From an uncultured Methanosarcinaceae archaeon (GTDB lineage: Archaea > Halobacteriota > Methanosarcinia > Methanosarcinales > Methanosarcinaceae), in contig CAVSHT010000011.1 in the NCBI GenBank assembly GCA_963727895.1, forward strand, positions 256,001 to 320,000: a stretch of 64,000 bases of DNA. Direction: 5' to 3'. Both the position numbers and the translations under genes were made by a program. This document shows, in pieces, positions 1 through 64,000 of this stretch (position 1 is its first letter; every line of letters begins with the position of its first letter). The notes beneath the pieces are model-generated. The model was not told the DNA's origin. It saw nothing but the letters and a program-made list of their open reading frames with translations, and ran no database searches.

Positions 1-353
1 ATCTTTTATCGTTCTGAATTCAAAAAACCCTATTTAATAGTAACGAGCCTTGTTCATAATTATATTTAAATCCATTTATATAATCCTGTATTCTCTCATT
101 TGAAGTACAAAATCGCACATAATAGACGTTGTAATCAAATCCTTTTTGGGACGTTGATAATTAAATATACCTATTTCTCAGTTCAACCTATTAAGTCCTT
201 TTATATTGATTATGGGCTTTATAGAAGACTTATTTAAGTTCGTCTCTAGAAGCTAAATAAATATATGTAAAAATACATCTATCTATTCAGTTAAAACTAG
301 TCTTTGCTTCATTAATCATATCAATACAAAATCTTTTAGTTTCTACTGCTAAT

Positions 354-1596
354 GTTCATGTCCACAGACCTCTTGCAGTAAATTTGATTTGAATCTTCTG
401 ACATATTTGTAAAAACAAATCAACATCTATAGTCAATAGGCTAAATACTACAACTTTATTGAGATACAAAATGTTATTTTTTGCAGCAATTATGGGCGTT
501 ACTATATGTCTGAAATATACGTTTATAAATGGGAGGATATCCAAAAATATTTTCCACCTGAAAGAGTGGCAGAAATTCGAGCCAAAATCCTTGAACTGCG
601 AAAATCTGGAAAATATACCGATAGAGAACTGTGGGAAATGTATGGAATGAGCGAACGTACTTTCTATTATCTTGTTGAAAGAGCAAAAGACGGAAGTAGA
701 GCAGAAGACTTGAAGGACACGCCTTCGAAGCCTAAAAATCCATATCGAAAGCTAACGGATGAAGATAAAGCTGAAATAATAAATCTCTATTTGAATAATA
801 CAAACAAAATCGAATCATCTAAACATGCGTTTGTTGATGCAATGGAAAAAACAGACCATGTCTTAAAATCAGAGAGAGTACAGCAATTGACGGGATTAAT
901 GGATAAAGCTGTGAAGGGAGTTCGAAGAATTGCAGCTTCATTCAATAAAAAAAAAGAGAACAAAGAAAGCTCAGTTTGTGTTGGCAAATCATGGGTTCAT
1001 CATATTCTTGCTATTGCTGGGCTTACTGGAAAACAGAAGACGGCTATAAGTTCCAAACATCTTCAACGCCCTCAAGAACCATTGAGCTCTTTCAATATGG
1101 ACTATACTCAACGGAGAATTGGAAATGGTGAGACTGCGTATGTTTTTGGTGTACTTGATATTTTTAACAGTGGTATTGTAATCCTTGATGCCCATAAGAC
1201 AAAATCAGGTGCGAATGTGGTAGAATCTCTTCACCAATTACGCAAAATAGTACCAAAAGATGTTGTAATCGAGATTCGATCTGATGGAGGTTTGGAGTTT
1301 AATAATGCGACTGTGCGTGAATATTGTAATAAAAATAATATTATACATCATATTCTTCCAAAGGCACATCCGTGGTTGAACGCTTTCATTGAACGAGCAA
1401 TAGAGACTTTGCAATATGAATTCATAAATTTACAATACCATGCAACGTTTAATGATTTTCAGAAATTTCTTGTGATTACTAAAAATGGATACAATTTACG
1501 TGAGCATTCATCATTCAACTATCGAAGTCCAGTGGAAATATGGAATTCTTCGGAAGTTTCATTGAGTGTTACTGCAAGAGGTCTGTGGACATGAAC
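354..1596 (+). mobile_element. IS481-like insertion sequence, apparently intact
   Basis: Perfect 28-bp terminal inverted repeats GTTCATGTCCACAGACCTCTTGCAGTAA (354-381) and 1569-1596. Flanks GCTAAT (348-353) / GTTAAT (1597-1602) resemble a 6-bp target duplication with one mismatch. Confidence 0.9.
506..1594 (+). CDS. DDE transposase (N-terminal HTH + rve/integrase core), IS481/IS3-type
   Basis: Motifs FNMDYT, IRSDGGLEF, NAFIERAIETL and YNLREHSSF. The ORF runs into the right inverted repeat. Confidence 0.85.
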   Translation: MSEIYVYKWEDIQKYFPPERVAEIRAKILELRKSGKYTDRELWEMYGMSERTFYYLVERAKDGSRAEDLKDTPSKPKNPYRKLTDEDKAEIINLYLNNTNKIESSKHAFVDAMEKTDHVLKSERVQQLTGLMDKAVKGVRRIAASFNKKKENKESSVCVGKSWVHHILAIAGLTGKQKTAISSKHLQRPQEPLSSFNMDYTQRRIGNGETAYVFGVLDIFNSGIVILDAHKTKSGANVVESLHQLRKIVPKDVVIEIRSDGGLEFNNATVREYCNKNNIIHHILPKAHPWLNAFIERAIETLQYEFINLQYHATFNDFQKFLVITKNGYNLREHSSFNYRSPVEIWNSSEVSLSVTARGLWT

Positions 1597-2518
1597 GTTA
1601 ATCCAATGCTAAATACTTCTGGGTTAAATATCAAATCATTTTTAACGTTAATTATTTTATTAAAAACCGGTAACCAGGGGATGTCGTCTCTAATTGTTGG
1701 GGCTTTTGTGTGTGAATTATGGATATGGAATCCTTTTATTGATTCTTCAGGTATCATTTCAATGTTATTGATAAAATGACTATTTACATTGTTAGAATAA
1801 TTCTTGGATACTTGTGTATACATAGTCCTGAAATCTACAACGAAGCCTATATGCTTCTGATATGAAGGATGATTCTTAACTAAATACTCCCAAAATTATT
1901 TCATCTGTATGCCATTTGAAATTACATGTCCTGTCCTATTTTCAATAAGAATTGTTTGCTTCACTTTAGATTCTTTTTTAAAATTATTAAATAATTTTAT
2001 AGCAGATTCAGCAATGAATTGATTTGTATTAGGCTTTTTTCCTGGATGAATTTCTATCACGGAAGGAGGTAATCCAATGTGCTTAACAATATCGATGTTC
2101 ATTTCTATAAATTGACTTACCCATGGTTCACTATACCACTTTAAATAGCATTTAGAGGCTAGAGCCGGTTCTGTGTGAAAAATATATTTAATATCTTTTG
2201 GAAGTTTATCGTCTTTCAAATATAATTTATTTATAGCTTCTTTTGTTAGAAATTCACCAACACTTAATCCTAAAAATTCAGTTTCGGTGTTTCTGACAAA
2301 ATGAGCAGGTACCTCTACAAAATAAAACTATATTGTTTTGCTTTTACCCATCGATTAAGTAATCCCCTTCTACAATTTTTAGAGTTAACTTCACCTACAT
2401 TAGGAAATACAAACCATGTTTCACTTATACACACCAAAATAATTATTACTGTTTACCCGCTTATTATACTTTTGTTGACTTCATGGTTCTTGACAGCTTG
2501 CAGCAAATCTCTTCAATC

Positions 2519-3607
2519 TTATAGTAAATATCTTCTTGAACTCAAGACTGATCTGAGAATCTCGTCACTTCCAGCCTTTTCGATTTTGATGTCAGAAGAC
2601 TTTTCAATTATCTCAAAATTGAAGGGCAAACGCTTCCTAACTTCTCCTATAAGCTGAAAATCACCGTTAAGAAAAACATAATCAATAAACTTATTTTCTT
2701 CTAGAATCTTATCCAGTACCTCGATGACTTTGTCCATGTGATGCGCGATGTCTTCTTCTCTCAGGCGCTCAAAGCGGCGCTGGCTAAAGCCTCCTTTGCT
2801 GTGTTTTTCCTTTACGCTGCTGCGGATAAGTTCCTCAGTATCAAAAAGCCTCCCATCGGCAGTAAAACCTATGAAGGATTCACCAGCATGCAGGACAAGG
2901 ACTAAAATGTGGTAACTCTCACTCAAACTCTCTTCAAGCAAAGAAACATCAAAACTGTGATCACACTGCCAGAATGGTGAAGCAATTGGGATAGGAGGGA
3001 CTATAGCTTCGCATACCATGCGGTGAATATCATAGAAAAGTACAAATCCGGTTTCAGGTTCAAGCCTCTCAAGAAGCGTAAGAATTTTCTCTTCTATGCT
3101 TTCAATAAGCTTTTCACTTAGTACTTCTGATACGCGAGTATTCGGAGGCAAGTAAACAGTCAGCAAGTCGTCTGCCGGAGCTTGAAAGGATTTGAGTTTA
3201 GACAGGTAAGCCTGAACAGCTTGTAGGCTCAGAGTTTCAATTCCACGGAACTTCAGTTTGTCCTCTGATTCAGTTCTAATAGTTTCGATCTCGTGGGATA
3301 GAGTCTGAGTTCGAATACGTTCCTGGTTTAAAAGGGCTTCAACTTCCTGTCTGTCCGCTACCGCCTGTCGTGCAAGACCCTCTCTTTTTTCAAGCTGGAT
3401 TTTTGCACTCTGCATGTCACGTTCCAGTTTAATGATCTGCGAGTTGAGTCGCTCTACCTCAAGTTCAAGTTCTCCTTTTCCTGAAATTTTTCCTATCAAT
3501 GTACTAAAACCCTTTTTCGTACCTTTAGAGGTTTCTTTTTTTGCTTTTTTGTCGTTAATTTGCCTCCCTCCTGCCCATGCGTAACTGCTTTGCGAAAATA
3601 GCTTCAA
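2519..3607 (-). CDS. Vms1/ANKZF1-like (VLRF1) release-factor homologue with N-terminal coiled coil; start uncertain
   Basis: KHSKGGFSQRRFERLRE is the GGxSQ loop variant of the eRF1 central domain. Confidence 0.8.
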   Translation of the reverse strand: MKLFSQSSYAWAGGRQINDKKAKKETSKGTKKGFSTLIGKISGKGELELEVERLNSQIIKLERDMQSAKIQLEKREGLARQAVADRQEVEALLNQERIRTQTLSHEIETIRTESEDKLKFRGIETLSLQAVQAYLSKLKSFQAPADDLLTVYLPPNTRVSEVLSEKLIESIEEKILTLLERLEPETGFVLFYDIHRMVCEAIVPPIPIASPFWQCDHSFDVSLLEESLSESYHILVLVLHAGESFIGFTADGRLFDTEELIRSSVKEKHSKGGFSQRRFERLREEDIAHHMDKVIEVLDKILEENKFIDYVFLNGDFQLIGEVRKRLPFNFEIIEKSSDIKIEKAGSDEILRSVLSSRRYLL

Positions 3608-4015
3608 GTGTAACCTTTCCGGTAGAAAGTTTGACCAATGGTCTTATCTGGCTTGTGGTCAAGCGAGTAATTAAAATTTTTGTGAATACGTTTGTCGAAA
3701 ACTCTAGATACAGCGCAACGTTTGAGGCTCAATGTTTGAGATATTAATAAGTAAGAGTTATTTATATAGACTCTTTGTCAATTTTAATCCTTTGTATTTC
3801 GAAAGTTTTATGAATATCATATTGAATGTCAGTTTGCTTTCAAGAACATTTTCTGAAAAGCAAAATGAGTTAAAAAATTATTGCCAGTTTATTAACCTTA
3901 TAGATCACTCTGCTGCCCGAATATAATTTTTCGTTGACAGTTCTTTAAAACAAGATGGGCAGAAGGACTCAAACCGAGAAATACCCGATCAAATAGATCG
4001 GATCGAGTAGATGAA

Positions 4016-5275
4016 ATGGATAAAGAAGAACAACAAAAGGCCACCAGGTCCAGAGCCGAAAAATTTCATCCCACACTCTGGATCCAGGGACAGAAGAGTT
4101 CTTCCCTCGCTGGAAAGACCATAGCTCTTGGCATTACGGGAAGTATTGGAGCGGTCAGGGTAGTTGAACTTGCAAGAGAGCTGATAAGAAATGGGGCTGA
4201 AGTTCATGCTGTTATGACAGAGGCTGCTACGCACATCCTGCACCCTGATTCTCTTTATTATGCTACAGGAAATCCGGTAATTACCGAAATTGGAGGCAGG
4301 GTTGAGCATGTAGAATTTTGCGGGCTCAAAGGCAGAGCTGACCTTCTCCTTATAGCTCCCTCAACTGCAAACACTATCGGAAAAATTGCATACGGAATCG
4401 ATGATACTCCGGTAACTTCATTTGTAACAACTGCTCTTGGTTCTGGTATACCAGTGATGGTCGTTCCTGCAATGCATGAATCAATGTTCAGACATCCTGC
4501 TGTAGCTGAAAATCTTGTGAAATTGAAAAGCTGGGGAATCTCTATTGTGGGTCCCAGGCTTGAAGAAGGAATCGCAAAAATTGCGGCAAATGAAGAAATT
4601 GTGCTTGAGGTAGAAAGGACTCTCGGAAATAAAACCCTTAAAAACAAAAAGATAATTATCACGAGCGGTTCTACTGCTGAAAGCCTGGACCCAATCCGAA
4701 TCCTGACTAACCGGGCTTCAGGAAAGACTGGCAGAGAACTTGCCCTTGAAGCTTATCGCAATGGGGCTGATGTAACCCTTGTCCATAGGAATCGAATTGG
4801 ATTTGCAAGGATAAAGGAGATTTTTGCAGAAAGTGCAGCAGACATGACAGATGCTGTACTCCTAGAACTTGAGAAAAATTATGATGTCCTCATCAGTTCG
4901 GCAGCTATTGCAGACTATACAACCGATTTTTCTCCCGAAAAGATCAAATCGGGAGGTGAACTTACTTTAAAATTGAAACCAACTCGTAAACTGATAAAAG
5001 AATGCCGTGAAAAATACCCTGATCTCATGATTGTTGGTTTCAAGGCTGAAACCGGGGTTGAAAAAGAGGAACTCCTAAAAAGAGCAACTTTGACTCTTAA
5101 AACGTCAAAACTTAATCTTATTGCAGCAAACGATGTCGTAAAAGGCGGAATGGGTACAGAAGAGAATGAACTTTATCTTTTAAGGTCCAAAAAAAGCGAA
5201 CCCAGGCATGTAAGTGGTAATAAACGCAAAATAGCAGCTTCTATTCTCGAAGAAGTAGCTGAGTTATTAATATAA
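4016..5275 (+). CDS. coaBC: Phosphopantothenoylcysteine decarboxylase/synthase
   Basis: GITGSIGA, PAMHESM, ITSGSTAESLDPIRILTNRASGKTG, GFKAE. Confidence 0.96.
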   Translation: MDKEEQQKATRSRAEKFHPTLWIQGQKSSSLAGKTIALGITGSIGAVRVVELARELIRNGAEVHAVMTEAATHILHPDSLYYATGNPVITEIGGRVEHVEFCGLKGRADLLLIAPSTANTIGKIAYGIDDTPVTSFVTTALGSGIPVMVVPAMHESMFRHPAVAENLVKLKSWGISIVGPRLEEGIAKIAANEEIVLEVERTLGNKTLKNKKIIITSGSTAESLDPIRILTNRASGKTGRELALEAYRNGADVTLVHRNRIGFARIKEIFAESAADMTDAVLLELEKNYDVLISSAAIADYTTDFSPEKIKSGGELTLKLKPTRKLIKECREKYPDLMIVGFKAETGVEKEELLKRATLTLKTSKLNLIAANDVVKGGMGTEENELYLLRSKKSEPRHVSGNKRKIAASILEEVAELLI

Positions 5276-5412
5276 TTATTCTGCTGTAATATACTATCAG
5301 ATTATTCCACAATTATCAGATTATTCTACAAAAGTCCGGAAATATTCCGTAAAAATTCTGTAAAACAGGAACGAACTTTAAAAATGACTGAATTGATAAA
5401 AAGGCGTTTTTT

Positions 5413-6315
5413 ATGTATGAGTATGAAAATGAAGGAGCAGACCTTTTGACAAAAGCTTATGCTCCAGGACATATCACAGGGTTTTTCCAGATTCACGAGC
5501 ATGAAAACCCTCATCGTAAAGGATCAACAGGCTGCGGAATCGTTCTTAACGGCGGCGTAACCACCGAAGTTCAGGTCGGAGAAGCAATAGAAAAAACTGA
5601 AATTTTCCTTAACGGAAAAAGGGTCGAAGGAAAAACTACCCGAACAGTCGCAGAGATGATGACTGAGTTACCTGTAAAAATAAAGAGCTGGGCAGAAATT
5701 CCAACAGGATGCGGGTTTGGAGCTTCCGGTGCAGGAGCTCTTGGGACAGCCTATGCTCTAAATAGGGCACTTTCCCTAAATCAGACCGTAAAAAGCCTTA
5801 CTGAATATGCCCACGTAGCCGAAGTTGTTAACTGCAGCGGACTTGGAGATATTGCTGCCCAGTCCAATGGTGGGGTAGTAATCAGGCTACAGCCAGGTGG
5901 TCCAGAGTTTGGGCTTATAGATAGAATTCCAGCTCCCGAAGCCAGAGTTTTTTGTATTGTTCTTGGTGAGATCTCTACTGGCTCGGTTCTGAGGGACGAA
6001 GCTGCAGCCGAAAGAATTAATATTGCAGGAAAAATTGCAATGTCTGAACTGCTTAAAAAACCCACTCTTGAGAATTTTATGCAGCAGGCACAATCATTTG
6101 CCAGTAAAACCGAACTTATGAGCAGCAGAGCAAAAGATGTGATTGAAGCTGCAAACGCATTTGGAGGACTTGCTTCCCAGGCAATGCTTGGTGATACAGT
6201 TTTTGCGATTGCCCCTAATTCCCAGGAATTTGCTCTCTATGAAACTCTCCAGGAATTCGGACAAGTACTGGAATACGGAATCGGTACCTGTGTGCCGAAG
6301 TTAATGAATGAATAA
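5413..6315 (+). CDS. Pantoate kinase (GHMP family)
   Basis: APGHITGFF, GSTGCG, PTGCGFGASGA; lies in a CoA gene cluster. Confidence 0.93.
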   Translation: MYEYENEGADLLTKAYAPGHITGFFQIHEHENPHRKGSTGCGIVLNGGVTTEVQVGEAIEKTEIFLNGKRVEGKTTRTVAEMMTELPVKIKSWAEIPTGCGFGASGAGALGTAYALNRALSLNQTVKSLTEYAHVAEVVNCSGLGDIAAQSNGGVVIRLQPGGPEFGLIDRIPAPEARVFCIVLGEISTGSVLRDEAAAERINIAGKIAMSELLKKPTLENFMQQAQSFASKTELMSSRAKDVIEAANAFGGLASQAMLGDTVFAIAPNSQEFALYETLQEFGQVLEYGIGTCVPKLMNE

Positions 6316-6507
6316 GTTCAGCAGAACACATTTTGAATAAAGTAAATAGGGTATGTATAGAGTGTTAGTGCAGGTGTTTTACCTGAGTGATCTGAAATAA
6401 TCAGGTAATTAAAACAGGCAATTATACCAAAACTAATGAAATTAATTTGCTGATTTATAATATACTAAAAGGACTAAAAATGAACTAAAAAAAGGCAAGC
6501 GACTAAT

Positions 6508-7269
6508 ATGACCGAGATTCCAAAAGATCATCCAAGGTATGAATCCCTGTTAGCCCGTGAAAAAGTTGCATCCGGAGTAAAAATGGGAATTACAAGTATT
6601 CAAGGGCTAATTTCCCAGGGAAGAGGAGAAAGTTTTGATTACCTTATAGGAGAAAGAAGCACCAAATCGGCCCTGAACGCTGAAAGAGCTGCAGTTGCTG
6701 CCATTCTCCTGGCAAAAAATCCTGTAATTTCTGTAAACGGTAATGCAGCGGCTCTGGCTCCTGATAAAATTGTTGCTCTTGCAGACGTTACAGGGGCAAA
6801 GCTTGAAGTGAATCTTTTTCATAGAACTGAAACAAGAGTTCACCTTATTATAGAACAACTAAAAGCTAACGGGGCTTCTGAGGTGCTCGGTAAAAATCCG
6901 GATGCGAGCCTTGAACTCTCTCACGACAGGCGGCTGGTAGAAAGCCGAGGGATCTATTCAGCAGACGTAGTGCTTGTTCCACTGGAAGATGGAGATAGAT
7001 GTGAAAAGCTTGTAGAAATGAGAAAGACTGTTATAACTATTGACCTGAACCCCCTTTCACGAACCTCAAGGACAGCTACAATTTCAATAGTTGATAATCT
7101 TACTAGGGCTCTCGAAAATATGATCAGGTTCAGTATGGATCTGAGAAAGGAAAGAAAAGAAGAACTTGTAAAATTAATCACAACTTATGATAACAAAAAA
7201 GCCCTTAATGAAGCGATTTCTGAAATTCAGGAACATCTTAAAGTTATGAGTGTAGAATTGGAACGTTGA
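6508..7269 (+). CDS. 4-phosphopantoate--beta-alanine ligase (phosphopantothenate synthetase)
   Basis: HPRYESL, GRGESFDYLIGE, VPLEDGDR, IDLNPLSRT. Confidence 0.95.
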   Translation: MTEIPKDHPRYESLLAREKVASGVKMGITSIQGLISQGRGESFDYLIGERSTKSALNAERAAVAAILLAKNPVISVNGNAAALAPDKIVALADVTGAKLEVNLFHRTETRVHLIIEQLKANGASEVLGKNPDASLELSHDRRLVESRGIYSADVVLVPLEDGDRCEKLVEMRKTVITIDLNPLSRTSRTATISIVDNLTRALENMIRFSMDLRKERKEELVKLITTYDNKKALNEAISEIQEHLKVMSVELER

Positions 7270-7925
7270 GTATGGAATTAATTGAAAAAACAAGGGAATT
7301 TGTAGCTACTTTTCTTGAAGGAGAACCAAGTTCCCATGATATGTCCCATATAAACCGGGTAGAAGCTTTTTGCCTGGAAATTCAAAAAGAAGAAGGTGGA
7401 GATCTTCTCATATTGCAGCTTGCAGCTCTCCTTCATGATGTTGGCGTTATTAGAGAGCACGAAGAAGGTGGGGACCATGCCGTATATAGCGCAGAAATTG
7501 CTTTTGAGTTCCTTTCTAAAGCAGGGCTCGAAAAAGAAGTTATTGAAGCTGTTACAAACTGTATTCGGACACACCGATTCAGCTCAGGAGAAATCCCGGA
7601 GACTCTCGAAGCCCGAATTTTGCAGGATGCCGACCGGCTTGATGCCCTTGGAGCAATAGGAATTTTCAGGTCCATTCTTTCTATGGGAGCTCTCAGGATG
7701 TTAAAATATACAACAGGGATGGATAAGGGAAGTTCAAAAAGAACTGTGTATATTGAAGACCCTGTTGAAGGCTTTAACGAATATATGCAGTATAAACCTT
7801 TCACGATTCCTGAAAAGTTGAATACTGATACTGCGAAAAAGATCGCCGAAGAAAGACTGAAAATCATGCGAATTTATCTTAAAGCTCTGAACCTTGAGGC
7901 CGGAATTGATGAAAGAGGGCTCTAA
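7266..7925 (+). CDS. HD-domain phosphohydrolase
   Basis: HDMSHINRV, ALLHDVG, QDADRLDALGAIG; overlaps the stop of the preceding gene. Confidence 0.9.
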   Translation: MSMELIEKTREFVATFLEGEPSSHDMSHINRVEAFCLEIQKEEGGDLLILQLAALLHDVGVIREHEEGGDHAVYSAEIAFEFLSKAGLEKEVIEAVTNCIRTHRFSSGEIPETLEARILQDADRLDALGAIGIFRSILSMGALRMLKYTTGMDKGSSKRTVYIEDPVEGFNEYMQYKPFTIPEKLNTDTAKKIAEERLKIMRIYLKALNLEAGIDERGL

Positions 7926-8762
7926 GAGTTATCCGAAAAGTATTGTTACCTATTGTAATTTTTAGAGACTTTTTATTATTTTTGATATTTATTACATATA
8001 TAAAACAGAAGATAATTCACTGCTTCAAAATCTGTCTACACAAATTGATTTTTAAAAAACACAAAAAATTCGTGGGAAGAATGAATTGAATTAATAAAAA
8101 ACCTTATTCTTTTCTGATGAACGCAACAATTGAATAAAAACGAAATTCGTATATAGTCTTTCGTAATATGTAAAACTGATTTTTATAAGTAGGTATTGAG
8201 GAGGGAGTAATTCCCCCCTCTTTGTGCACTAACACAATCCGTTTTTTAAGCACATTGAGTAAAGTATTCGCATATCTCGTTTTTTAGTACTATAAAAGTT
8301 TTACTCAATCGTTTGAGTTAGACGTTTGTTTTTAAAGCTAGTGTCATATGACTTAGCTTTAGTGACTGATCTATTGTATCATAGTATATATACTTATTTA
8401 TATTTGTTATTTTTTATGTTAATACTTTTTATATTTGATTACTGCGCTAGTTTTTGCCTGATTCATGGGTAATTTGATCTGGATCGCTTGGACAGTCGCA
8501 ATTAAAAAAGGATTATCTGTGTAAAGTCAGAAAACAGTAAGTCGCTTAGAGAAATATCAGTATTTTTCTCAGGTTTATGTACCTGAACTGAGAAATAGTA
8601 ACAAATATTAAAATGTTCGTATTTGATATAGAATATCTAAAAATTGAGAGAAAAATAAGTGATTTTTCTTTTAAAATACGAACATTATAGGTCAAAACGT
8701 TCGTGTATCAAAGTGCCCCGTAAAATTAGATTTTAGCATGAAAGTACATGAGGAGATTATCC

Positions 8763-10027
8763 TCACGTGCTCTCCTGATCCTTTTTCCCCATAATCGCAA
8801 ATATTTCACTAATTATTTTAATCCGTTCATCAACCGAAAAAATCTCAGTTTCAATAATCTTTCTCTTTTGGATTTCTCCCTTTTGATATCCGGTTTCATC
8901 TTCGTCCATCTCATCATTTGTAATAAGATGCCATAGTATCGTTGCAATTTTCCTTGCTAAGGCAATAATTGCTTTTGCATGTCCAATCGACTTCTTTTTT
9001 CTGTTAAAAAACTCTTTTAACCTGCTATTCTTCTTTCTTGCTGCTGCTTGAGCAATCTGTGTCAGAATCCACCTTGCTACTTTTGATCCCCTCTTTGTGA
9101 TTCTGCCGTTATAGTATTTATCTGCAGATTGATACACATTAGGAACTAGACCAAGCCAAGAAGCAAGCTTATTTCCAGAAGAAAAATCCTTAAAGTTGCC
9201 TATTTCAGCAAGTAAAATTGCCGCACCAAGTTCCCCTATACTTGGAACTGACATTAAAATCTCCATTTCTCGCTTATGATTTCGAGAAGCATAATTAAAA
9301 ATTTCTGTTTCTAAAGCTTCGAGTTCATCATCAAGACTTTTTATGAGTATCAGACAGATCTGAAGTCTAAATGCAGCACTTTGAGAAATTTCTCGATCAA
9401 GAATTTCTCTTATCTGAGCAGCTTTTTTCCGAACATTTGGAGAGAGGCTTGCAATAATCTGATCAACACTCTTACCTGAAGAGATTCCTAATAAGATCAT
9501 TCTGCCATTCTTGCCAAAAACGTCTGTCAGCACATTATTCAGGTGTAGCATTTCAGATGCAAAAATTGAATTTCAGATGCAAGAATTGAGTGAGCTTTAT
9601 TTTTTAAATCTGTTCTTTTTTGTACAAGTGTTAACCGAAGTAGAACATATGATCTAAAATCTATATGATCCTTTGGAAAAACTCTTGATGGCTGAATCAT
9701 ATTATTAAGTGCAAGTTGTGCAATGACTTCTGAGTCAATCTTATATGTTTTTGTATGGGTAAATACCTTCATATCTCGCGCATTTCCAACTATCACAGTT
9801 AGATGCTTTACCAATGAATCATGAATCGGAACCCAAAAGTCGCTGGTTGATTCACATGCAACAACATCACATTTTTCTGATATTACCCAATTTTTAAGGG
9901 CTAAAATTCCTTCATCATCTCTGTTGAAGCGTTGCTGTTGTTTTTCACCAGATCTACTGAAAATTGTAGCAATGAAAAAGAGTTTGTGAATGTCTAAACC
10001 ACAAGCTTTGTTTATGACTTCAATCAA
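8763..10027 (-). pseudogene. IS110 DEDD recombinase/transposase, frameshifted
   Basis: CGLDIHK, ACESTSDFW, C-terminal LASWLGLVPNVYQSA and GRITKRGS. A 20-bp tandem duplication at 9550-9589 breaks the frame. The KTD motif reads KTY. Confidence 0.92.
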
Positions 10028-10029
10028 AT

Positions 10030-10217
10030 TAGATCACCAAATTTATTTGGGCAGTGGAATTGCCTAAAAGGCCAATTTAGCATCCGTGATCAAAGTCACA
10101 CTTGAGCCTTCGATGGCAATTCACTGATTAGTTTTAGGACGGTTTTGAAAAACCAAAATCGAGACAACCTTACTGCCCAAGGTAATGAGGGCTTAATAGT
10201 CAAAAAAAGAACGGAGA
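10030..10217 (-). ncRNA. Candidate IS110 bridge RNA in the upstream non-coding end
   Basis: Nested inverted repeats 10047-10055/10172-10180, 10052-10064/10115-10126, 10068-10072/10106-10110, 10086-10099 and 10141-10154, directly upstream of an IS110 recombinase. Confidence 0.6.
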
Positions 10218-10261
10218 GTACTTTCATTAGTTGTGCTTGTTATTCAAAGAATATCATGTGC

Positions 10262-10593
10262 GTTTTAGGGGTAAGTCACGTTTCTGTCCAAAGATGGATA
10301 AAGAAATTTGGTCAGGAGTTAGAGGACCTAAAAATTGAAGAAAAAAGATATTGGAGAAGTGATGACAGATCACTAGAGAGCATATGCAGAGTTTCTTCCA
10401 GAAAAGAGTCATACTCAATCAAAAGCAGAAACATTTACAGTTGAGGGATATAACAGCATATTGAGGTATTTTCTGGCAAGGTTGAGAAGAAAGACAAAGT
10501 GTTATACAAAAAGTCTTGAAATGCTAAAGTACTCGGTTATTCTATTGATGAAATACAGAAATAAAGAACTAGATATAGTTAAGTAACAATGCC
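10262..10593 (+). mobile_element. IS1-family remnant, 5'-truncated with an internal deletion
   Basis: Near-identical to the other IS1 copies; ends in GTAACAATGCC; about 165 bp missing at ~10335. Confidence 0.9.
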
Positions 10594-10616
10594 GAATATT
10601 TTAATATTGGCATCTT

Positions 10617-10668
10617 ACTGCGGGCAGCTTGCAAGCTTCAGAATTAGGTTTCTAATCCTGCCCGCAGT
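10617..10668. terminator. GC-rich stem-loop downstream of the small heat-shock gene
   Basis: Perfect 11-bp inverted repeat ACTGCGGGCAG / CTGCCCGCAGT enclosing two small hairpins. Confidence 0.45.
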
Positions 10669-10770
10669 GTTTTGTTAACTCTGAACGTTTTTAATGTTGA
10701 ATTTATCCTAAATTCAGATTTTCTAGACTATCTATATGATAATGGACATATTCGTCTTCTGAACGCTGGT

Positions 10771-11229
10771 TTACTCAATCTGAATCTTTTTACTGGTTAT
10801 AGATTTCGTTTTAGGCAGCGTAACAGTTAAGACCCCATTTTTGAGCTGTGCAGTTGCACCTTCTTCGGTTACGCCATCGGGAAGAGGAATTTCACGGTAA
10901 TAGCGCATGAAAGATCTCTCTTTTCTGAGATAACCTTCTTTTTCGGTCTCTTCTTCGTTTCCTTTTCCTGCACTAATCACCAGAACATTATCTTTTAGAT
11001 CGAGCTCAACGTTTTCCTTGTCAACCCCAGGAAGATCAGTTGTCACAATAACTTTATCGTCTTCTTCCGCAACATCGGTTAGCGGAGAAAAAGTATCTGT
11101 TCCAAATCGGCTTTCCATTGTAGGGAAAGGTCTGAACATCTGTTCCATATAATTCTGCATTCTTCTGATCTCATCAAACGGGTCCCAGTTATACATCTCA
11201 CGATCTGTTCTTTTTATTGGAAATTTCAT
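10771..11229 (-). CDS. Small heat shock protein Hsp20/alpha-crystallin
   Basis: DLPGVDKENV, YLRKERS, AQLKNGVLTVTLPK. Confidence 0.96.
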   Translation of the reverse strand: MKFPIKRTDREMYNWDPFDEIRRMQNYMEQMFRPFPTMESRFGTDTFSPLTDVAEEDDKVIVTTDLPGVDKENVELDLKDNVLVISAGKGNEEETEKEGYLRKERSFMRYYREIPLPDGVTEEGATAQLKNGVLTVTLPKTKSITSKKIQIE

Positions 11230-11610
11230 ATACAGATTCCTTCTTATTTTTGGATGTCAAGTTTATTTTTACTCAATTTCCCTGGTTTTTATTTGATTTT
11301 CCTATTTTTGTGATATGTAAATTTAATATTCGCTTAGAACAGTTTTTATTCCTTGATTTCAGAAAACTGCCTGAAAGGCATGGAAAAGAGTAATCGTACA
11401 GAGGCTCATTTTCACTCTTTTCCTCTTCTTGCAGGTATTATGAAAGAGAGTTTAAGGCTCTCAAGGCTCTTCGAAGGAGGAATAAATCCGTTTTTGAAGG
11501 CGTTAACAGGTTCGTCTTCTGTCTGTTCTCAGGTACTTGTAACATAACTTGCGGGTTGTACTTACAGTATTCATTAAATGATTTTGTAAGGGCATTAGTG
11601 TTCCGCAGTT

Positions 11611-11645
11611 ACTATCCAATGGATAGTGTTATTACTATATAAAAG
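11611..11645 (-). promoter_or_regulatory. Putative TATA box with an adjacent palindromic operator upstream of hsp20
   Basis: ACTATCCA-A-TGGATAGT (11611-11627) lies just downstream of a minus-strand TTTTATATAG (~11635-11644). Confidence 0.45.
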
Positions 11646-11914
11646 TTTTCATTATATTGGCTTAATAACCACAAAATAAATAGAAATATCAAGAAAATTG
11701 TATAATTTTCGAGAGAAAAAATACATAGTATTCAGGAAAAAAATTTTGGTTAGAACTGATGGTCAAAATTAAATTAATATCTTTCAATATAGATGTAGGA
11801 AAATTATTGAATTAAACAAGTATTAGAAATTGTCAATGTGTTTTGCCATAATTCATGAAAAGCTTTTCCGATAATCAAAGCTTCCTTATTTCAAGATTTA
11901 AGTTTGTCAAATAT

Positions 11915-12370
11915 TCAAATATATTTGAGTTTATCACATTCCATTAAAATCTGTATGTGCTCCGTATACTCATCAACCTCTTCGCCAATAGCTACAAATC
12001 CACACATTTCATAAAAACGAAAAGCACGTTTATTTTCTTTGTATACTTTTAAGGAGAGATTTCCTTTCAGGATTTTTGCGTGCTCCATAAGAGCTCTACC
12101 AATTCCTTTGCCCTGCATTTCCTGTGTCACAAAGAGAGCACAAACTCTTTCCCCAACAATAGAGATGAAACCTGCTATCTGCTCTTTCTCCTGATAAATA
12201 AAATTTTCGGCAAGAGGTAGGTACTTATCTTTCATTTCACTTTTTTGCAAAGCCCAAAATGATGCAGGGACAAAGGAATGAGCAATGATGGAAGCTTCAT
12301 ACCATATTCGTACCATATCTTCAAGATCAGTTTTACTGTAACTTCGGATCAATCTATCAGTTTCCTGCAT
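11915..12370 (-). CDS. GNAT N-acetyltransferase (YiaC-like)
   Basis: ALFV..MQGKGIGRAL, LKVYKENKRAFRFYEMCGF. Confidence 0.92.
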   Translation of the reverse strand: MQETDRLIRSYSKTDLEDMVRIWYEASIIAHSFVPASFWALQKSEMKDKYLPLAENFIYQEKEQIAGFISIVGERVCALFVTQEMQGKGIGRALMEHAKILKGNLSLKVYKENKRAFRFYEMCGFVAIGEEVDEYTEHIQILMECDKLKYI

Positions 12371-12695
12371 TTTCAGATTAACTTGGTTTTTCCTATAATT
12401 TTTAAATATTTATTTGCTATAATTGAAGGTTAATCTGCCTTTTTTTTCAAGGCTCTTTACTCGTAAAGTTAAATAATATTTTCATAAATCCAGTATATAA
12501 CCTGACATTAACCTGATATCACCTGAAAAATCCTTGATTCTGAGAACTGTTACGAAAAAGTGAGGAAAAAAGTAAGGTATATATAGATGGAGAATATTCT
12601 AAAAAATGCCAGACCGAAAGAGCTTCGATCTGATAAAGGATTTTCATGAAAATTGGTCCGAATAAAAAGAAAAAGTCGGAAAAACTTTCTATATT

Positions 12696-12866
12696 TCAAT
12701 CCATTGACTCGATTTGGTGGATCAAGTCATTGGTATACTTTTCAGAGAACCCTTCATGTGGATTGCACGGAACGATCTTTACCAGCTTCCCATATCTGGA
12801 TACGTACATGTCAGGTCCATGTGAAGTTCTCACTTTTGTAAACGTGTATCCGTTCACAAGGGTCAT
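12696..12866 (-). CDS. Small hypothetical protein (56 aa)
   Basis: GGAGGT RBS 7 nt before the ATG at 12866; protein-like composition. Confidence 0.55.
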   Translation of the reverse strand: MTLVNGYTFTKVRTSHGPDMYVSRYGKLVKIVPCNPHEGFSEKYTNDLIHQIESMD

Positions 12867-13260
12867 TCTTTTAACCTCCAATAGTAATTATATAGGGCAT
12901 TCTATATTAAAATTTTTTTCCTTAATAATCATTATAGATTATAGCTTTTGGTATCGAAATAAACTTCAAACTAATTCCAATCGAGATATAATTATATAAT
13001 ATATAAAAAAGAAGTTCATAAAGATTTTTGAAAAATAAAGGTCATATTTAAAACCTGTTAACCAAAACTTGTTAATTTGGTTATTATTTAATACTTGTTT
13101 TCTGAAATATCCAGTCCTTCGATAGCAAGTTCTGTACAATAAAAACAGTTAGAGGAAAAGAATCTCACTCAGAACCAAAGACCAATGCTATAAAAATCAC
13201 TACTAAAAAAGAGTAGGGTCGGAAAAGTTATAGCCCCAAAAAATTTGGAACTAATTGGAG

Positions 13261-13683
13261 TTAACACATTTTCTCTATTACCTTAGACAATTCATCTTCA
13301 TCTCTTGCAAGGGCAACTATAGCCATCTCAATCATCAGATTAACAATCCCATTAGATAGAGATCTAAAATCAGTCCTTAGACCTACAATAGGCTTTCCTT
13401 TTGCATAAGCATAACCGATCTCCCATGCCGTTCCTGAGTCTACATCTACCCCATCAAGGACTGCAACTACAATGTCTGAGCTGTCAACTCCTTCTACACA
13501 TTTTTTGAAAATGCACTCCTGATTCTGGCTTTCACGCTCAGATGTAGTATCCTCTGCGTCTTCCTGAGGCAAAAAAACTAAAATTTTTTTTTTGACCAGC
13601 AAATCCTTAATTTTAAGGTTATATTCAAGTTCCGCATGGGTGAAAAGTGGACCTGCAAGGTAAATTTTCTTTTTTGTACTCAT
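13261..13683 (-). CDS. Nucleoside 2-deoxyribosyltransferase family protein
   Basis: IYLAGPLF, DSGTAWEIGYAYAKGKP, NLM. Confidence 0.92.
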   Translation of the reverse strand: MSTKKKIYLAGPLFTHAELEYNLKIKDLLVKKKILVFLPQEDAEDTTSERESQNQECIFKKCVEGVDSSDIVVAVLDGVDVDSGTAWEIGYAYAKGKPIVGLRTDFRSLSNGIVNLMIEMAIVALARDEDELSKVIEKMC

Positions 13684-14230
13684 TTTTCTTCCTTTCACAT
13701 CAGAGTATAAATATAACAAATTTTGATATAATAAGAGGGGCTAAAGGTAAAATAGTTTATCTGTGAATTTATTTTTATAGTACTCAGTGCCTTAATTTTT
13801 GGCTACGAGACATTTTAATCCTCAAAATTCTCAGTTCTGGATACACCGGAGAAAATATTATGCCTGATTTTTAAAGAAAGCGGGCTTCCACCAGTTAATT
13901 ATGGTCTTTAGCATGAGATTTAAATAAAAGATATCAATTCTAATAATCAGCAACTTTTACTTAAAGTTTGTATTTTATGGGTATTAAATCAAATATCCTA
14001 ATTTATGTATTTAAAGAGAATATTTATATAAATATTGATTTGAACGAAAATCATTCTATAGATATTGATTTTAAATAGCATTTCCATTCAAATATGAGTT
14101 TAAGATTAATAATGTAGTTATAGAAAATTTCACTGTAAGAATATATGATTTTAGAAACCAACAGCAAAAAATTTTATATTTAGTTTAATAATAAACAAAT
14201 TTAATTATATTTTATTAATATATATAGGCA

Positions 14231-15253
14231 GTGACAGTTATGATCAAGGCTGGAATTATAGGAGCTTCAGGATATACAGGAGGAGAACTCTTACGCTTGC
14301 TTGTCAATCATCCAGATGTTAAACTGGAGCTGGCAACTTCCAGAAGCCTTGCAGGAAAGCCGGTAACAAGTACACATAAGCATCTTGAAGGTTTCCTGGA
14401 TCTTAAGTATGAAAATCCTGATTCTGAAGATATCAAAGAACGCTGTGACGTAGTTTTTCTTGCAGTACCACACGGATCTGCTATGAACTATGTCCCTGAT
14501 TTGCTTGATGGCCACACCAGGATTGTCGACCTTAGCGCAGACTATAGGCTTGAAACTTCAAAATTTGAAAAAATATATGGGATAAAACACAGCGATCCAA
14601 GGAGTTCTGTTTATGGACTTGTAGAGCTTCATCCCGAAGTATCAAAGGAAAATTTCGTGGCAAACCCAGGATGCTTTCCAACAGGAGCAACTCTTGCAGC
14701 AGCTCCTCTTGCAGCAGCTGGACTTATTGACATTGCAATTTTTGATTCCAAAACAGGAATTTCGGGAGCTGGCATTGCACCTACTCAGAATTCACATTAT
14801 CCAAACCTCGCGGAAAATATAATCCCATATAAACTCACAACTCACAGGCACAGAGCTGAGATCGTCCAGGAACTGACGAGACTTGATGGAAAGATTAAGA
14901 ACATCAATTTCACTCCCCACGTAATTCCATCTATAAGGGGAATCTTTACAACGGCTCACCTCTTTACAAAAGAATCTCTTTCCACGGACGACTTAAAGGC
15001 AATTTACGAAGGATTTTACAGAGATAAGCCGTTTATCAGGTTCACTTCAGGAGTCCCTTCCCTTACTGCAGTAAGGGGCTCTAACTTTTGCGATATAAGC
15101 TTTGAAGTAGACAAAGAAACTAATAGAGTTGTAGTGCTTTCGGCAATCGATAACCTTGTCAAAGGCGCATCAGGACAGGCTGTCCAAAATATGAACCTCA
15201 TGTTTGGATTGAAAGAGACCAGTGGACTATGGATGCCTGCTGCAGCTCCGTAA
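14231..15253 (+). CDS. argC: N-acetyl-gamma-glutamyl-phosphate reductase
   Basis: GASGYTGGEL, ANPGCFPT, DNLVKGASGQA. Confidence 0.97.
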   Translation: MTVMIKAGIIGASGYTGGELLRLLVNHPDVKLELATSRSLAGKPVTSTHKHLEGFLDLKYENPDSEDIKERCDVVFLAVPHGSAMNYVPDLLDGHTRIVDLSADYRLETSKFEKIYGIKHSDPRSSVYGLVELHPEVSKENFVANPGCFPTGATLAAAPLAAAGLIDIAIFDSKTGISGAGIAPTQNSHYPNLAENIIPYKLTTHRHRAEIVQELTRLDGKIKNINFTPHVIPSIRGIFTTAHLFTKESLSTDDLKAIYEGFYRDKPFIRFTSGVPSLTAVRGSNFCDISFEVDKETNRVVVLSAIDNLVKGASGQAVQNMNLMFGLKETSGLWMPAAAP

Positions 15254-15327
15254 ACAAAGTCCAAGCGAGAAAATATAACTGGTGACAGGTTAAAATAAAG
15301 AATGAAATTATCTCAAGGGGTAGTCAG

Positions 15328-15795
15328 ATGAAGGTAAAAGATGTCATGAACTCTAACGTTGTTTTCTGTAAGCCTGATGATACAGTTCGAGAAGCGGCAA
15401 AAATATTGAAGGAAAACAGTATCAGTGGAGCTCCTGTCCTTGAAGACGAAGAGCTTGTAGGAATAATAAGTGAAGCAGATCTGCTAAAACTGCTGATACT
15501 CCCTGAAAAAGGGGAACTCTGGCTTCCAAGTCCCTTTGAGGTTATAGAGGTTCCTATAAGGGAACTTCTTGGCTGGGAGGAAACAAAAAAAATGCTCTCT
15601 GATGTAGGTTCTACAACAGTAGAAGAAATCATGACAAAAGAAGTGCACACGATATCCTCAGAAGCATCCGTGGAAGAAGCTTCTGAACACATGATAAGGC
15701 ACAGGATTAACAGACTTCCTGTAACTGATGAGGACAACCATGTAGTAGGTATTGTTACTCGCGGTGATATTATAGAAGGTCTTGCAAAACTCTGA
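15328..15795 (+). CDS. CBS-pair protein
   Basis: ISGAPV...LVGIISEADL; INRLPV...VGIVTRGDI. Confidence 0.92.
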   Translation: MKVKDVMNSNVVFCKPDDTVREAAKILKENSISGAPVLEDEELVGIISEADLLKLLILPEKGELWLPSPFEVIEVPIRELLGWEETKKMLSDVGSTTVEEIMTKEVHTISSEASVEEASEHMIRHRINRLPVTDEDNHVVGIVTRGDIIEGLAKL

Positions 15796-15814
15796 GGGAA
15801 AAGGAGAGTCTTTC

Positions 15815-17002
15815 ATGAAAGAAATAGAAGGTGGAATCTGTGCAGTAAAGGGTGTATCTGCAAACGGGATTAAAGCTGGAAAAATGGGATTGACTGTCAT
15901 TCATGCAGAAGGACCTGCAGCAGGCGTTTTTACAAAAAATAAAGTCATTGCAGCCCCAATTACTCTTAGTAAAGAAGTAATTGAAACCCATCACCATCTT
16001 TCTGCCGTAATTGCAAATAGCGGTAATGCTAACGCCTTTACAGGTGATGACGGTTTTCTGGATGCTATGGAAATGGCAACAATGCTTTCCCAAAGACTGG
16101 ACATTAAAGCTGATACGGTTGCCGTTGCCTCTACAGGAGTAATTGGCAGAAGGCTTGATGTATCCCAGATTAGTGAACTTCTTCCTGAAGTCCTTAAAGG
16201 GTTGGGTAGTTCTCCGGAATGCAGTCAGAAAGCTGCAAAAGCGATAATGACTACTGATAAGGTCGTAAAAGAAGTAGCCATTGAGATGGATTGTGGGATC
16301 AGGATAGGTGCCATTGCTAAAGGTTCAGGGATGATCGAACCCAATATGGGAACTATGCTCTGTTTTGCATATACCGATGCAAAAGTGCCTGCTGATGTAC
16401 TGGATGCTGCCCTGAGGATAGCAATGGATAAAACCTTCAATATGGTTGTAGTGGACGGAGACACAAGTACGAATGATATGGTGCTCCTTACCTCAACCTG
16501 CAAGTCTGGAATCAAGCCCTGCATGGATTGTCTGGATGATTTTGAAGAGGGGTTGATTTATGTATTTACAGAGCTTGCAAAGAAAATGGCAAAAGACGGC
16601 GAAGGGGCTACAAAACTCATCGAAGCAAAGGTAGTGGGTGCAAAAACTCATGAGGACGCTAAACTTGCAGCAAAAGCCATTGTACGTTCCCCTTTGGTAA
16701 AATCCGCAATTTTCGGGAAAGATCCAAACTGGGGACGGGTTGTAGCTGCTGCAGGATATTCAGGTGCTGAACTTGAGCAGGAAAAGCTTTCTCTTTCATT
16801 CTCAGGAGGCGGGGAGAAAGTAGAACTTGTAACATCCGGTGAAATATCCAGTTCGTCAGATCTTGAGCTATTGAAAAAGATAATGGAAAATGAAGAAATT
16901 TTCATCACTCTTGACCTTAATCAAGGAAATGAACAGGCAACAGCCTGGGGTTGCGACCTGACTTATGATTATGTGAGAATCAACGCTGAATATACGACTT
17001 GA
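15815..17002 (+). CDS. argJ: Ornithine acetyltransferase
   Basis: NSGNANAFTG, KGSGMIEPNMGTML, DGDTSTND, YVRINAEYTT. Confidence 0.97.
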   Translation: MKEIEGGICAVKGVSANGIKAGKMGLTVIHAEGPAAGVFTKNKVIAAPITLSKEVIETHHHLSAVIANSGNANAFTGDDGFLDAMEMATMLSQRLDIKADTVAVASTGVIGRRLDVSQISELLPEVLKGLGSSPECSQKAAKAIMTTDKVVKEVAIEMDCGIRIGAIAKGSGMIEPNMGTMLCFAYTDAKVPADVLDAALRIAMDKTFNMVVVDGDTSTNDMVLLTSTCKSGIKPCMDCLDDFEEGLIYVFTELAKKMAKDGEGATKLIEAKVVGAKTHEDAKLAAKAIVRSPLVKSAIFGKDPNWGRVVAAAGYSGAELEQEKLSLSFSGGGEKVELVTSGEISSSSDLELLKKIMENEEIFITLDLNQGNEQATAWGCDLTYDYVRINAEYTT

Positions 17003-17148
17003 ATATTACGACTTAATTCAGTATTGAATATTTTGAAGGCAATCGAAAAATAAGCTATAAGTGAGTTCATTTTAGAAAAAATCAGGGTTTTCCCTGTTCC
17101 TAAAAATTATTTTTGGTCAAGATATGTATTTCCAGGGGGTTTTATTAC

Positions 17149-18621
17149 ATGGACATACAAGAATGGAACCAGCGTCACAGAGATGCTTTTTATAATGTCA
17201 AAGAAGAACTTCCTTATCTGGAAGGTATCTTTGTAGCTTATAATAGCAATATCGATGCTATCAAACACCTGACAGATAAAGACCTGTCGAAGTTAATAGG
17301 ACTTTTCAGCGAGGCTGAGATTCAGGCAAGGGTTGAAACATATCCTAGAGAGATAAATGAGCCTCTTGACTTCGTAGCTCGCCTGATAATTTCCATGCGA
17401 GAGGGAAAAGCCGCCGAAATCCCTGCTTATACTCCAACTATTCATGAATGGTTGAAAGAAAACCTTGGTTTTGACTATGCATGTATGGGAGGTCAGGCAG
17501 GAATTATTTCTAACCTTCTAGCCTCTCTTGGAGTAAATAAAGTGGTGGCTTATATTCCCTGGCTTTCTGAAGAACAGGCAGAGTATTTTGTCGCCTCTGA
17601 TAATCTTCTGCATCCAAAGGTAGAAGGAGAAAAAGTCGTTCTCAAACATCCTCAGGAAGCTTTCAAACCCGGCATAGAATCAAAAGTCAACTGGATCTTT
17701 GAATATTCAAAAGACCTGGAAATTACCTGTGGCGGAAGCAACTTCAAGGTGCCAAGAGATAACCGACTTATAATATCCTCCCGCCCAAAATGGCTCCGCC
17801 TGGATATGGACAGAGAAATCTATGAACATTTGGACTCACTTCTCCCCATTGACGGGGCAATGCTCTCTGGTTATCAGATGATAAAAGAGCAGTATGAGGA
17901 CGGATCTACCTATAAAGACTACGTTTCACATTCCATAAAAGCTATTGAGAAACTCAAGGCTTTAAATCCTGACCTACGAATCCACGTAGAGCTTACATCC
18001 ATACAGAATCGCGTAATACGAAAGGCTATATTAACAGAAATTGTTGCCAAACATGTTCATTCTCTTGGTCTTGATACTGTAGAAGTGGCAAATGCTCTGA
18101 ATGTCCTGGGACATGAAGAACTCTCTTACTCCGTAATAAAAAAAGAAGAAGACGGGATAACCTCTCTATATCATGGGGCTGTGCAACTTTTAAAGGACCT
18201 ATCCCTCGAAAGAGTACATGTTCATTCTCTTGGTTTTTATATATGTGTCCTTGCAAAAGGTCACCCTCTTACACTTAAAGAACAAAGGGATGCTCTACTA
18301 TTTTCTTCAACCCTTGCCAGTGCTAAAGCTCTTAAAGGAAATATTGAGACCCTTAAGGATGCAGAAGCAGGGCTGAAGGTTCCGGTTTCAAGTAAAGGCA
18401 TTGAAGATCTCGAGAACTTCAAACTTTACTGTACGGGGAAGAAACTCTGTACTCCTGAAGAGTTTGAATACGGATACCTCTATGGACCTGACCATGATGC
18501 AGTTTTAATCCCTTCTAAAGTGGTTGATAAACCCAAAGCAACAGTTGGAATAGGCGATGCGATCTCGGCAGGAGCTTTCATAGCCATGCTGGCAACAATG
18601 AAGAAGCAAAGGAAGGCATGA
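17149..18621 (+). CDS. pfkC: ADP-dependent phosphofructokinase
   Basis: YNSNIDA, MGGQAGI, NRLIISSRP, TVGIGDAIS. Confidence 0.88.
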   Translation: MDIQEWNQRHRDAFYNVKEELPYLEGIFVAYNSNIDAIKHLTDKDLSKLIGLFSEAEIQARVETYPREINEPLDFVARLIISMREGKAAEIPAYTPTIHEWLKENLGFDYACMGGQAGIISNLLASLGVNKVVAYIPWLSEEQAEYFVASDNLLHPKVEGEKVVLKHPQEAFKPGIESKVNWIFEYSKDLEITCGGSNFKVPRDNRLIISSRPKWLRLDMDREIYEHLDSLLPIDGAMLSGYQMIKEQYEDGSTYKDYVSHSIKAIEKLKALNPDLRIHVELTSIQNRVIRKAILTEIVAKHVHSLGLDTVEVANALNVLGHEELSYSVIKKEEDGITSLYHGAVQLLKDLSLERVHVHSLGFYICVLAKGHPLTLKEQRDALLFSSTLASAKALKGNIETLKDAEAGLKVPVSSKGIEDLENFKLYCTGKKLCTPEEFEYGYLYGPDHDAVLIPSKVVDKPKATVGIGDAISAGAFIAMLATMKKQRKA

Positions 18622-18693
18622 AAATAAATATTCTTTGAATTCCCTCAAAGCTTCTCACTCAACCTCCTATTCCATGGATAAGGAACTGGTTAG

Positions 18694-20130
18694 ATGAATA
18701 TTCTTTGTGGATATAATGTCAATATAGATTCAGTGTATAGGATCACTGGGGCCGAGATTTCGGAACTTCTGGAAACCTTCAAAGCGGCTGAAATGCTTGA
18801 TAAAATCCAGAATCCCCCTGGAAAAATATATTCAGAGGCAGATTTTGTAGCAGGACTTGTCTATTGTATGAAAAACGGATGTGGAGCCGAGTGGCTTATT
18901 TTTAACCAGTCCGTATTCGAGTTTATTAAAAACCGTTATTTTGGAAAATCTCTCGTAAGAATGGGAGGAAATGCAGGAATAATGGCAAACACTCTCTCCC
19001 AGATAGGCGTTTCCAGAGTAATTCCAAATGTAGCAGTTTCATCCAAAACCCAGCTTTCTCTCTTTTCAAAAAAAACAATCTACTTTCCAGAAAATATGTT
19101 GCAGACAATGGAAAACACAGTGAAAGATTCTGACGAAGATATAAGTGTTTTTTCCAGCAGCCATGAACCTATACATTTTGTATTTGATTTTTCAGAAGGA
19201 GAGACATTTTCTCTCTATGGAACAGAGATAAGGGTTCCAAGGGAAAATCGCTTCATAGCGACCTGGGATCATTTAAATCTCAGGCTTTTTGTCAATCCTG
19301 CATTTGAGCATTATGCCCTTCAACATGCTTGTGAGATTGATGGTGTACTTGTATCAGGTTTTCATCTTCTACTTGAAAATTATCTAGACGGCAAAACATA
19401 TAAAACAATTCTTGAAGATACTTTCAACCAGTTAAAAAGCTGGAAAAACAGAAACGTTAAGCTTCAAATTCATATTGAATTCGGACATTTTGCAAGTAAA
19501 GAAATTGCAAATTCAGTTTTTCTTAAGTTTGTAAAGTTTTCCGATAGCCTTGGAATGAATGAAGACGAACTTGAAATGCTTTCTAATTTACACGGAATCA
19601 AGAGAGAAGGACTTCAGCATATGGAGGCAGAAGCTATATCCAATGCAGCTTTCAGGTTGGCATCAAAGTACGGTCTTAAGAAACTCCTGATCCATATCAG
19701 AGAATTCGTACTGATTGCATTTAAAACCGATTTAAAACTTAATTCCAAATCCTGTCCTGAACTCGAACATGAATCTGAAACAGAAAGAGAATTACAGAAG
19801 GCAGCCGAAGAAAAACTTGAAGCCCTGAAGTTTGGAGTCAGATGTGCAGGCGTGTATGCAGCTTCAGGCAAGCTTGAAGGGCGAGAATTCGTTGAAAAGG
19901 AAGCTTCAAAACTTCAGGAAAGCCAGTTTGGAAGAGCGCAGATTGATTCTTTCCTGAAAGCTTTTAATGGAAAAACTTTAGGGGAGGGTGCTTACGTTTT
20001 AAAGGAGAATTATATCATTTGCATCTTGCCTACAATGCTTTCCAGATCTCCAGTAACCACAGTTGGACTGGGCGATACGTTAATTGCAGGGACTTTTCTC
20101 AGGGGGCTTGAGCTGGATGTACAAGCTTAA
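18694..20130 (+). CDS. ADP-dependent glucokinase-type paralogue
   Basis: YNVNID, MGGNAGIMAN, ENRFIATWD, HIEFG, TVGLGDT. Confidence 0.85.
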   Translation: MNILCGYNVNIDSVYRITGAEISELLETFKAAEMLDKIQNPPGKIYSEADFVAGLVYCMKNGCGAEWLIFNQSVFEFIKNRYFGKSLVRMGGNAGIMANTLSQIGVSRVIPNVAVSSKTQLSLFSKKTIYFPENMLQTMENTVKDSDEDISVFSSSHEPIHFVFDFSEGETFSLYGTEIRVPRENRFIATWDHLNLRLFVNPAFEHYALQHACEIDGVLVSGFHLLLENYLDGKTYKTILEDTFNQLKSWKNRNVKLQIHIEFGHFASKEIANSVFLKFVKFSDSLGMNEDELEMLSNLHGIKREGLQHMEAEAISNAAFRLASKYGLKKLLIHIREFVLIAFKTDLKLNSKSCPELEHESETERELQKAAEEKLEALKFGVRCAGVYAASGKLEGREFVEKEASKLQESQFGRAQIDSFLKAFNGKTLGEGAYVLKENYIICILPTMLSRSPVTTVGLGDTLIAGTFLRGLELDVQA

Positions 20131-20959
20131 CCTCGAACTTTTTGATCTCAACTATACTCTTGACTGCGGACAGGTTTTTCGCTGGGTACGAGCTGGAGAA
20201 TGGTGGACAGGCGTTGTTAGAGATCAGGTTATCCGGCTTTCGCAGGATCACAGACAATTGATTGTCGATTCAAAGCTTCAGCCCGAGTTTTTTAGTCGTT
20301 ATTTTCGCTTGGATGATAACTTACTTTCAGTCTATAAAAGCATAAACAAGGATCTGCTGATCGACAGGGCAATTCACAAATATAGTGGCATGCGGCTGAT
20401 CCGACAGGATCCATGGGAATGTCTGATCTCCTATATGCTCGCAACAGCCTCAAGTATTCCCACAATCCAGAAACGAATCTATCTTCTAAGCCAGTATTTT
20501 GGTCAAGAACTTGAACCAGGATATTTCAGCTTTCCTGATCCAGAAACTCTTGCAAATGCAAGTACTTACGAACTTGAAAAATGCAAGCTGGGTTTTAGGG
20601 CTCAGAACATAAGAGCCGCAGCTGAAGACGTAGCTTCAGGTGAGCTGGACCTTGACGTTCTTTTCCGCCTTGAGTACAAGTATTCGCGAGAACGCCTTAT
20701 GAGGCTTCGCGGCATAGGGGAAAAGGTTGCCGACTGCGTACTCCTTTTCGCTTTTGGGAAAATGGAATCTTTTCCCGTAGATACCCATATAAAACAGATC
20801 ATCCAGCATTACCACATAGATGACAGTTACTTTGAAACATGCAAAAACATGAGCTGTATGGGAGACTGGGGAAAAGAATATTTCGGACAGTACTGCGGGT
20901 ATGCCCAGGAGTATCTTTATTATCAGAAACGGATGGAAGGGTTTGTAAGTCTTTATTGA
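20117..20959 (+). CDS. 8-oxoguanine DNA glycosylase (OGG1-type HhH-GPD)
   Basis: TLDCGQVFRW, RQDPWECL, GIGEKVADCVLLF, FPVDTH. Confidence 0.92.
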   Translation: MYKLNLELFDLNYTLDCGQVFRWVRAGEWWTGVVRDQVIRLSQDHRQLIVDSKLQPEFFSRYFRLDDNLLSVYKSINKDLLIDRAIHKYSGMRLIRQDPWECLISYMLATASSIPTIQKRIYLLSQYFGQELEPGYFSFPDPETLANASTYELEKCKLGFRAQNIRAAAEDVASGELDLDVLFRLEYKYSRERLMRLRGIGEKVADCVLLFAFGKMESFPVDTHIKQIIQHYHIDDSYFETCKNMSCMGDWGKEYFGQYCGYAQEYLYYQKRMEGFVSLY

Positions 20960-21023
20960 ACTGGAATATGATTTTTTTATACTGTAATTCTATGCCATAG
21001 GTAAGATTAAAAAGAAATAGGAC

Positions 21024-21967
21024 TTACGCACTTGAAGTACGAAAAAATGATTTTATTGACGTTAAGTTTTCTCTTGTCACTTTCCAACAGTATTCTGTTG
21101 GGTTCCTATCTGGAGTAGCTGGAGGGAAAAATATTATTTTCAACCAATGCTTATTATTTTGATAAAATTCCTTTGCCTTTGCTGATCTATGCCATGTAGC
21201 TCTGTCCAGTAAAAGAAATATCCTTGCCCCTATATCTCTTTGAAACTTGATTAATGATTTTAAGTAAGAGTCTGTATTCTGTGTAATTCCTAAATCATAC
21301 CAATAAAACTCTCCATTTTCAGTGTACAATCCTCCAATATTGATTTTTGCTTTTGAACCACTTGTAAATTTAATAGGTTTTGAGCCCTTTATTGCCCAAC
21401 ATCTTGATCTATTTGAATCCACACAAAAATTACTTTCATCATGGGTAACGAATAAATGATTAGGGTTTAGTAATCTGTTTTTTGGACTTCTCTTATGAAT
21501 TATTTTTTAAGCACCTCATTTCTTCTTTTAGATTGAGGTCGACATGTGATTTTTCTCAACCCTAAATTTTTTAAAATTTGTCTCATTCTTGATTTGGAAT
21601 AAGATACTCCAAATTTTTCCTTGACAAATTGAACTGCATCTTTTGTTTGCCAACCACGAGAATAAACATCATCTGTTGGTATAGGTTCTAAAAATGCCTC
21701 TCTTAACTCAGATAATTGTTCTGCAATTAAAAAAGACTTGATTCCTCGACCAGGTTTACATTTAAGGCTAAACAAACCGTCGGTTTCAGCTCGTTTTATC
21801 CAGCGATGAACAGTTGAACGGTGAACTGAAAAATCGTCGGCAGCTTTAGCAGGACTCAAACCATTTTTGACCAATAATAAGGCTTGAAGTTTAATCTGCT
21901 CGTTTTTGTTACAGGAATTTATGATAGCTGTAGAAATATCAAAAGTTGTAAATGTTTCCAAACTCAT
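21024..21967 (-). pseudogene. IS630-family transposase, disrupted
   Basis: HTH ORF A; DES, LLDRATWH and PDRNPTEYCW in ORF B. TAA at 21500-21502 precedes an A6 frameshift site at ~21478-21483. Confidence 0.88.
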
Positions 21968-22028
21968 ATATAAAATTATATACTAATTTCAGGTATAAGA
22001 ATGTTGCAGTAAATACAGAGGTGACTAT

Positions 22029-22707
22029 ATGTCCAGTCACAATGTCCAGTCACAAAAAAATGATATAGTTGGTGGGCGTCAACGCTATAAATGCCATGAT
22101 TGTGGATATAACTACACAGTAGAGCTAAAATCAACTGCTTTTTCCACTTCTGTAAAAAGACAGGCTTTACAACTCTATCTTGAAGGATTGGGCTTTCGCT
22201 CAATAGGACGATTTTAGGGGTGAGTCATGTTTCTGTCCAAAGATGGATAAAGAAATTTGGTCAAGAGTTAGAGGCTCTAAAAAGTGAAAATGAAATATCT
22301 ATTGTTGAAATGGATGAGATGCATACTTACATTGGTAACAAAAAAATATTGCTGGATCTGGATTGCTGTTGATAGAGTTGGGAAAAAGTTCATCAACTGC
22401 TCTTTTGGTAGCAGAGGAACGGAACCTGGAAAACTACTCTGGGAAAAATGGAAGAAAAAAGAGATTGGAGAAGTGATGACAGATCACTGGAGAGCATATG
22501 CAGAGTTTCTTCCTGAAAAGAGTCATACTCAATCAAAAGCAGAAACATTTACAGTTGAGGGATATAACAGCATATTGAGGCACTTTCTAGCGAGATTGAG
22601 AAGAAAGACAAAGTGTTATACGAAGAGTATTGAAATGCTAAAGTACTCGGTTCTTCTATTGATGAAATACAAAAATAAAGAACTGGATATATTTAGTTAA
22701 CAATGCC
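22029..22707 (+). mobile_element. IS1-family element, 5'-truncated, insA frameshifted
   Basis: GRQRYKCHDCG zinc ribbon, EMDEMH, TDHWRAY; right end TTAACAATGCC; 13-bp tandem duplication 22029-22054 at the broken left end. Confidence 0.9.
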
Positions 22708-22738
22708 AATTAAAGAAATAGCTTCCTTAATTAATATC

Positions 22739-23707
22739 TCAAAAAATGTTCTTCAGAGTTTCATTCATCAAGTCGATTGCCCTGCAAGTTGCAGGCGTGC
22801 CTGCAAGTGCATTCAGCATGACGAAATCATGTATAGTTCCTAGGTATCTAACAGCTGTAACATTGACACCTGCCTGAATAAGCTTATGTGCGTAGGCTTC
22901 ACCCTCATCGCGAAGGACATCGTTCTCATCAGTAATAATAAGCGCTGATGGTTGTCCTTTAAGCTGGTCAATTGAAGCCTGTAATGGTGACGCAGTCGGT
23001 TGCTTGCGCGCTTCTTCGTCGGGCAAATAATTATTCCAGAACCATTTCATAGCTTCACGGGTGAGCCAGATTTCGGTTGCAAACTGCTTATATGAAAGCG
23101 TTTCAAAGTTTGCATCGGTAACAGGATAAAACAGCACCTGGTAGGCAATTTTTGGACCGTTTCTCTCTTTTGCTAGCAGGAGAACTGCTGCTACCATATT
23201 CCCACCTACGCTATCGCCAGCAAGAACTATTTTTGAAGGATCCAGTTTTAGATTTTTACCATTTTCTGCAATGTATTTTGTCGCTGCATATGCTTCTTCT
23301 ATTTGGGTTGGATATTTCGCATCAGGAGCTAGTGTAAAATTGACAAACACAACTGCAGCATTGGCTCCATTTGCAATTTCCCGGACTAATCGATCATGTG
23401 TATCTTTGCCCCCGAGCACCCAGCCACCTCCATGAAAATACATAATGGCTGGCAGGTTTTCTTTACTTCCTTTTGGCCTTATTATCCTGACAGAAACCTG
23501 TCCTCCAGGGCCAACTGGAAGGTTGAGGTCTTCAATATCTGCGGGTAATTTTGCTACCTCAGCTGCCTGCAAATCGGAAAGAACCTTACGGGCATTTTCT
23601 GGAGAAAGCTCGTAAATTGGAGTTCCACCCTGCTTGTTCACATTTTCTACAAATGCTCTAGTCACTGGTTCGAGTGAATCAATGTTAGTCTGATTGTTTT
23701 GGTCCAT
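22739..23707 (-). CDS. Alpha/beta hydrolase, HSL-family esterase/lipase
   Basis: HGGGW, GDSVGG, DVLRDEG, HDF. Confidence 0.94.
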   Translation of the reverse strand: MDQNNQTNIDSLEPVTRAFVENVNKQGGTPIYELSPENARKVLSDLQAAEVAKLPADIEDLNLPVGPGGQVSVRIIRPKGSKENLPAIMYFHGGGWVLGGKDTHDRLVREIANGANAAVVFVNFTLAPDAKYPTQIEEAYAATKYIAENGKNLKLDPSKIVLAGDSVGGNMVAAVLLLAKERNGPKIAYQVLFYPVTDANFETLSYKQFATEIWLTREAMKWFWNNYLPDEEARKQPTASPLQASIDQLKGQPSALIITDENDVLRDEGEAYAHKLIQAGVNVTAVRYLGTIHDFVMLNALAGTPATCRAIDLMNETLKNIF

Positions 23708-24172
23708 ACCTAAGTTCCCCTATCTTGCTTTTAACCCGTAGTTGATTATTTACTCTAATCTCGAATGCAAAAACAATAGCATAGGCTATATATATATATC
23801 AAATATTATATATTTAATGCAATATTCCTGAACTTACTGGGAAAATAAGCACAAAATCAGATTTTATTAATGTTATTCATCCGATTTTCACTATTGAAAA
23901 ATTCCTGATTGTTTAAAAGGCAAGGTTTAAAATAATAAATTTTAAGTGCAGATCTGATATTATGTGATAGACTCTTTAATCGGCAATCGACATCTTAATT
24001 ATTTTTTATTACAAGTTTTCCTTGATTTTTATGCCAAATTTATGTTAAATAGTTATATTTTTGGTATGAAATATGTTAATTTTCTCATCTAGCCGAGACT
24101 CTTTTCTGTGGAAATGAGTTAATTACAAATATAGAAACCCTTATAGGATAAAAATTAGAGACTGATAGAACC

Positions 24173-26152
24173 ATGGACAGGGAAATAAGGATACTCCACA
24201 CTGCAGACACGCATCTGGGATACAGGCAGTACCATAGTGAGGCACGGAGGAACGATTTTTTTGCAGCATTCGAGCTTGTTATAAACGATGCTGTTGAGAT
24301 GCAGGTTGATGCTGTAGTGCATGCAGGAGACCTGTTTGATTCGAGGAACCCGACCCTTGAAGATCTCCTTGAGACTATGAATATCCTTTCCCGGTTGAAG
24401 GCAGCTGACATACCTTTTTTTGGAATTGTCGGGAATCATGAAAGCAAGCAAAATACCCAGTGGCTCGACCTTTTTGAGGAAATGGGACTTGCAGAAAGGC
24501 TTGGAAAAAAACCGCTTATGGTAGGCAATGTAGCCATTTATGGGATTGACAGTGTCCCGAAATCAAAAATTCCTATATTTGATTATTCAGAGTTTGAAGC
24601 GCCGAGTTCAACTCTTTGTACGCCTTCAACATCTTCAACATCTTCAACTTCCTCCACGCTTTCTGTTCCATCTTCCTCGGATGAAAACTACTGGAAACTA
24701 CTTGTAATGCACCAGATAATGAGTCCTTTTCCATATGCGGAATGGGATTGTGATGAAGTTCTTGAAAACCTTCCTTTCAAGATTGATGCAGTTCTTCTTG
24801 GCGATTACCATGAACATTCAATAACTAAAAATAAAACAGGCGAGACCTGGATAACTTACCCTGGCAGTACGGAAAGGAACAGTACTTCTGAAAAAGAAGC
24901 TCGTTCTTACAATATCATCACGCTTTCTGAAAAAGGGCTTGAAATTAGCAAGCGCACGATCCTTACCCGGAATTTCCTTTTCATTCCAGTAGAGTTGAAC
25001 GAGGAAGATAAACCCTACGAGCAGATTTTTTCTAAAATAGACGAACATCTTGAGGAGATCCCTGATTCCGTGGTATCTTTGCAAATTTCAGGGGATCCGG
25101 GGGCAGTTTTATCGCAGAGTGAGCTTGAGGAGTACTTGCTTAATAAAGGATCTCTTGTATCAAACTTTGTAGACCGGAGAGCAAAAGAGTCACTCTCGGA
25201 AGAGATTTTAAAAGTAACTTTTTCTGATCCTGACCATGCCGTCGCAAACGAAATAAAAAATATGAGCTTAAACGACGGCGGGTTGATTATTGATGAAATT
25301 GTCCGAAGCCCGAATATTTCAAGGTCAAGGGTGGACGAAGAGACCGAAAACTTGCTCTCAAAGCTTATTGAGACTAAAAGTAAGGATTTTAAAAACCCTT
25401 ATTTTAAAATAGAGATTCCCGCCAGTCCTTCATCATCTACAAGTTCATCCAGTTCTTCCGCCACTGAGGGATATCTGGAACTTGAATACGTAAAATCTGG
25501 TGATAAGGTAAAGTCTGCTGAAAAAACTACCGGAAAGTTTGAAATTACTGAACTATCTGAAGTTCTGAAAACTTCAGATGGAATTGAAAATAAAGAAAGA
25601 AAGAGTATTGAAACTGGTGCTGAAGCTTCAAAGGGTATTGAGATTTCAGATACGAATCTGAACAATTCTGGATTGGTATCTGGTTTGTTATCTGAATTGA
25701 AATCTGGATCGAACTCTAAACAGCCATCTAATTTAGAGTCTATGGAACGATCTGTTTCGAAACCAGCAGAGTTGTCTGATAGATTGGTAGCTCCCAAAGA
25801 ATCAGAGCCGCATCAGGAAACTTCCAGGACTCTTAACAAAATCCCAAGAATAAAAATCGATATCTGGAAAGATCAAGATAACAATTCTGAAAATAAATTT
25901 AAAAACAAGCTTGAAAATAAGCCTGAACTCGAGCTTTCTGAAAATGAATCCGAAAAAGATATTCGAAAGCTTTCTGAGATGGGAACTACAAATAAAACTG
26001 AAAGAGAGATACAAGACAAAGTTGGGGAGCTGTCTGAAGAAAAAACTGTCAGAACTACTGACTTATCAGAAAAAGTGAGTAGAATAGGGCATAAAAACGG
26101 AAAAGGAAAGCCTGCTATACCTCGACAGTACAATCTTGGTGATTACCTGTGA
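24173..26152 (+). CDS. mre11: DNA double-strand break repair nuclease Mre11 with long low-complexity C-terminal tail
   Basis: HTADTHLG, AGDLFD, GNHE, YPGSTER; overlaps the rad50 start. Confidence 0.93.
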   Translation: MDREIRILHTADTHLGYRQYHSEARRNDFFAAFELVINDAVEMQVDAVVHAGDLFDSRNPTLEDLLETMNILSRLKAADIPFFGIVGNHESKQNTQWLDLFEEMGLAERLGKKPLMVGNVAIYGIDSVPKSKIPIFDYSEFEAPSSTLCTPSTSSTSSTSSTLSVPSSSDENYWKLLVMHQIMSPFPYAEWDCDEVLENLPFKIDAVLLGDYHEHSITKNKTGETWITYPGSTERNSTSEKEARSYNIITLSEKGLEISKRTILTRNFLFIPVELNEEDKPYEQIFSKIDEHLEEIPDSVVSLQISGDPGAVLSQSELEEYLLNKGSLVSNFVDRRAKESLSEEILKVTFSDPDHAVANEIKNMSLNDGGLIIDEIVRSPNISRSRVDEETENLLSKLIETKSKDFKNPYFKIEIPASPSSSTSSSSSSATEGYLELEYVKSGDKVKSAEKTTGKFEITELSEVLKTSDGIENKERKSIETGAEASKGIEISDTNLNNSGLVSGLLSELKSGSNSKQPSNLESMERSVSKPAELSDRLVAPKESEPHQETSRTLNKIPRIKIDIWKDQDNNSENKFKNKLENKPELELSENESEKDIRKLSEMGTTNKTEREIQDKVGELSEEKTVRTTDLSEKVSRIGHKNGKGKPAIPRQYNLGDYL

Positions 26153-29100
26153 AGCTCAAAAATTTGTATATTGAAAACATCCGGAGCTATAAAAAACTGG
26201 ATTTTACGTTTGAGGATGGAGTTACGGTCATTTCCGGGGTCAATGGAAGTGGAAAGTCCAGTTTGCTTGAAGCCTGTTTTATGGGACTTTTTGGGAGTAA
26301 AATACTCTCAAAAGATTTTGTGCTTGCAGATGTAATCTTCAAGGGAGCTGAAAATGCGAAAATAAACCTGGGCTTTGAGCATTTAGGGCAGGATTATCTT
26401 ATCGAACAGGCTTTCAGGTATTCTACTAAAAGTGAAAATGCTTCAAATTCCAAATGCGTACTCTATGCAGATGGGGAAAGTATTGTTGATCAGGCTACAA
26501 AAACTTACGAAGAAGTATGCTCCCTTCTTAATATGGATGAAGAAGCGTACAGAAACTGTGCTTATATAAGGCAAGGCGAAATTGACTTACTTATTAACGC
26601 AAAACCAAAAGATAGGCAACGCATGATTGACGGCCTGTTGCAACTAGGAAAACTCGAAGAGTACAGGGAAAGGGCAGGCAATGCAAAGACAGCTGTCAGA
26701 AGGCTTCAAAGAGATATTACTAATAATTTTTCGAAGGTAAAAGCCGAAATTGAGGGAATTGAAAGTACAGAGCCGCATAAAATACTGAATGGGCTTAAGC
26801 AGAAGATAAAAGAAAGCGATTCAGCCTTGCAAAAACTCAACGAAAATAAAGAAACAGTGACTGCCCAGAAAGAAAAACTCGACTTAATGATTACAGAACA
26901 TAGAGAACGCCTTCAGGAAATCTATAACCTGAAGCAGGCGCTTGTTAAATCTCAGGAAAATAAAGCTGGCTGTATCCGGGAAAAAGAAGTATTTTCAAAA
27001 GAAGCTTACGGGCAAAGACAGGCTCTTCTCGAACTGGGAGAAGAAAATAATTTTATTCGAAAAGAATGTGGTTTTGGAGATCTGGATATTGAGACTCTAA
27101 GTTTGCAGCAGGAAAAAGCAGAGTTTCTTTCTCGGGAAAAGGTAAATGGGATCTCAAAAGAACTTGCTTTACTATTAAGGGAAGAAGAAGTTCATAATCA
27201 GTCTTTACGCGACCTTGAAAAAGAAAAAGCTGAAACTGAACGTGTTTTAGCACAGTGCCGGACGGATATAGGGACTACAAATGGGGAAATCGAAGAAAAC
27301 AAGAAACGTATACTGAAAATTGAAGAAAATAATCAAAAACTTAAAGAAAATGCAGGGGTCGGGGAAACTTCCGAGATTCCTTTATTTATAAAAGATCTGG
27401 AAGAAAAAGAAAACCTTCTGCATGAACGGAAAAATGAAGCTTCAACAAAGCTTGCTCTTGCCTTCAAGGAAAAAGAAACTGGAAATATAAATCTTCTCAC
27501 GCTCGATAAGGAACTTCAAAATTACAAAGTAGCAGTTGGGAAAGGTAAAACAGAAATTGAAATTCTTGAGGAGGAACTCAGAGAAAACGAAAAAGCAGTT
27601 TTGGGAGTACAGGAGCAAAAATCCGAAGCTTCTGCTGGATTAAAAGGGTTAGGATTTACCGGAGAACAGCTAGAGGACCTTGAATCTCTCAGTGAGCTTT
27701 TGCTGGAGAATAAAAACAGGCTTCATGGACATGAAAAAGAGCTTGAAGCTATCCTGAGAGAGCTTGATAAAGTTCTCAGTAAAAACCGGGAACTGCTTGC
27801 CGAAGGAAAATGTCCTACCTGCGGACAGGAGCTTAAAGGCTCTGAGATTGCATGTACAACTGAGGAATCCGAACAGAAAAAAGAAAAACTTACAGCAGAA
27901 CATCTCGATATAAAGCTCCAGCAGGCTGAAATCGAAAAGAAACTCAACCGGCTCAAGGATGCAAAAAAGCTGGAGAAACGGATTTCGGATTACGATCAGG
28001 AGATTGAAAAACTAAAGAATAAAGCAAAGGATTTGCAAGAAAGAATAGCGATCCATAAAACTCGGATAGAGGAAGATTCCCTTAAACTTGAAGGTCTTAG
28101 TAAACAAAAGCAGGAGCTAGAAGCAAAAATGGGTCAGCTACTTCCAGATATTAAAGCCTTGCAAGGCTGGGAAGAGGCAGCTCAAAAAGCTCACAGTGAG
28201 AGTGGAAAAGCGCTTCAAGATGCAAAAGCCTTTGAGAAAAAGCTTGCAGAAAACTACTCGGAAATAGAAAGCCTTAATGGAAAAATAAGGACTTCTCTTG
28301 CTTTAATCGAAAATTACAAACAAAGGCTTGAAGAACTCAATAAGAAGTTAAAAGGGCTTACCTCGCGGGAGAATCTGGAAAAAGAAAAACTCACAGCTCT
28401 GGAAATTGAGCTTGAAACTTTGTGGAAAAAAGAAGATCTGGAAAAAAAGGCTCATGAAGAGAGCAAAAAGCTTCTCTTACAAACAAAAAAACTCGGGGCA
28501 AATCTGATCCAGATGGATAACATAAAGTACAAAATCTCCGAGCTTGAAGCTTCAATCAGAAACCTTACTGAAAAAGTCGGTTTTTTTGACGGAGAGATTC
28601 TTGAAAGAAGTGAGCGTATAAAGCAGATTGAAGGAAAATTGCAGGGTAACAAGTTTGAAGATCTTCAGCTCAAACGTACCCAGCTTGAAGAGTATCAGGC
28701 AAAACTTTCTGAAAAAACTCGACAAGCGATGACTGTAAAAGATGTACTCCTAAAAGAAGTCGGTATGGTTGAAAATAGCTTAAAACGCCGTAATGAATTG
28801 AAAGACGAACTCAAAGCTCTTGAAAACCGACAGATGTACCTTGAAGCAGTATATAATAATGCCGAAGAGCTTGAGAATATGTATATGCGTGTTCGGGCTG
28901 ACATGCGGGCAAGGAATATAGGAGCTCTTTCCACACTTGTGAATGAAATGTTTAGCTTCATGTACACAAATAATGCTTATTCTCACATAGAACTAGATCC
29001 GGAATACAATCTTACGATTTACAGAAAAGATGGCATTCCCCTTGAACCTAAGCTCCTGAGCGGGGGTGAACGTGCGATTTTTAACCTTATCTTACGATGC

Positions 29101-29361
29101 GCTATTTACAGACTTCTTGCTATGGGTTTTGGTGGGGATCGAGCAGATGGCCTTCCACCAATGATCCTTGACGAGCCCACAGTTTTTCTGGATCGTGGGC
29201 ATATAAAGCAGCTTTTGAAACTAATTGATATGATGCGCAATATAGGAGTAGGCCAGATTATTGTGGTTTCTCACGACGAATCCCTTATAGATTCGGCAGA
29301 CCACATTTTCCAGGTAGACAAAGATCCTATTACCAATATGTCGTCCATTGTAAAGCTTTAA
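26149..29361 (+). CDS. rad50: DNA double-strand break repair ATPase Rad50
   Basis: Walker A GVNGSGKS, zinc hook CPTCG, LSGGE, ILDEPT, long coiled coils. Confidence 0.96.
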   Translation: MKLKNLYIENIRSYKKLDFTFEDGVTVISGVNGSGKSSLLEACFMGLFGSKILSKDFVLADVIFKGAENAKINLGFEHLGQDYLIEQAFRYSTKSENASNSKCVLYADGESIVDQATKTYEEVCSLLNMDEEAYRNCAYIRQGEIDLLINAKPKDRQRMIDGLLQLGKLEEYRERAGNAKTAVRRLQRDITNNFSKVKAEIEGIESTEPHKILNGLKQKIKESDSALQKLNENKETVTAQKEKLDLMITEHRERLQEIYNLKQALVKSQENKAGCIREKEVFSKEAYGQRQALLELGEENNFIRKECGFGDLDIETLSLQQEKAEFLSREKVNGISKELALLLREEEVHNQSLRDLEKEKAETERVLAQCRTDIGTTNGEIEENKKRILKIEENNQKLKENAGVGETSEIPLFIKDLEEKENLLHERKNEASTKLALAFKEKETGNINLLTLDKELQNYKVAVGKGKTEIEILEEELRENEKAVLGVQEQKSEASAGLKGLGFTGEQLEDLESLSELLLENKNRLHGHEKELEAILRELDKVLSKNRELLAEGKCPTCGQELKGSEIACTTEESEQKKEKLTAEHLDIKLQQAEIEKKLNRLKDAKKLEKRISDYDQEIEKLKNKAKDLQERIAIHKTRIEEDSLKLEGLSKQKQELEAKMGQLLPDIKALQGWEEAAQKAHSESGKALQDAKAFEKKLAENYSEIESLNGKIRTSLALIENYKQRLEELNKKLKGLTSRENLEKEKLTALEIELETLWKKEDLEKKAHEESKKLLLQTKKLGANLIQMDNIKYKISELEASIRNLTEKVGFFDGEILERSERIKQIEGKLQGNKFEDLQLKRTQLEEYQAKLSEKTRQAMTVKDVLLKEVGMVENSLKRRNELKDELKALENRQMYLEAVYNNAEELENMYMRVRADMRARNIGALSTLVNEMFSFMYTNNAYSHIELDPEYNLTIYRKDGIPLEPKLLSGGERAIFNLILRCAIYRLLAMGFGGDRADGLPPMILDEPTVFLDRGHIKQLLKLIDMMRNIGVGQIIVVSHDESLIDSADHIFQVDKDPITNMSSIVKL

Positions 29362-29701
29362 TATTGTTATTTTAAGGCTTTATTGGGCAGTGTGCCGAAA
29401 GTTCTATAAATTCTGATTAACCAGTTTTTCTTTATCTCAAAATACAGGATTTATCATTTTTACTAATCTTGAAGAAAATAGATATTTTATATTTCTTTAT
29501 TGATACAAAGAATATTCCTCCCCAAAAGGGAAAATATTGGGTACGATGGGCATAAGCTTGATAGAATTAAACAAAAAGTATTTCCAAGATTGAGAGCAAA
29601 GAAATATGATATCTTGAAGTTATAATGTTAGCAGCAACTGAGGTAAGATGAAGTTTTGGGATAAACTTTTACACGACATCATCTAACAACTTAACAAATT
29701 C

Positions 29702-30910
29702 TTAATTTGATACTGATACTTTCGTCTCTTTTTCTTTTATGTGTTCGTCACCTGAATTCTCAAAAATATTATTTATTAAATACGTTGTCAGAGCAACAAG
29801 CAACCCAAAGGAACCTGATACCCTAAAAACCGTGCTAAGGTCAAAATGCAACAGGACTATACCAAGCACTATAGGAGAAAGACACGAACCAAAGAACTTC
29901 ATGGAGTTATGAATGGATAGAACTCCACCTTTTGATTCTGAAGGGGCGATATCAATTATCTGTGTATCAATTGCAGTTTGAGCAAGTCCATACCCTGCTC
30001 CGAACAGCAATATTAAAGGAAAAACTGCAACAATCGAATGTGCAAATGAGAGGGATAATAATGCCAGTCCGGCGAGTACAAAAGCAGCAGTAATAATCGT
30101 TGTCTTTGAATACTTGCTGGCCAGACTCTTTACGCGGGATATAGTTAAAATGATAGCCATTCCCTGGAAAGCCAAAATAAGTCCTGCTTCTTTTGCAGTA
30201 TAGCCAAGTACAGTCTCAATCATGATTGGCACGTAGACAAGCACTGCATATAGTAGGAAGAAAATCACAAAGCCCTGGAATATTGTGTATGTTACTCTCA
30301 ACTCTTTGAGTGCTTTAAACCCATTAGTTATGCCCTTGTGATCATCATTGTTCCTCTGAACCCTTGTCTCTGGAAGGAAGGTAAGCACAACAAAAGCGAA
30401 TGGAAGTGAAAGTGCATAGAAAAGGAATGGATAGTTCCATCCAAAACTTGCCAGTGCTCCACCTATAAGAGGAGCAGACACCGAGCCAATGGCAAGAGCT
30501 ATACTAACTCTGCTCATGGCGTGGAAACTTTCATGACCTTTGTACACGTCCGCTATGACCAACATGGTCAAAGGCAGCAAGGCTGCTGCTCCTATGCCCT
30601 GTATGAATCTCAAGATCAGAAGTAATTGTAGATCAGAGGTAAAATAACTTACAAGTCCTGGTAGACCATAAATCACCAGGCAGGGAACAAGTATTTTCTT
30701 ACGGTTTACACGGTCAATGAAATGTCCAATAACCAGTGTGAAAATAGCTGTTGAGAAAGTGAACGCTGAAATTAATAGTCCTATTTCATGGGATGTTGTC
30801 TTCAGAGGTTTCACCATATCTGGCAAGACTGGAGCTAAAAGAGCTCCTCCTGCCATTGCAAAAAATGCAGTAATACAAAGCATTAGAAGATGACTGCTTT
30901 TAAATTGCAT
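29702..30910 (-). CDS. MFS transporter (DHA1-like efflux)
   Basis: About 12 hydrophobic segments; GHFIDRVNRK; RFIQGIG. Confidence 0.92.
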   Translation of the reverse strand: MQFKSSHLLMLCITAFFAMAGGALLAPVLPDMVKPLKTTSHEIGLLISAFTFSTAIFTLVIGHFIDRVNRKKILVPCLVIYGLPGLVSYFTSDLQLLLILRFIQGIGAAALLPLTMLVIADVYKGHESFHAMSRVSIALAIGSVSAPLIGGALASFGWNYPFLFYALSLPFAFVVLTFLPETRVQRNNDDHKGITNGFKALKELRVTYTIFQGFVIFFLLYAVLVYVPIMIETVLGYTAKEAGLILAFQGMAIILTISRVKSLASKYSKTTIITAAFVLAGLALLSLSFAHSIVAVFPLILLFGAGYGLAQTAIDTQIIDIAPSESKGGVLSIHNSMKFFGSCLSPIVLGIVLLHFDLSTVFRVSGSFGLLVALTTYLINNIFENSGDEHIKEKETKVSVSN

Positions 30911-30927
30911 GATTTAATCTCTTTATT

Positions 30928-31398
30928 TTACATTATTTTGAATACATTCTCAAACATAATTTCAAGTAAATTCGTAATTTCTCTTCTTTGACTGTCATCA
31001 AAGCTGGAGAAGAGAATTTCCTCCCATTCCGAAGCTATTTTTTTCAGTTCAGGTTCAAGTTTTTTCCCTTTCTCGGTAAGAAAAATTCTGTATGATCTTT
31101 TGTCCTTCTCATTTCTCTGTCGGAAAACATAACCATCATCAACAAGTTTTTTTATAGCTCTTGCAGTATTGCCTTTATCAATTTTTAGATAATTAGAAAG
31201 ACTCTCCTGATTGATTCCATCTTTATGATATAATCTCATAAGAAAAGGAAACTGTCCCCTTCCAATACCATATGGCTCAATTTTTTTTCCAATGTAGATT
31301 TGTTCATATCTATAAAGGTATGAGATGGATTTTCCAATGAATTCCTTGCCACACAATTCGTTAGTATATGAGCTTCCACTGGATTCAATTGTATTCAT
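30928..31398 (-). CDS. MarR-family regulator
   Basis: IDKGNTARAIKKL, DKRSYRIFLTEKG; directly upstream of the MFS gene. Confidence 0.93.
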   Translation of the reverse strand: MNTIESSGSSYTNELCGKEFIGKSISYLYRYEQIYIGKKIEPYGIGRGQFPFLMRLYHKDGINQESLSNYLKIDKGNTARAIKKLVDDGYVFRQRNEKDKRSYRIFLTEKGKKLEPELKKIASEWEEILFSSFDDSQRREITNLLEIMFENVFKIM

Positions 31399-31430
31399 TT
31401 CTATTATCCACCAGATTGTCCTATTAATAT

Positions 31431-31497
31431 AGTTGTTATTTACAACCAATTTACTTGTAGATAACAACTTTTATTATATATAATTGTTGATACAACT
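31431..31497. promoter_or_regulatory. Putative MarR operator array
   Basis: Three TTGT-N-ACAAC palindromic sites; 15-bp inverted repeat 31431-31445/31455-31469 with one mismatch, around a TATA-like tract. Confidence 0.65.
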
Positions 31498-32022
31498 AAT
31501 TGGTTACAAAATTTTGATAATGAACCCATTCAGGACTGATTCGGTTGTAAAAATTCAGAATAAAACCAATGAAAAGTTTAATTGATGCATAGGTTTTACA
31601 TCAAAACCTATACATACAACAGAGATATCCTACAATTTTCCGCCAAAACTAGCTCAAAAAAGTCAAAATGAATATGTTTCGTGAAAATCAATGTAAAAAA
31701 TAGACGGACATCTGGTCTATAAGCACATTGGGAAGAGAAAGGTTATGGCATACAGGCCAGAAAATCCCGCATGATACTATTTCTCTGTATTCAGTTAATT
31801 CATGCCGAAAAACTGGTAAGAAGCTATAAAACAGGTCCGAAAACGCAGTAATTTTTTGATAAAACGCTTGGATGTATGTAGACTAACTTTGTATGGAATT
31901 TTATACACTGTTATTTATCATCTATTGTAAAGCTTTAATACAACCGTTGCGCCGGTTGATCACGCCGATAGGATTTGGGGATAAAGCCATCAAACTCAAA
32001 GGTTGCCAGAGAGGTTTTCGCT

Positions 32023-32045
32023 CAAGCCTTTTTTGAAAAGGCTTG
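32023..32045. repeat. Palindromic intergenic element / likely terminator
   Basis: CAAGCCTTTT-TTG-AAAAGGCTTG just after the stop at 32062. Confidence 0.6.
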
Positions 32046-32061
32046 TGAAAAGGCATGTGGT

Positions 32062-32850
32062 TCACCAGTATACCAGATAGTTAAATAGTTCATCAACTTC
32101 ATCTTTATATTCTTCAAAAAAGCTATAGCTTTTTACAAGATAGCCTTCGGCAGGAAGGTCTTCAAGGTAGCCATACCAGTAAACAACCATACCTTCTCCG
32201 AAGATATTTGCATATTCCTGGAATTGTTTCTTTGAATAATGTTCGTGTTCGAAATCGTCCCCAAAGAGTGCTTTGCTTTCAATCCAATTGACCATACTAT
32301 TGTCTACACATATAGGGTTTGCCAGAACAAAATCTGGAGTCTTGCCTTCTCCTTTAGCCCGAATATCTGCTTCGGTAAAATATGAAATTTCCCTATCATC
32401 AAGCCATTTTTGGATAACTGCTTCTCCCATCACACCTTTCTTACATTGCATCTCATGAGCATGAGGGGAGAAAAAATGATCCGCTTCAAGGGCTTTTTTA
32501 ACTTCTTTTCTAAGACGTCGGTTCTCAATTAAATCCACATTCTTGAAAAGACAGTTTATATTTTTCTTGGAAATTTCACAATTCTTCATAATAAGTGATG
32601 CCATAAGGGTAGGTGGAAATCCTGCATATTCAGCAAGATCAAGAATTGTACGTCCTTGCTTCCATTTTAAAAAAATTTCGCTTTCTCTAGAATAAACCTT
32701 CCTGTGTTTGAACCTTGTCTTTTTCACTACTTTCTGGTTGAGAATCGTTGCAAGCATGCCTACAGGTTTGGAATATTCATCTGAAAGACGAAAAACATCT
32801 TTAAAGTCATGTAGTGATCTATATATTATCTGGTATGTCTGGCGGTCCAT
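32062..32850 (-). CDS. C15orf41/CDIN1-family (TPD domain) PD-(D/E)XK nuclease-like protein
   Basis: KTPDFVL, NWIESKALFGD, GEGMVVYWYGY. Confidence 0.85.
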   Translation of the reverse strand: MDRQTYQIIYRSLHDFKDVFRLSDEYSKPVGMLATILNQKVVKKTRFKHRKVYSRESEIFLKWKQGRTILDLAEYAGFPPTLMASLIMKNCEISKKNINCLFKNVDLIENRRLRKEVKKALEADHFFSPHAHEMQCKKGVMGEAVIQKWLDDREISYFTEADIRAKGEGKTPDFVLANPICVDNSMVNWIESKALFGDDFEHEHYSKKQFQEYANIFGEGMVVYWYGYLEDLPAEGYLVKSYSFFEEYKDEVDELFNYLVYW

Positions 32851-33320
32851 CCTGAATCATCGTATCCTTTTTTGTTTTCTTACCGGGCATACAAAATGAA
32901 AGTTCAGTAGCATGAGAGATAAACTTCTATATCAAAAGTATCTCTAAACATGCAATTGATTTTTCTTATTTATGCTCATGGTTAATAACCATAAGTAATG
33001 CCTTAAAACTCTATATTTGACTTTTTAAGAAATCTGAGAGATTACTCAGGAATGCTGGAATGAAATAAACATATATTATCTGGTATGTCTGGCGGTCCAT
33101 CCTGAATCATCGTATCCTTTTTTGTTTTCTTACCGGGCATACAAAATGAAAGTTCAGTAGCATGAGAGACAAACTTCTATATCAAAAGTATCTCTAAACA
33201 TGCAATTGATTTTTCTTATTTATGCTCATGGTTAATAACCATAAGTAATGCCTTAAAACTCTATATTTGGCTTTTTAAGAAATCTGGGAGATTACTCAGG
33301 AATGCTGGAATGAAATAAAC
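32821..33320. repeat. 250-bp tandem duplication (32821-33070 / 33071-33320)
   Basis: Head-to-tail copies; I count 3 substitutions. Confidence 0.97.
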
Positions 33321-33398
33321 TTTTTTCTTTCACGGGTGAGAGATCCTTTTCCAGAAAATCTGCTGTATATCTAGCCAATTTTTCTTGAAGAATTTTGA

Positions 33399-34103
33399 TT
33401 AGCTCCAGAAATCTTCATCTTTGGTATCTTGAAGGTCTATTTTCATCACTTCATCAAGCTTCTCACGTTTTTCTCTAATTTCAGATAATTTTTTTGTGTT
33501 CTTATCTCTTCCTGATCGGTAAGAATTTTCTTTTTTATCAGTATCAGAAGCTACAAAAATCGTCGTGTGCTTATCATTTAAAATAATTTTTTCCTGAACG
33601 ATTGGTCTTTCTTTTACTCTCGTCTGCATTTTTGTACATATGATCTTATTTTTTTCAGGTACTTCTTCTAATTTATATTCCATGTTCATGGAAGCTTTTT
33701 CTAAATCAACATCATTTGACCTTTCTTTTAGCTTTTCGTCATAATTTTCTTTAAGCTTCGGATCAGGCTTCCTTACAGTTTCTTCCTGGAAGGGCCAGTT
33801 ATGAGTTCTTTTTTCATTTTTCCTTTCAACAAGTTTCTTGTTTTCTACAAGCCTTGACGGAATCCAGTCTCCTTTTTCAGAGACGCTTTTTCTTTTCGAA
33901 ATGGGATTTCTGCCTAATTTACGGAAAGTTTCTTCAGCGTAAGTATCCTTATTCCTTTCCGATTTTTCGGATGTCTTACGTGTTGTGCTATAGCCTATAA
34001 GGCAGGTAGGTTCTTTTGTTCTCCACTCCAGGCAGAAGAGATGACATTCCCGCCCTTTGCACATCTGGCTTTCATCAAGTGGACATATTTCTGGAAGGGT
34101 CAT
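33399..34103 (-). CDS. Hypothetical protein with Cys-rich N-terminus and charged tail
   Basis: CPLDESQMCKGRECHLFC...C followed by K/E-rich sequence. Confidence 0.7.
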   Translation of the reverse strand: MTLPEICPLDESQMCKGRECHLFCLEWRTKEPTCLIGYSTTRKTSEKSERNKDTYAEETFRKLGRNPISKRKSVSEKGDWIPSRLVENKKLVERKNEKRTHNWPFQEETVRKPDPKLKENYDEKLKERSNDVDLEKASMNMEYKLEEVPEKNKIICTKMQTRVKERPIVQEKIILNDKHTTIFVASDTDKKENSYRSGRDKNTKKLSEIREKREKLDEVMKIDLQDTKDEDFWS

Positions 34104-34169
34104 AATACTAAAGACAACAGAATATAAAAAATAGTTAACGGTAATAAATATTAAAATATTTGACCAGAG

Positions 34170-35015
34170 TTATTTGAGAACATCAGCAATCAAAGGCGCA
34201 ACGCTGAGTCTGCTTTCTGCTTTCTCAAGGGTATCGGTGCCGATTATATCTTTCACACCTGCATTGAAGAGTCTTAAAACTGCGTTCCTTGCAAGTACAG
34301 GATGTACGCAGGCAATGTAAACTTCTGCTGCTCCCTGCTTTCTTAGCATCCTTATAGACTCGGCCATTGTTCCGCCTGTCGCAATCATATCATCTACAAG
34401 AACGACCTGTCTACCTGTTACATCGAGATTTTTTGTTTTGATTACAACTGTATCTCCGCTCAACCTGGTTTTCTCCAGATGATCGTGATCAAAATCCATA
34501 TCTGATGACACATTTTTCACGAGTTCTTCAGCTCCGGAATCAGGAGCAAGCAGAAGAGGATTTTTCAGGTCGAGACTTGCAATATGTTCTCCAACCAGTT
34601 TGGCAGCTTCAAGGTTGTATGCTGGTCCTGCAAAGTGTTCAAGAACGCTTTCTTCGTGGATGTTTACTGTAAATATTTTGTCAGCATTAATACAACGGGC
34701 AATTGCACGGGCACTAATAGGTTCTCCAGACTTGAATTTCGTATCCTGTCTGGCGTATCCCATGTATGGAATCACGACATTGAGTTTTTTTGCTCCTTCA
34801 CAGGCATCGATAAGCTGGAGTAAAGAAACAAGATCTGAATCGCTGGGCGTGCTCTGGATGAGGGTCACATGTTCATTTTCGATCTCATCAGCGATTCGGA
34901 GATAAAGTTCTCCATCAGGAAAACGATTAAACTCGGAAAGTACAGGCTCTGTTCCTAAAGCCCGGGCAGTGCGGCTGGCAAGTAATTGTGATGCTGGTCC
35001 ACCTATGATCTTCAA
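34170..35015 (-). CDS. prs: Ribose-phosphate pyrophosphokinase
   Basis: FPDGE, PYMGYARQD, LVDDMIATGGT; TTG start after GAGGT. Confidence 0.95.
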   Translation of the reverse strand: MKIIGGPASQLLASRTARALGTEPVLSEFNRFPDGELYLRIADEIENEHVTLIQSTPSDSDLVSLLQLIDACEGAKKLNVVIPYMGYARQDTKFKSGEPISARAIARCINADKIFTVNIHEESVLEHFAGPAYNLEAAKLVGEHIASLDLKNPLLLAPDSGAEELVKNVSSDMDFDHDHLEKTRLSGDTVVIKTKNLDVTGRQVVLVDDMIATGGTMAESIRMLRKQGAAEVYIACVHPVLARNAVLRLFNAGVKDIIGTDTLEKAESRLSVAPLIADVLK

Positions 35016-35091
35016 GATATATACCTCAGTCTGCCGTCTTGATATATCCCATCCTTTAAAAAGCTTATTTTTAATGTGTTTACTCTGGACT

Positions 35092-35559
35092 TCATCCTTT
35101 AAGCTTTTCAAGTACTCTTATATTTTGTATTGAAGTATTTGGATAATTTCCAGTCTCATCTTTTTCCACAGATTTCACCATATCCCATATCGTCAGCAGG
35201 GCTGCCGAAACTCCTGTGAGTGCTTCCATCTCAACTTCGGTTTTTCCGACGTTTCTGACGTCTACTGTAACCGAAATCAGTTTTATTTCTATCTTAAAAT
35301 CCACATCTATGCTAGTAATTGGGATCTGGTGACACATTGGAATTAGTTCTGGAGTTTTTTTAATCGCAAGTATGGCTGCAACCCGTGCAGTTGCAAGTAC
35401 GTTTCCTTTCTCCACACTTCCGGCTTTTATCATCTCTATAGTCTCCCCAGAAAGTATAATTTCCCCTGAAGCTCTGGCAAATCTCTGTATATCACGTTTT
35501 TCGCTGATATCTACCATATGTGCTCTACCGGACTCAATATGAGTAAACTGCTTTTCCAC
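35092..35559 (-). CDS. moaC: Cyclic pyranopterin monophosphate synthase
   Basis: MVDISEK, LIPMCH, EMEAL, IWDMVK; start approximate. Confidence 0.93.
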   Translation of the reverse strand: MEKQFTHIESGRAHMVDISEKRDIQRFARASGEIILSGETIEMIKAGSVEKGNVLATARVAAILAIKKTPELIPMCHQIPITSIDVDFKIEIKLISVTVDVRNVGKTEVEMEALTGVSAALLTIWDMVKSVEKDETGNYPNTSIQNIRVLEKLKG

Positions 35560-35645
35560 AAAATCACCGTATTTTTTCTTTTCGGTTTGAATCAAATCCG
35601 ATTTTCATTTTCTTTATATACTTTATCAATTTATTTTTTCACACT

Positions 35646-35828
35646 TCAAATTCTGAGATTCTTTCTCTGTGAATAGTCTTCAAGCACTTTTTCTAGCTCT
35701 CTTTCAAGTTCTCTGGCTTCTTCAAGGTTGAGTTTTATAACCTGTTCATCTTCCCCGTGAAAAATCGTAACTCTTATCCGGTTTCTTTCAATTTCCAGCT
35801 TGATTTTCCTTTCAATCCCCTGTAACAT
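35646..35828 (-). CDS. Small hypothetical protein (60 aa)
   Basis: GGAGGT RBS; first gene of the run with moaC and prs. Confidence 0.7.
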   Translation of the reverse strand: MLQGIERKIKLEIERNRIRVTIFHGEDEQVIKLNLEEARELERELEKVLEDYSQRKNLRI

Positions 35829-36452
35829 ACAAATTACCTCCCTATTTTATGTATTTGGAATGTTTCAAGTTTGCAACATATCATTATCAATTATGATTTT
35901 TGATTAATTGTAGTATTAAAATATGGTAGTGGATGTAAGTTATGAAGAACATATGTACAAAACTCTCTCTACAGATTTTCTCAAATAAGATGAATGTACT
36001 TGCTTTTTAGGAATTGATCAATAGCTCGCATACACGACCTAATACATTATTGAATATGTTGTTTAATATCTTAGACATTACCTTCTGTGATCATTGTTTT
36101 TAAGATTTTTCTAGATACTAATGTAGCTTTTTTGAGGGCTCTTCTCAGAAATAGTCAACTTCACTTATATAAAAAGTTACAATCTCATAAATTATTAATT
36201 TCACAAAAATAAAATTAAATATATAGTTGAAAAAGTTTACATAGAATAACTGACTTAAATATCTTTGCATATTTAATAATAAATTATTATTAATGGGCTT
36301 ATCTTAAAATCATTTTAATTTTTTCTAAAAAAATTTTGATAATTAGAGTCATAATCAGAAACTCTATTGATAATTCTAAATATAAGGCTTAGATAAGCAA
36401 TTTTAGATTTTGGGGTCAGCTCATTATATAAATTCAAAAACTGAGGGTTAAT

Positions 36453-38147
36453 ATGGAGAGTAATAAAACCTCTAAAAAGCTGATTCTATTAAATGCCTTG
36501 GGAATAATAGTACTGGTATTCTTAATACTGGTTAGTATCACAGGCGCAGAACCATTTGGCAATGATGGAAATTCTAAATATTTAACCAGGGAAGATGCTT
36601 CGAAGGTCAATGAACCTGTTTCGAATCCTTACTTAGCGTCCTCACTGTATGCCATCACCCACTTTGACTCTTCCCAGAGTGACTCTACGCCTTATGGGCC
36701 TCCCTGCGGTGTTTTCACTATAGATCCAACGAAAGAACCGATTGTTTACGGTGGCCCAATTAACATAATGACTCTTGCCTCAACAGACAAGGACTATATG
36801 TGGGCAGTCGGCACCGATCGCGTAAGCTACGTTAATATTTCAGGCAATAATTGGACTGCGGTGGCAGAATATGAGGCACTTGCCAATGCGACAAACAACA
36901 AATTACCGGCTATTCCTTATAAAAATTTAAGCACTTTCGGCAAGTCGTCTGCTGTAGGAATGAGCGCAACCTCGATGGATAGTTACTTAAAAAGCCTTTT
37001 CAGTGAAAATTATTCAGCTCGCTTCGGGAATGGAGGATATTCGGTAGTCGATAACAAAAACGTACTCTATGTCAATTATGGTAATAACATCTATGCATTT
37101 GCACTAAAGAATCCTTGCAAACCATCCGAAGGCATAAAAACGTGCTATATGATAGAAGATGTAGTAACTGCTATTCAGGGTAAGAACCATCTTTCAAGCG
37201 TTAGAGTATCTGGCCTTTCCATGACATACGATGGTCATCTTATTATCATATTCAGCAATGGTGTAGCAGTCGCCGACCGCGCCCTCAACACTACTTGTGC
37301 ATCTTTTTGCCAGTTTAATGACAGTGAATACGTTAGCAACTCAGTTGCAGTAGATGAAAACAACGGTATATATGTAGCTAGCGATAGTGTCATGCACAAA
37401 CTCGTCTGGACTGGTACAAAACTTTCAGACGATGAAGCTGACGGTGCGTGGTCGCAAGAATACACAAATTCGGTACAGCCTCCTATGATTAAGATGGGCA
37501 ATGGAACAGGGTCTACCCCAACACTAATGGGATTTGGTAATGACAAGGATAAACTTGTGGTCATAACCGATGGTGCTAAACGGATGAACCTGGTGGCATT
37601 CTGGCGTGACAAAATTCCCCACGGATCCCAACGCATCGCTGACCAAATTCCAGTAACCTGTGGTTTGCCAAATGATACTGAGTGGATACAGTCAGAGCAG
37701 TCTGTAGTGGTATATGGATACGGGGCCTTTGTCGTGAATAATATGCCGGAAACTTTTGATTCTAACCTTGAAGGTAAGAACAAGATTTTTCAGGTCTCAC
37801 TCATGGGCCCAGCATCTTCTACCTCTTATGGCGCTGAACGCTTCCAATGGAATACATCAACGCATAAATGGACTTCTGTATGGTCACGATCAGATGTCTC
37901 ATCGACAAGCATGATCCCAATCCACAGCGTGTCAGGTAATATGGCTCTTATCAATGGTTATCAATCTCCAGACGGATGGGAAATTCTCGGACTTGACTGG
38001 GATACTGGCAAAACAGTTCATAAGACTGTCTTTGGAGATTTGAACTTCGGAAACGGTGCATATGCAGTTCTGCAGTATCTGAATAATGATGATCTGATTT
38101 TCAATTCAATATCAGGCCCGATTCGTATCCATTACGACCAGAAATAA
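36453..38147 (+). CDS. Secreted/surface protein, probably beta-propeller-like
   Basis: Signal peptide ending ITGA-EPF; beta-rich body with SVAVDENNGIYV and GTGSTPTL. Confidence 0.75.
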   Translation: MESNKTSKKLILLNALGIIVLVFLILVSITGAEPFGNDGNSKYLTREDASKVNEPVSNPYLASSLYAITHFDSSQSDSTPYGPPCGVFTIDPTKEPIVYGGPINIMTLASTDKDYMWAVGTDRVSYVNISGNNWTAVAEYEALANATNNKLPAIPYKNLSTFGKSSAVGMSATSMDSYLKSLFSENYSARFGNGGYSVVDNKNVLYVNYGNNIYAFALKNPCKPSEGIKTCYMIEDVVTAIQGKNHLSSVRVSGLSMTYDGHLIIIFSNGVAVADRALNTTCASFCQFNDSEYVSNSVAVDENNGIYVASDSVMHKLVWTGTKLSDDEADGAWSQEYTNSVQPPMIKMGNGTGSTPTLMGFGNDKDKLVVITDGAKRMNLVAFWRDKIPHGSQRIADQIPVTCGLPNDTEWIQSEQSVVVYGYGAFVVNNMPETFDSNLEGKNKIFQVSLMGPASSTSYGAERFQWNTSTHKWTSVWSRSDVSSTSMIPIHSVSGNMALINGYQSPDGWEILGLDWDTGKTVHKTVFGDLNFGNGAYAVLQYLNNDDLIFNSISGPIRIHYDQK

Positions 38148-38237
38148 TTCGGAGGGAAATCTCCTTTTCAAGAAAAAAATATAGTGTCACATACAACGGT
38201 AAAATGTTGTAAAATTATATTGCTATAACTTACATAG

Positions 38238-38262
38238 TTGCCTGCTTTGCAGGCAATTTTTT
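38238..38262. terminator. Hairpin plus T-tract between convergent genes
   Basis: TTGCCTGC-TTT-GCAGGCAA-TTTTTT. Confidence 0.55.
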
Positions 38263-38388
38263 AATTTCCCTAAATCTATCTTAAAGTGGGGATTGGAGAT
38301 ATCTCTAAAGTTAAATCTTCTAATGTTAAATTAATTGCAATAGTAGATTTATAGAACTAGAATGAACTTTGAGATTTTTTTCTCTTTT

Positions 38389-39897
38389 TTATCCTATTTC
38401 AGCTTCTTTAATTATTCTTGGAATATTTTCTATAACGTCCGTTGCAAGCAACCCGTTTCCTGCCTTTTCAAAAGCCAGATCTCCAGCTGCTCCATTTATG
38501 TATGCAGCACAGGTTGCCGAAAGAAATGCAGGATTTCTGGAAAACAACGATCCTGTAAGGCCTGCAAGGACATCTCCTGTACCTCCTACGGTCATGCCTG
38601 CATTTCCTGTCCTGTTCAGAAGGATCTGTTTTCCATCCGATATAATATCGATTTTTCCTTTGAGAAGTGTTACGACGCCTTTTTCCTCGGAAAATTCCCT
38701 CACAACTTTAATACGGGCTTCCTCACTTTCGGGAGTTTCCATGTTTCTCAGAAGGGTAAATTCTCTGGCATGAGGGGTTACTATTAGTTCACAATTGCCT
38801 GCAAGGCTTTCAAAGATATTGCCTGAGAGGGCTGAAAGTATATCGGCATCAAGAACGGCTTTCCTGCAAAAGGGTAGGATTTTCCTGACGGTTTCCATGG
38901 TTTCTGTTGCTCTTCCAAGTCCCATTCCCATTACTACTACATCATGGGAATTTATAAGATCTACAAGAATAGAAAAATCATCGGGGCAGAGGATCTCTGA
39001 AGAAAGTTTTCGGACGATTAGATTTGGAGAATAAGATGCTACAGTTTTGGCTACAGACACAGGAACTGTTACGGTTACAAGATCTGCTCCTGATTTCAGC
39101 GCTGCAAGACCTGCAAAAGTCGGAGCTCCTGAATATGGTCCACCTCCTATAACAAGAATTTTTCCGGAATCTCCTTTGTGCCCTTTCGATTCTCTCTTGC
39201 TTAGCATCATCAGGTCTCCAGGGCCGACATATTTTTCGGCGTCTGCAAAGATCCCTATCTCTGCAACCTTTATTACTCCAGTATATTCTTTTGCTCCTTC
39301 ATTTAAAAGTCCAATCTTCATATGGTGAAATGTAACTGTAAGCTCTGCATTTACAGCTTTTTCAAAACTTCCTCCATCAGGATCAAGTCCTGAAGGAATA
39401 TCAATTGAAATTATTTTTTTCCCTTTTTTCCCTTCTCTATTTATAAAATCGATAGCCTTTGATTCAGGCTCTCTTATTTTTCTCTTTACTCCGGTCCCGA
39501 ATATGGCGTCTACAAGTAGATCAGCTTCTGAAAACCAGTTAGACGCTTCAACTTCAAGCTGGCTTGAATCCGTTATTTCAAGTGCCTCGACGCGGCTGAA
39601 TTTCAGAAGGGAATAATTGTGAAGAGCTTCATTTGTTCCTATATCTCTGGCTTTTCCTAACAGGATTACCTTTACAGTGTATCTTGAAAAACCTGCAAGA
39701 TGTCTGGCGGCAACAAAAGCATCTCCTCCATTGTTTCCCCTGCCTGCAACAAAAAGTATTTTCCCGCTTTCAAGTTTTTCTCTTGCGTTCTGTGCAATAA
39801 TGGCTCCTGCATTTTCCATTAACTGGACAGGTAGAAGCCCAAGGCATTCGCAGTTTTTGTCTATTGCTTTCATCTTTGAAGAACTGATACACTTCAT
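38389..39897 (-). CDS. nnr: Bifunctional NAD(P)H-hydrate epimerase/dehydratase (NnrE-NnrD)
   Basis: LMENAG, GRGNNGGD, HKGDSG, GGTGDVLAG. Confidence 0.94.
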   Translation of the reverse strand: MKCISSSKMKAIDKNCECLGLLPVQLMENAGAIIAQNAREKLESGKILFVAGRGNNGGDAFVAARHLAGFSRYTVKVILLGKARDIGTNEALHNYSLLKFSRVEALEITDSSQLEVEASNWFSEADLLVDAIFGTGVKRKIREPESKAIDFINREGKKGKKIISIDIPSGLDPDGGSFEKAVNAELTVTFHHMKIGLLNEGAKEYTGVIKVAEIGIFADAEKYVGPGDLMMLSKRESKGHKGDSGKILVIGGGPYSGAPTFAGLAALKSGADLVTVTVPVSVAKTVASYSPNLIVRKLSSEILCPDDFSILVDLINSHDVVVMGMGLGRATETMETVRKILPFCRKAVLDADILSALSGNIFESLAGNCELIVTPHAREFTLLRNMETPESEEARIKVVREFSEEKGVVTLLKGKIDIISDGKQILLNRTGNAGMTVGGTGDVLAGLTGSLFSRNPAFLSATCAAYINGAAGDLAFEKAGNGLLATDVIENIPRIIKEAEIG

Positions 39898-40331
39898 GGT
39901 AATTACCTTCCTACCTATCTCATTTTGTTTCCTGTTACTTATCTACTACTCAAATATTTCTGCAAGCCTCGGTTCGCTGGCTTATAGACTATTTTAGGAA
40001 TTATTATATATTTCAGAGTAATTGAAGTAATTTATTATATTTTTGCATCAAGGAAAACCTATTTGATGTCATTATGTATATTACGTTAAACTCCAATATA
40101 ATTAATATCGGAATTACTAAATTTTCATGAAAAACAGCACTTATTCCTTATGTGTATGATTCGCAAAGTATAATTTCATAAGAGTATTTAATTAGTAAAA
40201 ATAATGTTCTAAAACTACGGCTAGCCTTACAGTTAACTAACTGTAGTAAAACGTGAACAGGTAGGACTCTGATCAAATGTTTGCTTTCCTTTGCACGTGT
40301 CTGGACTTATATAATATAGGGAGGACTATTT

Positions 40332-41798
40332 TTGCCTAATTTTTCAAAAGATGCGGATAGCAATCTTAAAAGTACAGTCAAACCCAGATACCTTGTTCTG
40401 GGCAGTGGAAGTGTCGGTTTTGCGCTTGCAAAAGAGCTCAGGGAAAGCAATAAGCTCGTAATTATTGTAGATAAAGACGAAGCTAAGGTTGAGACTCTTA
40501 GAGAAGAAGGCTTTGAAGCAATTGTAGGTGACATCTCCGATCCTGAGCTCGTCAATAAGATTGACCTTAAAAACGTTGTTGTCATACTTTTCCTTACTTC
40601 CAATAACGAGGCTAACAGGAAGGGCATTGAAAATTTCAAAAAGGCAATTAACCCTGATGTTCAGCTCTTTTCCCGGGCTTCAGACATTATCAATAAGGAA
40701 AAAATGGAAGATCTTGGGGCAGATTATGTCTTTATGCCTTCCAAGCTTGTTGCAAGTTCCCTTTCCCGTTCCCTTGAGAGAGCTGAGTCAGTTCACAGGG
40801 GCAACAGGCTTGCGCGGTGGCTGAAGGGAATAAGGGATAAAAAACTTGCTATTGTAATTCACGATAACCCTGATCCGGATGCCATTTCTAGTGGGCTGGC
40901 CCTAAAAGAGATTGCAAAGAACATCGGGGTTGAAGCAAACATCCTTTACCACGGCAGAATCGGGCATCAGGAAAATAAAGCCTTTGTAAACCTACTCGGA
41001 ATTGACCTCGGGAAGATGGAAGAATACGACCTCAAAGACTTCGATGAAATCGCTCTGATTGACTGTTCGATTCCCGGAGTTAACAACATGGTTCCCCCCA
41101 ACTCGTATGTGGGTGTTGTAATTGACCATCATCCTACCGGAGATACTGAGATAAAGGCTGAGTATATAGACATTAGGCCTAACTTTGGAGCAACGGCTAC
41201 TATAATGACAAAGTATCTGCAGCAGCTCAATATAAATATCTCCAAGACGCTGGCAACGGCTCTGCTCTATGGAATCCGGACTGATACCCAGGATTTCAAG
41301 CGGAAGACTGACCCCGCAGATCTTTCAGCTGCTTCGTACCTTTATCCTCTTTCGAACCACGGAATCCTGGATCAGCTTGAGCAGCCTTCAATGGCCATCG
41401 AAACTCTTGAAGTACTCGGGGAAGCTATCAGGAACCGGCAGGTGCTAGGAAGTTACCTTCTCTCGAATGTTGGGAACATAAGAGATAGAGATACGCTTCC
41501 GCAAGCTGCGGATTACCTGTTGAGCCTTGAAGGGATCTCTACAACCGTGGTTTTTGGGGTTACTGATGATCGTATATATATTTCCGGCCGAAGTAATGAT
41601 ATAAGAATTAACCTTGGAGAAATTATGCGCCAGGCTTTCGGTGAAGATGCAGGTGGACACGCAAACGCAGCAGGAGCTCAAATTCCTCTTGGAGTTTTCA
41701 GTGCTACAAAAGATCGGCAGACATTACTAAGGCTGGTTAATGAAGCAGTAGTAAAAAGGTTTCTGAGTGCTGTAGGAGTCGAAAGTGCTGGAGAATGA
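40332..41798 (+). CDS. TrkA-N (RCK) + DHH/DHHA1 phosphoesterase
   Basis: LGSGSVG, HDNPDPDA, IDHH, GGHANAAG. Confidence 0.9.
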   Translation: MPNFSKDADSNLKSTVKPRYLVLGSGSVGFALAKELRESNKLVIIVDKDEAKVETLREEGFEAIVGDISDPELVNKIDLKNVVVILFLTSNNEANRKGIENFKKAINPDVQLFSRASDIINKEKMEDLGADYVFMPSKLVASSLSRSLERAESVHRGNRLARWLKGIRDKKLAIVIHDNPDPDAISSGLALKEIAKNIGVEANILYHGRIGHQENKAFVNLLGIDLGKMEEYDLKDFDEIALIDCSIPGVNNMVPPNSYVGVVIDHHPTGDTEIKAEYIDIRPNFGATATIMTKYLQQLNINISKTLATALLYGIRTDTQDFKRKTDPADLSAASYLYPLSNHGILDQLEQPSMAIETLEVLGEAIRNRQVLGSYLLSNVGNIRDRDTLPQAADYLLSLEGISTTVVFGVTDDRIYISGRSNDIRINLGEIMRQAFGEDAGGHANAAGAQIPLGVFSATKDRQTLLRLVNEAVVKRFLSAVGVESAGE

Positions 41799-41898
41799 GG
41801 CTTCATTTCGACTCTAAATATACGTCTAAAATTTCTACCTAATGATTTTGAATGAAATCTTTTTGAAATATTATACAAAAGAACATAACAGAGTTAAA

Positions 41899-41988
41899 AT
41901 AATAGAAAATACAGAATCGAATAAAAATAATAAGAAAACAGAATAGAGTAAAAAATAAGAAAACAGAATAGAGTAAAGATAAGAGAAA
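41899..41988. repeat. Degenerate ~25-bp tandem repeat between convergent genes
   Basis: TAAGAAAACAGAATAGAGTAAA at 41931 and 41956, plus degenerate flanking copies. Confidence 0.6.
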
Positions 41989-42080
41989 AAAGTGTTTTTC
42001 TCCTCTCACTTTTCTAAAGCTTTCAATTTTCTAGGCATCTAGTTTCTTTTTGATGCTTTGAATATCTGATTTCGAAAGTG

Positions 42081-44573
42081 TTACTTTGCTTTCGGAATTT
42101 TTACCTCTACACTGTTTCCATTTTCAATATCTTTTTCTGTTACCTGTATTCCTGAAATTGTGACATTTTTATCTGTTTTCAGGGTATAAGCTAACAGAGC
42201 ATTGACTCCACCTGCTGTATTTTCGGTCGAATAGGGTACAGTTATTTCAAATGAGCCGTTCTTGTCTGATACTGCTTCATTCTGATATGTAAATTTTCGG
42301 CCTGCGTTGGAGCTCAGTTCAAGGGTAGCAGTAATGTTCTGTCCTGGAGATGTAGTACCTGAAAGCTTGGCTCCGGAAACAAACTCGAATACCTTTACGC
42401 CGTCACTGTCATTATCTTCTTCTTCAGATACATTACTTTCATGAACAAGCCTCAGGTTTCCAAGGTTTGATCCATCAAGTCGATAAAGTTTGTATATCTC
42501 GGTATTTATGAATGCCTTTTTAGCAGTTGCAACGGTCGAAAAGCTGCCATTCTCATTAACTGTTTGAATGTTTAAATATTGACTTATGTTTTTGCCTGCA
42601 AGTGTAACAATAGAACTAAACTTGCCGGTTGCCATCTGTTTGTCAGCGATTACATACTTTACCTTGAGCTTTTTCATAATCTCATTTGCTTGTTTCTCCG
42701 AGTCAGTCAGGAAGAAAAGTGAAGAATCCTGTATGCCTGTCTGGAAATTGTTTGAAACCGCAGGTCTTTTGGCCGTATATACAATCCAATTTCCGTAATC
42801 CCACCAGCTCAAAACCCCATATTCAGGAGTTTTGGAAGGGTTATCATAATAAGAAGTTTTAGGGCTTGAAGATTCAAGCCAGGTAAGAGAGTCCTTCCAT
42901 GAAGGATCAATAAAGCCGCCATTATCTGCAAGAGCAAGTCCTATCCATGCACAGGGTACAAACACAAACCCTAGCAGTATAATGGATGAAATAATTTTGA
43001 AGTAATCGGGTTGAGAATTCTTTTTTGAGCTTGATAAATTATTAGTTTTCATCTTTGATTTTGTTTTTGACTTTGTTTCCTTTCCGGTCTTAATTTCATG
43101 GATAGAGTTGTTTCCTATTGGTTTGGATTTTAATAATTTCTTTACTTCAGTTTCAAAGTCTAAAGACTCAAATAAAACCCATAAGAAGTATGCACTAAGG
43201 ATTGAAATGTTTACTGCAAACAGATATGTAAAACGCCTTTGGTTAAATGCTAAATATGCAAAGAATATTGACCACAAAAGGAAAAATACCCCTTCAGACT
43301 TTGATTTTTCTCTTTTCCATTCAAGGCACAGAAGGAAAAAGCCTCCTAAAGTGGTAATGAGACAAAGTCCTAGACTTCCTATTACTGGCGAAAGGGAAAA
43401 ACCGCCCTGTTCATCTAAAAATAGGGGTAGAGCTTCGGTAATTGTGCCTAAGTATTCACCTATTCCCAGGAAGTATTCTATTCCCTGAATTATGAAATTA
43501 TAAGTTTCGACGGAAAAAATTCTGAGGGACAGAAGTCCAGCTACAGAAATCAGTATTAAAGCAGCTGGATAATATTTCCAGTCTAGATCTTTTTTCAAGA
43601 TATATGAAGAAAAACCCCAGAGAATTAAGGTTCCTGCTAGCATAGCAAATACATAGAATACCTGGAACCATGAAAGGTACATTGCACTCATTTCTAGTCT
43701 AGGACGTACGGACATAGCTGATAGAGGAATGGTAAAGAGAAGCGTTACAAGTATGCTTGTAACAGCGCAGATCAGATGATAGTCAGATTTTTTCCCAGCT
43801 TTAAGGTCTATTATGGTCTGTATGAATTCATAAAGTACAATGAAGCTCACAAAAATCGGAGCTCCAATCCATGTATAAATCATGAGTGCAAAGAAAAAGC
43901 CGGATGCTCCTGCGAAAACTAATGGTTTTATAAGCTTCTTTTCAGAAGAAATATTTCGAAGAGAGTTAAGAGAAAGGGACTCTTCTCTAGCCCATTTTAA
44001 GGCAAGTATGAAGAGCGCATAAGCTGAGGTTGAGAGAAGAGTCTCTGCTACGTGGTGGTCAGTTGCCCCAAACTGGGATATATATATGTGCCCTGGAATA
44101 ACTGCAAAAATGAAAGCTGCAAGAAGTGCATTTTTTCTGTTAAATACCGAGGAAGCTGCAACATACAAAGGAATTACTGTCAGTACTCCAAGAATTACAG
44201 GTAACAAAGCTCCTGCAAATTCAATTGTATGAACAGTCGGATGTCCTCCTCCCATGATGTTTGCAAGTAGTCCACCTAACAGATCGAAAAAAGGTGGCCA
44301 CCCTATTTGATATCCTTGGGGATAATTAATGTAAGAATCAAAATTCAGAGTATGAGGAAAATTATAAGCTGTATATAAAATGCGTCGCATGTGATAGAAG
44401 CTATCGTATCCAATGAAGTTTATGTTTCCATTTGCCGTAACCGAGGAATATGACAGCATACGCATGAGAAAAGCAACTATTACAGCTATGGTCAGAGCAA
44501 TAGTACTGAATTTTGAATTATGAGCGGGTCGTTTTGCCACCGGACATCCCATGCCTTTGTTCGTTGTAACCAT
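42081..44573 (-). CDS. aglB: Oligosaccharyltransferase (STT3/AglB family); start uncertain
   Basis: YDSFYHMR, DHHVAE, TITEA, WWDYG, multiple TM helices. Confidence 0.93.
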   Translation of the reverse strand: MVTTNKGMGCPVAKRPAHNSKFSTIALTIAVIVAFLMRMLSYSSVTANGNINFIGYDSFYHMRRILYTAYNFPHTLNFDSYINYPQGYQIGWPPFFDLLGGLLANIMGGGHPTVHTIEFAGALLPVILGVLTVIPLYVAASSVFNRKNALLAAFIFAVIPGHIYISQFGATDHHVAETLLSTSAYALFILALKWAREESLSLNSLRNISSEKKLIKPLVFAGASGFFFALMIYTWIGAPIFVSFIVLYEFIQTIIDLKAGKKSDYHLICAVTSILVTLLFTIPLSAMSVRPRLEMSAMYLSWFQVFYVFAMLAGTLILWGFSSYILKKDLDWKYYPAALILISVAGLLSLRIFSVETYNFIIQGIEYFLGIGEYLGTITEALPLFLDEQGGFSLSPVIGSLGLCLITTLGGFFLLCLEWKREKSKSEGVFFLLWSIFFAYLAFNQRRFTYLFAVNISILSAYFLWVLFESLDFETEVKKLLKSKPIGNNSIHEIKTGKETKSKTKSKMKTNNLSSSKKNSQPDYFKIISSIILLGFVFVPCAWIGLALADNGGFIDPSWKDSLTWLESSSPKTSYYDNPSKTPEYGVLSWWDYGNWIVYTAKRPAVSNNFQTGIQDSSLFFLTDSEKQANEIMKKLKVKYVIADKQMATGKFSSIVTLAGKNISQYLNIQTVNENGSFSTVATAKKAFINTEIYKLYRLDGSNLGNLRLVHESNVSEEEDNDSDGVKVFEFVSGAKLSGTTSPGQNITATLELSSNAGRKFTYQNEAVSDKNGSFEITVPYSTENTAGGVNALLAYTLKTDKNVTISGIQVTEKDIENGNSVEVKIPKAK

Positions 44574-45180
44574 CTCTTTTAGTTTTTTCATCCATTTGAA
44601 TACTCCACTTTTGAGTAAATGGTCTTTGATATTGTTCAAATTAATTTAATAATTTTCAAGTTTTTTAATCCAACTAAGATGGTGGGTACTTCTGATTCTT
44701 ACCTCATCTAGCAAGTATTATATATAACTCTCCTAATGTTGGTATGAATTTTCAATGCTTATAACCGTTGAGCTTATAACCGTTGAAATTATTGAATTCT
44801 TGAATTTATGGAGAAGGCTTATTGTTAGTTATGGAAAATTTGTTTACTTAGGTGAGACATGTTATTACTAGGAAAATGGTTGATAGTATCAATGAGCCAA
44901 TTCTTCTCACTAATTTAAGCCCTAATGCTATTATTAAAGCTCTGAAGCTATTAATAAAAATATCCAATCCCAGTATAAAATCTTTTAAAAATTATAGTAT
45001 CATCAATAAAAATTTTTGATATTCTTGGTAAATATTTGATACTACTAGTATTAAGAATCTATCATAGTCTCGCAAATTAGAAAAATCATGTAAGTATCAT
45101 TTCTTACTCCCTTACTATACTGGATTTGTTTTTAGTTGCTTCTTAAATCCGTTAATACCCATAAAACAAGTGAGAGTTCG

Positions 45181-46279
45181 ATGAAAATAGCTATATTTCA
45201 TGATTATTTCGGAGCAATTGGCGGTGGAGAAAAACTCGTGCTCATGCTCGCAAAGCACTTCAATGCCGATGTTATCACTACTGACTTAAATGCGGAATCC
45301 ATAAAAAAAATGGGTTACCCGGATATTCGCATAATCAGCCTGGGAAATACCCCAAAAGTACCTCCTTTAAAACAAATTTCTGCATCTTATCACTTTGCAG
45401 TCTGTGATTTTTCAAAGGAATATGATTTCTTCATATTTTCAGGTAATTGGGCATATTTTGCAGCAAAGAAACATAAACCCAACCTTTATTACTGCCATAC
45501 TCCTACGCGGGCTTTCTATGATCTTTACGATACCTTTCATCAATAGACAGTCTTTCTTTATTTCGATCTTTTTCCGGATCTGGGTCAGTCTTCATAGACC
45601 AGTTTCCGAATATTATTTTTCCCACGTCTGTAAAATTGCAACTAATTCACAGAATACATTAACGAGAATAAAAAAATACTTTAACAGGGATGCTGAAGTT
45701 ATATATCCTCCTGTAGAAACTTCAAAATTTACGTGTAAAGAATATGGAGATTTCTGGCTTTCAGTAAATCGCCTTTATCCTGAAAAGAGAGTAGAAATCC
45801 AGATTGAAGCATTCAAAAAAATGCCTGAGGAAAAGCTTGTTATTATTGGAGGATATTCAGAAGGAGATCATGCAAAAAGTTACGCAAAAAATATTGTTGA
45901 CAATTTACCGGAAAACGTAAAGATTCTAGGAGAAGTTTCTGAACCTGAATTACTTGATTTTTATTCCCGCTGTAGAGGTTTTATTTGCACTGCTATGGAT
46001 GAAGATTTCGGAATGACGCCGGTGGAAGCTATGGCAAGTGGAAAACCTGTAGTAGCTGTAAACGAAGGCGGGTTTAAGGAAACAATAATTGACGGAAAAA
46101 CAGGCATGCTTGTAGAAACTGATATTCAAGATATCGTAAGGGCAGTAAAAGTTATTTCGAAGAATCCATCGAGGTATGGAAGTGAATGTCTTAAGAGAGC
46201 AGCTATGTTTGATATCTCTAATTTTGAAAATGCTATGAAAAAAAGTATTTCTCATGAAAACTGGCCGAAAGATATGTAA
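45181..46279 (+). pseudogene. GT4 glycosyltransferase, +1 frameshift near 45537
   Basis: GGGEK and YCHTP in one frame; [18 protein letters not shown] in the next. Confidence 0.85.
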
Positions 46280-46330
46280 ATTGGTCTAATAATAATTAAT
46301 TTTGAAAGCATAAGTCTTTTACCAAATTGA

Positions 46331-47143
46331 ATGAATTTCCTTCCATTTTGGCAAGTAGCAATAGGAGATATTAATTTGAATATAGGTTTAATTCTCGAAT
46401 TAGCAAAAAGGGATATTACTGAAAAATATTCTGGATCTACTTTAGGAGCTTTGTGGAACTTCATTTATCCACTTGTAGATATTTTTATCTTTACTGTTAT
46501 ATTTGGTAATCTTATGGGATCGCGTTTACCAGGTTCTTCTTCGGTCTTCGCATATGGATTCTATCTTACTTCTGGCGTAATTGCATGGAATGCTTTTTCG
46601 AATACTGTCACAAGGACATCTAGTGTTTTTTTAGACAAGAAATATATCATATCTAAAGTTAAGGTTGATCTTTCTTCATTTCCTCTCTATATTGCTGTTT
46701 CGGAGAGTATTACTTATGTTGTGACAATGGGAATATTTCTGTTCTTACTTCTAATCAGTGGTTATGGAGTAAGCCGTGCAATTCTATTCGTTCCATTTAT
46801 ATATATTGTCCAGCAGATCTTCGCTTATTCCATTGGATTTTTTGTTGGAGTATTTGTTGTCTTCGTAAGGGACTTAAAAGAAATTATAGGAATTATGTTT
46901 AAGATCTGGTTTTGGTTTACTCCAATCGTGTATCTTTATAATGTACTTCCAGATTTTGTAAAAAAGCTTATGGTTTATAACCCTGCGTTTTCATTCATTC
47001 ACTTATATCAAACTATATTTATATACAAAGAAATCCCGAGCTTAAAGCCTATTTTATGTCTGCTCTTGTTAAGTTTTGTAATTCTATTCTTTGCAGAGAT
47101 TGCCTTCAAAAAACTAGAAAAAGATATTCGAGATTTCATATAA
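46331..47143 (+). CDS. wzm: ABC-2 polysaccharide export permease
   Basis: KYSGSTLGALWNFIYP, WFWFTPIVY, NP. Confidence 0.9.
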   Translation: MNFLPFWQVAIGDINLNIGLILELAKRDITEKYSGSTLGALWNFIYPLVDIFIFTVIFGNLMGSRLPGSSSVFAYGFYLTSGVIAWNAFSNTVTRTSSVFLDKKYIISKVKVDLSSFPLYIAVSESITYVVTMGIFLFLLLISGYGVSRAILFVPFIYIVQQIFAYSIGFFVGVFVVFVRDLKEIIGIMFKIWFWFTPIVYLYNVLPDFVKKLMVYNPAFSFIHLYQTIFIYKEIPSLKPILCLLLLSFVILFFAEIAFKKLEKDIRDFI

Positions 47144-47168
47144 TTAAACTCACAAGTTGTGACTCAAT

Positions 47169-48356
47169 ATGATCAAAGTATCAGGTGTTTCAAAAAAGTT
47201 CAAGTTGTATCATACACCCACTGACAGATTAAAAGAGAAAATCTTAAGGAAAAAATATCACCGAGAGGTCACTGCATTAGATAATATCTCCTTTGAAGTG
47301 AATGAAGGACATACTCTCGGAATTGTAGGACAGAACGGAGCGGGAAAATCCACTATATTAAAGGTACTTTCAGGTGTCATGCTTCCGGATACGGGCTTGA
47401 TCGAAGTGGATGGAAAAATAACTGGTTTACTTGAATTAGGAACAGGTTTTGATCAAGAGCTTACAGGGCTTGAAAATATATTCATGAATGGGACATTTCT
47501 AGGAATGGATAAAAACGAAATCGAAAAGAAAAAAGAAGAAATTATTGATTTCACAGAGCTTGGGGATTTTATTTACGACCCGATAAAAACATACTCATCG
47601 GGTATGCTAATGAGACTTGCTTTCTCAATAGCAATGCATGCAGAACCAAAGTGCTTTTTAGTTGATGAAGCTCTCTCTGTAGGGGATGCATATTTTCAGC
47701 AAAAATGCATGAGAAAAATTCTGGAATTCAAAAACAATGGTGGATCCATTATTTTTGTATCTCATGATATGAATGCTGTGAAGACTATATGTGACTCAGC
47801 AATATTGTTAGACCATGGTCATATAATTAAATCTGGTGACCCAAAAAATATAATTGATTATTATCATGGAATGATTTTGCAAAAATCACATATGGGAGAC
47901 GCAGAAGTAAAATTATATGACATTGAAAACGTGAACAATTTTACAGGTCTTAAAAATCCAAATGTCTCAACAGGGGAAGTTGAACTTCTTTCTTTTAAAG
48001 TTCTGAATTCACTAAATGAAGAAATATTACATATTGAAAGTGAACAGGTAATTAAAGTCATATATCAAGTCAAAGCCTTAAAAGAATTATCTGATCCTCA
48101 CTTTGGTCTTCACGTTAGAAACAATCTGGGTGTATCGGTATTTGAAACAAATACATATTGCAGTGGCATTAAAACTTTTACTCTAAAAAAAGGACAGATT
48201 GCAGAATTAATCTGGGAATTCTTTTTTCCACTTTCAGCAGGAGATTATTCATTCTCTGTTGGTGTGGCAAATAAAGGATACGGAAAAGATGCTTTTGAAG
48301 AATATTTGCTCATGGCTCACGATGTAGAGGTTTTAAAAGTAATTCCTAATGAGTAG
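47169..48356 (+). CDS. wzt: Polysaccharide export ATPase with C-terminal Wzt_C domain; last ~25 codons appear frameshifted (to 48432)
   Basis: GQNGAGKST, YSSGMLMRLAFS, DEALSVGD; SAIIYSGVFNMKPKIKI continues in a shifted frame. Confidence 0.9.
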   Translation: MIKVSGVSKKFKLYHTPTDRLKEKILRKKYHREVTALDNISFEVNEGHTLGIVGQNGAGKSTILKVLSGVMLPDTGLIEVDGKITGLLELGTGFDQELTGLENIFMNGTFLGMDKNEIEKKKEEIIDFTELGDFIYDPIKTYSSGMLMRLAFSIAMHAEPKCFLVDEALSVGDAYFQQKCMRKILEFKNNGGSIIFVSHDMNAVKTICDSAILLDHGHIIKSGDPKNIIDYYHGMILQKSHMGDAEVKLYDIENVNNFTGLKNPNVSTGEVELLSFKVLNSLNEEILHIESEQVIKVIYQVKALKELSDPHFGLHVRNNLGVSVFETNTYCSGIKTFTLKKGQIAELIWEFFFPLSAGDYSFSVGVANKGYGKDAFEEYLLMAHDVEVLKVIPNE

Positions 48357-48658
48357 TGCAATTATCTATTCTGGAGTTTTCAATATGAAACCAAAAATAA
48401 AAATTCAAGAAGGATGCTGCAAAGAAGTATAAGCTTATTCTAAAAAGAGATATGAGCTTATTCGGAAAGAACTATAGTGTTTTTGATTAAATTATCATTT
48501 TTCTGTTGAAACATGCCGAAAATGAACATGTTTTAAGGGATAATAAAAGACTTAGATAATTAGACGTAGTTTCGGTTAAAGGACTTTATGTCATAATAAA
48601 TCATATACTCTGGAAATTGATTCATTTTACGATAATCAAGTTCATTGAGGAATATAAA

Positions 48659-50017
48659 TTGGATACACTAGAAATTAAAGATGAAGAGGTAAATGTCGAG
48701 AAGATCATGGAAAAAATCCGTGAGAATATAGAGAGGAGGAAAGAAGAGGGCATATATACAGAAAATGAACCGGAAATAATGAGTGAAACATTTTCTGCAG
48801 CTTCTCCTGTCAATAGGGATATTCCTGAAGGTCTCGAATTTATAAATTATTGTGACATTTGTAATGATAGTTATACAATAAGTTCTCATCGTCCAATTAT
48901 GGGGAAATTTCTTGTAGAAGGACGGAAAATTGTTCACGGAGAACTCCGAGATACGTTGATCCAGTGTTTCAAAAACAAAGAGATTTTAATTTTGGCGTTG
49001 TTGACGTGGTTAAACATTTAAAAATTGAATCTCAATACTTAAAAACTGATGTTGAACATTTGAGCACTGATTTTGAACGTCTAAGCACTGATGCTAAGCA
49101 GTTTAAAAACTGGTTTTGAGTATTTGAAAACAGATGCTGGACATTTAAAAACTGAGCGTTGAATCTTTAAAATTAGATTCCTTCCCAAAATATAAAATCT
49201 GAAGTTAATAATTTTATTTCTGCAATCGATTTGGATCTGGACAACAAAGGTTGGCTTAACAGTGTACTTGAGAATCGTTTAAAAGAAAACTTGCAAAATC
49301 ATAAGGTACAGAAATCTGAAGACAACGAAGCCTGAAATAAATTATTATGTATTTGAAGAACATTTCAGAGGGTCAAGGGATCATATCCAACTGCATCAAA
49401 GGGTGTTTTTAGACTACTTCACGGATTGTAAAAGTGTGTTGGATATCGGTTGTGGAAGAGGGGAATTCCTGGAACTAGCCAGGCAGAACAATATTGTTGC
49501 AAAGGGAATAGATATTAATGAAGATATGGTTAGTTTCTGCAAAGCTAAAAGTTTTGATGTAGAGTTAAAAGATGCAATTGAAACCCTTGAAAGTTTGGAA
49601 GACAAAAGCCTTGATGGAATTTTCATCAGTCAGGTAGTTGAGCATCTAGCTCCCGATTATCTAATCAAAATGCTAAACCTTTGCAATAAAAAACTCAAGT
49701 ATGGTTTTTATTTGATAGCAGAAACTGTGAATCCTCTGTCGCTCTTTTCGTTTGCCAATTTTTACATCGATCTTACTCATATAAAACCAGTACACCCTGA
49801 GACACTCAAGTTTTTATTAAGTGCAGTCAATTTCCGTGATATTGAAACAAAATTTATTTCTCCGGTTCCGGACAGCATGAAATTAAAAAAGTTGCCAGAC
49901 GTTGGTGATCTGAAAGGCAGAGATAAAGTTATGTTTGAAACTTATAACCATAATATAGATATGTTAAACAACACTTTATACGGACCGCAGGATTATGCAG
50001 TCATCGGTAAAAAATAA
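48659..50017 (+). pseudogene. Coiled-coil + class I SAM methyltransferase (glycan chain-terminator-like), multiply frameshifted
   Basis: VNVEKIMEKIRE, heptad repeats, FEEHFRGSR, VLDIGCGRGEFL, QVVEHL, DLTHIKP, GPQDYAVIG; about five 1-nt shifts between 48945 and 49335. Confidence 0.82.
49024..49172 (+). repeat. Seven degenerate 21-nt repeats encoding TDxExLK-like heptads
   Basis: Units start at 49024, 49045, 49066, 49087, 49109, 49130 and 49151; two units are 22 nt. Confidence 0.85.
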
Positions 50018-50072
50018 GCACTTGATGTTTGAATTACTATAATTTTTGTGTGCGGGACCGGGATAAATTAGT

Positions 50073-51242
50073 ATGAAACTAGCGTTTGTAACTCCTTGGT
50101 ACGGGAACATTCCTGGTGGAGCAGAAAGTGAATGTCGAAGGACAGTTGAAAACCTGCAAAAACACGGCGTTGAAGTTGAAATACTTACCACCTGTGTTAA
50201 AGAATTCTTGAGTGATTGGAGTACTGATTTTTATCAAGAAGGCGTTTATAATCTAAATGGAATAAGTATACGCAGATTTCCAGTCCGGAAAAGGGATACC
50301 ACTCGTTTTGATAAAATAAACTACAAGCTTATACGTGGGCTTAAGATCTCTTCAGAGGAAGAGAAGACTTTTATGCGGGAAATGGTGAACAGTCCTGGCC
50401 TTTATTCTTATATTGATGAACACGGCGAAGATTACGATTACTTTTTATTTATTCCATATATGTTCGGTACAACTTACTATGGATCTTGTATACACCCTGA
50501 AAAATCAGTTCTAATTCCATGTCTTCATGATGAAAGCTATGCTTACCTGGATATTTATAAGCCAATGTTTGAAAATGTCAAAGGTATTATTTTTCATGCA
50601 TCTCCTGAAAAAATATTGGCGAATAATCTTTATAACCTAAATAACAGGCAGATTGTCTTAGGAGAGGGAATTGATATGGGTTTTGAGTTAAACCCAGATA
50701 GATTCAGGGAAAAATACGGGATAAAAACTGATTTTATTCTTTATGCAGGCAGGAAGGAAGCCGGGAAAAATGTTCCTCTTCTCATCGATTTTTTTTGCAG
50801 ATATAAAAAGAATAGAGAGAATGAATTGAAGCTTGTTCTTATTGGTAGTGGAACAATAGAAATCCCCTCTAAAAATAAAAATGATATTATCGATCTGGGT
50901 TTTGTACCACTTCAGGATAAGTATGACGCATATGCGGCAGCTACTTTTTTGTGTCAGCCTTCTTTGAATGAAAGTTTTTCTATTGTGATCATGGAGTCAT
51001 GGTTATGCAAATCTCCTGTACTGGTACATGGGGATTGCGCTGTAACTAAAGACCACTGCATCAAATGTAATGGTGGACTTTATTTTAATGATTACTATGA
51101 ATTTGAAGGGTGCTTAGATTTCTATCTGGAAAACCCTGCCATCAGAAAGATTATGGCCGCAAATGGGATGTCTTACGTTATTGAAAACTTTAGCTGGGAT
51201 AAAATTGTAGAAAAATATATTGAATTCTTAAGGAGCCTTTGA
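50073..51242 (+). CDS. GT4 glycosyltransferase
   Basis: GGAE, YAGRKEAGK, ESFSIVIMESW. Confidence 0.92.
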   Translation: MKLAFVTPWYGNIPGGAESECRRTVENLQKHGVEVEILTTCVKEFLSDWSTDFYQEGVYNLNGISIRRFPVRKRDTTRFDKINYKLIRGLKISSEEEKTFMREMVNSPGLYSYIDEHGEDYDYFLFIPYMFGTTYYGSCIHPEKSVLIPCLHDESYAYLDIYKPMFENVKGIIFHASPEKILANNLYNLNNRQIVLGEGIDMGFELNPDRFREKYGIKTDFILYAGRKEAGKNVPLLIDFFCRYKKNRENELKLVLIGSGTIEIPSKNKNDIIDLGFVPLQDKYDAYAAATFLCQPSLNESFSIVIMESWLCKSPVLVHGDCAVTKDHCIKCNGGLYFNDYYEFEGCLDFYLENPAIRKIMAANGMSYVIENFSWDKIVEKYIEFLRSL

Positions 51243-51244
51243 AA

Positions 51245-52294
51245 ATGGAGATTCACCAGATCTTGCCAACAATTTCTCCAGGAGATGCCATAGGCAATGA
51301 GGTCAAGGAAATTAAAAAAATTCTGAATGAATGGGGATACAAATCTGAAATCTACGCTCAAAACATACATCCCAAAATTAACGCAAAAAAGTATACCGAA
51401 TATACAAAGGTTTCTTCAAAAGAAAACATAGTAATTTTTCATTTCTCTATCGGTTCTGAAATTTCTGAATTTGTTGCAAAACTTCCCGATAAAAAAATAA
51501 TGATTTACCACAACATTACCCCTTCTAAGTATTTTCGTGGGGTCAATGAAACTCTTGTAAACTTACTGGATAATGGAAAAAAAGAGCTCAGATCACTTGT
51601 TGGTCACATTGACCTTGCTGTTGGGGTTTCTGAATACAATAGGTTAGAACTGCAAAAACTTGGATTTAAAAATACAGACGTTTTACCTATAATAATAGAC
51701 TTTCAAGAGTATAACAATCCGAATGAAAAATTGCTTTCAAAATATGATGATGATTTCGTGAATCTCTTATTTGTAGGTAGAGTAACCCCTCATAAAAAAC
51801 AGGAAGACGTAATAAAAGTATTTTATTATTACAAACTCATTAACCCCAAATCAAGGCTTTTTTTGGCTGGAAGTTATGAAGGCTGTGATGTTTATTCAAA
51901 CTATCTAAAGAATCTCATTCTAAGTTTGGGTCTAAAAGATGTTCATTTATTAGGTAAAATTAGTTTTAATGATCTTATTTCCTACTATAAATTAGCTGAT
52001 GTCTTTATTTGTATGAGTGAACATGAAGGTTTTTGTGTTCCTATGTTGGAAAGCATGTATTTTGAAGTTCCAATTATAGCATATAACTCTACAGCTATCC
52101 CGGAAACTCTTGAGAATTCGGGGGTTCTGATTAACGAAAAGAATTATTGTGAAATTGCTGAGCTAATAAACATATTGATAGAAGATAAGGAATTAAGGTC
52201 AAAAATTGTTGAGAAACAGAAAAAAAGATTAGATGATTTTAATAAAGAAAAAATAATTCTTAGGCTTGAAAGTATTTTATCTAAGGTGAGATAA
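51245..52294 (+). CDS. GT4 glycosyltransferase
   Basis: GDAIGN, FVGRVTPHK, HEGFCVPMLES. Confidence 0.92.
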   Translation: MEIHQILPTISPGDAIGNEVKEIKKILNEWGYKSEIYAQNIHPKINAKKYTEYTKVSSKENIVIFHFSIGSEISEFVAKLPDKKIMIYHNITPSKYFRGVNETLVNLLDNGKKELRSLVGHIDLAVGVSEYNRLELQKLGFKNTDVLPIIIDFQEYNNPNEKLLSKYDDDFVNLLFVGRVTPHKKQEDVIKVFYYYKLINPKSRLFLAGSYEGCDVYSNYLKNLILSLGLKDVHLLGKISFNDLISYYKLADVFICMSEHEGFCVPMLESMYFEVPIIAYNSTAIPETLENSGVLINEKNYCEIAELINILIEDKELRSKIVEKQKKRLDDFNKEKIILRLESILSKVR

Positions 52295-53481
52295 TGCCTT
52301 CAAAAAAAGTTGCTTTTGTAGTCCAGCGTTATGGTCTGGAAGTTAATGGAGGTGCTGAATTCCACTGTAGGCTTGTAGCTGAGCATTTGTCCAAATATTT
52401 TGATGTAGAAGTGTTAACTACGTGTGCAGTAGATTATGGAACATGGAAAAATGACTACTCTGAAGGGACTGAAACCTTAAACGGGGTATTAGTCAGGAGA
52501 TTCCCTGTTGACTATGAAAGAGATTTACTGAAATTTAATAAATTTTCTCAGAAAATTTTTGGTAGTAGTCACACCTATGAAGATGAAATTGAATGGATGA
52601 AACTTCAAGGTCCGTATTCAACAAAACTTTTAAACTACCTAAAAAAGAATAAAGATAATTATAATTGTTTCATCTTTTTTACATATCTATACTGCACTAC
52701 TTATTTTGGTCTTCCGCTTGTAAAAGAAAAAGCGTTGCTTGTTCCTACAGCACATGATGAACCACCTATTCATTTATCAATCTTCAATTCTCTTTTCAAC
52801 AAGCCAGTTCATTTTATCTATAACACAAAGGAAGAAAAAAATTTAGTTATTTCAAAATTCCGGGTCTCAAATATACCTTCTGATGTTGTAGGTGTAGGTA
52901 TAGACATTCCGGATGAAATTGATTCCGCTTCATTTGTTCAGAAATATAATCTGGACGACTTTATTATTTTTGTTGGGAGAATCGAAGAGTCTAAAGGTTG
53001 TCAGGAATTATTTGATTATTTTCTTCGTTATAAAAAGGAAAAGAAATCTTCTCTTAAGCTCGTTTTACTGGGAAAACAGATTATGAAGATTTCTCAAAGC
53101 CCTGATATTTTTTCCCTCGGTTTTGTACCGGAACAGGATAAGTTTAACGGGATAAAATCGGCTAAACTATTAATAATGCCTTCGAAGTACGAAAGTTTGT
53201 CAATGGTCCTGCTGGAATCATGGCTATGTAATACGCCTGTACTTGTAAATGGACGTTGTGACATATTAAAAGGTCAGTGTATCAGAAGCAATGCAGGACT
53301 GTATTATGAAAACTATGATGAATTTGAGGTATGTCTGGATTTCCTTCTGAAAAACGATGGATTGAGACATGCTATGGGGATAAATGGAATGAAATTTGTT
53401 TTGGAAAATTACTCATGGGAAAGCATAGAGAAGAAGTATATTTCAATATTGCAGAAAGTTGAGAATTCTTTAGAGAATTAG
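52294..53481 (+). CDS. GT4 glycosyltransferase, paralogue of 50073-51242
   Basis: GGAE, FVGRIEESK, ESLSMVLLESW. Confidence 0.92.
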   Translation: MPSKKVAFVVQRYGLEVNGGAEFHCRLVAEHLSKYFDVEVLTTCAVDYGTWKNDYSEGTETLNGVLVRRFPVDYERDLLKFNKFSQKIFGSSHTYEDEIEWMKLQGPYSTKLLNYLKKNKDNYNCFIFFTYLYCTTYFGLPLVKEKALLVPTAHDEPPIHLSIFNSLFNKPVHFIYNTKEEKNLVISKFRVSNIPSDVVGVGIDIPDEIDSASFVQKYNLDDFIIFVGRIEESKGCQELFDYFLRYKKEKKSSLKLVLLGKQIMKISQSPDIFSLGFVPEQDKFNGIKSAKLLIMPSKYESLSMVLLESWLCNTPVLVNGRCDILKGQCIRSNAGLYYENYDEFEVCLDFLLKNDGLRHAMGINGMKFVLENYSWESIEKKYISILQKVENSLEN

Positions 53482-53966
53482 GTTTTGTAGAAATCTTTCC
53501 ATATCTGTTTTTCGGAAAACCTCATAAAAAAGAATATTAAAAATGCTCCTTATTTTTTGTCCCCACAAAAAACTAGGAGTAATTTCTATTGTCATCAAGC
53601 AAGTATATTCTATTTATTTCCATTATTCTATTTATTTCTATTATTAAATTTATTGATATTAGTCTCAAAATTATTCAGGCTTACAGATTTAACCTTTACT
53701 CCTGTAAATATTCTAAACAGGTTTATACTCAATATCAGTTTCTTGTTTTTTTATTGAAAGAGTATATAAGCATAGATTATCGTGATTTTTTAGAACTTAT
53801 TTGCCTTATGAGCAATGTAAAGGAGAATACAGAAATCAGATATATTTGACCTTTTTGAAATATAGTACTACCGATGGCGTATTTATTCGAGATAATATAA
53901 TCAGTAATATAGTTACTGACTAATAATTATCAATAGTTTTTTATACTTTTGGTTTTATGTAACCCC

Positions 53967-54082
53967 TGCAGGTCGACAAATCTACTTGTTACACAGAAAA
54001 TTACCTCCTTTAATACCCCATAAACTGTTAAAATAAACACCACCAACACTCCCATTTGTCGATCTGTCAATCCTCCTTTTTT
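53967..54082 (+). ncRNA. Candidate sRNA with anti-Shine-Dalgarno motifs
   Basis: TTTATA ~25 nt upstream; closing stem 53968-53981/54054-54067; ACCTCCTT and TCCTCCTT motifs; terminal T6. Confidence 0.4.
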
Positions 54083-54191
54083 GTGAAATTAAAGCTAAAA
54101 AATATTTTCATCAAAAAATAACTAAAATTTCAAAAACCTTCTATGTCTTAATTTTTTTAAAAAATCAAGCTTTTTTGTATTAATGAGTAAA

Positions 54192-55760
54192 TTAACCTTT
54201 TAGATACTTTTGCTTAAAACGCAGCCAACCATTGCCTTTGTCTAGATTCCATGCATGGTATACAGATGTCGCATTAACTCCACTAAAATGATAGATTGTA
54301 TAATTGCTGCAGTGCAATATCCTATCCGGCTTATGTGCCGTAACAAAAGCATTAGGAGTATTTGACTGTGAATCATCATCACTGATAATAAAATAATCAG
54401 TCGGTTTTTCATTGTACCATCTTACACAGGAATTCCATTCGCATGGAATAAAGCCATTATCTGTAAAGATAACTGGACGGACAAGCACCTTTTCGTTTGA
54501 AAAATATGTAGTTATACCAGCATCCCAATAGTCAGCATACGCATAAGTAATATTATTTGCTTCCATATAATTAATAAGTTCATATGCTCTGGCATCTGGT
54601 TGAGAATCTAGATTTGTAACAGAAAAAATGTTAGCCGTAGCAGATGATATTAAAATAATGGCAATGAGAGAAATATACAAATGATTTTTTGAGCTTGCAA
54701 AAAAGGATAGAATCATGAATACCGAAATAGCTGTGAACCCAAGGTATCTGTAAGTTCCTTCGCTTAAACTAGTGAAGGTAAGTCCAGCGAACATTATCGC
54801 GGCTGATAAGGTCATTATAATAGCAAATCTCTTCATTCCAGGATTAGTAGCATGCCCCATATTCCAGATAGCAATGCAAAGGGCTGTTAAAAAAACAAGC
54901 GTAAGTAATATGTCAACAAAAGAAGGATTATGTCCTTCAGTCAGTATATGATATAAGCCTGTACTCAGATACATTGACAAGTGACGGAAAAAATCGATGG
55001 CATTAATGTACATGTTGGACTGTTTCTGAACACTAAACAGGTTTGGTACCAGGTAGTCAATAAACAGGGATTTAATAACGGCGACGAGCCCAGCAAGAAT
55101 CGTCCATGATATAATCCATATATTTAGACTCTTGGACCTATTATGGTTAACTAAAAAATAAGCAGCAAAAAATGGTATAACGAACCACGCAACCACAATA
55201 GTATCAGATAGTACTGTTAGAGATATTAAAATCGTAATTAAACTCAACTGCAATGTACCGGCTTTTTCTAGAGACAGTATCAAAAGAAGTAGGATACCAG
55301 TAAAGAATAAAGTACCAGTATGAGTCAAAGCTAGGGCATAAACTTTTTCGTAAGCTGGCATGTTTATATTCGCTAGTAGAGCAGCAAAAACAAGAGCTGA
55401 AATAAGGCCTTTATTTGTGATCTTATAAACAAGATAAGAGAATATTACCAATACACCGATAAAAATCATATAAACGGTTAATCGCAACACTGTTGGGTTA
55501 TAATTAGTAATTTCTTGTAGTACAAGATGAAACGGTATCAATTCAGTAAAAAAGTATGGGTCTAAAGAAGGAAGGTAAATGCCTGAAAGAAAATAATTAT
55601 GATGTCTCCAGAACTCCATCGCTATGAGACCAGCATTGGTATTATCGCTATTTAGATGAAGATGTAGTGTAACAAGTAGCTTACAGACTAGTCCTTCGAT
55701 GATTAGCACGATTAAAGCGACAATTGGTAGCTGCTCTATTAATATACGTTTTTTATCCAC
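54192..55760 (-). CDS. Polytopic membrane protein, probable GT-C glycosyltransferase
   Basis: NSD after TM1, many TM helices, RY, YADYWDA; downstream of a GT2-GtrA gene. Confidence 0.65.
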   Translation of the reverse strand: MDKKRILIEQLPIVALIVLIIEGLVCKLLVTLHLHLNSDNTNAGLIAMEFWRHHNYFLSGIYLPSLDPYFFTELIPFHLVLQEITNYNPTVLRLTVYMIFIGVLVIFSYLVYKITNKGLISALVFAALLANINMPAYEKVYALALTHTGTLFFTGILLLLILSLEKAGTLQLSLITILISLTVLSDTIVVAWFVIPFFAAYFLVNHNRSKSLNIWIISWTILAGLVAVIKSLFIDYLVPNLFSVQKQSNMYINAIDFFRHLSMYLSTGLYHILTEGHNPSFVDILLTLVFLTALCIAIWNMGHATNPGMKRFAIIMTLSAAIMFAGLTFTSLSEGTYRYLGFTAISVFMILSFFASSKNHLYISLIAIILISSATANIFSVTNLDSQPDARAYELINYMEANNITYAYADYWDAGITTYFSNEKVLVRPVIFTDNGFIPCEWNSCVRWYNEKPTDYFIISDDDSQSNTPNAFVTAHKPDRILHCSNYTIYHFSGVNATSVYHAWNLDKGNGWLRFKQKYLKG

Positions 55761-55831
55761 AATAACATCCCAATACTTTTGATTAGCTTATATCTAAAAT
55801 CTATGAAAATCTGCGTTTTTATAATTTCATA

Positions 55832-57028
55832 TTATTTTTTAGCTTTTTCGTTTTCAGTAGAATGAACGTCAAAAGACATGTTTTGATAAGCTGAATAGTT
55901 ATCAGATGTTTTTATTTTCCATGTAATATGTCTGTTTATTATGTAGTTCCAGAAAAAAACAATTAGTATTCCTATAAGATTTGAAATAAGATAATAAATT
56001 TTAAAAAAATCTGTCAAAATATATAATATTCCTATGTTAATTATAAGTCCTATTATAGAGACACACTGGAAAGAAAAAAACCTTTGAAATCTATTCTGTG
56101 TAAATGAATCTATTTTATCTTTTGGCTTAAAAGTCCAGAAGTCATTAAGGATAAAATTATTTAGAATGGATATTTCTATTGCTATTACACTGGCTGTGAG
56201 ATAATAAAGACCTATATATTCAGTAAATAAATACAGAAAACCTATATTAACCAACACACCAGACAGTCCAACAAAACAAAATTTTAGTATTTTCTGCCAT
56301 TCATTCCATATATGGTTATTGCGGGAACTTAAAGAATATTCAGCCAGACTTAAAATCTGCTTTGCATAATCGCTTATAATGCAGAAGGTGAGCTTACTCT
56401 CTCCATTCTGTCTATCTGTAAATGTAAACGGAATCTCAAAGACTGATTTCCACTGCCCTTTGCCAAGAACTTCCATTAGGATCTTATATCCTCTAGGATA
56501 AAGTTGAATTCCGAAGACCACTTCTTTTTTAAGAGCAAAAAATCCGCTTACAGGATCCGTAATTTCAGGAAATAATATTCTTCCTAAGCCGGTTGCCCCA
56601 AAAGACAAAATTCGACGCTTTAGAGGCCATTGTTTAATGCCTCCTCCAGAGGTATATCGGCTTCCTATGACAATGTCGGCTCCTTTTTTTATTTTTTCAT
56701 AAAAAAGAGGAATTAATTCTGGTGGATGGGAAAAATCGGCATCTATTACCATAAAAATATCCGAATTCGCCTGTTTGAAACCTTCTATTACGGACTGCGA
56801 CAGTCCAGGATCTTCATGCCTGACAATAATCTTCAAATTATTATATTTCAATGTGAGATCCTGGACAATTTCGATAGTCTTATCGCGAGATTCATCATCA
56901 ACAACCAGAATTTCCCCAGAAATATTATTTGATAAAAAGGTTGAATTCACAGCCTCAATGATGTTAGCAATATTAGCCTCTTCGTTAAAAGTCGGAACAA
57001 TTACTGTTATTTCATATTGGACGTGCAT
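55832..57028 (-). CDS. Dolichol-phosphate glycosyltransferase (GT2, DPM1-like) fused to a GtrA domain
   Basis: PTFNE, VDDESRD, IDADFSHPP, DPVSGFF; C-terminal KFCFVGLSG...NNFILNDFWTF. Confidence 0.92.
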   Translation of the reverse strand: MHVQYEITVIVPTFNEEANIANIIEAVNSTFLSNNISGEILVVDDESRDKTIEIVQDLTLKYNNLKIIVRHEDPGLSQSVIEGFKQANSDIFMVIDADFSHPPELIPLFYEKIKKGADIVIGSRYTSGGGIKQWPLKRRILSFGATGLGRILFPEITDPVSGFFALKKEVVFGIQLYPRGYKILMEVLGKGQWKSVFEIPFTFTDRQNGESKLTFCIISDYAKQILSLAEYSLSSRNNHIWNEWQKILKFCFVGLSGVLVNIGFLYLFTEYIGLYYLTASVIAIEISILNNFILNDFWTFKPKDKIDSFTQNRFQRFFSFQCVSIIGLIINIGILYILTDFFKIYYLISNLIGILIVFFWNYIINRHITWKIKTSDNYSAYQNMSFDVHSTENEKAKK

Positions 57029-57264
57029 TTTAACTCCATTATAAATATTTTAAGAGTTGAAATAGTTATCGAGACGAAAAATAAAATATTTGTATAATTT
57101 TTCAAAAAATTGTGTATTATTTTGAACCCTCGAGTATTATTTATAATTTCTGATAGCACTATAATATATAAAAAACATTAATATCCAACAAAAAATTTAT
57201 ATTTTTATTTAAAGGTAAAACCAAATGTAATCTTCGATGTAATTATACTTAAATATTAAAAAAT

Positions 57265-58012
57265 GGCATTGTTACTTAACTATATCTATTTCTTTATTTC
57301 TTTATTTCTTTATTTCATCAATAGAATAACCTAGTACTTTAGTATTTCAATACTCTTCGTATAACACTTTGTCTTTCTTCTCAACCTTGCCAAAAAGTGC
57401 CTCAATATGCTGTTATATCCTTCAACAGTATACGTTTCTGCTTTTGATTGAGTATGAATCTTTTCAGGAATAAACTCTGCATATGCTCTCCAGTGATCTG
57501 TCATCACTTCTCCAATCTCTTTTTTCTTCACTTTTTCCCAGAGTAGTTTTCCAGTCTCCGTTCCTCTGCTACCAAAAGAGCAGTTGATGAACTTTTTCCC
57601 AACTCTATCAACAGCAATCCAGATCCAGCAATATTTTTTTTGTTACCGATGTACGTGTGCATTTCATCCATTTCAACAATAGATATCTCATTTTCACTTT
57701 TTAGGTCCTCTAACTCCTGACCAAATTTCTTTATCCATCTTTGGACAGAAACATGACTCACCCCTAAAACTCTTCCTATTGAACGAAAGCCCAATCCTTC
57801 AAGGTAAAGTTGTAAAGCCTGTTTTTTTACATAAGTGGAAAAAGCAGTTGATTTTAGCTCTACTGTATAGTTATATCCACAATCATGGCATTTGTAGCGT
57901 TGACGACCACCAACTATACCATTCTTTTTGTGACTGGAACTATTGCATCTTGGGCAGTTCATGAAGAAATATACTTTCTAATAGTATATAACTATGTTTA
58001 AGTATCAATTCC
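57265..58012 (-). mobile_element. IS1-family element, full length
   Basis: Ends GGCATTGTTAC / GTATCAATTCC; insA from ATG 57962 (CPRC..CHDC); A8 slippery run at ~57634-57641; TAG at 57331-57333 near the end of insB. Confidence 0.94.
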
Positions 58013-58236
58013 AAAAAGTTATAAAAAATATTAAGAGAAAATTTGTTCAAAAATACGGTTCTTTAGCTTCATTTTTAGTCGAAAGAACTGTAAGTTGTAA
58101 AATCAAAGAAAGAAAAGAAATTACAAAATAATTAGAAATAAAAATAAACTTTAGTATATGTTGAACTATTTATTTTTTGAACCATTTAATTTGTAGAAGA
58201 GACGTTTTATAAATAACCCGAGAATACTGAGGAAAA

Positions 58237-58924
58237 ATGCTTTTTGAAACCAATGTTATTAAAGTTATCCAGAGAACGCCTGATGTAATGAGCTTCAGAT
58301 TTGAAAAACCTCATGGATTCAATTACCTTGCAGGCCAATATGTAGTCCTGACTCTGGGCAACAATTCTAATCAGATGAAGAAACCCTTTACTTTATCCAG
58401 TAGCCCTACAGAAGAATTTCTTGAGATTACTAAAAAATTGACAGGTCATCCATTTTCAAATGCTCTTACTGAACTGAAATCAGGAGACACAGTTGTTATA
58501 AACGGACCTTATGGAGTATTCACTTTTCAGGAAGAATATACTAACATAAGCATGCTCTCTGGAGGTATAGGTATAACTCCGTTGAGAAGCATGATTAAAT
58601 ATTCGATCGATAAAAAGATTAATACTGATATCGTTTTGATTTATTCCAATAGATACGAAACTGATATAGCCTTTAGGGACGAACTGGAACTTATTCAAAG
58701 TAAACAACCTAACATAATAATAATTAACACAATTACCAGACCTGAATTTAGCTGGAAGGGCGTTACAAGAAGGATCGATACAGATGATCAAGAAATATCT
58801 TCCAGATTACAGAAACCGTACATTTTTTATATGCGGCCCAATGGAAATGGTAAATTCAATAATATCTCTTTTAAAAGACCTGGAAATTCCAGAGGAACAG
58901 ATAAAAAGAGAAATTATTACTTAG
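58237..58924 (+). pseudogene. FNR-like FAD/NAD-binding oxidoreductase, frameshifted near 58785
   Basis: AGQY, KPFTLSS, GPYG, GGIGITP; FFICGPMEMV lies in another frame ending at TAG 58922-58924. Confidence 0.85.
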
Positions 58925-59286
58925 TAATAACTGATTTTATATTTTTTAATTCAATACTACTTAAATCTGTGTATTTTTAATCTGTGTATTGAACTTTTCA
59001 TAAAGAAAATACTGATCTGAACTTTTTTAATAAAAATCAATCTAACCCCAACTTTTATAAGAAAAGTCATTAAATTCCTATTTACATAAGGACATCGGGG
59101 AAAATATACAAAAAACAAATTAAATTTAGAATTTGTTTTAACAAATATTATTTATCTTGATTATTTATACAATATAATTTGGATAAATTTAGAATTTTTG
59201 GACGACCAGCGAACTAACATTATTTCAGATTAAGCTGATGGGGCAATTACGTTAGTAATAATTTTTGATATTTTGGGGGAGATACT

Positions 59287-60324
59287 ATGTACAGTTCGAG
59301 AGGTCAATTGAGAAATCAAGAGACCTATACAATAGATTATCCTATTAATTTTCCAGTCGCTTACGATATGCTGAAAGGTTATACTTCATATAGACCCGAT
59401 ATCTCGATTATAATCCCAGTTTATAATGAAGAAGGAAATATAAATGAACTATATGATCAGTTATATAATATTCTTTTTGTACTGGACAAGACATATGAAA
59501 TAATTTTTGTAGACGATGGGTCGAAAGATAACACATTTCAAGAAATAAAAGCACTTAAAGACAGTAATATAAGAATTGTAAGGTTTCAAAGGAATTACGG
59601 AAAAGCTGCAGCTCTTTCCTGCGGCTTTAATAAATCAATGGGAAATTTTGTCATAACTATGGATGGAGACCTGCAAGACGACCCTAAAGAAATTCCAAGG
59701 TTCCTTGAAAAATTAAAGAAATTTGACATGGTTTCCGGATGGAAAGTAAACAGGCAAGATCCCGTTTCAAAAACATTTCCTTCAAAATGCTTCAATAAAT
59801 TAACCCGGTTTATAACAGGAATCAACATAAATGATTTTAACTGCGGCTACAAAGGATATAGAAGAGAAGTTGTAAAAAATATAAAGTTATATGGAGAGTT
59901 TCACCGTTATATTCCGGTCCTGGCTCACTGGAAAGGTTACACTGTTGGAGAAATAGAAGTTGAGCATCATCCAAGGATTCACGGGAAATCTAAATATGGA
60001 ATTAGCAGAATTTTAAATGGTTTTTTTGACTTGATAACAATCACTTTTTTAATGCTATACAATAAAAGACCATTACATATATTCGGAGGCATAGGCACCG
60101 TATTAGGTTTTTCAGGAATAATAATCTCCCTGTATATGTTATCATCATGGATTACAGGTACTAGAATTGGAGATAGACCTCTTCTTATGTTAGGTATACT
60201 GCTTACAGTTATAGGAGCTCAATTTGTTTCTCTAGGACTAATCGGCGAACTGATAACAAGCTCCAGAAACAATGATGATTATATAATACGGTTTGACAGC
60301 TATGAACCGGAAAACAACAAGTAA
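59287..60324 (+). CDS. GT2 polyprenol-phosphate glycosyltransferase (ArnC/GtrB-like)
   Basis: PVYNEE, VDDGSKD, MDGDLQDDP, DFNCGYK, two C-terminal TM helices. Confidence 0.92.
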   Translation: MYSSRGQLRNQETYTIDYPINFPVAYDMLKGYTSYRPDISIIIPVYNEEGNINELYDQLYNILFVLDKTYEIIFVDDGSKDNTFQEIKALKDSNIRIVRFQRNYGKAAALSCGFNKSMGNFVITMDGDLQDDPKEIPRFLEKLKKFDMVSGWKVNRQDPVSKTFPSKCFNKLTRFITGININDFNCGYKGYRREVVKNIKLYGEFHRYIPVLAHWKGYTVGEIEVEHHPRIHGKSKYGISRILNGFFDLITITFLMLYNKRPLHIFGGIGTVLGFSGIIISLYMLSSWITGTRIGDRPLLMLGILLTVIGAQFVSLGLIGELITSSRNNDDYIIRFDSYEPENNK

Positions 60325-60622
60325 ATTTGCAATTCATCTGGTCTTCTATCGTATATTTTAAGTAAAAGAAAAGATTGTTAAATGAAATCAGAGGTATTAA
60401 AACCCAATTTTAGATACTTTACCTATCTTACACTAAAACAAATTTAATTTCAATATTTATAGATCATAATTAAAAAATGGCTCTGTATAAATTTTTTGAG
60501 ATAAAGAACTCTAATAAATTTGAAACAAGTAACCTTTAATACATTGTCACTCGTTTATTTATAGACTCTTAGAATTTATATACATATAGTTTTTCTACAA
60601 AACCAAAAATAATAATTTATTA

Positions 60623-61361
60623 GGTATTGATACTTAAACATAGTTATATACTATTAGAAAGTATATTTCTTCATTAACTGCCCCAGATGCAATAGTTCCA
60701 GTCACAAAAAGAACGGTATAGTTGGTGGGCGTCAACGCTACAAATGTCATGATTGTGGCTATAACTATACAGTAAAGCTAAAATCAACTGCTTTTTCCAC
60801 CTCTGTCAAAAAACAGGCTTTACAACTTTACCTTGAAGGATTGGGCTTTCGCTCAATAGGAAGAGTTTTAGGGGTGAGTCATGTTTCTGTCCAAAGATGG
60901 ATAAAGAAATTTGGTCAGGAGTTAGAGGACCTAAAAAGTGAAAATGAGATATCTATTGTTGAAATGGATGAGATGCACACTTACATCGGTAACAAAAAAA
61001 TATTGCTGGATCTGGATTGCTGTTGATAGAGTTGGGAAAAAGTTCATCAACTGCTCTTTTGGTAGCAGAGGAACGGAGACTGGAAAACTACTCTGGGAAA
61101 AAGTGAAGAAAAAAGAGATTGGAAAAGTGATGACAGATCACTGGAGAGCATATGCAGAGTTTCTTCCAGAAAAGATTCATACTCAATCAAAAGCAGAAAC
61201 GTATACTGTTGAAGGATATAACAGCATATTGAGGCACTTTTTGGCAAGGTTGAGAAGAAAGACAAAGTGTTATACGAAGAGTATTGAAATGCTAAAGTAC
61301 TAGGTTATTCCATTGATGAAATACAGAAATAAAGAACTAGATATATTTGAGTAACAATGCC
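60623..61361 (+). mobile_element. IS1-family element, full length, start codon mutated to ATT
   Basis: Ends GGTATTGATAC / GTAACAATGCC; inverted relative to the 57-kb copy and shares its TAG (61301-61303). Confidence 0.94.
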
Positions 61362-61754
61362 AAAAATATTTATACTTTTTGAACATATAGCTTATTTTAA
61401 GTCTGACAATATGAATAATTTGAATAATTATTAATCCAGTTTTTAAGTAGTTTTTGAAAAAACAGTGGAAAATGACATATTTTTATTTTTAGAACATTCT
61501 TCAATTTTTAAAATCACTGAACAAATCCAAATACTAGAACTTCGATTTGTGAGTTAAATAATCTTGTGTGAATTTGAGGTCTGTACAATTGTTGGTTATA
61601 ACGACTAAAAATAGGTAACAGACGTGGGTTATTGAAAATCATAAGCATAAGAATTTCTCTATCTTTCTGTTAAATAAAGAATATGTACTCATTTTTTTCG
61701 GAAACGATCAACTGCTCACGGACACGACCATAAATAAAACGAAGGCTAATAAGA

Positions 61755-63740
61755 ATGCAAGATCACGAAATTAATAATAAAAAATTAAAGTCTTTAAAAA
61801 CTTTAATTCTTGGAGAGCCACGTAACCCTTTTGATAATGATATTTTCCATAAAGTTTCTTTAATAGCGCTCTTCGCATGGGTAGGTCTGGGATCTGATGC
61901 AATGTCTTCTGCATCATATGGTCCTGAAGAAGCATACTTGGCATTGGGAAATCACATTTACCTTGCCATATTTGTAGCACTGAGTATTATATTAACTATT
62001 TTTGTAATTAGTACAAGTTATTCGCAGATAATTGAACTATTTCCCACAGGAGGTGGTGGCTATTTAGTCGCTAGCAAATTGCTGTCTCCATCTCTTGGAA
62101 TGTTTTCTGGTTGTGCACTCCTTATAGACTATGTGCTCACGATTGCTATATCAATAGCAAGTGGCGTAGATGCCATGCTAAGTTTTCTACCAATAAGCTG
62201 GCACATATTAAAATTAGGGTTTGCTTTTTTTGTAATTATGGGAATTATAGTATTAAATTTGAGAGGAATTAAAGAATCAGTTATATTTTTAATACCTATA
62301 TTCGCATTATTCGTAATTGCTCATGTCATCCTAATACTATATGCTCTTTATTTCCATGCAGCAAACATGCCGACAGTAGCAAGTAATACTGTAACTGATG
62401 TCCATTCTATAGTATCAGGTGCAGGAATCTCAGCATTGCTTTTTATTATTCTACATTCATATAGCATGGGTGCAGGAACATATACAGGAATTGAAGCTGT
62501 AAGTAATGCAGTTCCAATTATGAGAGAACCCAGGGTAAAAACGGCAAAGAGAACTATGCATCTCATGGCGATTTCGCTGGCGTTTATGGCATCAGGGCTG
62601 ATGCTTACCTACATATTATACCATGTTTCTCCAGAAGCTGGAAAAACTCTGAATGCTATTCTTTTTGAACATATTACTAGTTCTTGGGGACCTTTCGGTC
62701 ATTATTTTGTAATAGCAACTCTCATATCAGAAGCAGGTCTATTGTTTGTAGCCGCACAGACTGGATTTATAGATGGTCCAAGGGTTCTGGCAAATATGGC
62801 ACTCGATAGATGGGTACCTACAAGGTTCGCAACCCTGAGTGATAGGCTTGTAACACAGAACGGAATCTTAATAATGGGTCTCTCAGCGTTAGCTATGGTT
62901 CTTCTTACTCAAGGTTCAGTCCAAACTCTAATAGTGCTTTACAGCATAGCAGTTTTCATAACATTCATTCTATCCCAGGCAGGAATGGTCCGTCACTGGT
63001 GGAAAGTTAAAACGAACGTAAAAGACTGGAAGAAGAAATTAATTATCAATGGTACCGGGCTGCTTCTAACAATTTTAATATTAATGTCAGTGATATTGGT
63101 TAAGTTCAGTGAAGGCGGATGGGTAACATTGCTTATTATCGGAGCTTTTGCTGGAATTGTTATCCTCATAAGGCGCCATTATGACAATGCTTCAGAGCTT
63201 ATTAAAGAGCTGAATGCAAAGATAATCAATTCTCCTGAAAATATGAATCTGATTAAAAATGATACACCTGATAAATCTAATCTGCAGGATAAGACCGCAG
63301 TGCTCCTTGTAAACGGTTTTAACGGTTTAGGGATGCAGGCGCTGTCAACTATATTCAAGTTATTTGGCGGAATGTATAAAAATTTTGTATTTGTCCAAAT
63401 TGGTGTAATTGATGCAGGTGTATTCAAAGGAGAAGAAGAAATTAAAGAACTCCAGACTCAGGTATCTAAAGACGTAGATAAATACGTAAAATTAATGTCA
63501 TCACACGGTTACCATGCAGAAGGTTTTACTGCAGTAGGTACTGATGTTGTTGAAGAGATTACAAAACTAGCGCCAGAGATATTAACGAAGTTCCCTAACG
63601 CTGTATTCTTTGGTGGACAGATTGTCTTGCCGAATGACTCGATGCTTACAAGATGGCTACATAACTATACTGTTTTCGCGTCACAGAGAAAACTATATGC
63701 AGACGGCATTCCTTTTGTAGTTTTGCCTATAAAAGTATAA
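61755..63740 (+). CDS. APC-family permease, KimA/YdaO-like K+ transporter
   Basis: DAMSSASYGPEE, PTGGGGY, LLIDYVLT, TGIEAVSN, cytoplasmic C-terminal domain. Confidence 0.8.
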   Translation: MQDHEINNKKLKSLKTLILGEPRNPFDNDIFHKVSLIALFAWVGLGSDAMSSASYGPEEAYLALGNHIYLAIFVALSIILTIFVISTSYSQIIELFPTGGGGYLVASKLLSPSLGMFSGCALLIDYVLTIAISIASGVDAMLSFLPISWHILKLGFAFFVIMGIIVLNLRGIKESVIFLIPIFALFVIAHVILILYALYFHAANMPTVASNTVTDVHSIVSGAGISALLFIILHSYSMGAGTYTGIEAVSNAVPIMREPRVKTAKRTMHLMAISLAFMASGLMLTYILYHVSPEAGKTLNAILFEHITSSWGPFGHYFVIATLISEAGLLFVAAQTGFIDGPRVLANMALDRWVPTRFATLSDRLVTQNGILIMGLSALAMVLLTQGSVQTLIVLYSIAVFITFILSQAGMVRHWWKVKTNVKDWKKKLIINGTGLLLTILILMSVILVKFSEGGWVTLLIIGAFAGIVILIRRHYDNASELIKELNAKIINSPENMNLIKNDTPDKSNLQDKTAVLLVNGFNGLGMQALSTIFKLFGGMYKNFVFVQIGVIDAGVFKGEEEIKELQTQVSKDVDKYVKLMSSHGYHAEGFTAVGTDVVEEITKLAPEILTKFPNAVFFGGQIVLPNDSMLTRWLHNYTVFASQRKLYADGIPFVVLPIKV

Positions 63741-63876
63741 AGAAATACGAAAGAGTAGATACTTAGCGTTGTACTCGTTTGGTACTTATAGACACTCTAA
63801 AAATCAAAAAATGGTATACCATTCAATGGTATACCATTAAGTATTCAGATATATCTAGTTCTCATTAGTTTTCACA

Positions 63877-63999
63877 TTACAAACGTTCAAGTGCAAGAGC
63901 CCCAAGAAACGCCATTGTTTCAAATAACTCTTTGTTTTCCGGAATTAAACCTTCTTCAGGTTTATCAAAAGCAAACGCCATAATTCCAAAGATCTTTTT
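63877..63999 (-). CDS. C-terminal end of a gene entering from outside the window; resembles a GAF-domain end (KdpD-like)
   Basis: KKIFGIMAFAFDKPEEGLIPENKELFETMAFLGALALERL*. Confidence 0.5.
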   Translation of the reverse strand, partial: KKIFGIMAFAFDKPEEGLIPENKELFETMAFLGALALERL

Positions 64000-64000
64000 G

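Follow-up and report, generated by a model that had tools for sequence, protein, structure and literature searches.

The window, the 64,000-nucleotide stretch of DNA that was analysed, carries an IS110-family insertion sequence on its minus strand, and at least 24 copies of it were found in this Methanosarcina-like genome. The features are listed in Table 1. Both IS110-family domains are present in the recombinase, the N-terminal RuvC-like DEDD domain (PF01548, E 1.1e-16) and the C-terminal Transposase_20 domain (PF02371, E 7.3e-26), and the profile NF033542 (IS110 family RNA-guided transposase) matched at 282.8 bits, above its cut-off of 140. These matches bear out the family assignment made in a previous sequence-only reading of this DNA. 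The IS621 structure 8wt6 could be aligned with the recombinase (E 1.8e-11) with the catalytic serines aligned; the conserved G..P....S(G) motif is present as GLVPNVYQSA, with SA instead of SG, and its serine falls on the YESG serine of IS621. Pairwise comparison gave 23% identity with IS4321 (E 6e-13); with IS5708 it was 32% over 175 aa. Such pairwise values do not separate a placement in IS110 from one in IS1111.

The gene is interrupted in this copy by a tandem duplication, which was present as two units in 20 of the 24 genome copies examined and as one unit in 4, and was missing from the contigs of relatives in four of four runs. No full 414-aa frame was found among the 21 copies checked in the genome, the longest being 390 aa, and many copies contain stops; an intact copy may be unassembled, since the assembly is 84% complete. 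Intact recombinase genes of 414-416 aa occur in relatives, and the records of related loci include Methanosarcina hadiensis TD41E1-1 (at least 5 loci) and Methanosarcina sp. T3 (at least 2). The GGUGAUC sequence ahead of the TTG start is presumably complementary to the 3' end of 16S rRNA. Taken over positions 8732-10265 of the minus strand, the element is very probably a non-autonomous IS110-family copy of a Methanosarcina-type methanogen, with a left end that encodes a guide RNA candidate with two internal-loop modules.

Table 1. Features of the element and its left flank, in window coordinates.
Feature	Position	Strand	Details
Insertion sequence body, donor-derived	8735..10262	-	1,528 bp, with one AAA core in addition; from 24 ends on each side in the genome and elements of 10 relatives
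Core AAA, right-end junction (TTT on + strand)	8732..8734	-	A counts in occupied versus empty IS1 sites
Core AAA, left-end junction	10263..10265	-	A counts in occupied versus empty IS1 sites
Subterminal inverted repeat, right-end copy ATGAAAGTAC	8738..8747	.	3 nt (GCT) from core
Subterminal inverted repeat, inner (left-end) copy GTACTTTCAT	10218..10227	.	41 nt from core
Left-end terminal hairpin or palindrome (CATGATATTC TTT GAATAACAAG)	10236..10258	-	10 pairs
Recombinase fragment 2	8763..9551	-	262 aa; coiled coil and Tnp domain with GLVPNVYQSA; PF02371
Recombinase fragment 1	9539..10027	-	162 aa; RuvC-like DEDD domain, TTG start at 10027; PF01548
20-bp tandem duplication	9550..9589	.	2 units, 1 mismatch; splits recombinase frame
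GGUGAUC, likely ribosome-binding site	10032..10038	-	4 nt upstream of TTG start; read from sequence
Structured guide RNA (bridge/seek RNA candidate)	10049..10178	-	130 nt, closing helix GGGCAG to CUGCCC; same sense as recombinase
Right-target guide, target-loop 5' strand GUCUCGAUUUU	10155..10165	-	complementary to top strand AAAATCGAG
Target-loop hairpin (GGUUUU UC AAAACC)	10141..10154	-	compensatory change in all 4 pairs; 98.9% of cells paired
Left-target guide, target-loop 3' strand GUCCUAAAACU	10130..10140	-	identical to top strand CCTAAAAC of left junction
Donor-loop 5' strand (UCAAG)	10101..10105	-	5 nt, without recognisable right-donor guide
Donor-loop hairpin (UGUGA...UCACG)	10085..10100	-	99.6% of cells paired
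Left-donor guide, donor-loop 3' strand GAUGCUAAAUUG	10073..10084	-	identical to right end plus core, ATGCTAAA
IS1-family remnant hosting left end of this copy (left target side)	10269..10608	+	target side of the left junction

Ends, core and target sites

The elements of ten relatives align across the same span with 80.6-83% identity, and contigs of relatives have their loose ends clustered at 8732/8739 and 10265-10267. On the window-right side, 23 of the 24 genome copies share sequence for 38-42 nt beyond 10226-10230, up to ...CATGTGCGTTTTAG (...GCGTTTTAG; window 10268), after which the flanks diverge; C8:142565, the single exception, is truncated at that point. The left ends agree in 23 of the 24 copies. 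The sequence-only reading had placed the window-left end nearly correctly, and its window-right end was about 35 bp off, so that copies end elsewhere than it proposed on the window-right side only. The TTAG it took as core does occur at 8733-8736 and 10227-10230, with the 10-bp inverted repeat abutting both. Since the shared sequence runs on past 10226-10230, however, the second TTAG is internal to the element, and both predictions built on it, a circle junction and an empty site TTAGATT-TTAG-TTGTGC, are wrong.

Compared with empty IS1 sites, occupied ones contain the element and a single additional AAA, i.e., insertion is site-specific and occurs without target duplication. Empty sites were sought by the left half of the pattern only, since the majority of IS1 copies have other variants and the full pattern gave six sites. 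Four A's are always present at the left junction and n-1 at the right, and thus the donor carries AAA. We infer that the exact core exchanged is AAA and not TTAG. The letters at 10266-10268 (CTA in reverse complement) are derived from the target; relatives have other letters there, which are matched by their own left-target guide. No clean empty site for the flank of this copy, itself a repeat, was found across 59 genomes of the genus. The main target in this genome is an abundant IS1-family element of ~750 bp, with the best-matching site within its helix-turn-helix coding part, and an intact IS1-family copy (PF03400 match) lies elsewhere in the window at 22284-22700. The targets are A/T-rich.

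The two copies of the subterminal inverted repeat in the window form a perfect 10-bp match. Across the family the repeat is 9-10 bp long and consists of ATGAAA plus 3-4 letters that covary between the two ends (153/270 matches versus 98 after shuffling, 0/2000). The left-end extension of 41 nt contains a conserved hairpin, which was tested as a named structure: 77.6% of cells were paired and 45 were compensatory (0/500 shuffles), with 23-37% in slid controls. RNAalifold predicted no structure on the left-end alignment.

A conserved upstream candidate RNA with covarying guide strands

The non-coding stretches of the element are 241 nt upstream of the recombinase gene and 28 nt downstream of it (8735-8762); the upstream region had been recognised before, with its length put at ~200 nt. 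An alignment of the RNA from 46 distinct relatives, belonging to several methanogen orders, supports 32 pairs in six helices with 95.5% of cells paired. Compensatory changes were seen in 12 pairs, none of 500 shuffles was equal, and slid controls reached 30-48%. The donor-loop hairpin changes from GUGA/UCAC to GCGA/UCGC and GUGU/ACAC, and its U-G at columns 89/105 is invariant in all 46 sequences. G-U cells were also found in P2 and P3. As such cells would read A-C on the opposite strand, the sense of the RNA is fixed. The helices are kept while the loop letters vary freely. The structure given by RNAalifold for the same alignment had merely 20 pairs and a local GCC/GGC hairpin, and was replaced by the long-range helices P2-P4, which gave better counts.

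A covariance model recovered the RNA in 11 of 151 genomes. Among members outside its training set, it located the RNA upstream of recombinases just 39-46% identical. The 21 RNA modules of this genome scored alike (151-158 bits). The single-sequence fold of the region in this copy was not significant (z -0.82, 37 of 200 shuffles as stable); what supports the RNA is the set of relatives, not this copy by itself. A scan of 8000-11000 with Rfam 15 at E up to 10 returned no relevant family; the best match, sraA (22.4 bits, gathering 56), lies at 8139-8230, outside the element. In the RNA-library runs (n = 24) the shares were small, 0.06-0.08, and the four runs examined are contigs of relatives that span the whole element, which are mute on transcript starts, ends, strand and depth. 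These contigs contained no circle-junction joint, an absence that carries no weight.

The loop strands were compared with the flanks of 79 insertion events comprising 36 guide types. The right-target guide matched the right flank in 234 of 380 cases (0.36 when permuted) and the left-target guide matched the left flank in 94 of 137 (0.29 when permuted), with 0/2000 permutations in both cases. Per-type consensus gave 124/181 and 62/84, respectively, likewise with 0/2000, although the guide types are interrelated and the permutations overstate their independence. The flanks were parsed by regular expressions, with a few rows mis-parsed. Matching held in about half of cases at positions +4 to +6 of the right flank, and left-target specificity was weak where the guide is mostly A's (47/72 at position -1). 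At the donor loop, the final three variable letters of the left-donor guide matched the right end in 66 of 69 events, compared with a mean of 1.24 of 3 for non-cognate ends.

In this copy the left-target guide reads GTTTTAGG at 10131-10138 (CCUAAAAC as RNA). The left-target 8-mer CCTAAAAC is found again at 10262-10269, and the left-donor 8-mer ATGCTAAA at 8732-8739. By chance, 128 kb should contain ATGCTAAA 5.25 times and CCTAAAAC 2.84 times, i.e., ~0.01 and 0.005 times per 241-nt strand. Members outside the training set, some from species that may already be represented, have differing cores and guides that still match their own junctions by reading, uncounted: examples from L042/L043 are the guide CACAGAGUC with the junction CCACAGAGTCGG, and AUACCAG with CATACCAG.

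These data agree with the sequence-only proposal of a structured upstream RNA with loops that match its own donor end and targets. The letters it had pointed to (TTAGCAT at 10077-10083, TTAGTT at 10128-10133 and AAAATC at 10155-10160) are all present. The first and third are real parts of the donor and target guides; they flank or adjoin hairpins and covary with the flanks of relatives. TTAGTT, proposed as a target guide, lies within an invariant helix and linker (AAACUAAYC), 3 nt from the true left-target guide. The doubt expressed about a second donor guide was justified, as none was found here either: mutual information of the RNA columns with the four letters after AAAC revealed no column that tracks the right-donor letters beyond clade signal among 42 types, a size at which a weak signal could escape. 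GUGUG/AUGUG near the donor hairpin was considered as a right-donor guide and rejected, being part of a covarying stem.

Architecture, proposed mechanism and alternatives

Descriptions of bridge and seek RNAs date from 2024 and concern bacterial elements; two layouts are recognised (PMC11208160, PMC11187229). Like IS621 and the IS110 group (Durrant 2024, PMC11208160; Hiraizumi 2024, PMC11208158), the methanogen element has a DEDD and serine recombinase, a left-end RNA upstream of the gene, and two internal-loop modules, each with the order stem, guide, stem-loop, guide. Its guides overlap at the core, target duplication is absent, and pairing is with the bottom strand at the left side and with the top strand at the right side, as described for IS621 (PMC11208158). 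In contrast to that group, the guide order is reversed, with the top-strand guide 5' (right-target guide at columns 21-32, left-target guide at columns 47-59) where the IS110 group has the bottom-strand guide 5'. The core is AAA and not CT, no right-donor guide was found where the IS621 scheme has four guides, and the recombinase has 414-416 aa compared with 326-341 (PMC11208160, PMC11208158). The 10-bp covarying subterminal repeat and the 41-nt terminal extension with its hairpin also differ from the IS110 group, which has no repeat or one of 2-3 bp.

With the IS1111 elements ISEc11, ISPa11 and ISKpn4, for which seekRNAs are described by Siddiquee 2024 (PMC11187229), the methanogen family shares subterminal inverted repeats, a right-end extension of ~3 nt, and an RNA whose top-strand match precedes, on the 5' side, its bottom-strand match. 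In the IS1111 elements, however, the RNA and the long non-coding region follow the gene, the left extension is 7 nt instead of 41, the repeats are 11-13 bp instead of 9-10, and the transposase has 330-350 aa, shorter than the 414-416 aa found here (PMC11187229). ISEc21, an IS110-type element in the same source, has an upstream RNA and likewise targets a conserved coding stretch of the transposase gene of another IS (IS3 there, IS1 here), but it differs in guide order and has no long inverted repeat (PMC11187229). The architecture is thus mixed, with the RNA upstream as in the IS110 type and the guide order and covarying subterminal repeat as in the IS1111 type, which is a stronger case than the mixed architecture suspected earlier from inverted repeats and RNA position. 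ISMtsp17, ISHvo10 and ISAcp5 are reported as IS1111-like exceptions with the non-coding region upstream or on both sides, and can be likened to the methanogen family by description only (PMC11187229). Full-text searches returned no literature linking bridge or seek RNA with methanogens, and the family may appear in the remaining supplements of PMC11208160; among those listed in the supplements are other Methanosarcina IS110 elements, ISMac14, ISMba7, ISMba20 and ISMma5.

We propose that a 130-nt RNA would be made from the left end, in the sense of the recombinase, and bound by it. The two guides of the target loop (module 1) would read the insertion site, and the 3' strand of the donor loop (module 2) the right end of the element. 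For the left end, recognition may instead depend on the conserved AAAC-N4-ATGA motif together with the covarying subterminal inverted repeat and the terminal hairpin. Strand exchange within the AAA core would fall to a DEDD/serine recombinase provided in trans, and a circle ...GTACTTTCATGCT-AAA-CGCACATG... (right-end form GTACTTTCATGC(C/T)-AAA) would be joined to targets CCTA-AAA-(A)TCG without target duplication. Among RNA-guided recombinases of the IS110 family, the methanogen lineage could even form a third class by architecture, with a three-guide upstream RNA, the IS1111 guide order and a 3-nt core. In place of the right-donor guide, the covarying subterminal repeat would then base-pair, possibly together with the left-end hairpin. 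We regard this reading as speculative and on balance doubtful; if it is true, the subterminal inverted repeats of the IS1111 type would be nucleic-acid guides and not protein sites.

The conserved upstream structure might instead be a cis-acting leader that affects translation or stability of the recombinase mRNA, with the protein alone reading ends and targets and the loop matches as by-products. The structure stops 10 nt short of the likely ribosome-binding site, with the start codon 21 nt away; motifs of a protein-binding type (ATGA, hairpin, inverted repeat) are conserved at the left end, and the RNA runs, being contigs, show no separate transcript. A leader, however, fails to explain why three loop strands change with the flanks and right end of each lineage (0/2000) or why helices are kept alongside free loop letters, and we consider it very improbable. 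It is also quite unlikely that the RNA seeks targets only, in the seekRNA sense, with module 2 matching the right end because it reads the flanked, inserted element during excision. Short seekRNAs with target matches alone do suffice, and circle formation needs flanking target sequence, as described in PMC11187229; one donor strand only is matched here. The covarying letters of module 2 are nevertheless the element's own termini before the core (CT/CC/GG/TA/AC), not target letters, in 66 of 69 events. As for an element at 8737-10226 with a TTAG core and TTAGTT plus AAAATC as target guides, the TTAG occurrences and adjoining repeat speak for it, but the 38-42 nt beyond it, which relatives also keep inside the element, refute it, and TTAGTT falls in invariant columns 58-63; we give this model practically no chance.

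A guided element, as proposed above, may still be active today. That the family is fossil here, its copies decaying after a past spread and its RNA and recombinase now inactive, is rather unlikely and yet carries real weight, because the frameshifting duplication is common to most copies and many have stops, with a best frame of 390 aa. On the other hand, the copies are mutually 96-99% identical, the 21 RNA modules score uniformly, relatives have intact genes, and an intact copy may lie in the unassembled part of the genome.

The methanogen family shows that the known layouts are not tied together, and that RNA position, guide order, inverted repeats and guide number can be recombined. Its spread across several methanogen orders provides a natural retargeting series, and a donor end read by one guide only makes it a compact test case. 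It is also a possible source of recombinases for methanogen genetic tools. Rearrangements of IS-rich Methanosarcina genomes find an explanation in insertion into the abundant IS1 element and inversions between copies.

Ends of the element and its insertion in IS1

Matches to the region were found at 33 places in the genome, of which about 22 were near full length with 92-100% identity. On the low-coordinate side T(T)TAG preceded CATGAAAGTAC in 23/24 genome copies, and the end proposed there by the sequence-only reading was correct to within 2 nt. On the high-coordinate side (the left end here, upstream of the recombinase gene), 23 of the 24 copies extended 38-42 nt past the end proposed by that reading, to ...CATGTGCGTTTTAG, and flank divergence started only there. 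The sole exception (G000:C8:141075-142565) was interrupted by other DNA at the equivalent of window position 10230. The interrupting sequence, GGTTCCGTTGCAAAAAATATCTGC..., whose reverse complement flanks the copy at G000:C4:52545-54013, is probably the end of another mobile element. The elements of ten relatives, 80.6-83% identical, were alignable over the same span as the genome copies, and relatives' contigs broke at 8732/8739 and 10265-10267. Since the copies, the relatives' alignments and the contig breaks place the high-coordinate end elsewhere, that end of the sequence-only reading was wrong, as were its circle junction and its empty site.

Most copies were located in an IS1-family element of ~750 bp (IS1), present in ~229 copies. 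The IS1 left half with an A-run had 229 matching sites in the genome, and the left end of our element came next in 11 of 234 similar left-half matches. Empty IS1 sites read CCCCT-AAAA-CTCTTCC or CCCCT-AAAAA-TCGTCC. At occupied sites the left junction always had four A's and the right junction had one A fewer than the empty site. These counts fit a predicted donor junction CATGCT-AAA-CGCAC with exchange inside AAA. From sequence comparison, the CT next to the core is assigned to target DNA at the left junction and to element DNA at the right junction, because in relatives the two differ and each corresponds to a guide of its own. Among 20 paired copies, IS1 flanked both sides in 10, only the left-target side in four (including the window copy), only the right-target side in three and neither side in three.

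The insertion point lies in the helix-turn-helix coding part of IS1. The window copy (8603-10608 with its flanks) was IS1-flanked on one side only, and an inverted copy 35 kb off on the same contig (G000:C11:229055-230583) on the other side only; a single inversion between the two would explain both one-sided flanks. A paralogous repeat (C3:51572-51740) contained both non-IS1 halves, in order. The IS1 remnant beside the window copy was without ~157 bp, as BLAST pieces stopping at 10339 and resuming at 10330 are ~157 bp apart in other copies. The repeat on the opposite flank was present in 18/59 genomes of the genus, counting this one, where it had several copies.

Coordinates of the element, its RNA and neighbouring features in the window
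Feature	Position	Strand	Remark
IS110-family element	8732-10265	minus	
Recombinase frames	8763-10027	minus	two overlapping frames, 262 + 162 aa
20-bp tandem duplication	9550-9569, 9570-9589		one mismatch; splits the two frames
Candidate guide RNA	10178 to 10049	minus	
Target loop (module 1)	10130-10165		
Donor loop (module 2)	10073-10105		
ATGCTAAA	10076-10083, 8732-8739		
CCTAAAAC	10131-10138, 10262-10269		
Flanking repeat	8603-8731		~130 nt; internal hairpin ACGAACATT...AACGTTCGT
IS1 remnant	10269-10608		
Intact IS1 copy	22029-22700		PF03400 match at 22284-22700
Frame adjoining IS1 copy	21500-21967		155 aa; HTH_23, HTH_33, HTH_29, HTH_32 (Pfam); probably front part of another transposase

Candidate upstream RNA and its guides

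A named structure was tested on an alignment of 46 distinct upstream sequences. It comprised 32 pairs in six helices, with 95.5% of 1,467 cells paired and both-sided changes in 12 pairs (98 cells). None of 500 shuffles matched the observed pairing or covariation score, and only 30-48% of cells paired when partners were shifted by 1-3 columns. The closing helix changed from GGGCAG/CUGCCC to GGGUAG/CUACCC and GGACAG/CUGUCC, the donor-loop hairpin from GUGA/UCAC to GCGA/UCGC and GUGU/ACAC, and the target-loop hairpin in all four of its pairs. Because a U-G pair was invariant (46/46) and G-U cells were many, the sense strand of the RNA was taken to be that of the recombinase. A covariance model built from the alignment had 21 matches in this genome and matched 11/151 genomes sampled across the phylum (7/62 genera), and also matched upstream of recombinases only 39-46% identical (28.8-40 bits). 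In Methanosarcina sp. KYL-1 (L090:950-1179) the loop of the target-loop hairpin carried an insertion of ~90 nt.

Guides and flanks were compared over 79 distinct insertion events with 36 guide types. The target loop 3' strand, in the letters 5' of the A-run, matched the left flank in 94/137 cognate comparisons vs 0.29 permuted, and the reverse complement of the 5' strand matched the right flank in 234/380 vs 0.36. With one consensus per guide type the values were 62/84 and 124/181, and 0/2000 permutations reached any of the four. Right-flank matching dropped away from the core, from 62/68 at +1 to 27/68 at +5. The donor loop 3' strand was a copy of the last letters of the element before the core (CT, CC, GG, TA, AC, TT or AGG, by lineage), perfect in 66/69 events, with a non-cognate mean of 1.24 of 3. 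Single loci gave guide UCUGUAAAAC vs flank TCTGTAAAAC and also GTAAAG vs GTAAAG (L134), GUUGUCAAAC vs GTTGTCAAAC (L079) and GAUGAAAAC vs GATGAAAAC (L127). In the window copy ATGCTAAA and CCTAAAAC each occurred twice, where chance would give about 0.01 or fewer of each in a 241-nt strand. The observation of the sequence-only reading, an upstream RNA with short matches to donor and target, was in this respect confirmed in part, and its bridge-RNA interpretation was likewise supported in part, though not with the TTAG core it proposed.

Guides nevertheless matched the junctions in the divergent L042/L043 subfamily, whose core is not an A-run. Distant subfamilies of the RNA (L042:2658-2795, L043:1322-1459, L150 and L149) had CAG-like and GA-like cores. 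In L042/L043 the target-loop 3' strand also matched four letters past the core, into the left end of the element, a match that could work in the manner of a handshake guide on the bottom strand.

The donor loop 5' strand was 5 nt long, and no right-donor guide was found: clade signal apart, no RNA column tracked the four variable letters that follow AAAC in the left end. The left end itself contained an invariant AAAC-N4-ATGA motif. Its hairpin had 10 pairs, 77.6% paired, with 45 compensatory cells (0/500 shuffles; slid controls 23-37%). A 9-10-bp repeat copy lay 41 nt inside the left end, and its variable letters covaried with the right-end copy (153/270 vs 98 shuffled, 0/2000), a value with a slight upward bias because the best right-end candidate was picked if there were several.

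Comparison with IS110 and IS1111 systems

The IS621 RNA is described as a stem followed by the left guide (bottom strand), then a stem-loop and the right guide (top strand); there are four guides in all, and the core is CT (PMC11208158). IS1111 elements are described as having 11-13-bp repeats, 7-bp and 3-bp extensions and a downstream RNA whose top-strand match lies 5' of the bottom-strand match; the IS110 type has an upstream RNA and the opposite order, and ISMtsp17, ISHvo10 and ISAcp5 are the exceptions named there (PMC11187229). Against these descriptions, the guides of the methanogen family pair with the strands used by IS621 but follow the IS1111 order. The family resembles IS1111 in its repeat and in its right extension of 3 nt, shares the upstream RNA position with the IS110 type, and has a longer recombinase than both groups. 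Pairwise, the recombinase matched IS4321 (23%, E 6e-13) and IS5708 (32% over 175 aa). Since pairwise likeness to IS4321, IS5708 and IS621 gives no placement, we assign the element to neither subgroup but to the IS110 family, broadly defined. Judged by comparative evidence, it is a new variant within a known kind of system.

Recombinase, spread and relatives

The 262-aa and 162-aa frames matched Transposase_20 (E 7.3e-26) and DEDD_Tnp_IS110 (E 1.1e-16). The best recombinase frame in this genome was 390 aa (21 copies checked; genome 84% complete), whereas relatives in other species had an unbroken gene of 414-416 aa. An intact relative's recombinase scored 282.8 bits against NF033542, 'IS110 family RNA-guided transposase' (cut-off 140), and matched the solved IS621 recombinase with E 1.8e-11, its YQSA serine aligning with the YESG serine.

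The near identity of the copies suggests recent spread. Among the 24 genome copies examined, 20 had two duplication units and four had one. Because 20/24 have the same frameshifting duplication, the defective form has multiplied, by mobilisation in trans or through activity retained by its two polypeptides; the shared frameshift suggests that a defective derivative spread by mobilisation in trans. RNA-library contigs of relatives spanned the element in 4/4 runs (contigs carry neither strand nor end information, and the libraries may contain DNA), and the extra 20-bp unit was absent from them in 4/4 runs. Methanosarcina members had a T-run 30 nt and TATTAA 20 nt before the closing helix of the RNA, which we take to fit an archaeal TATA box; both were absent in Methanomicrobiales members.

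Relatives were searched in one genome per species. The best 80 loci among 309 relatives, with recombinase identity of 47-85%, included records of Methanosarcina, Methanolobus, Methanoregula, Methanospirillum, Methanoculleus, Methanogenium, Methanolinea and Methanocalculus, and judging by these the source of the window is probably a Methanosarcina. Seven loci (L066, L078, L079, L081, L084, L118 and L125; 54-82% protein identity) were on short contigs of 1.4-3.2 kb in bins of Cloacimonadales, Oricola, Ignavibacteriaceae, Bacteroidales, Clostridiales and Deltaproteobacteria, probably through mis-binning rather than transfer.
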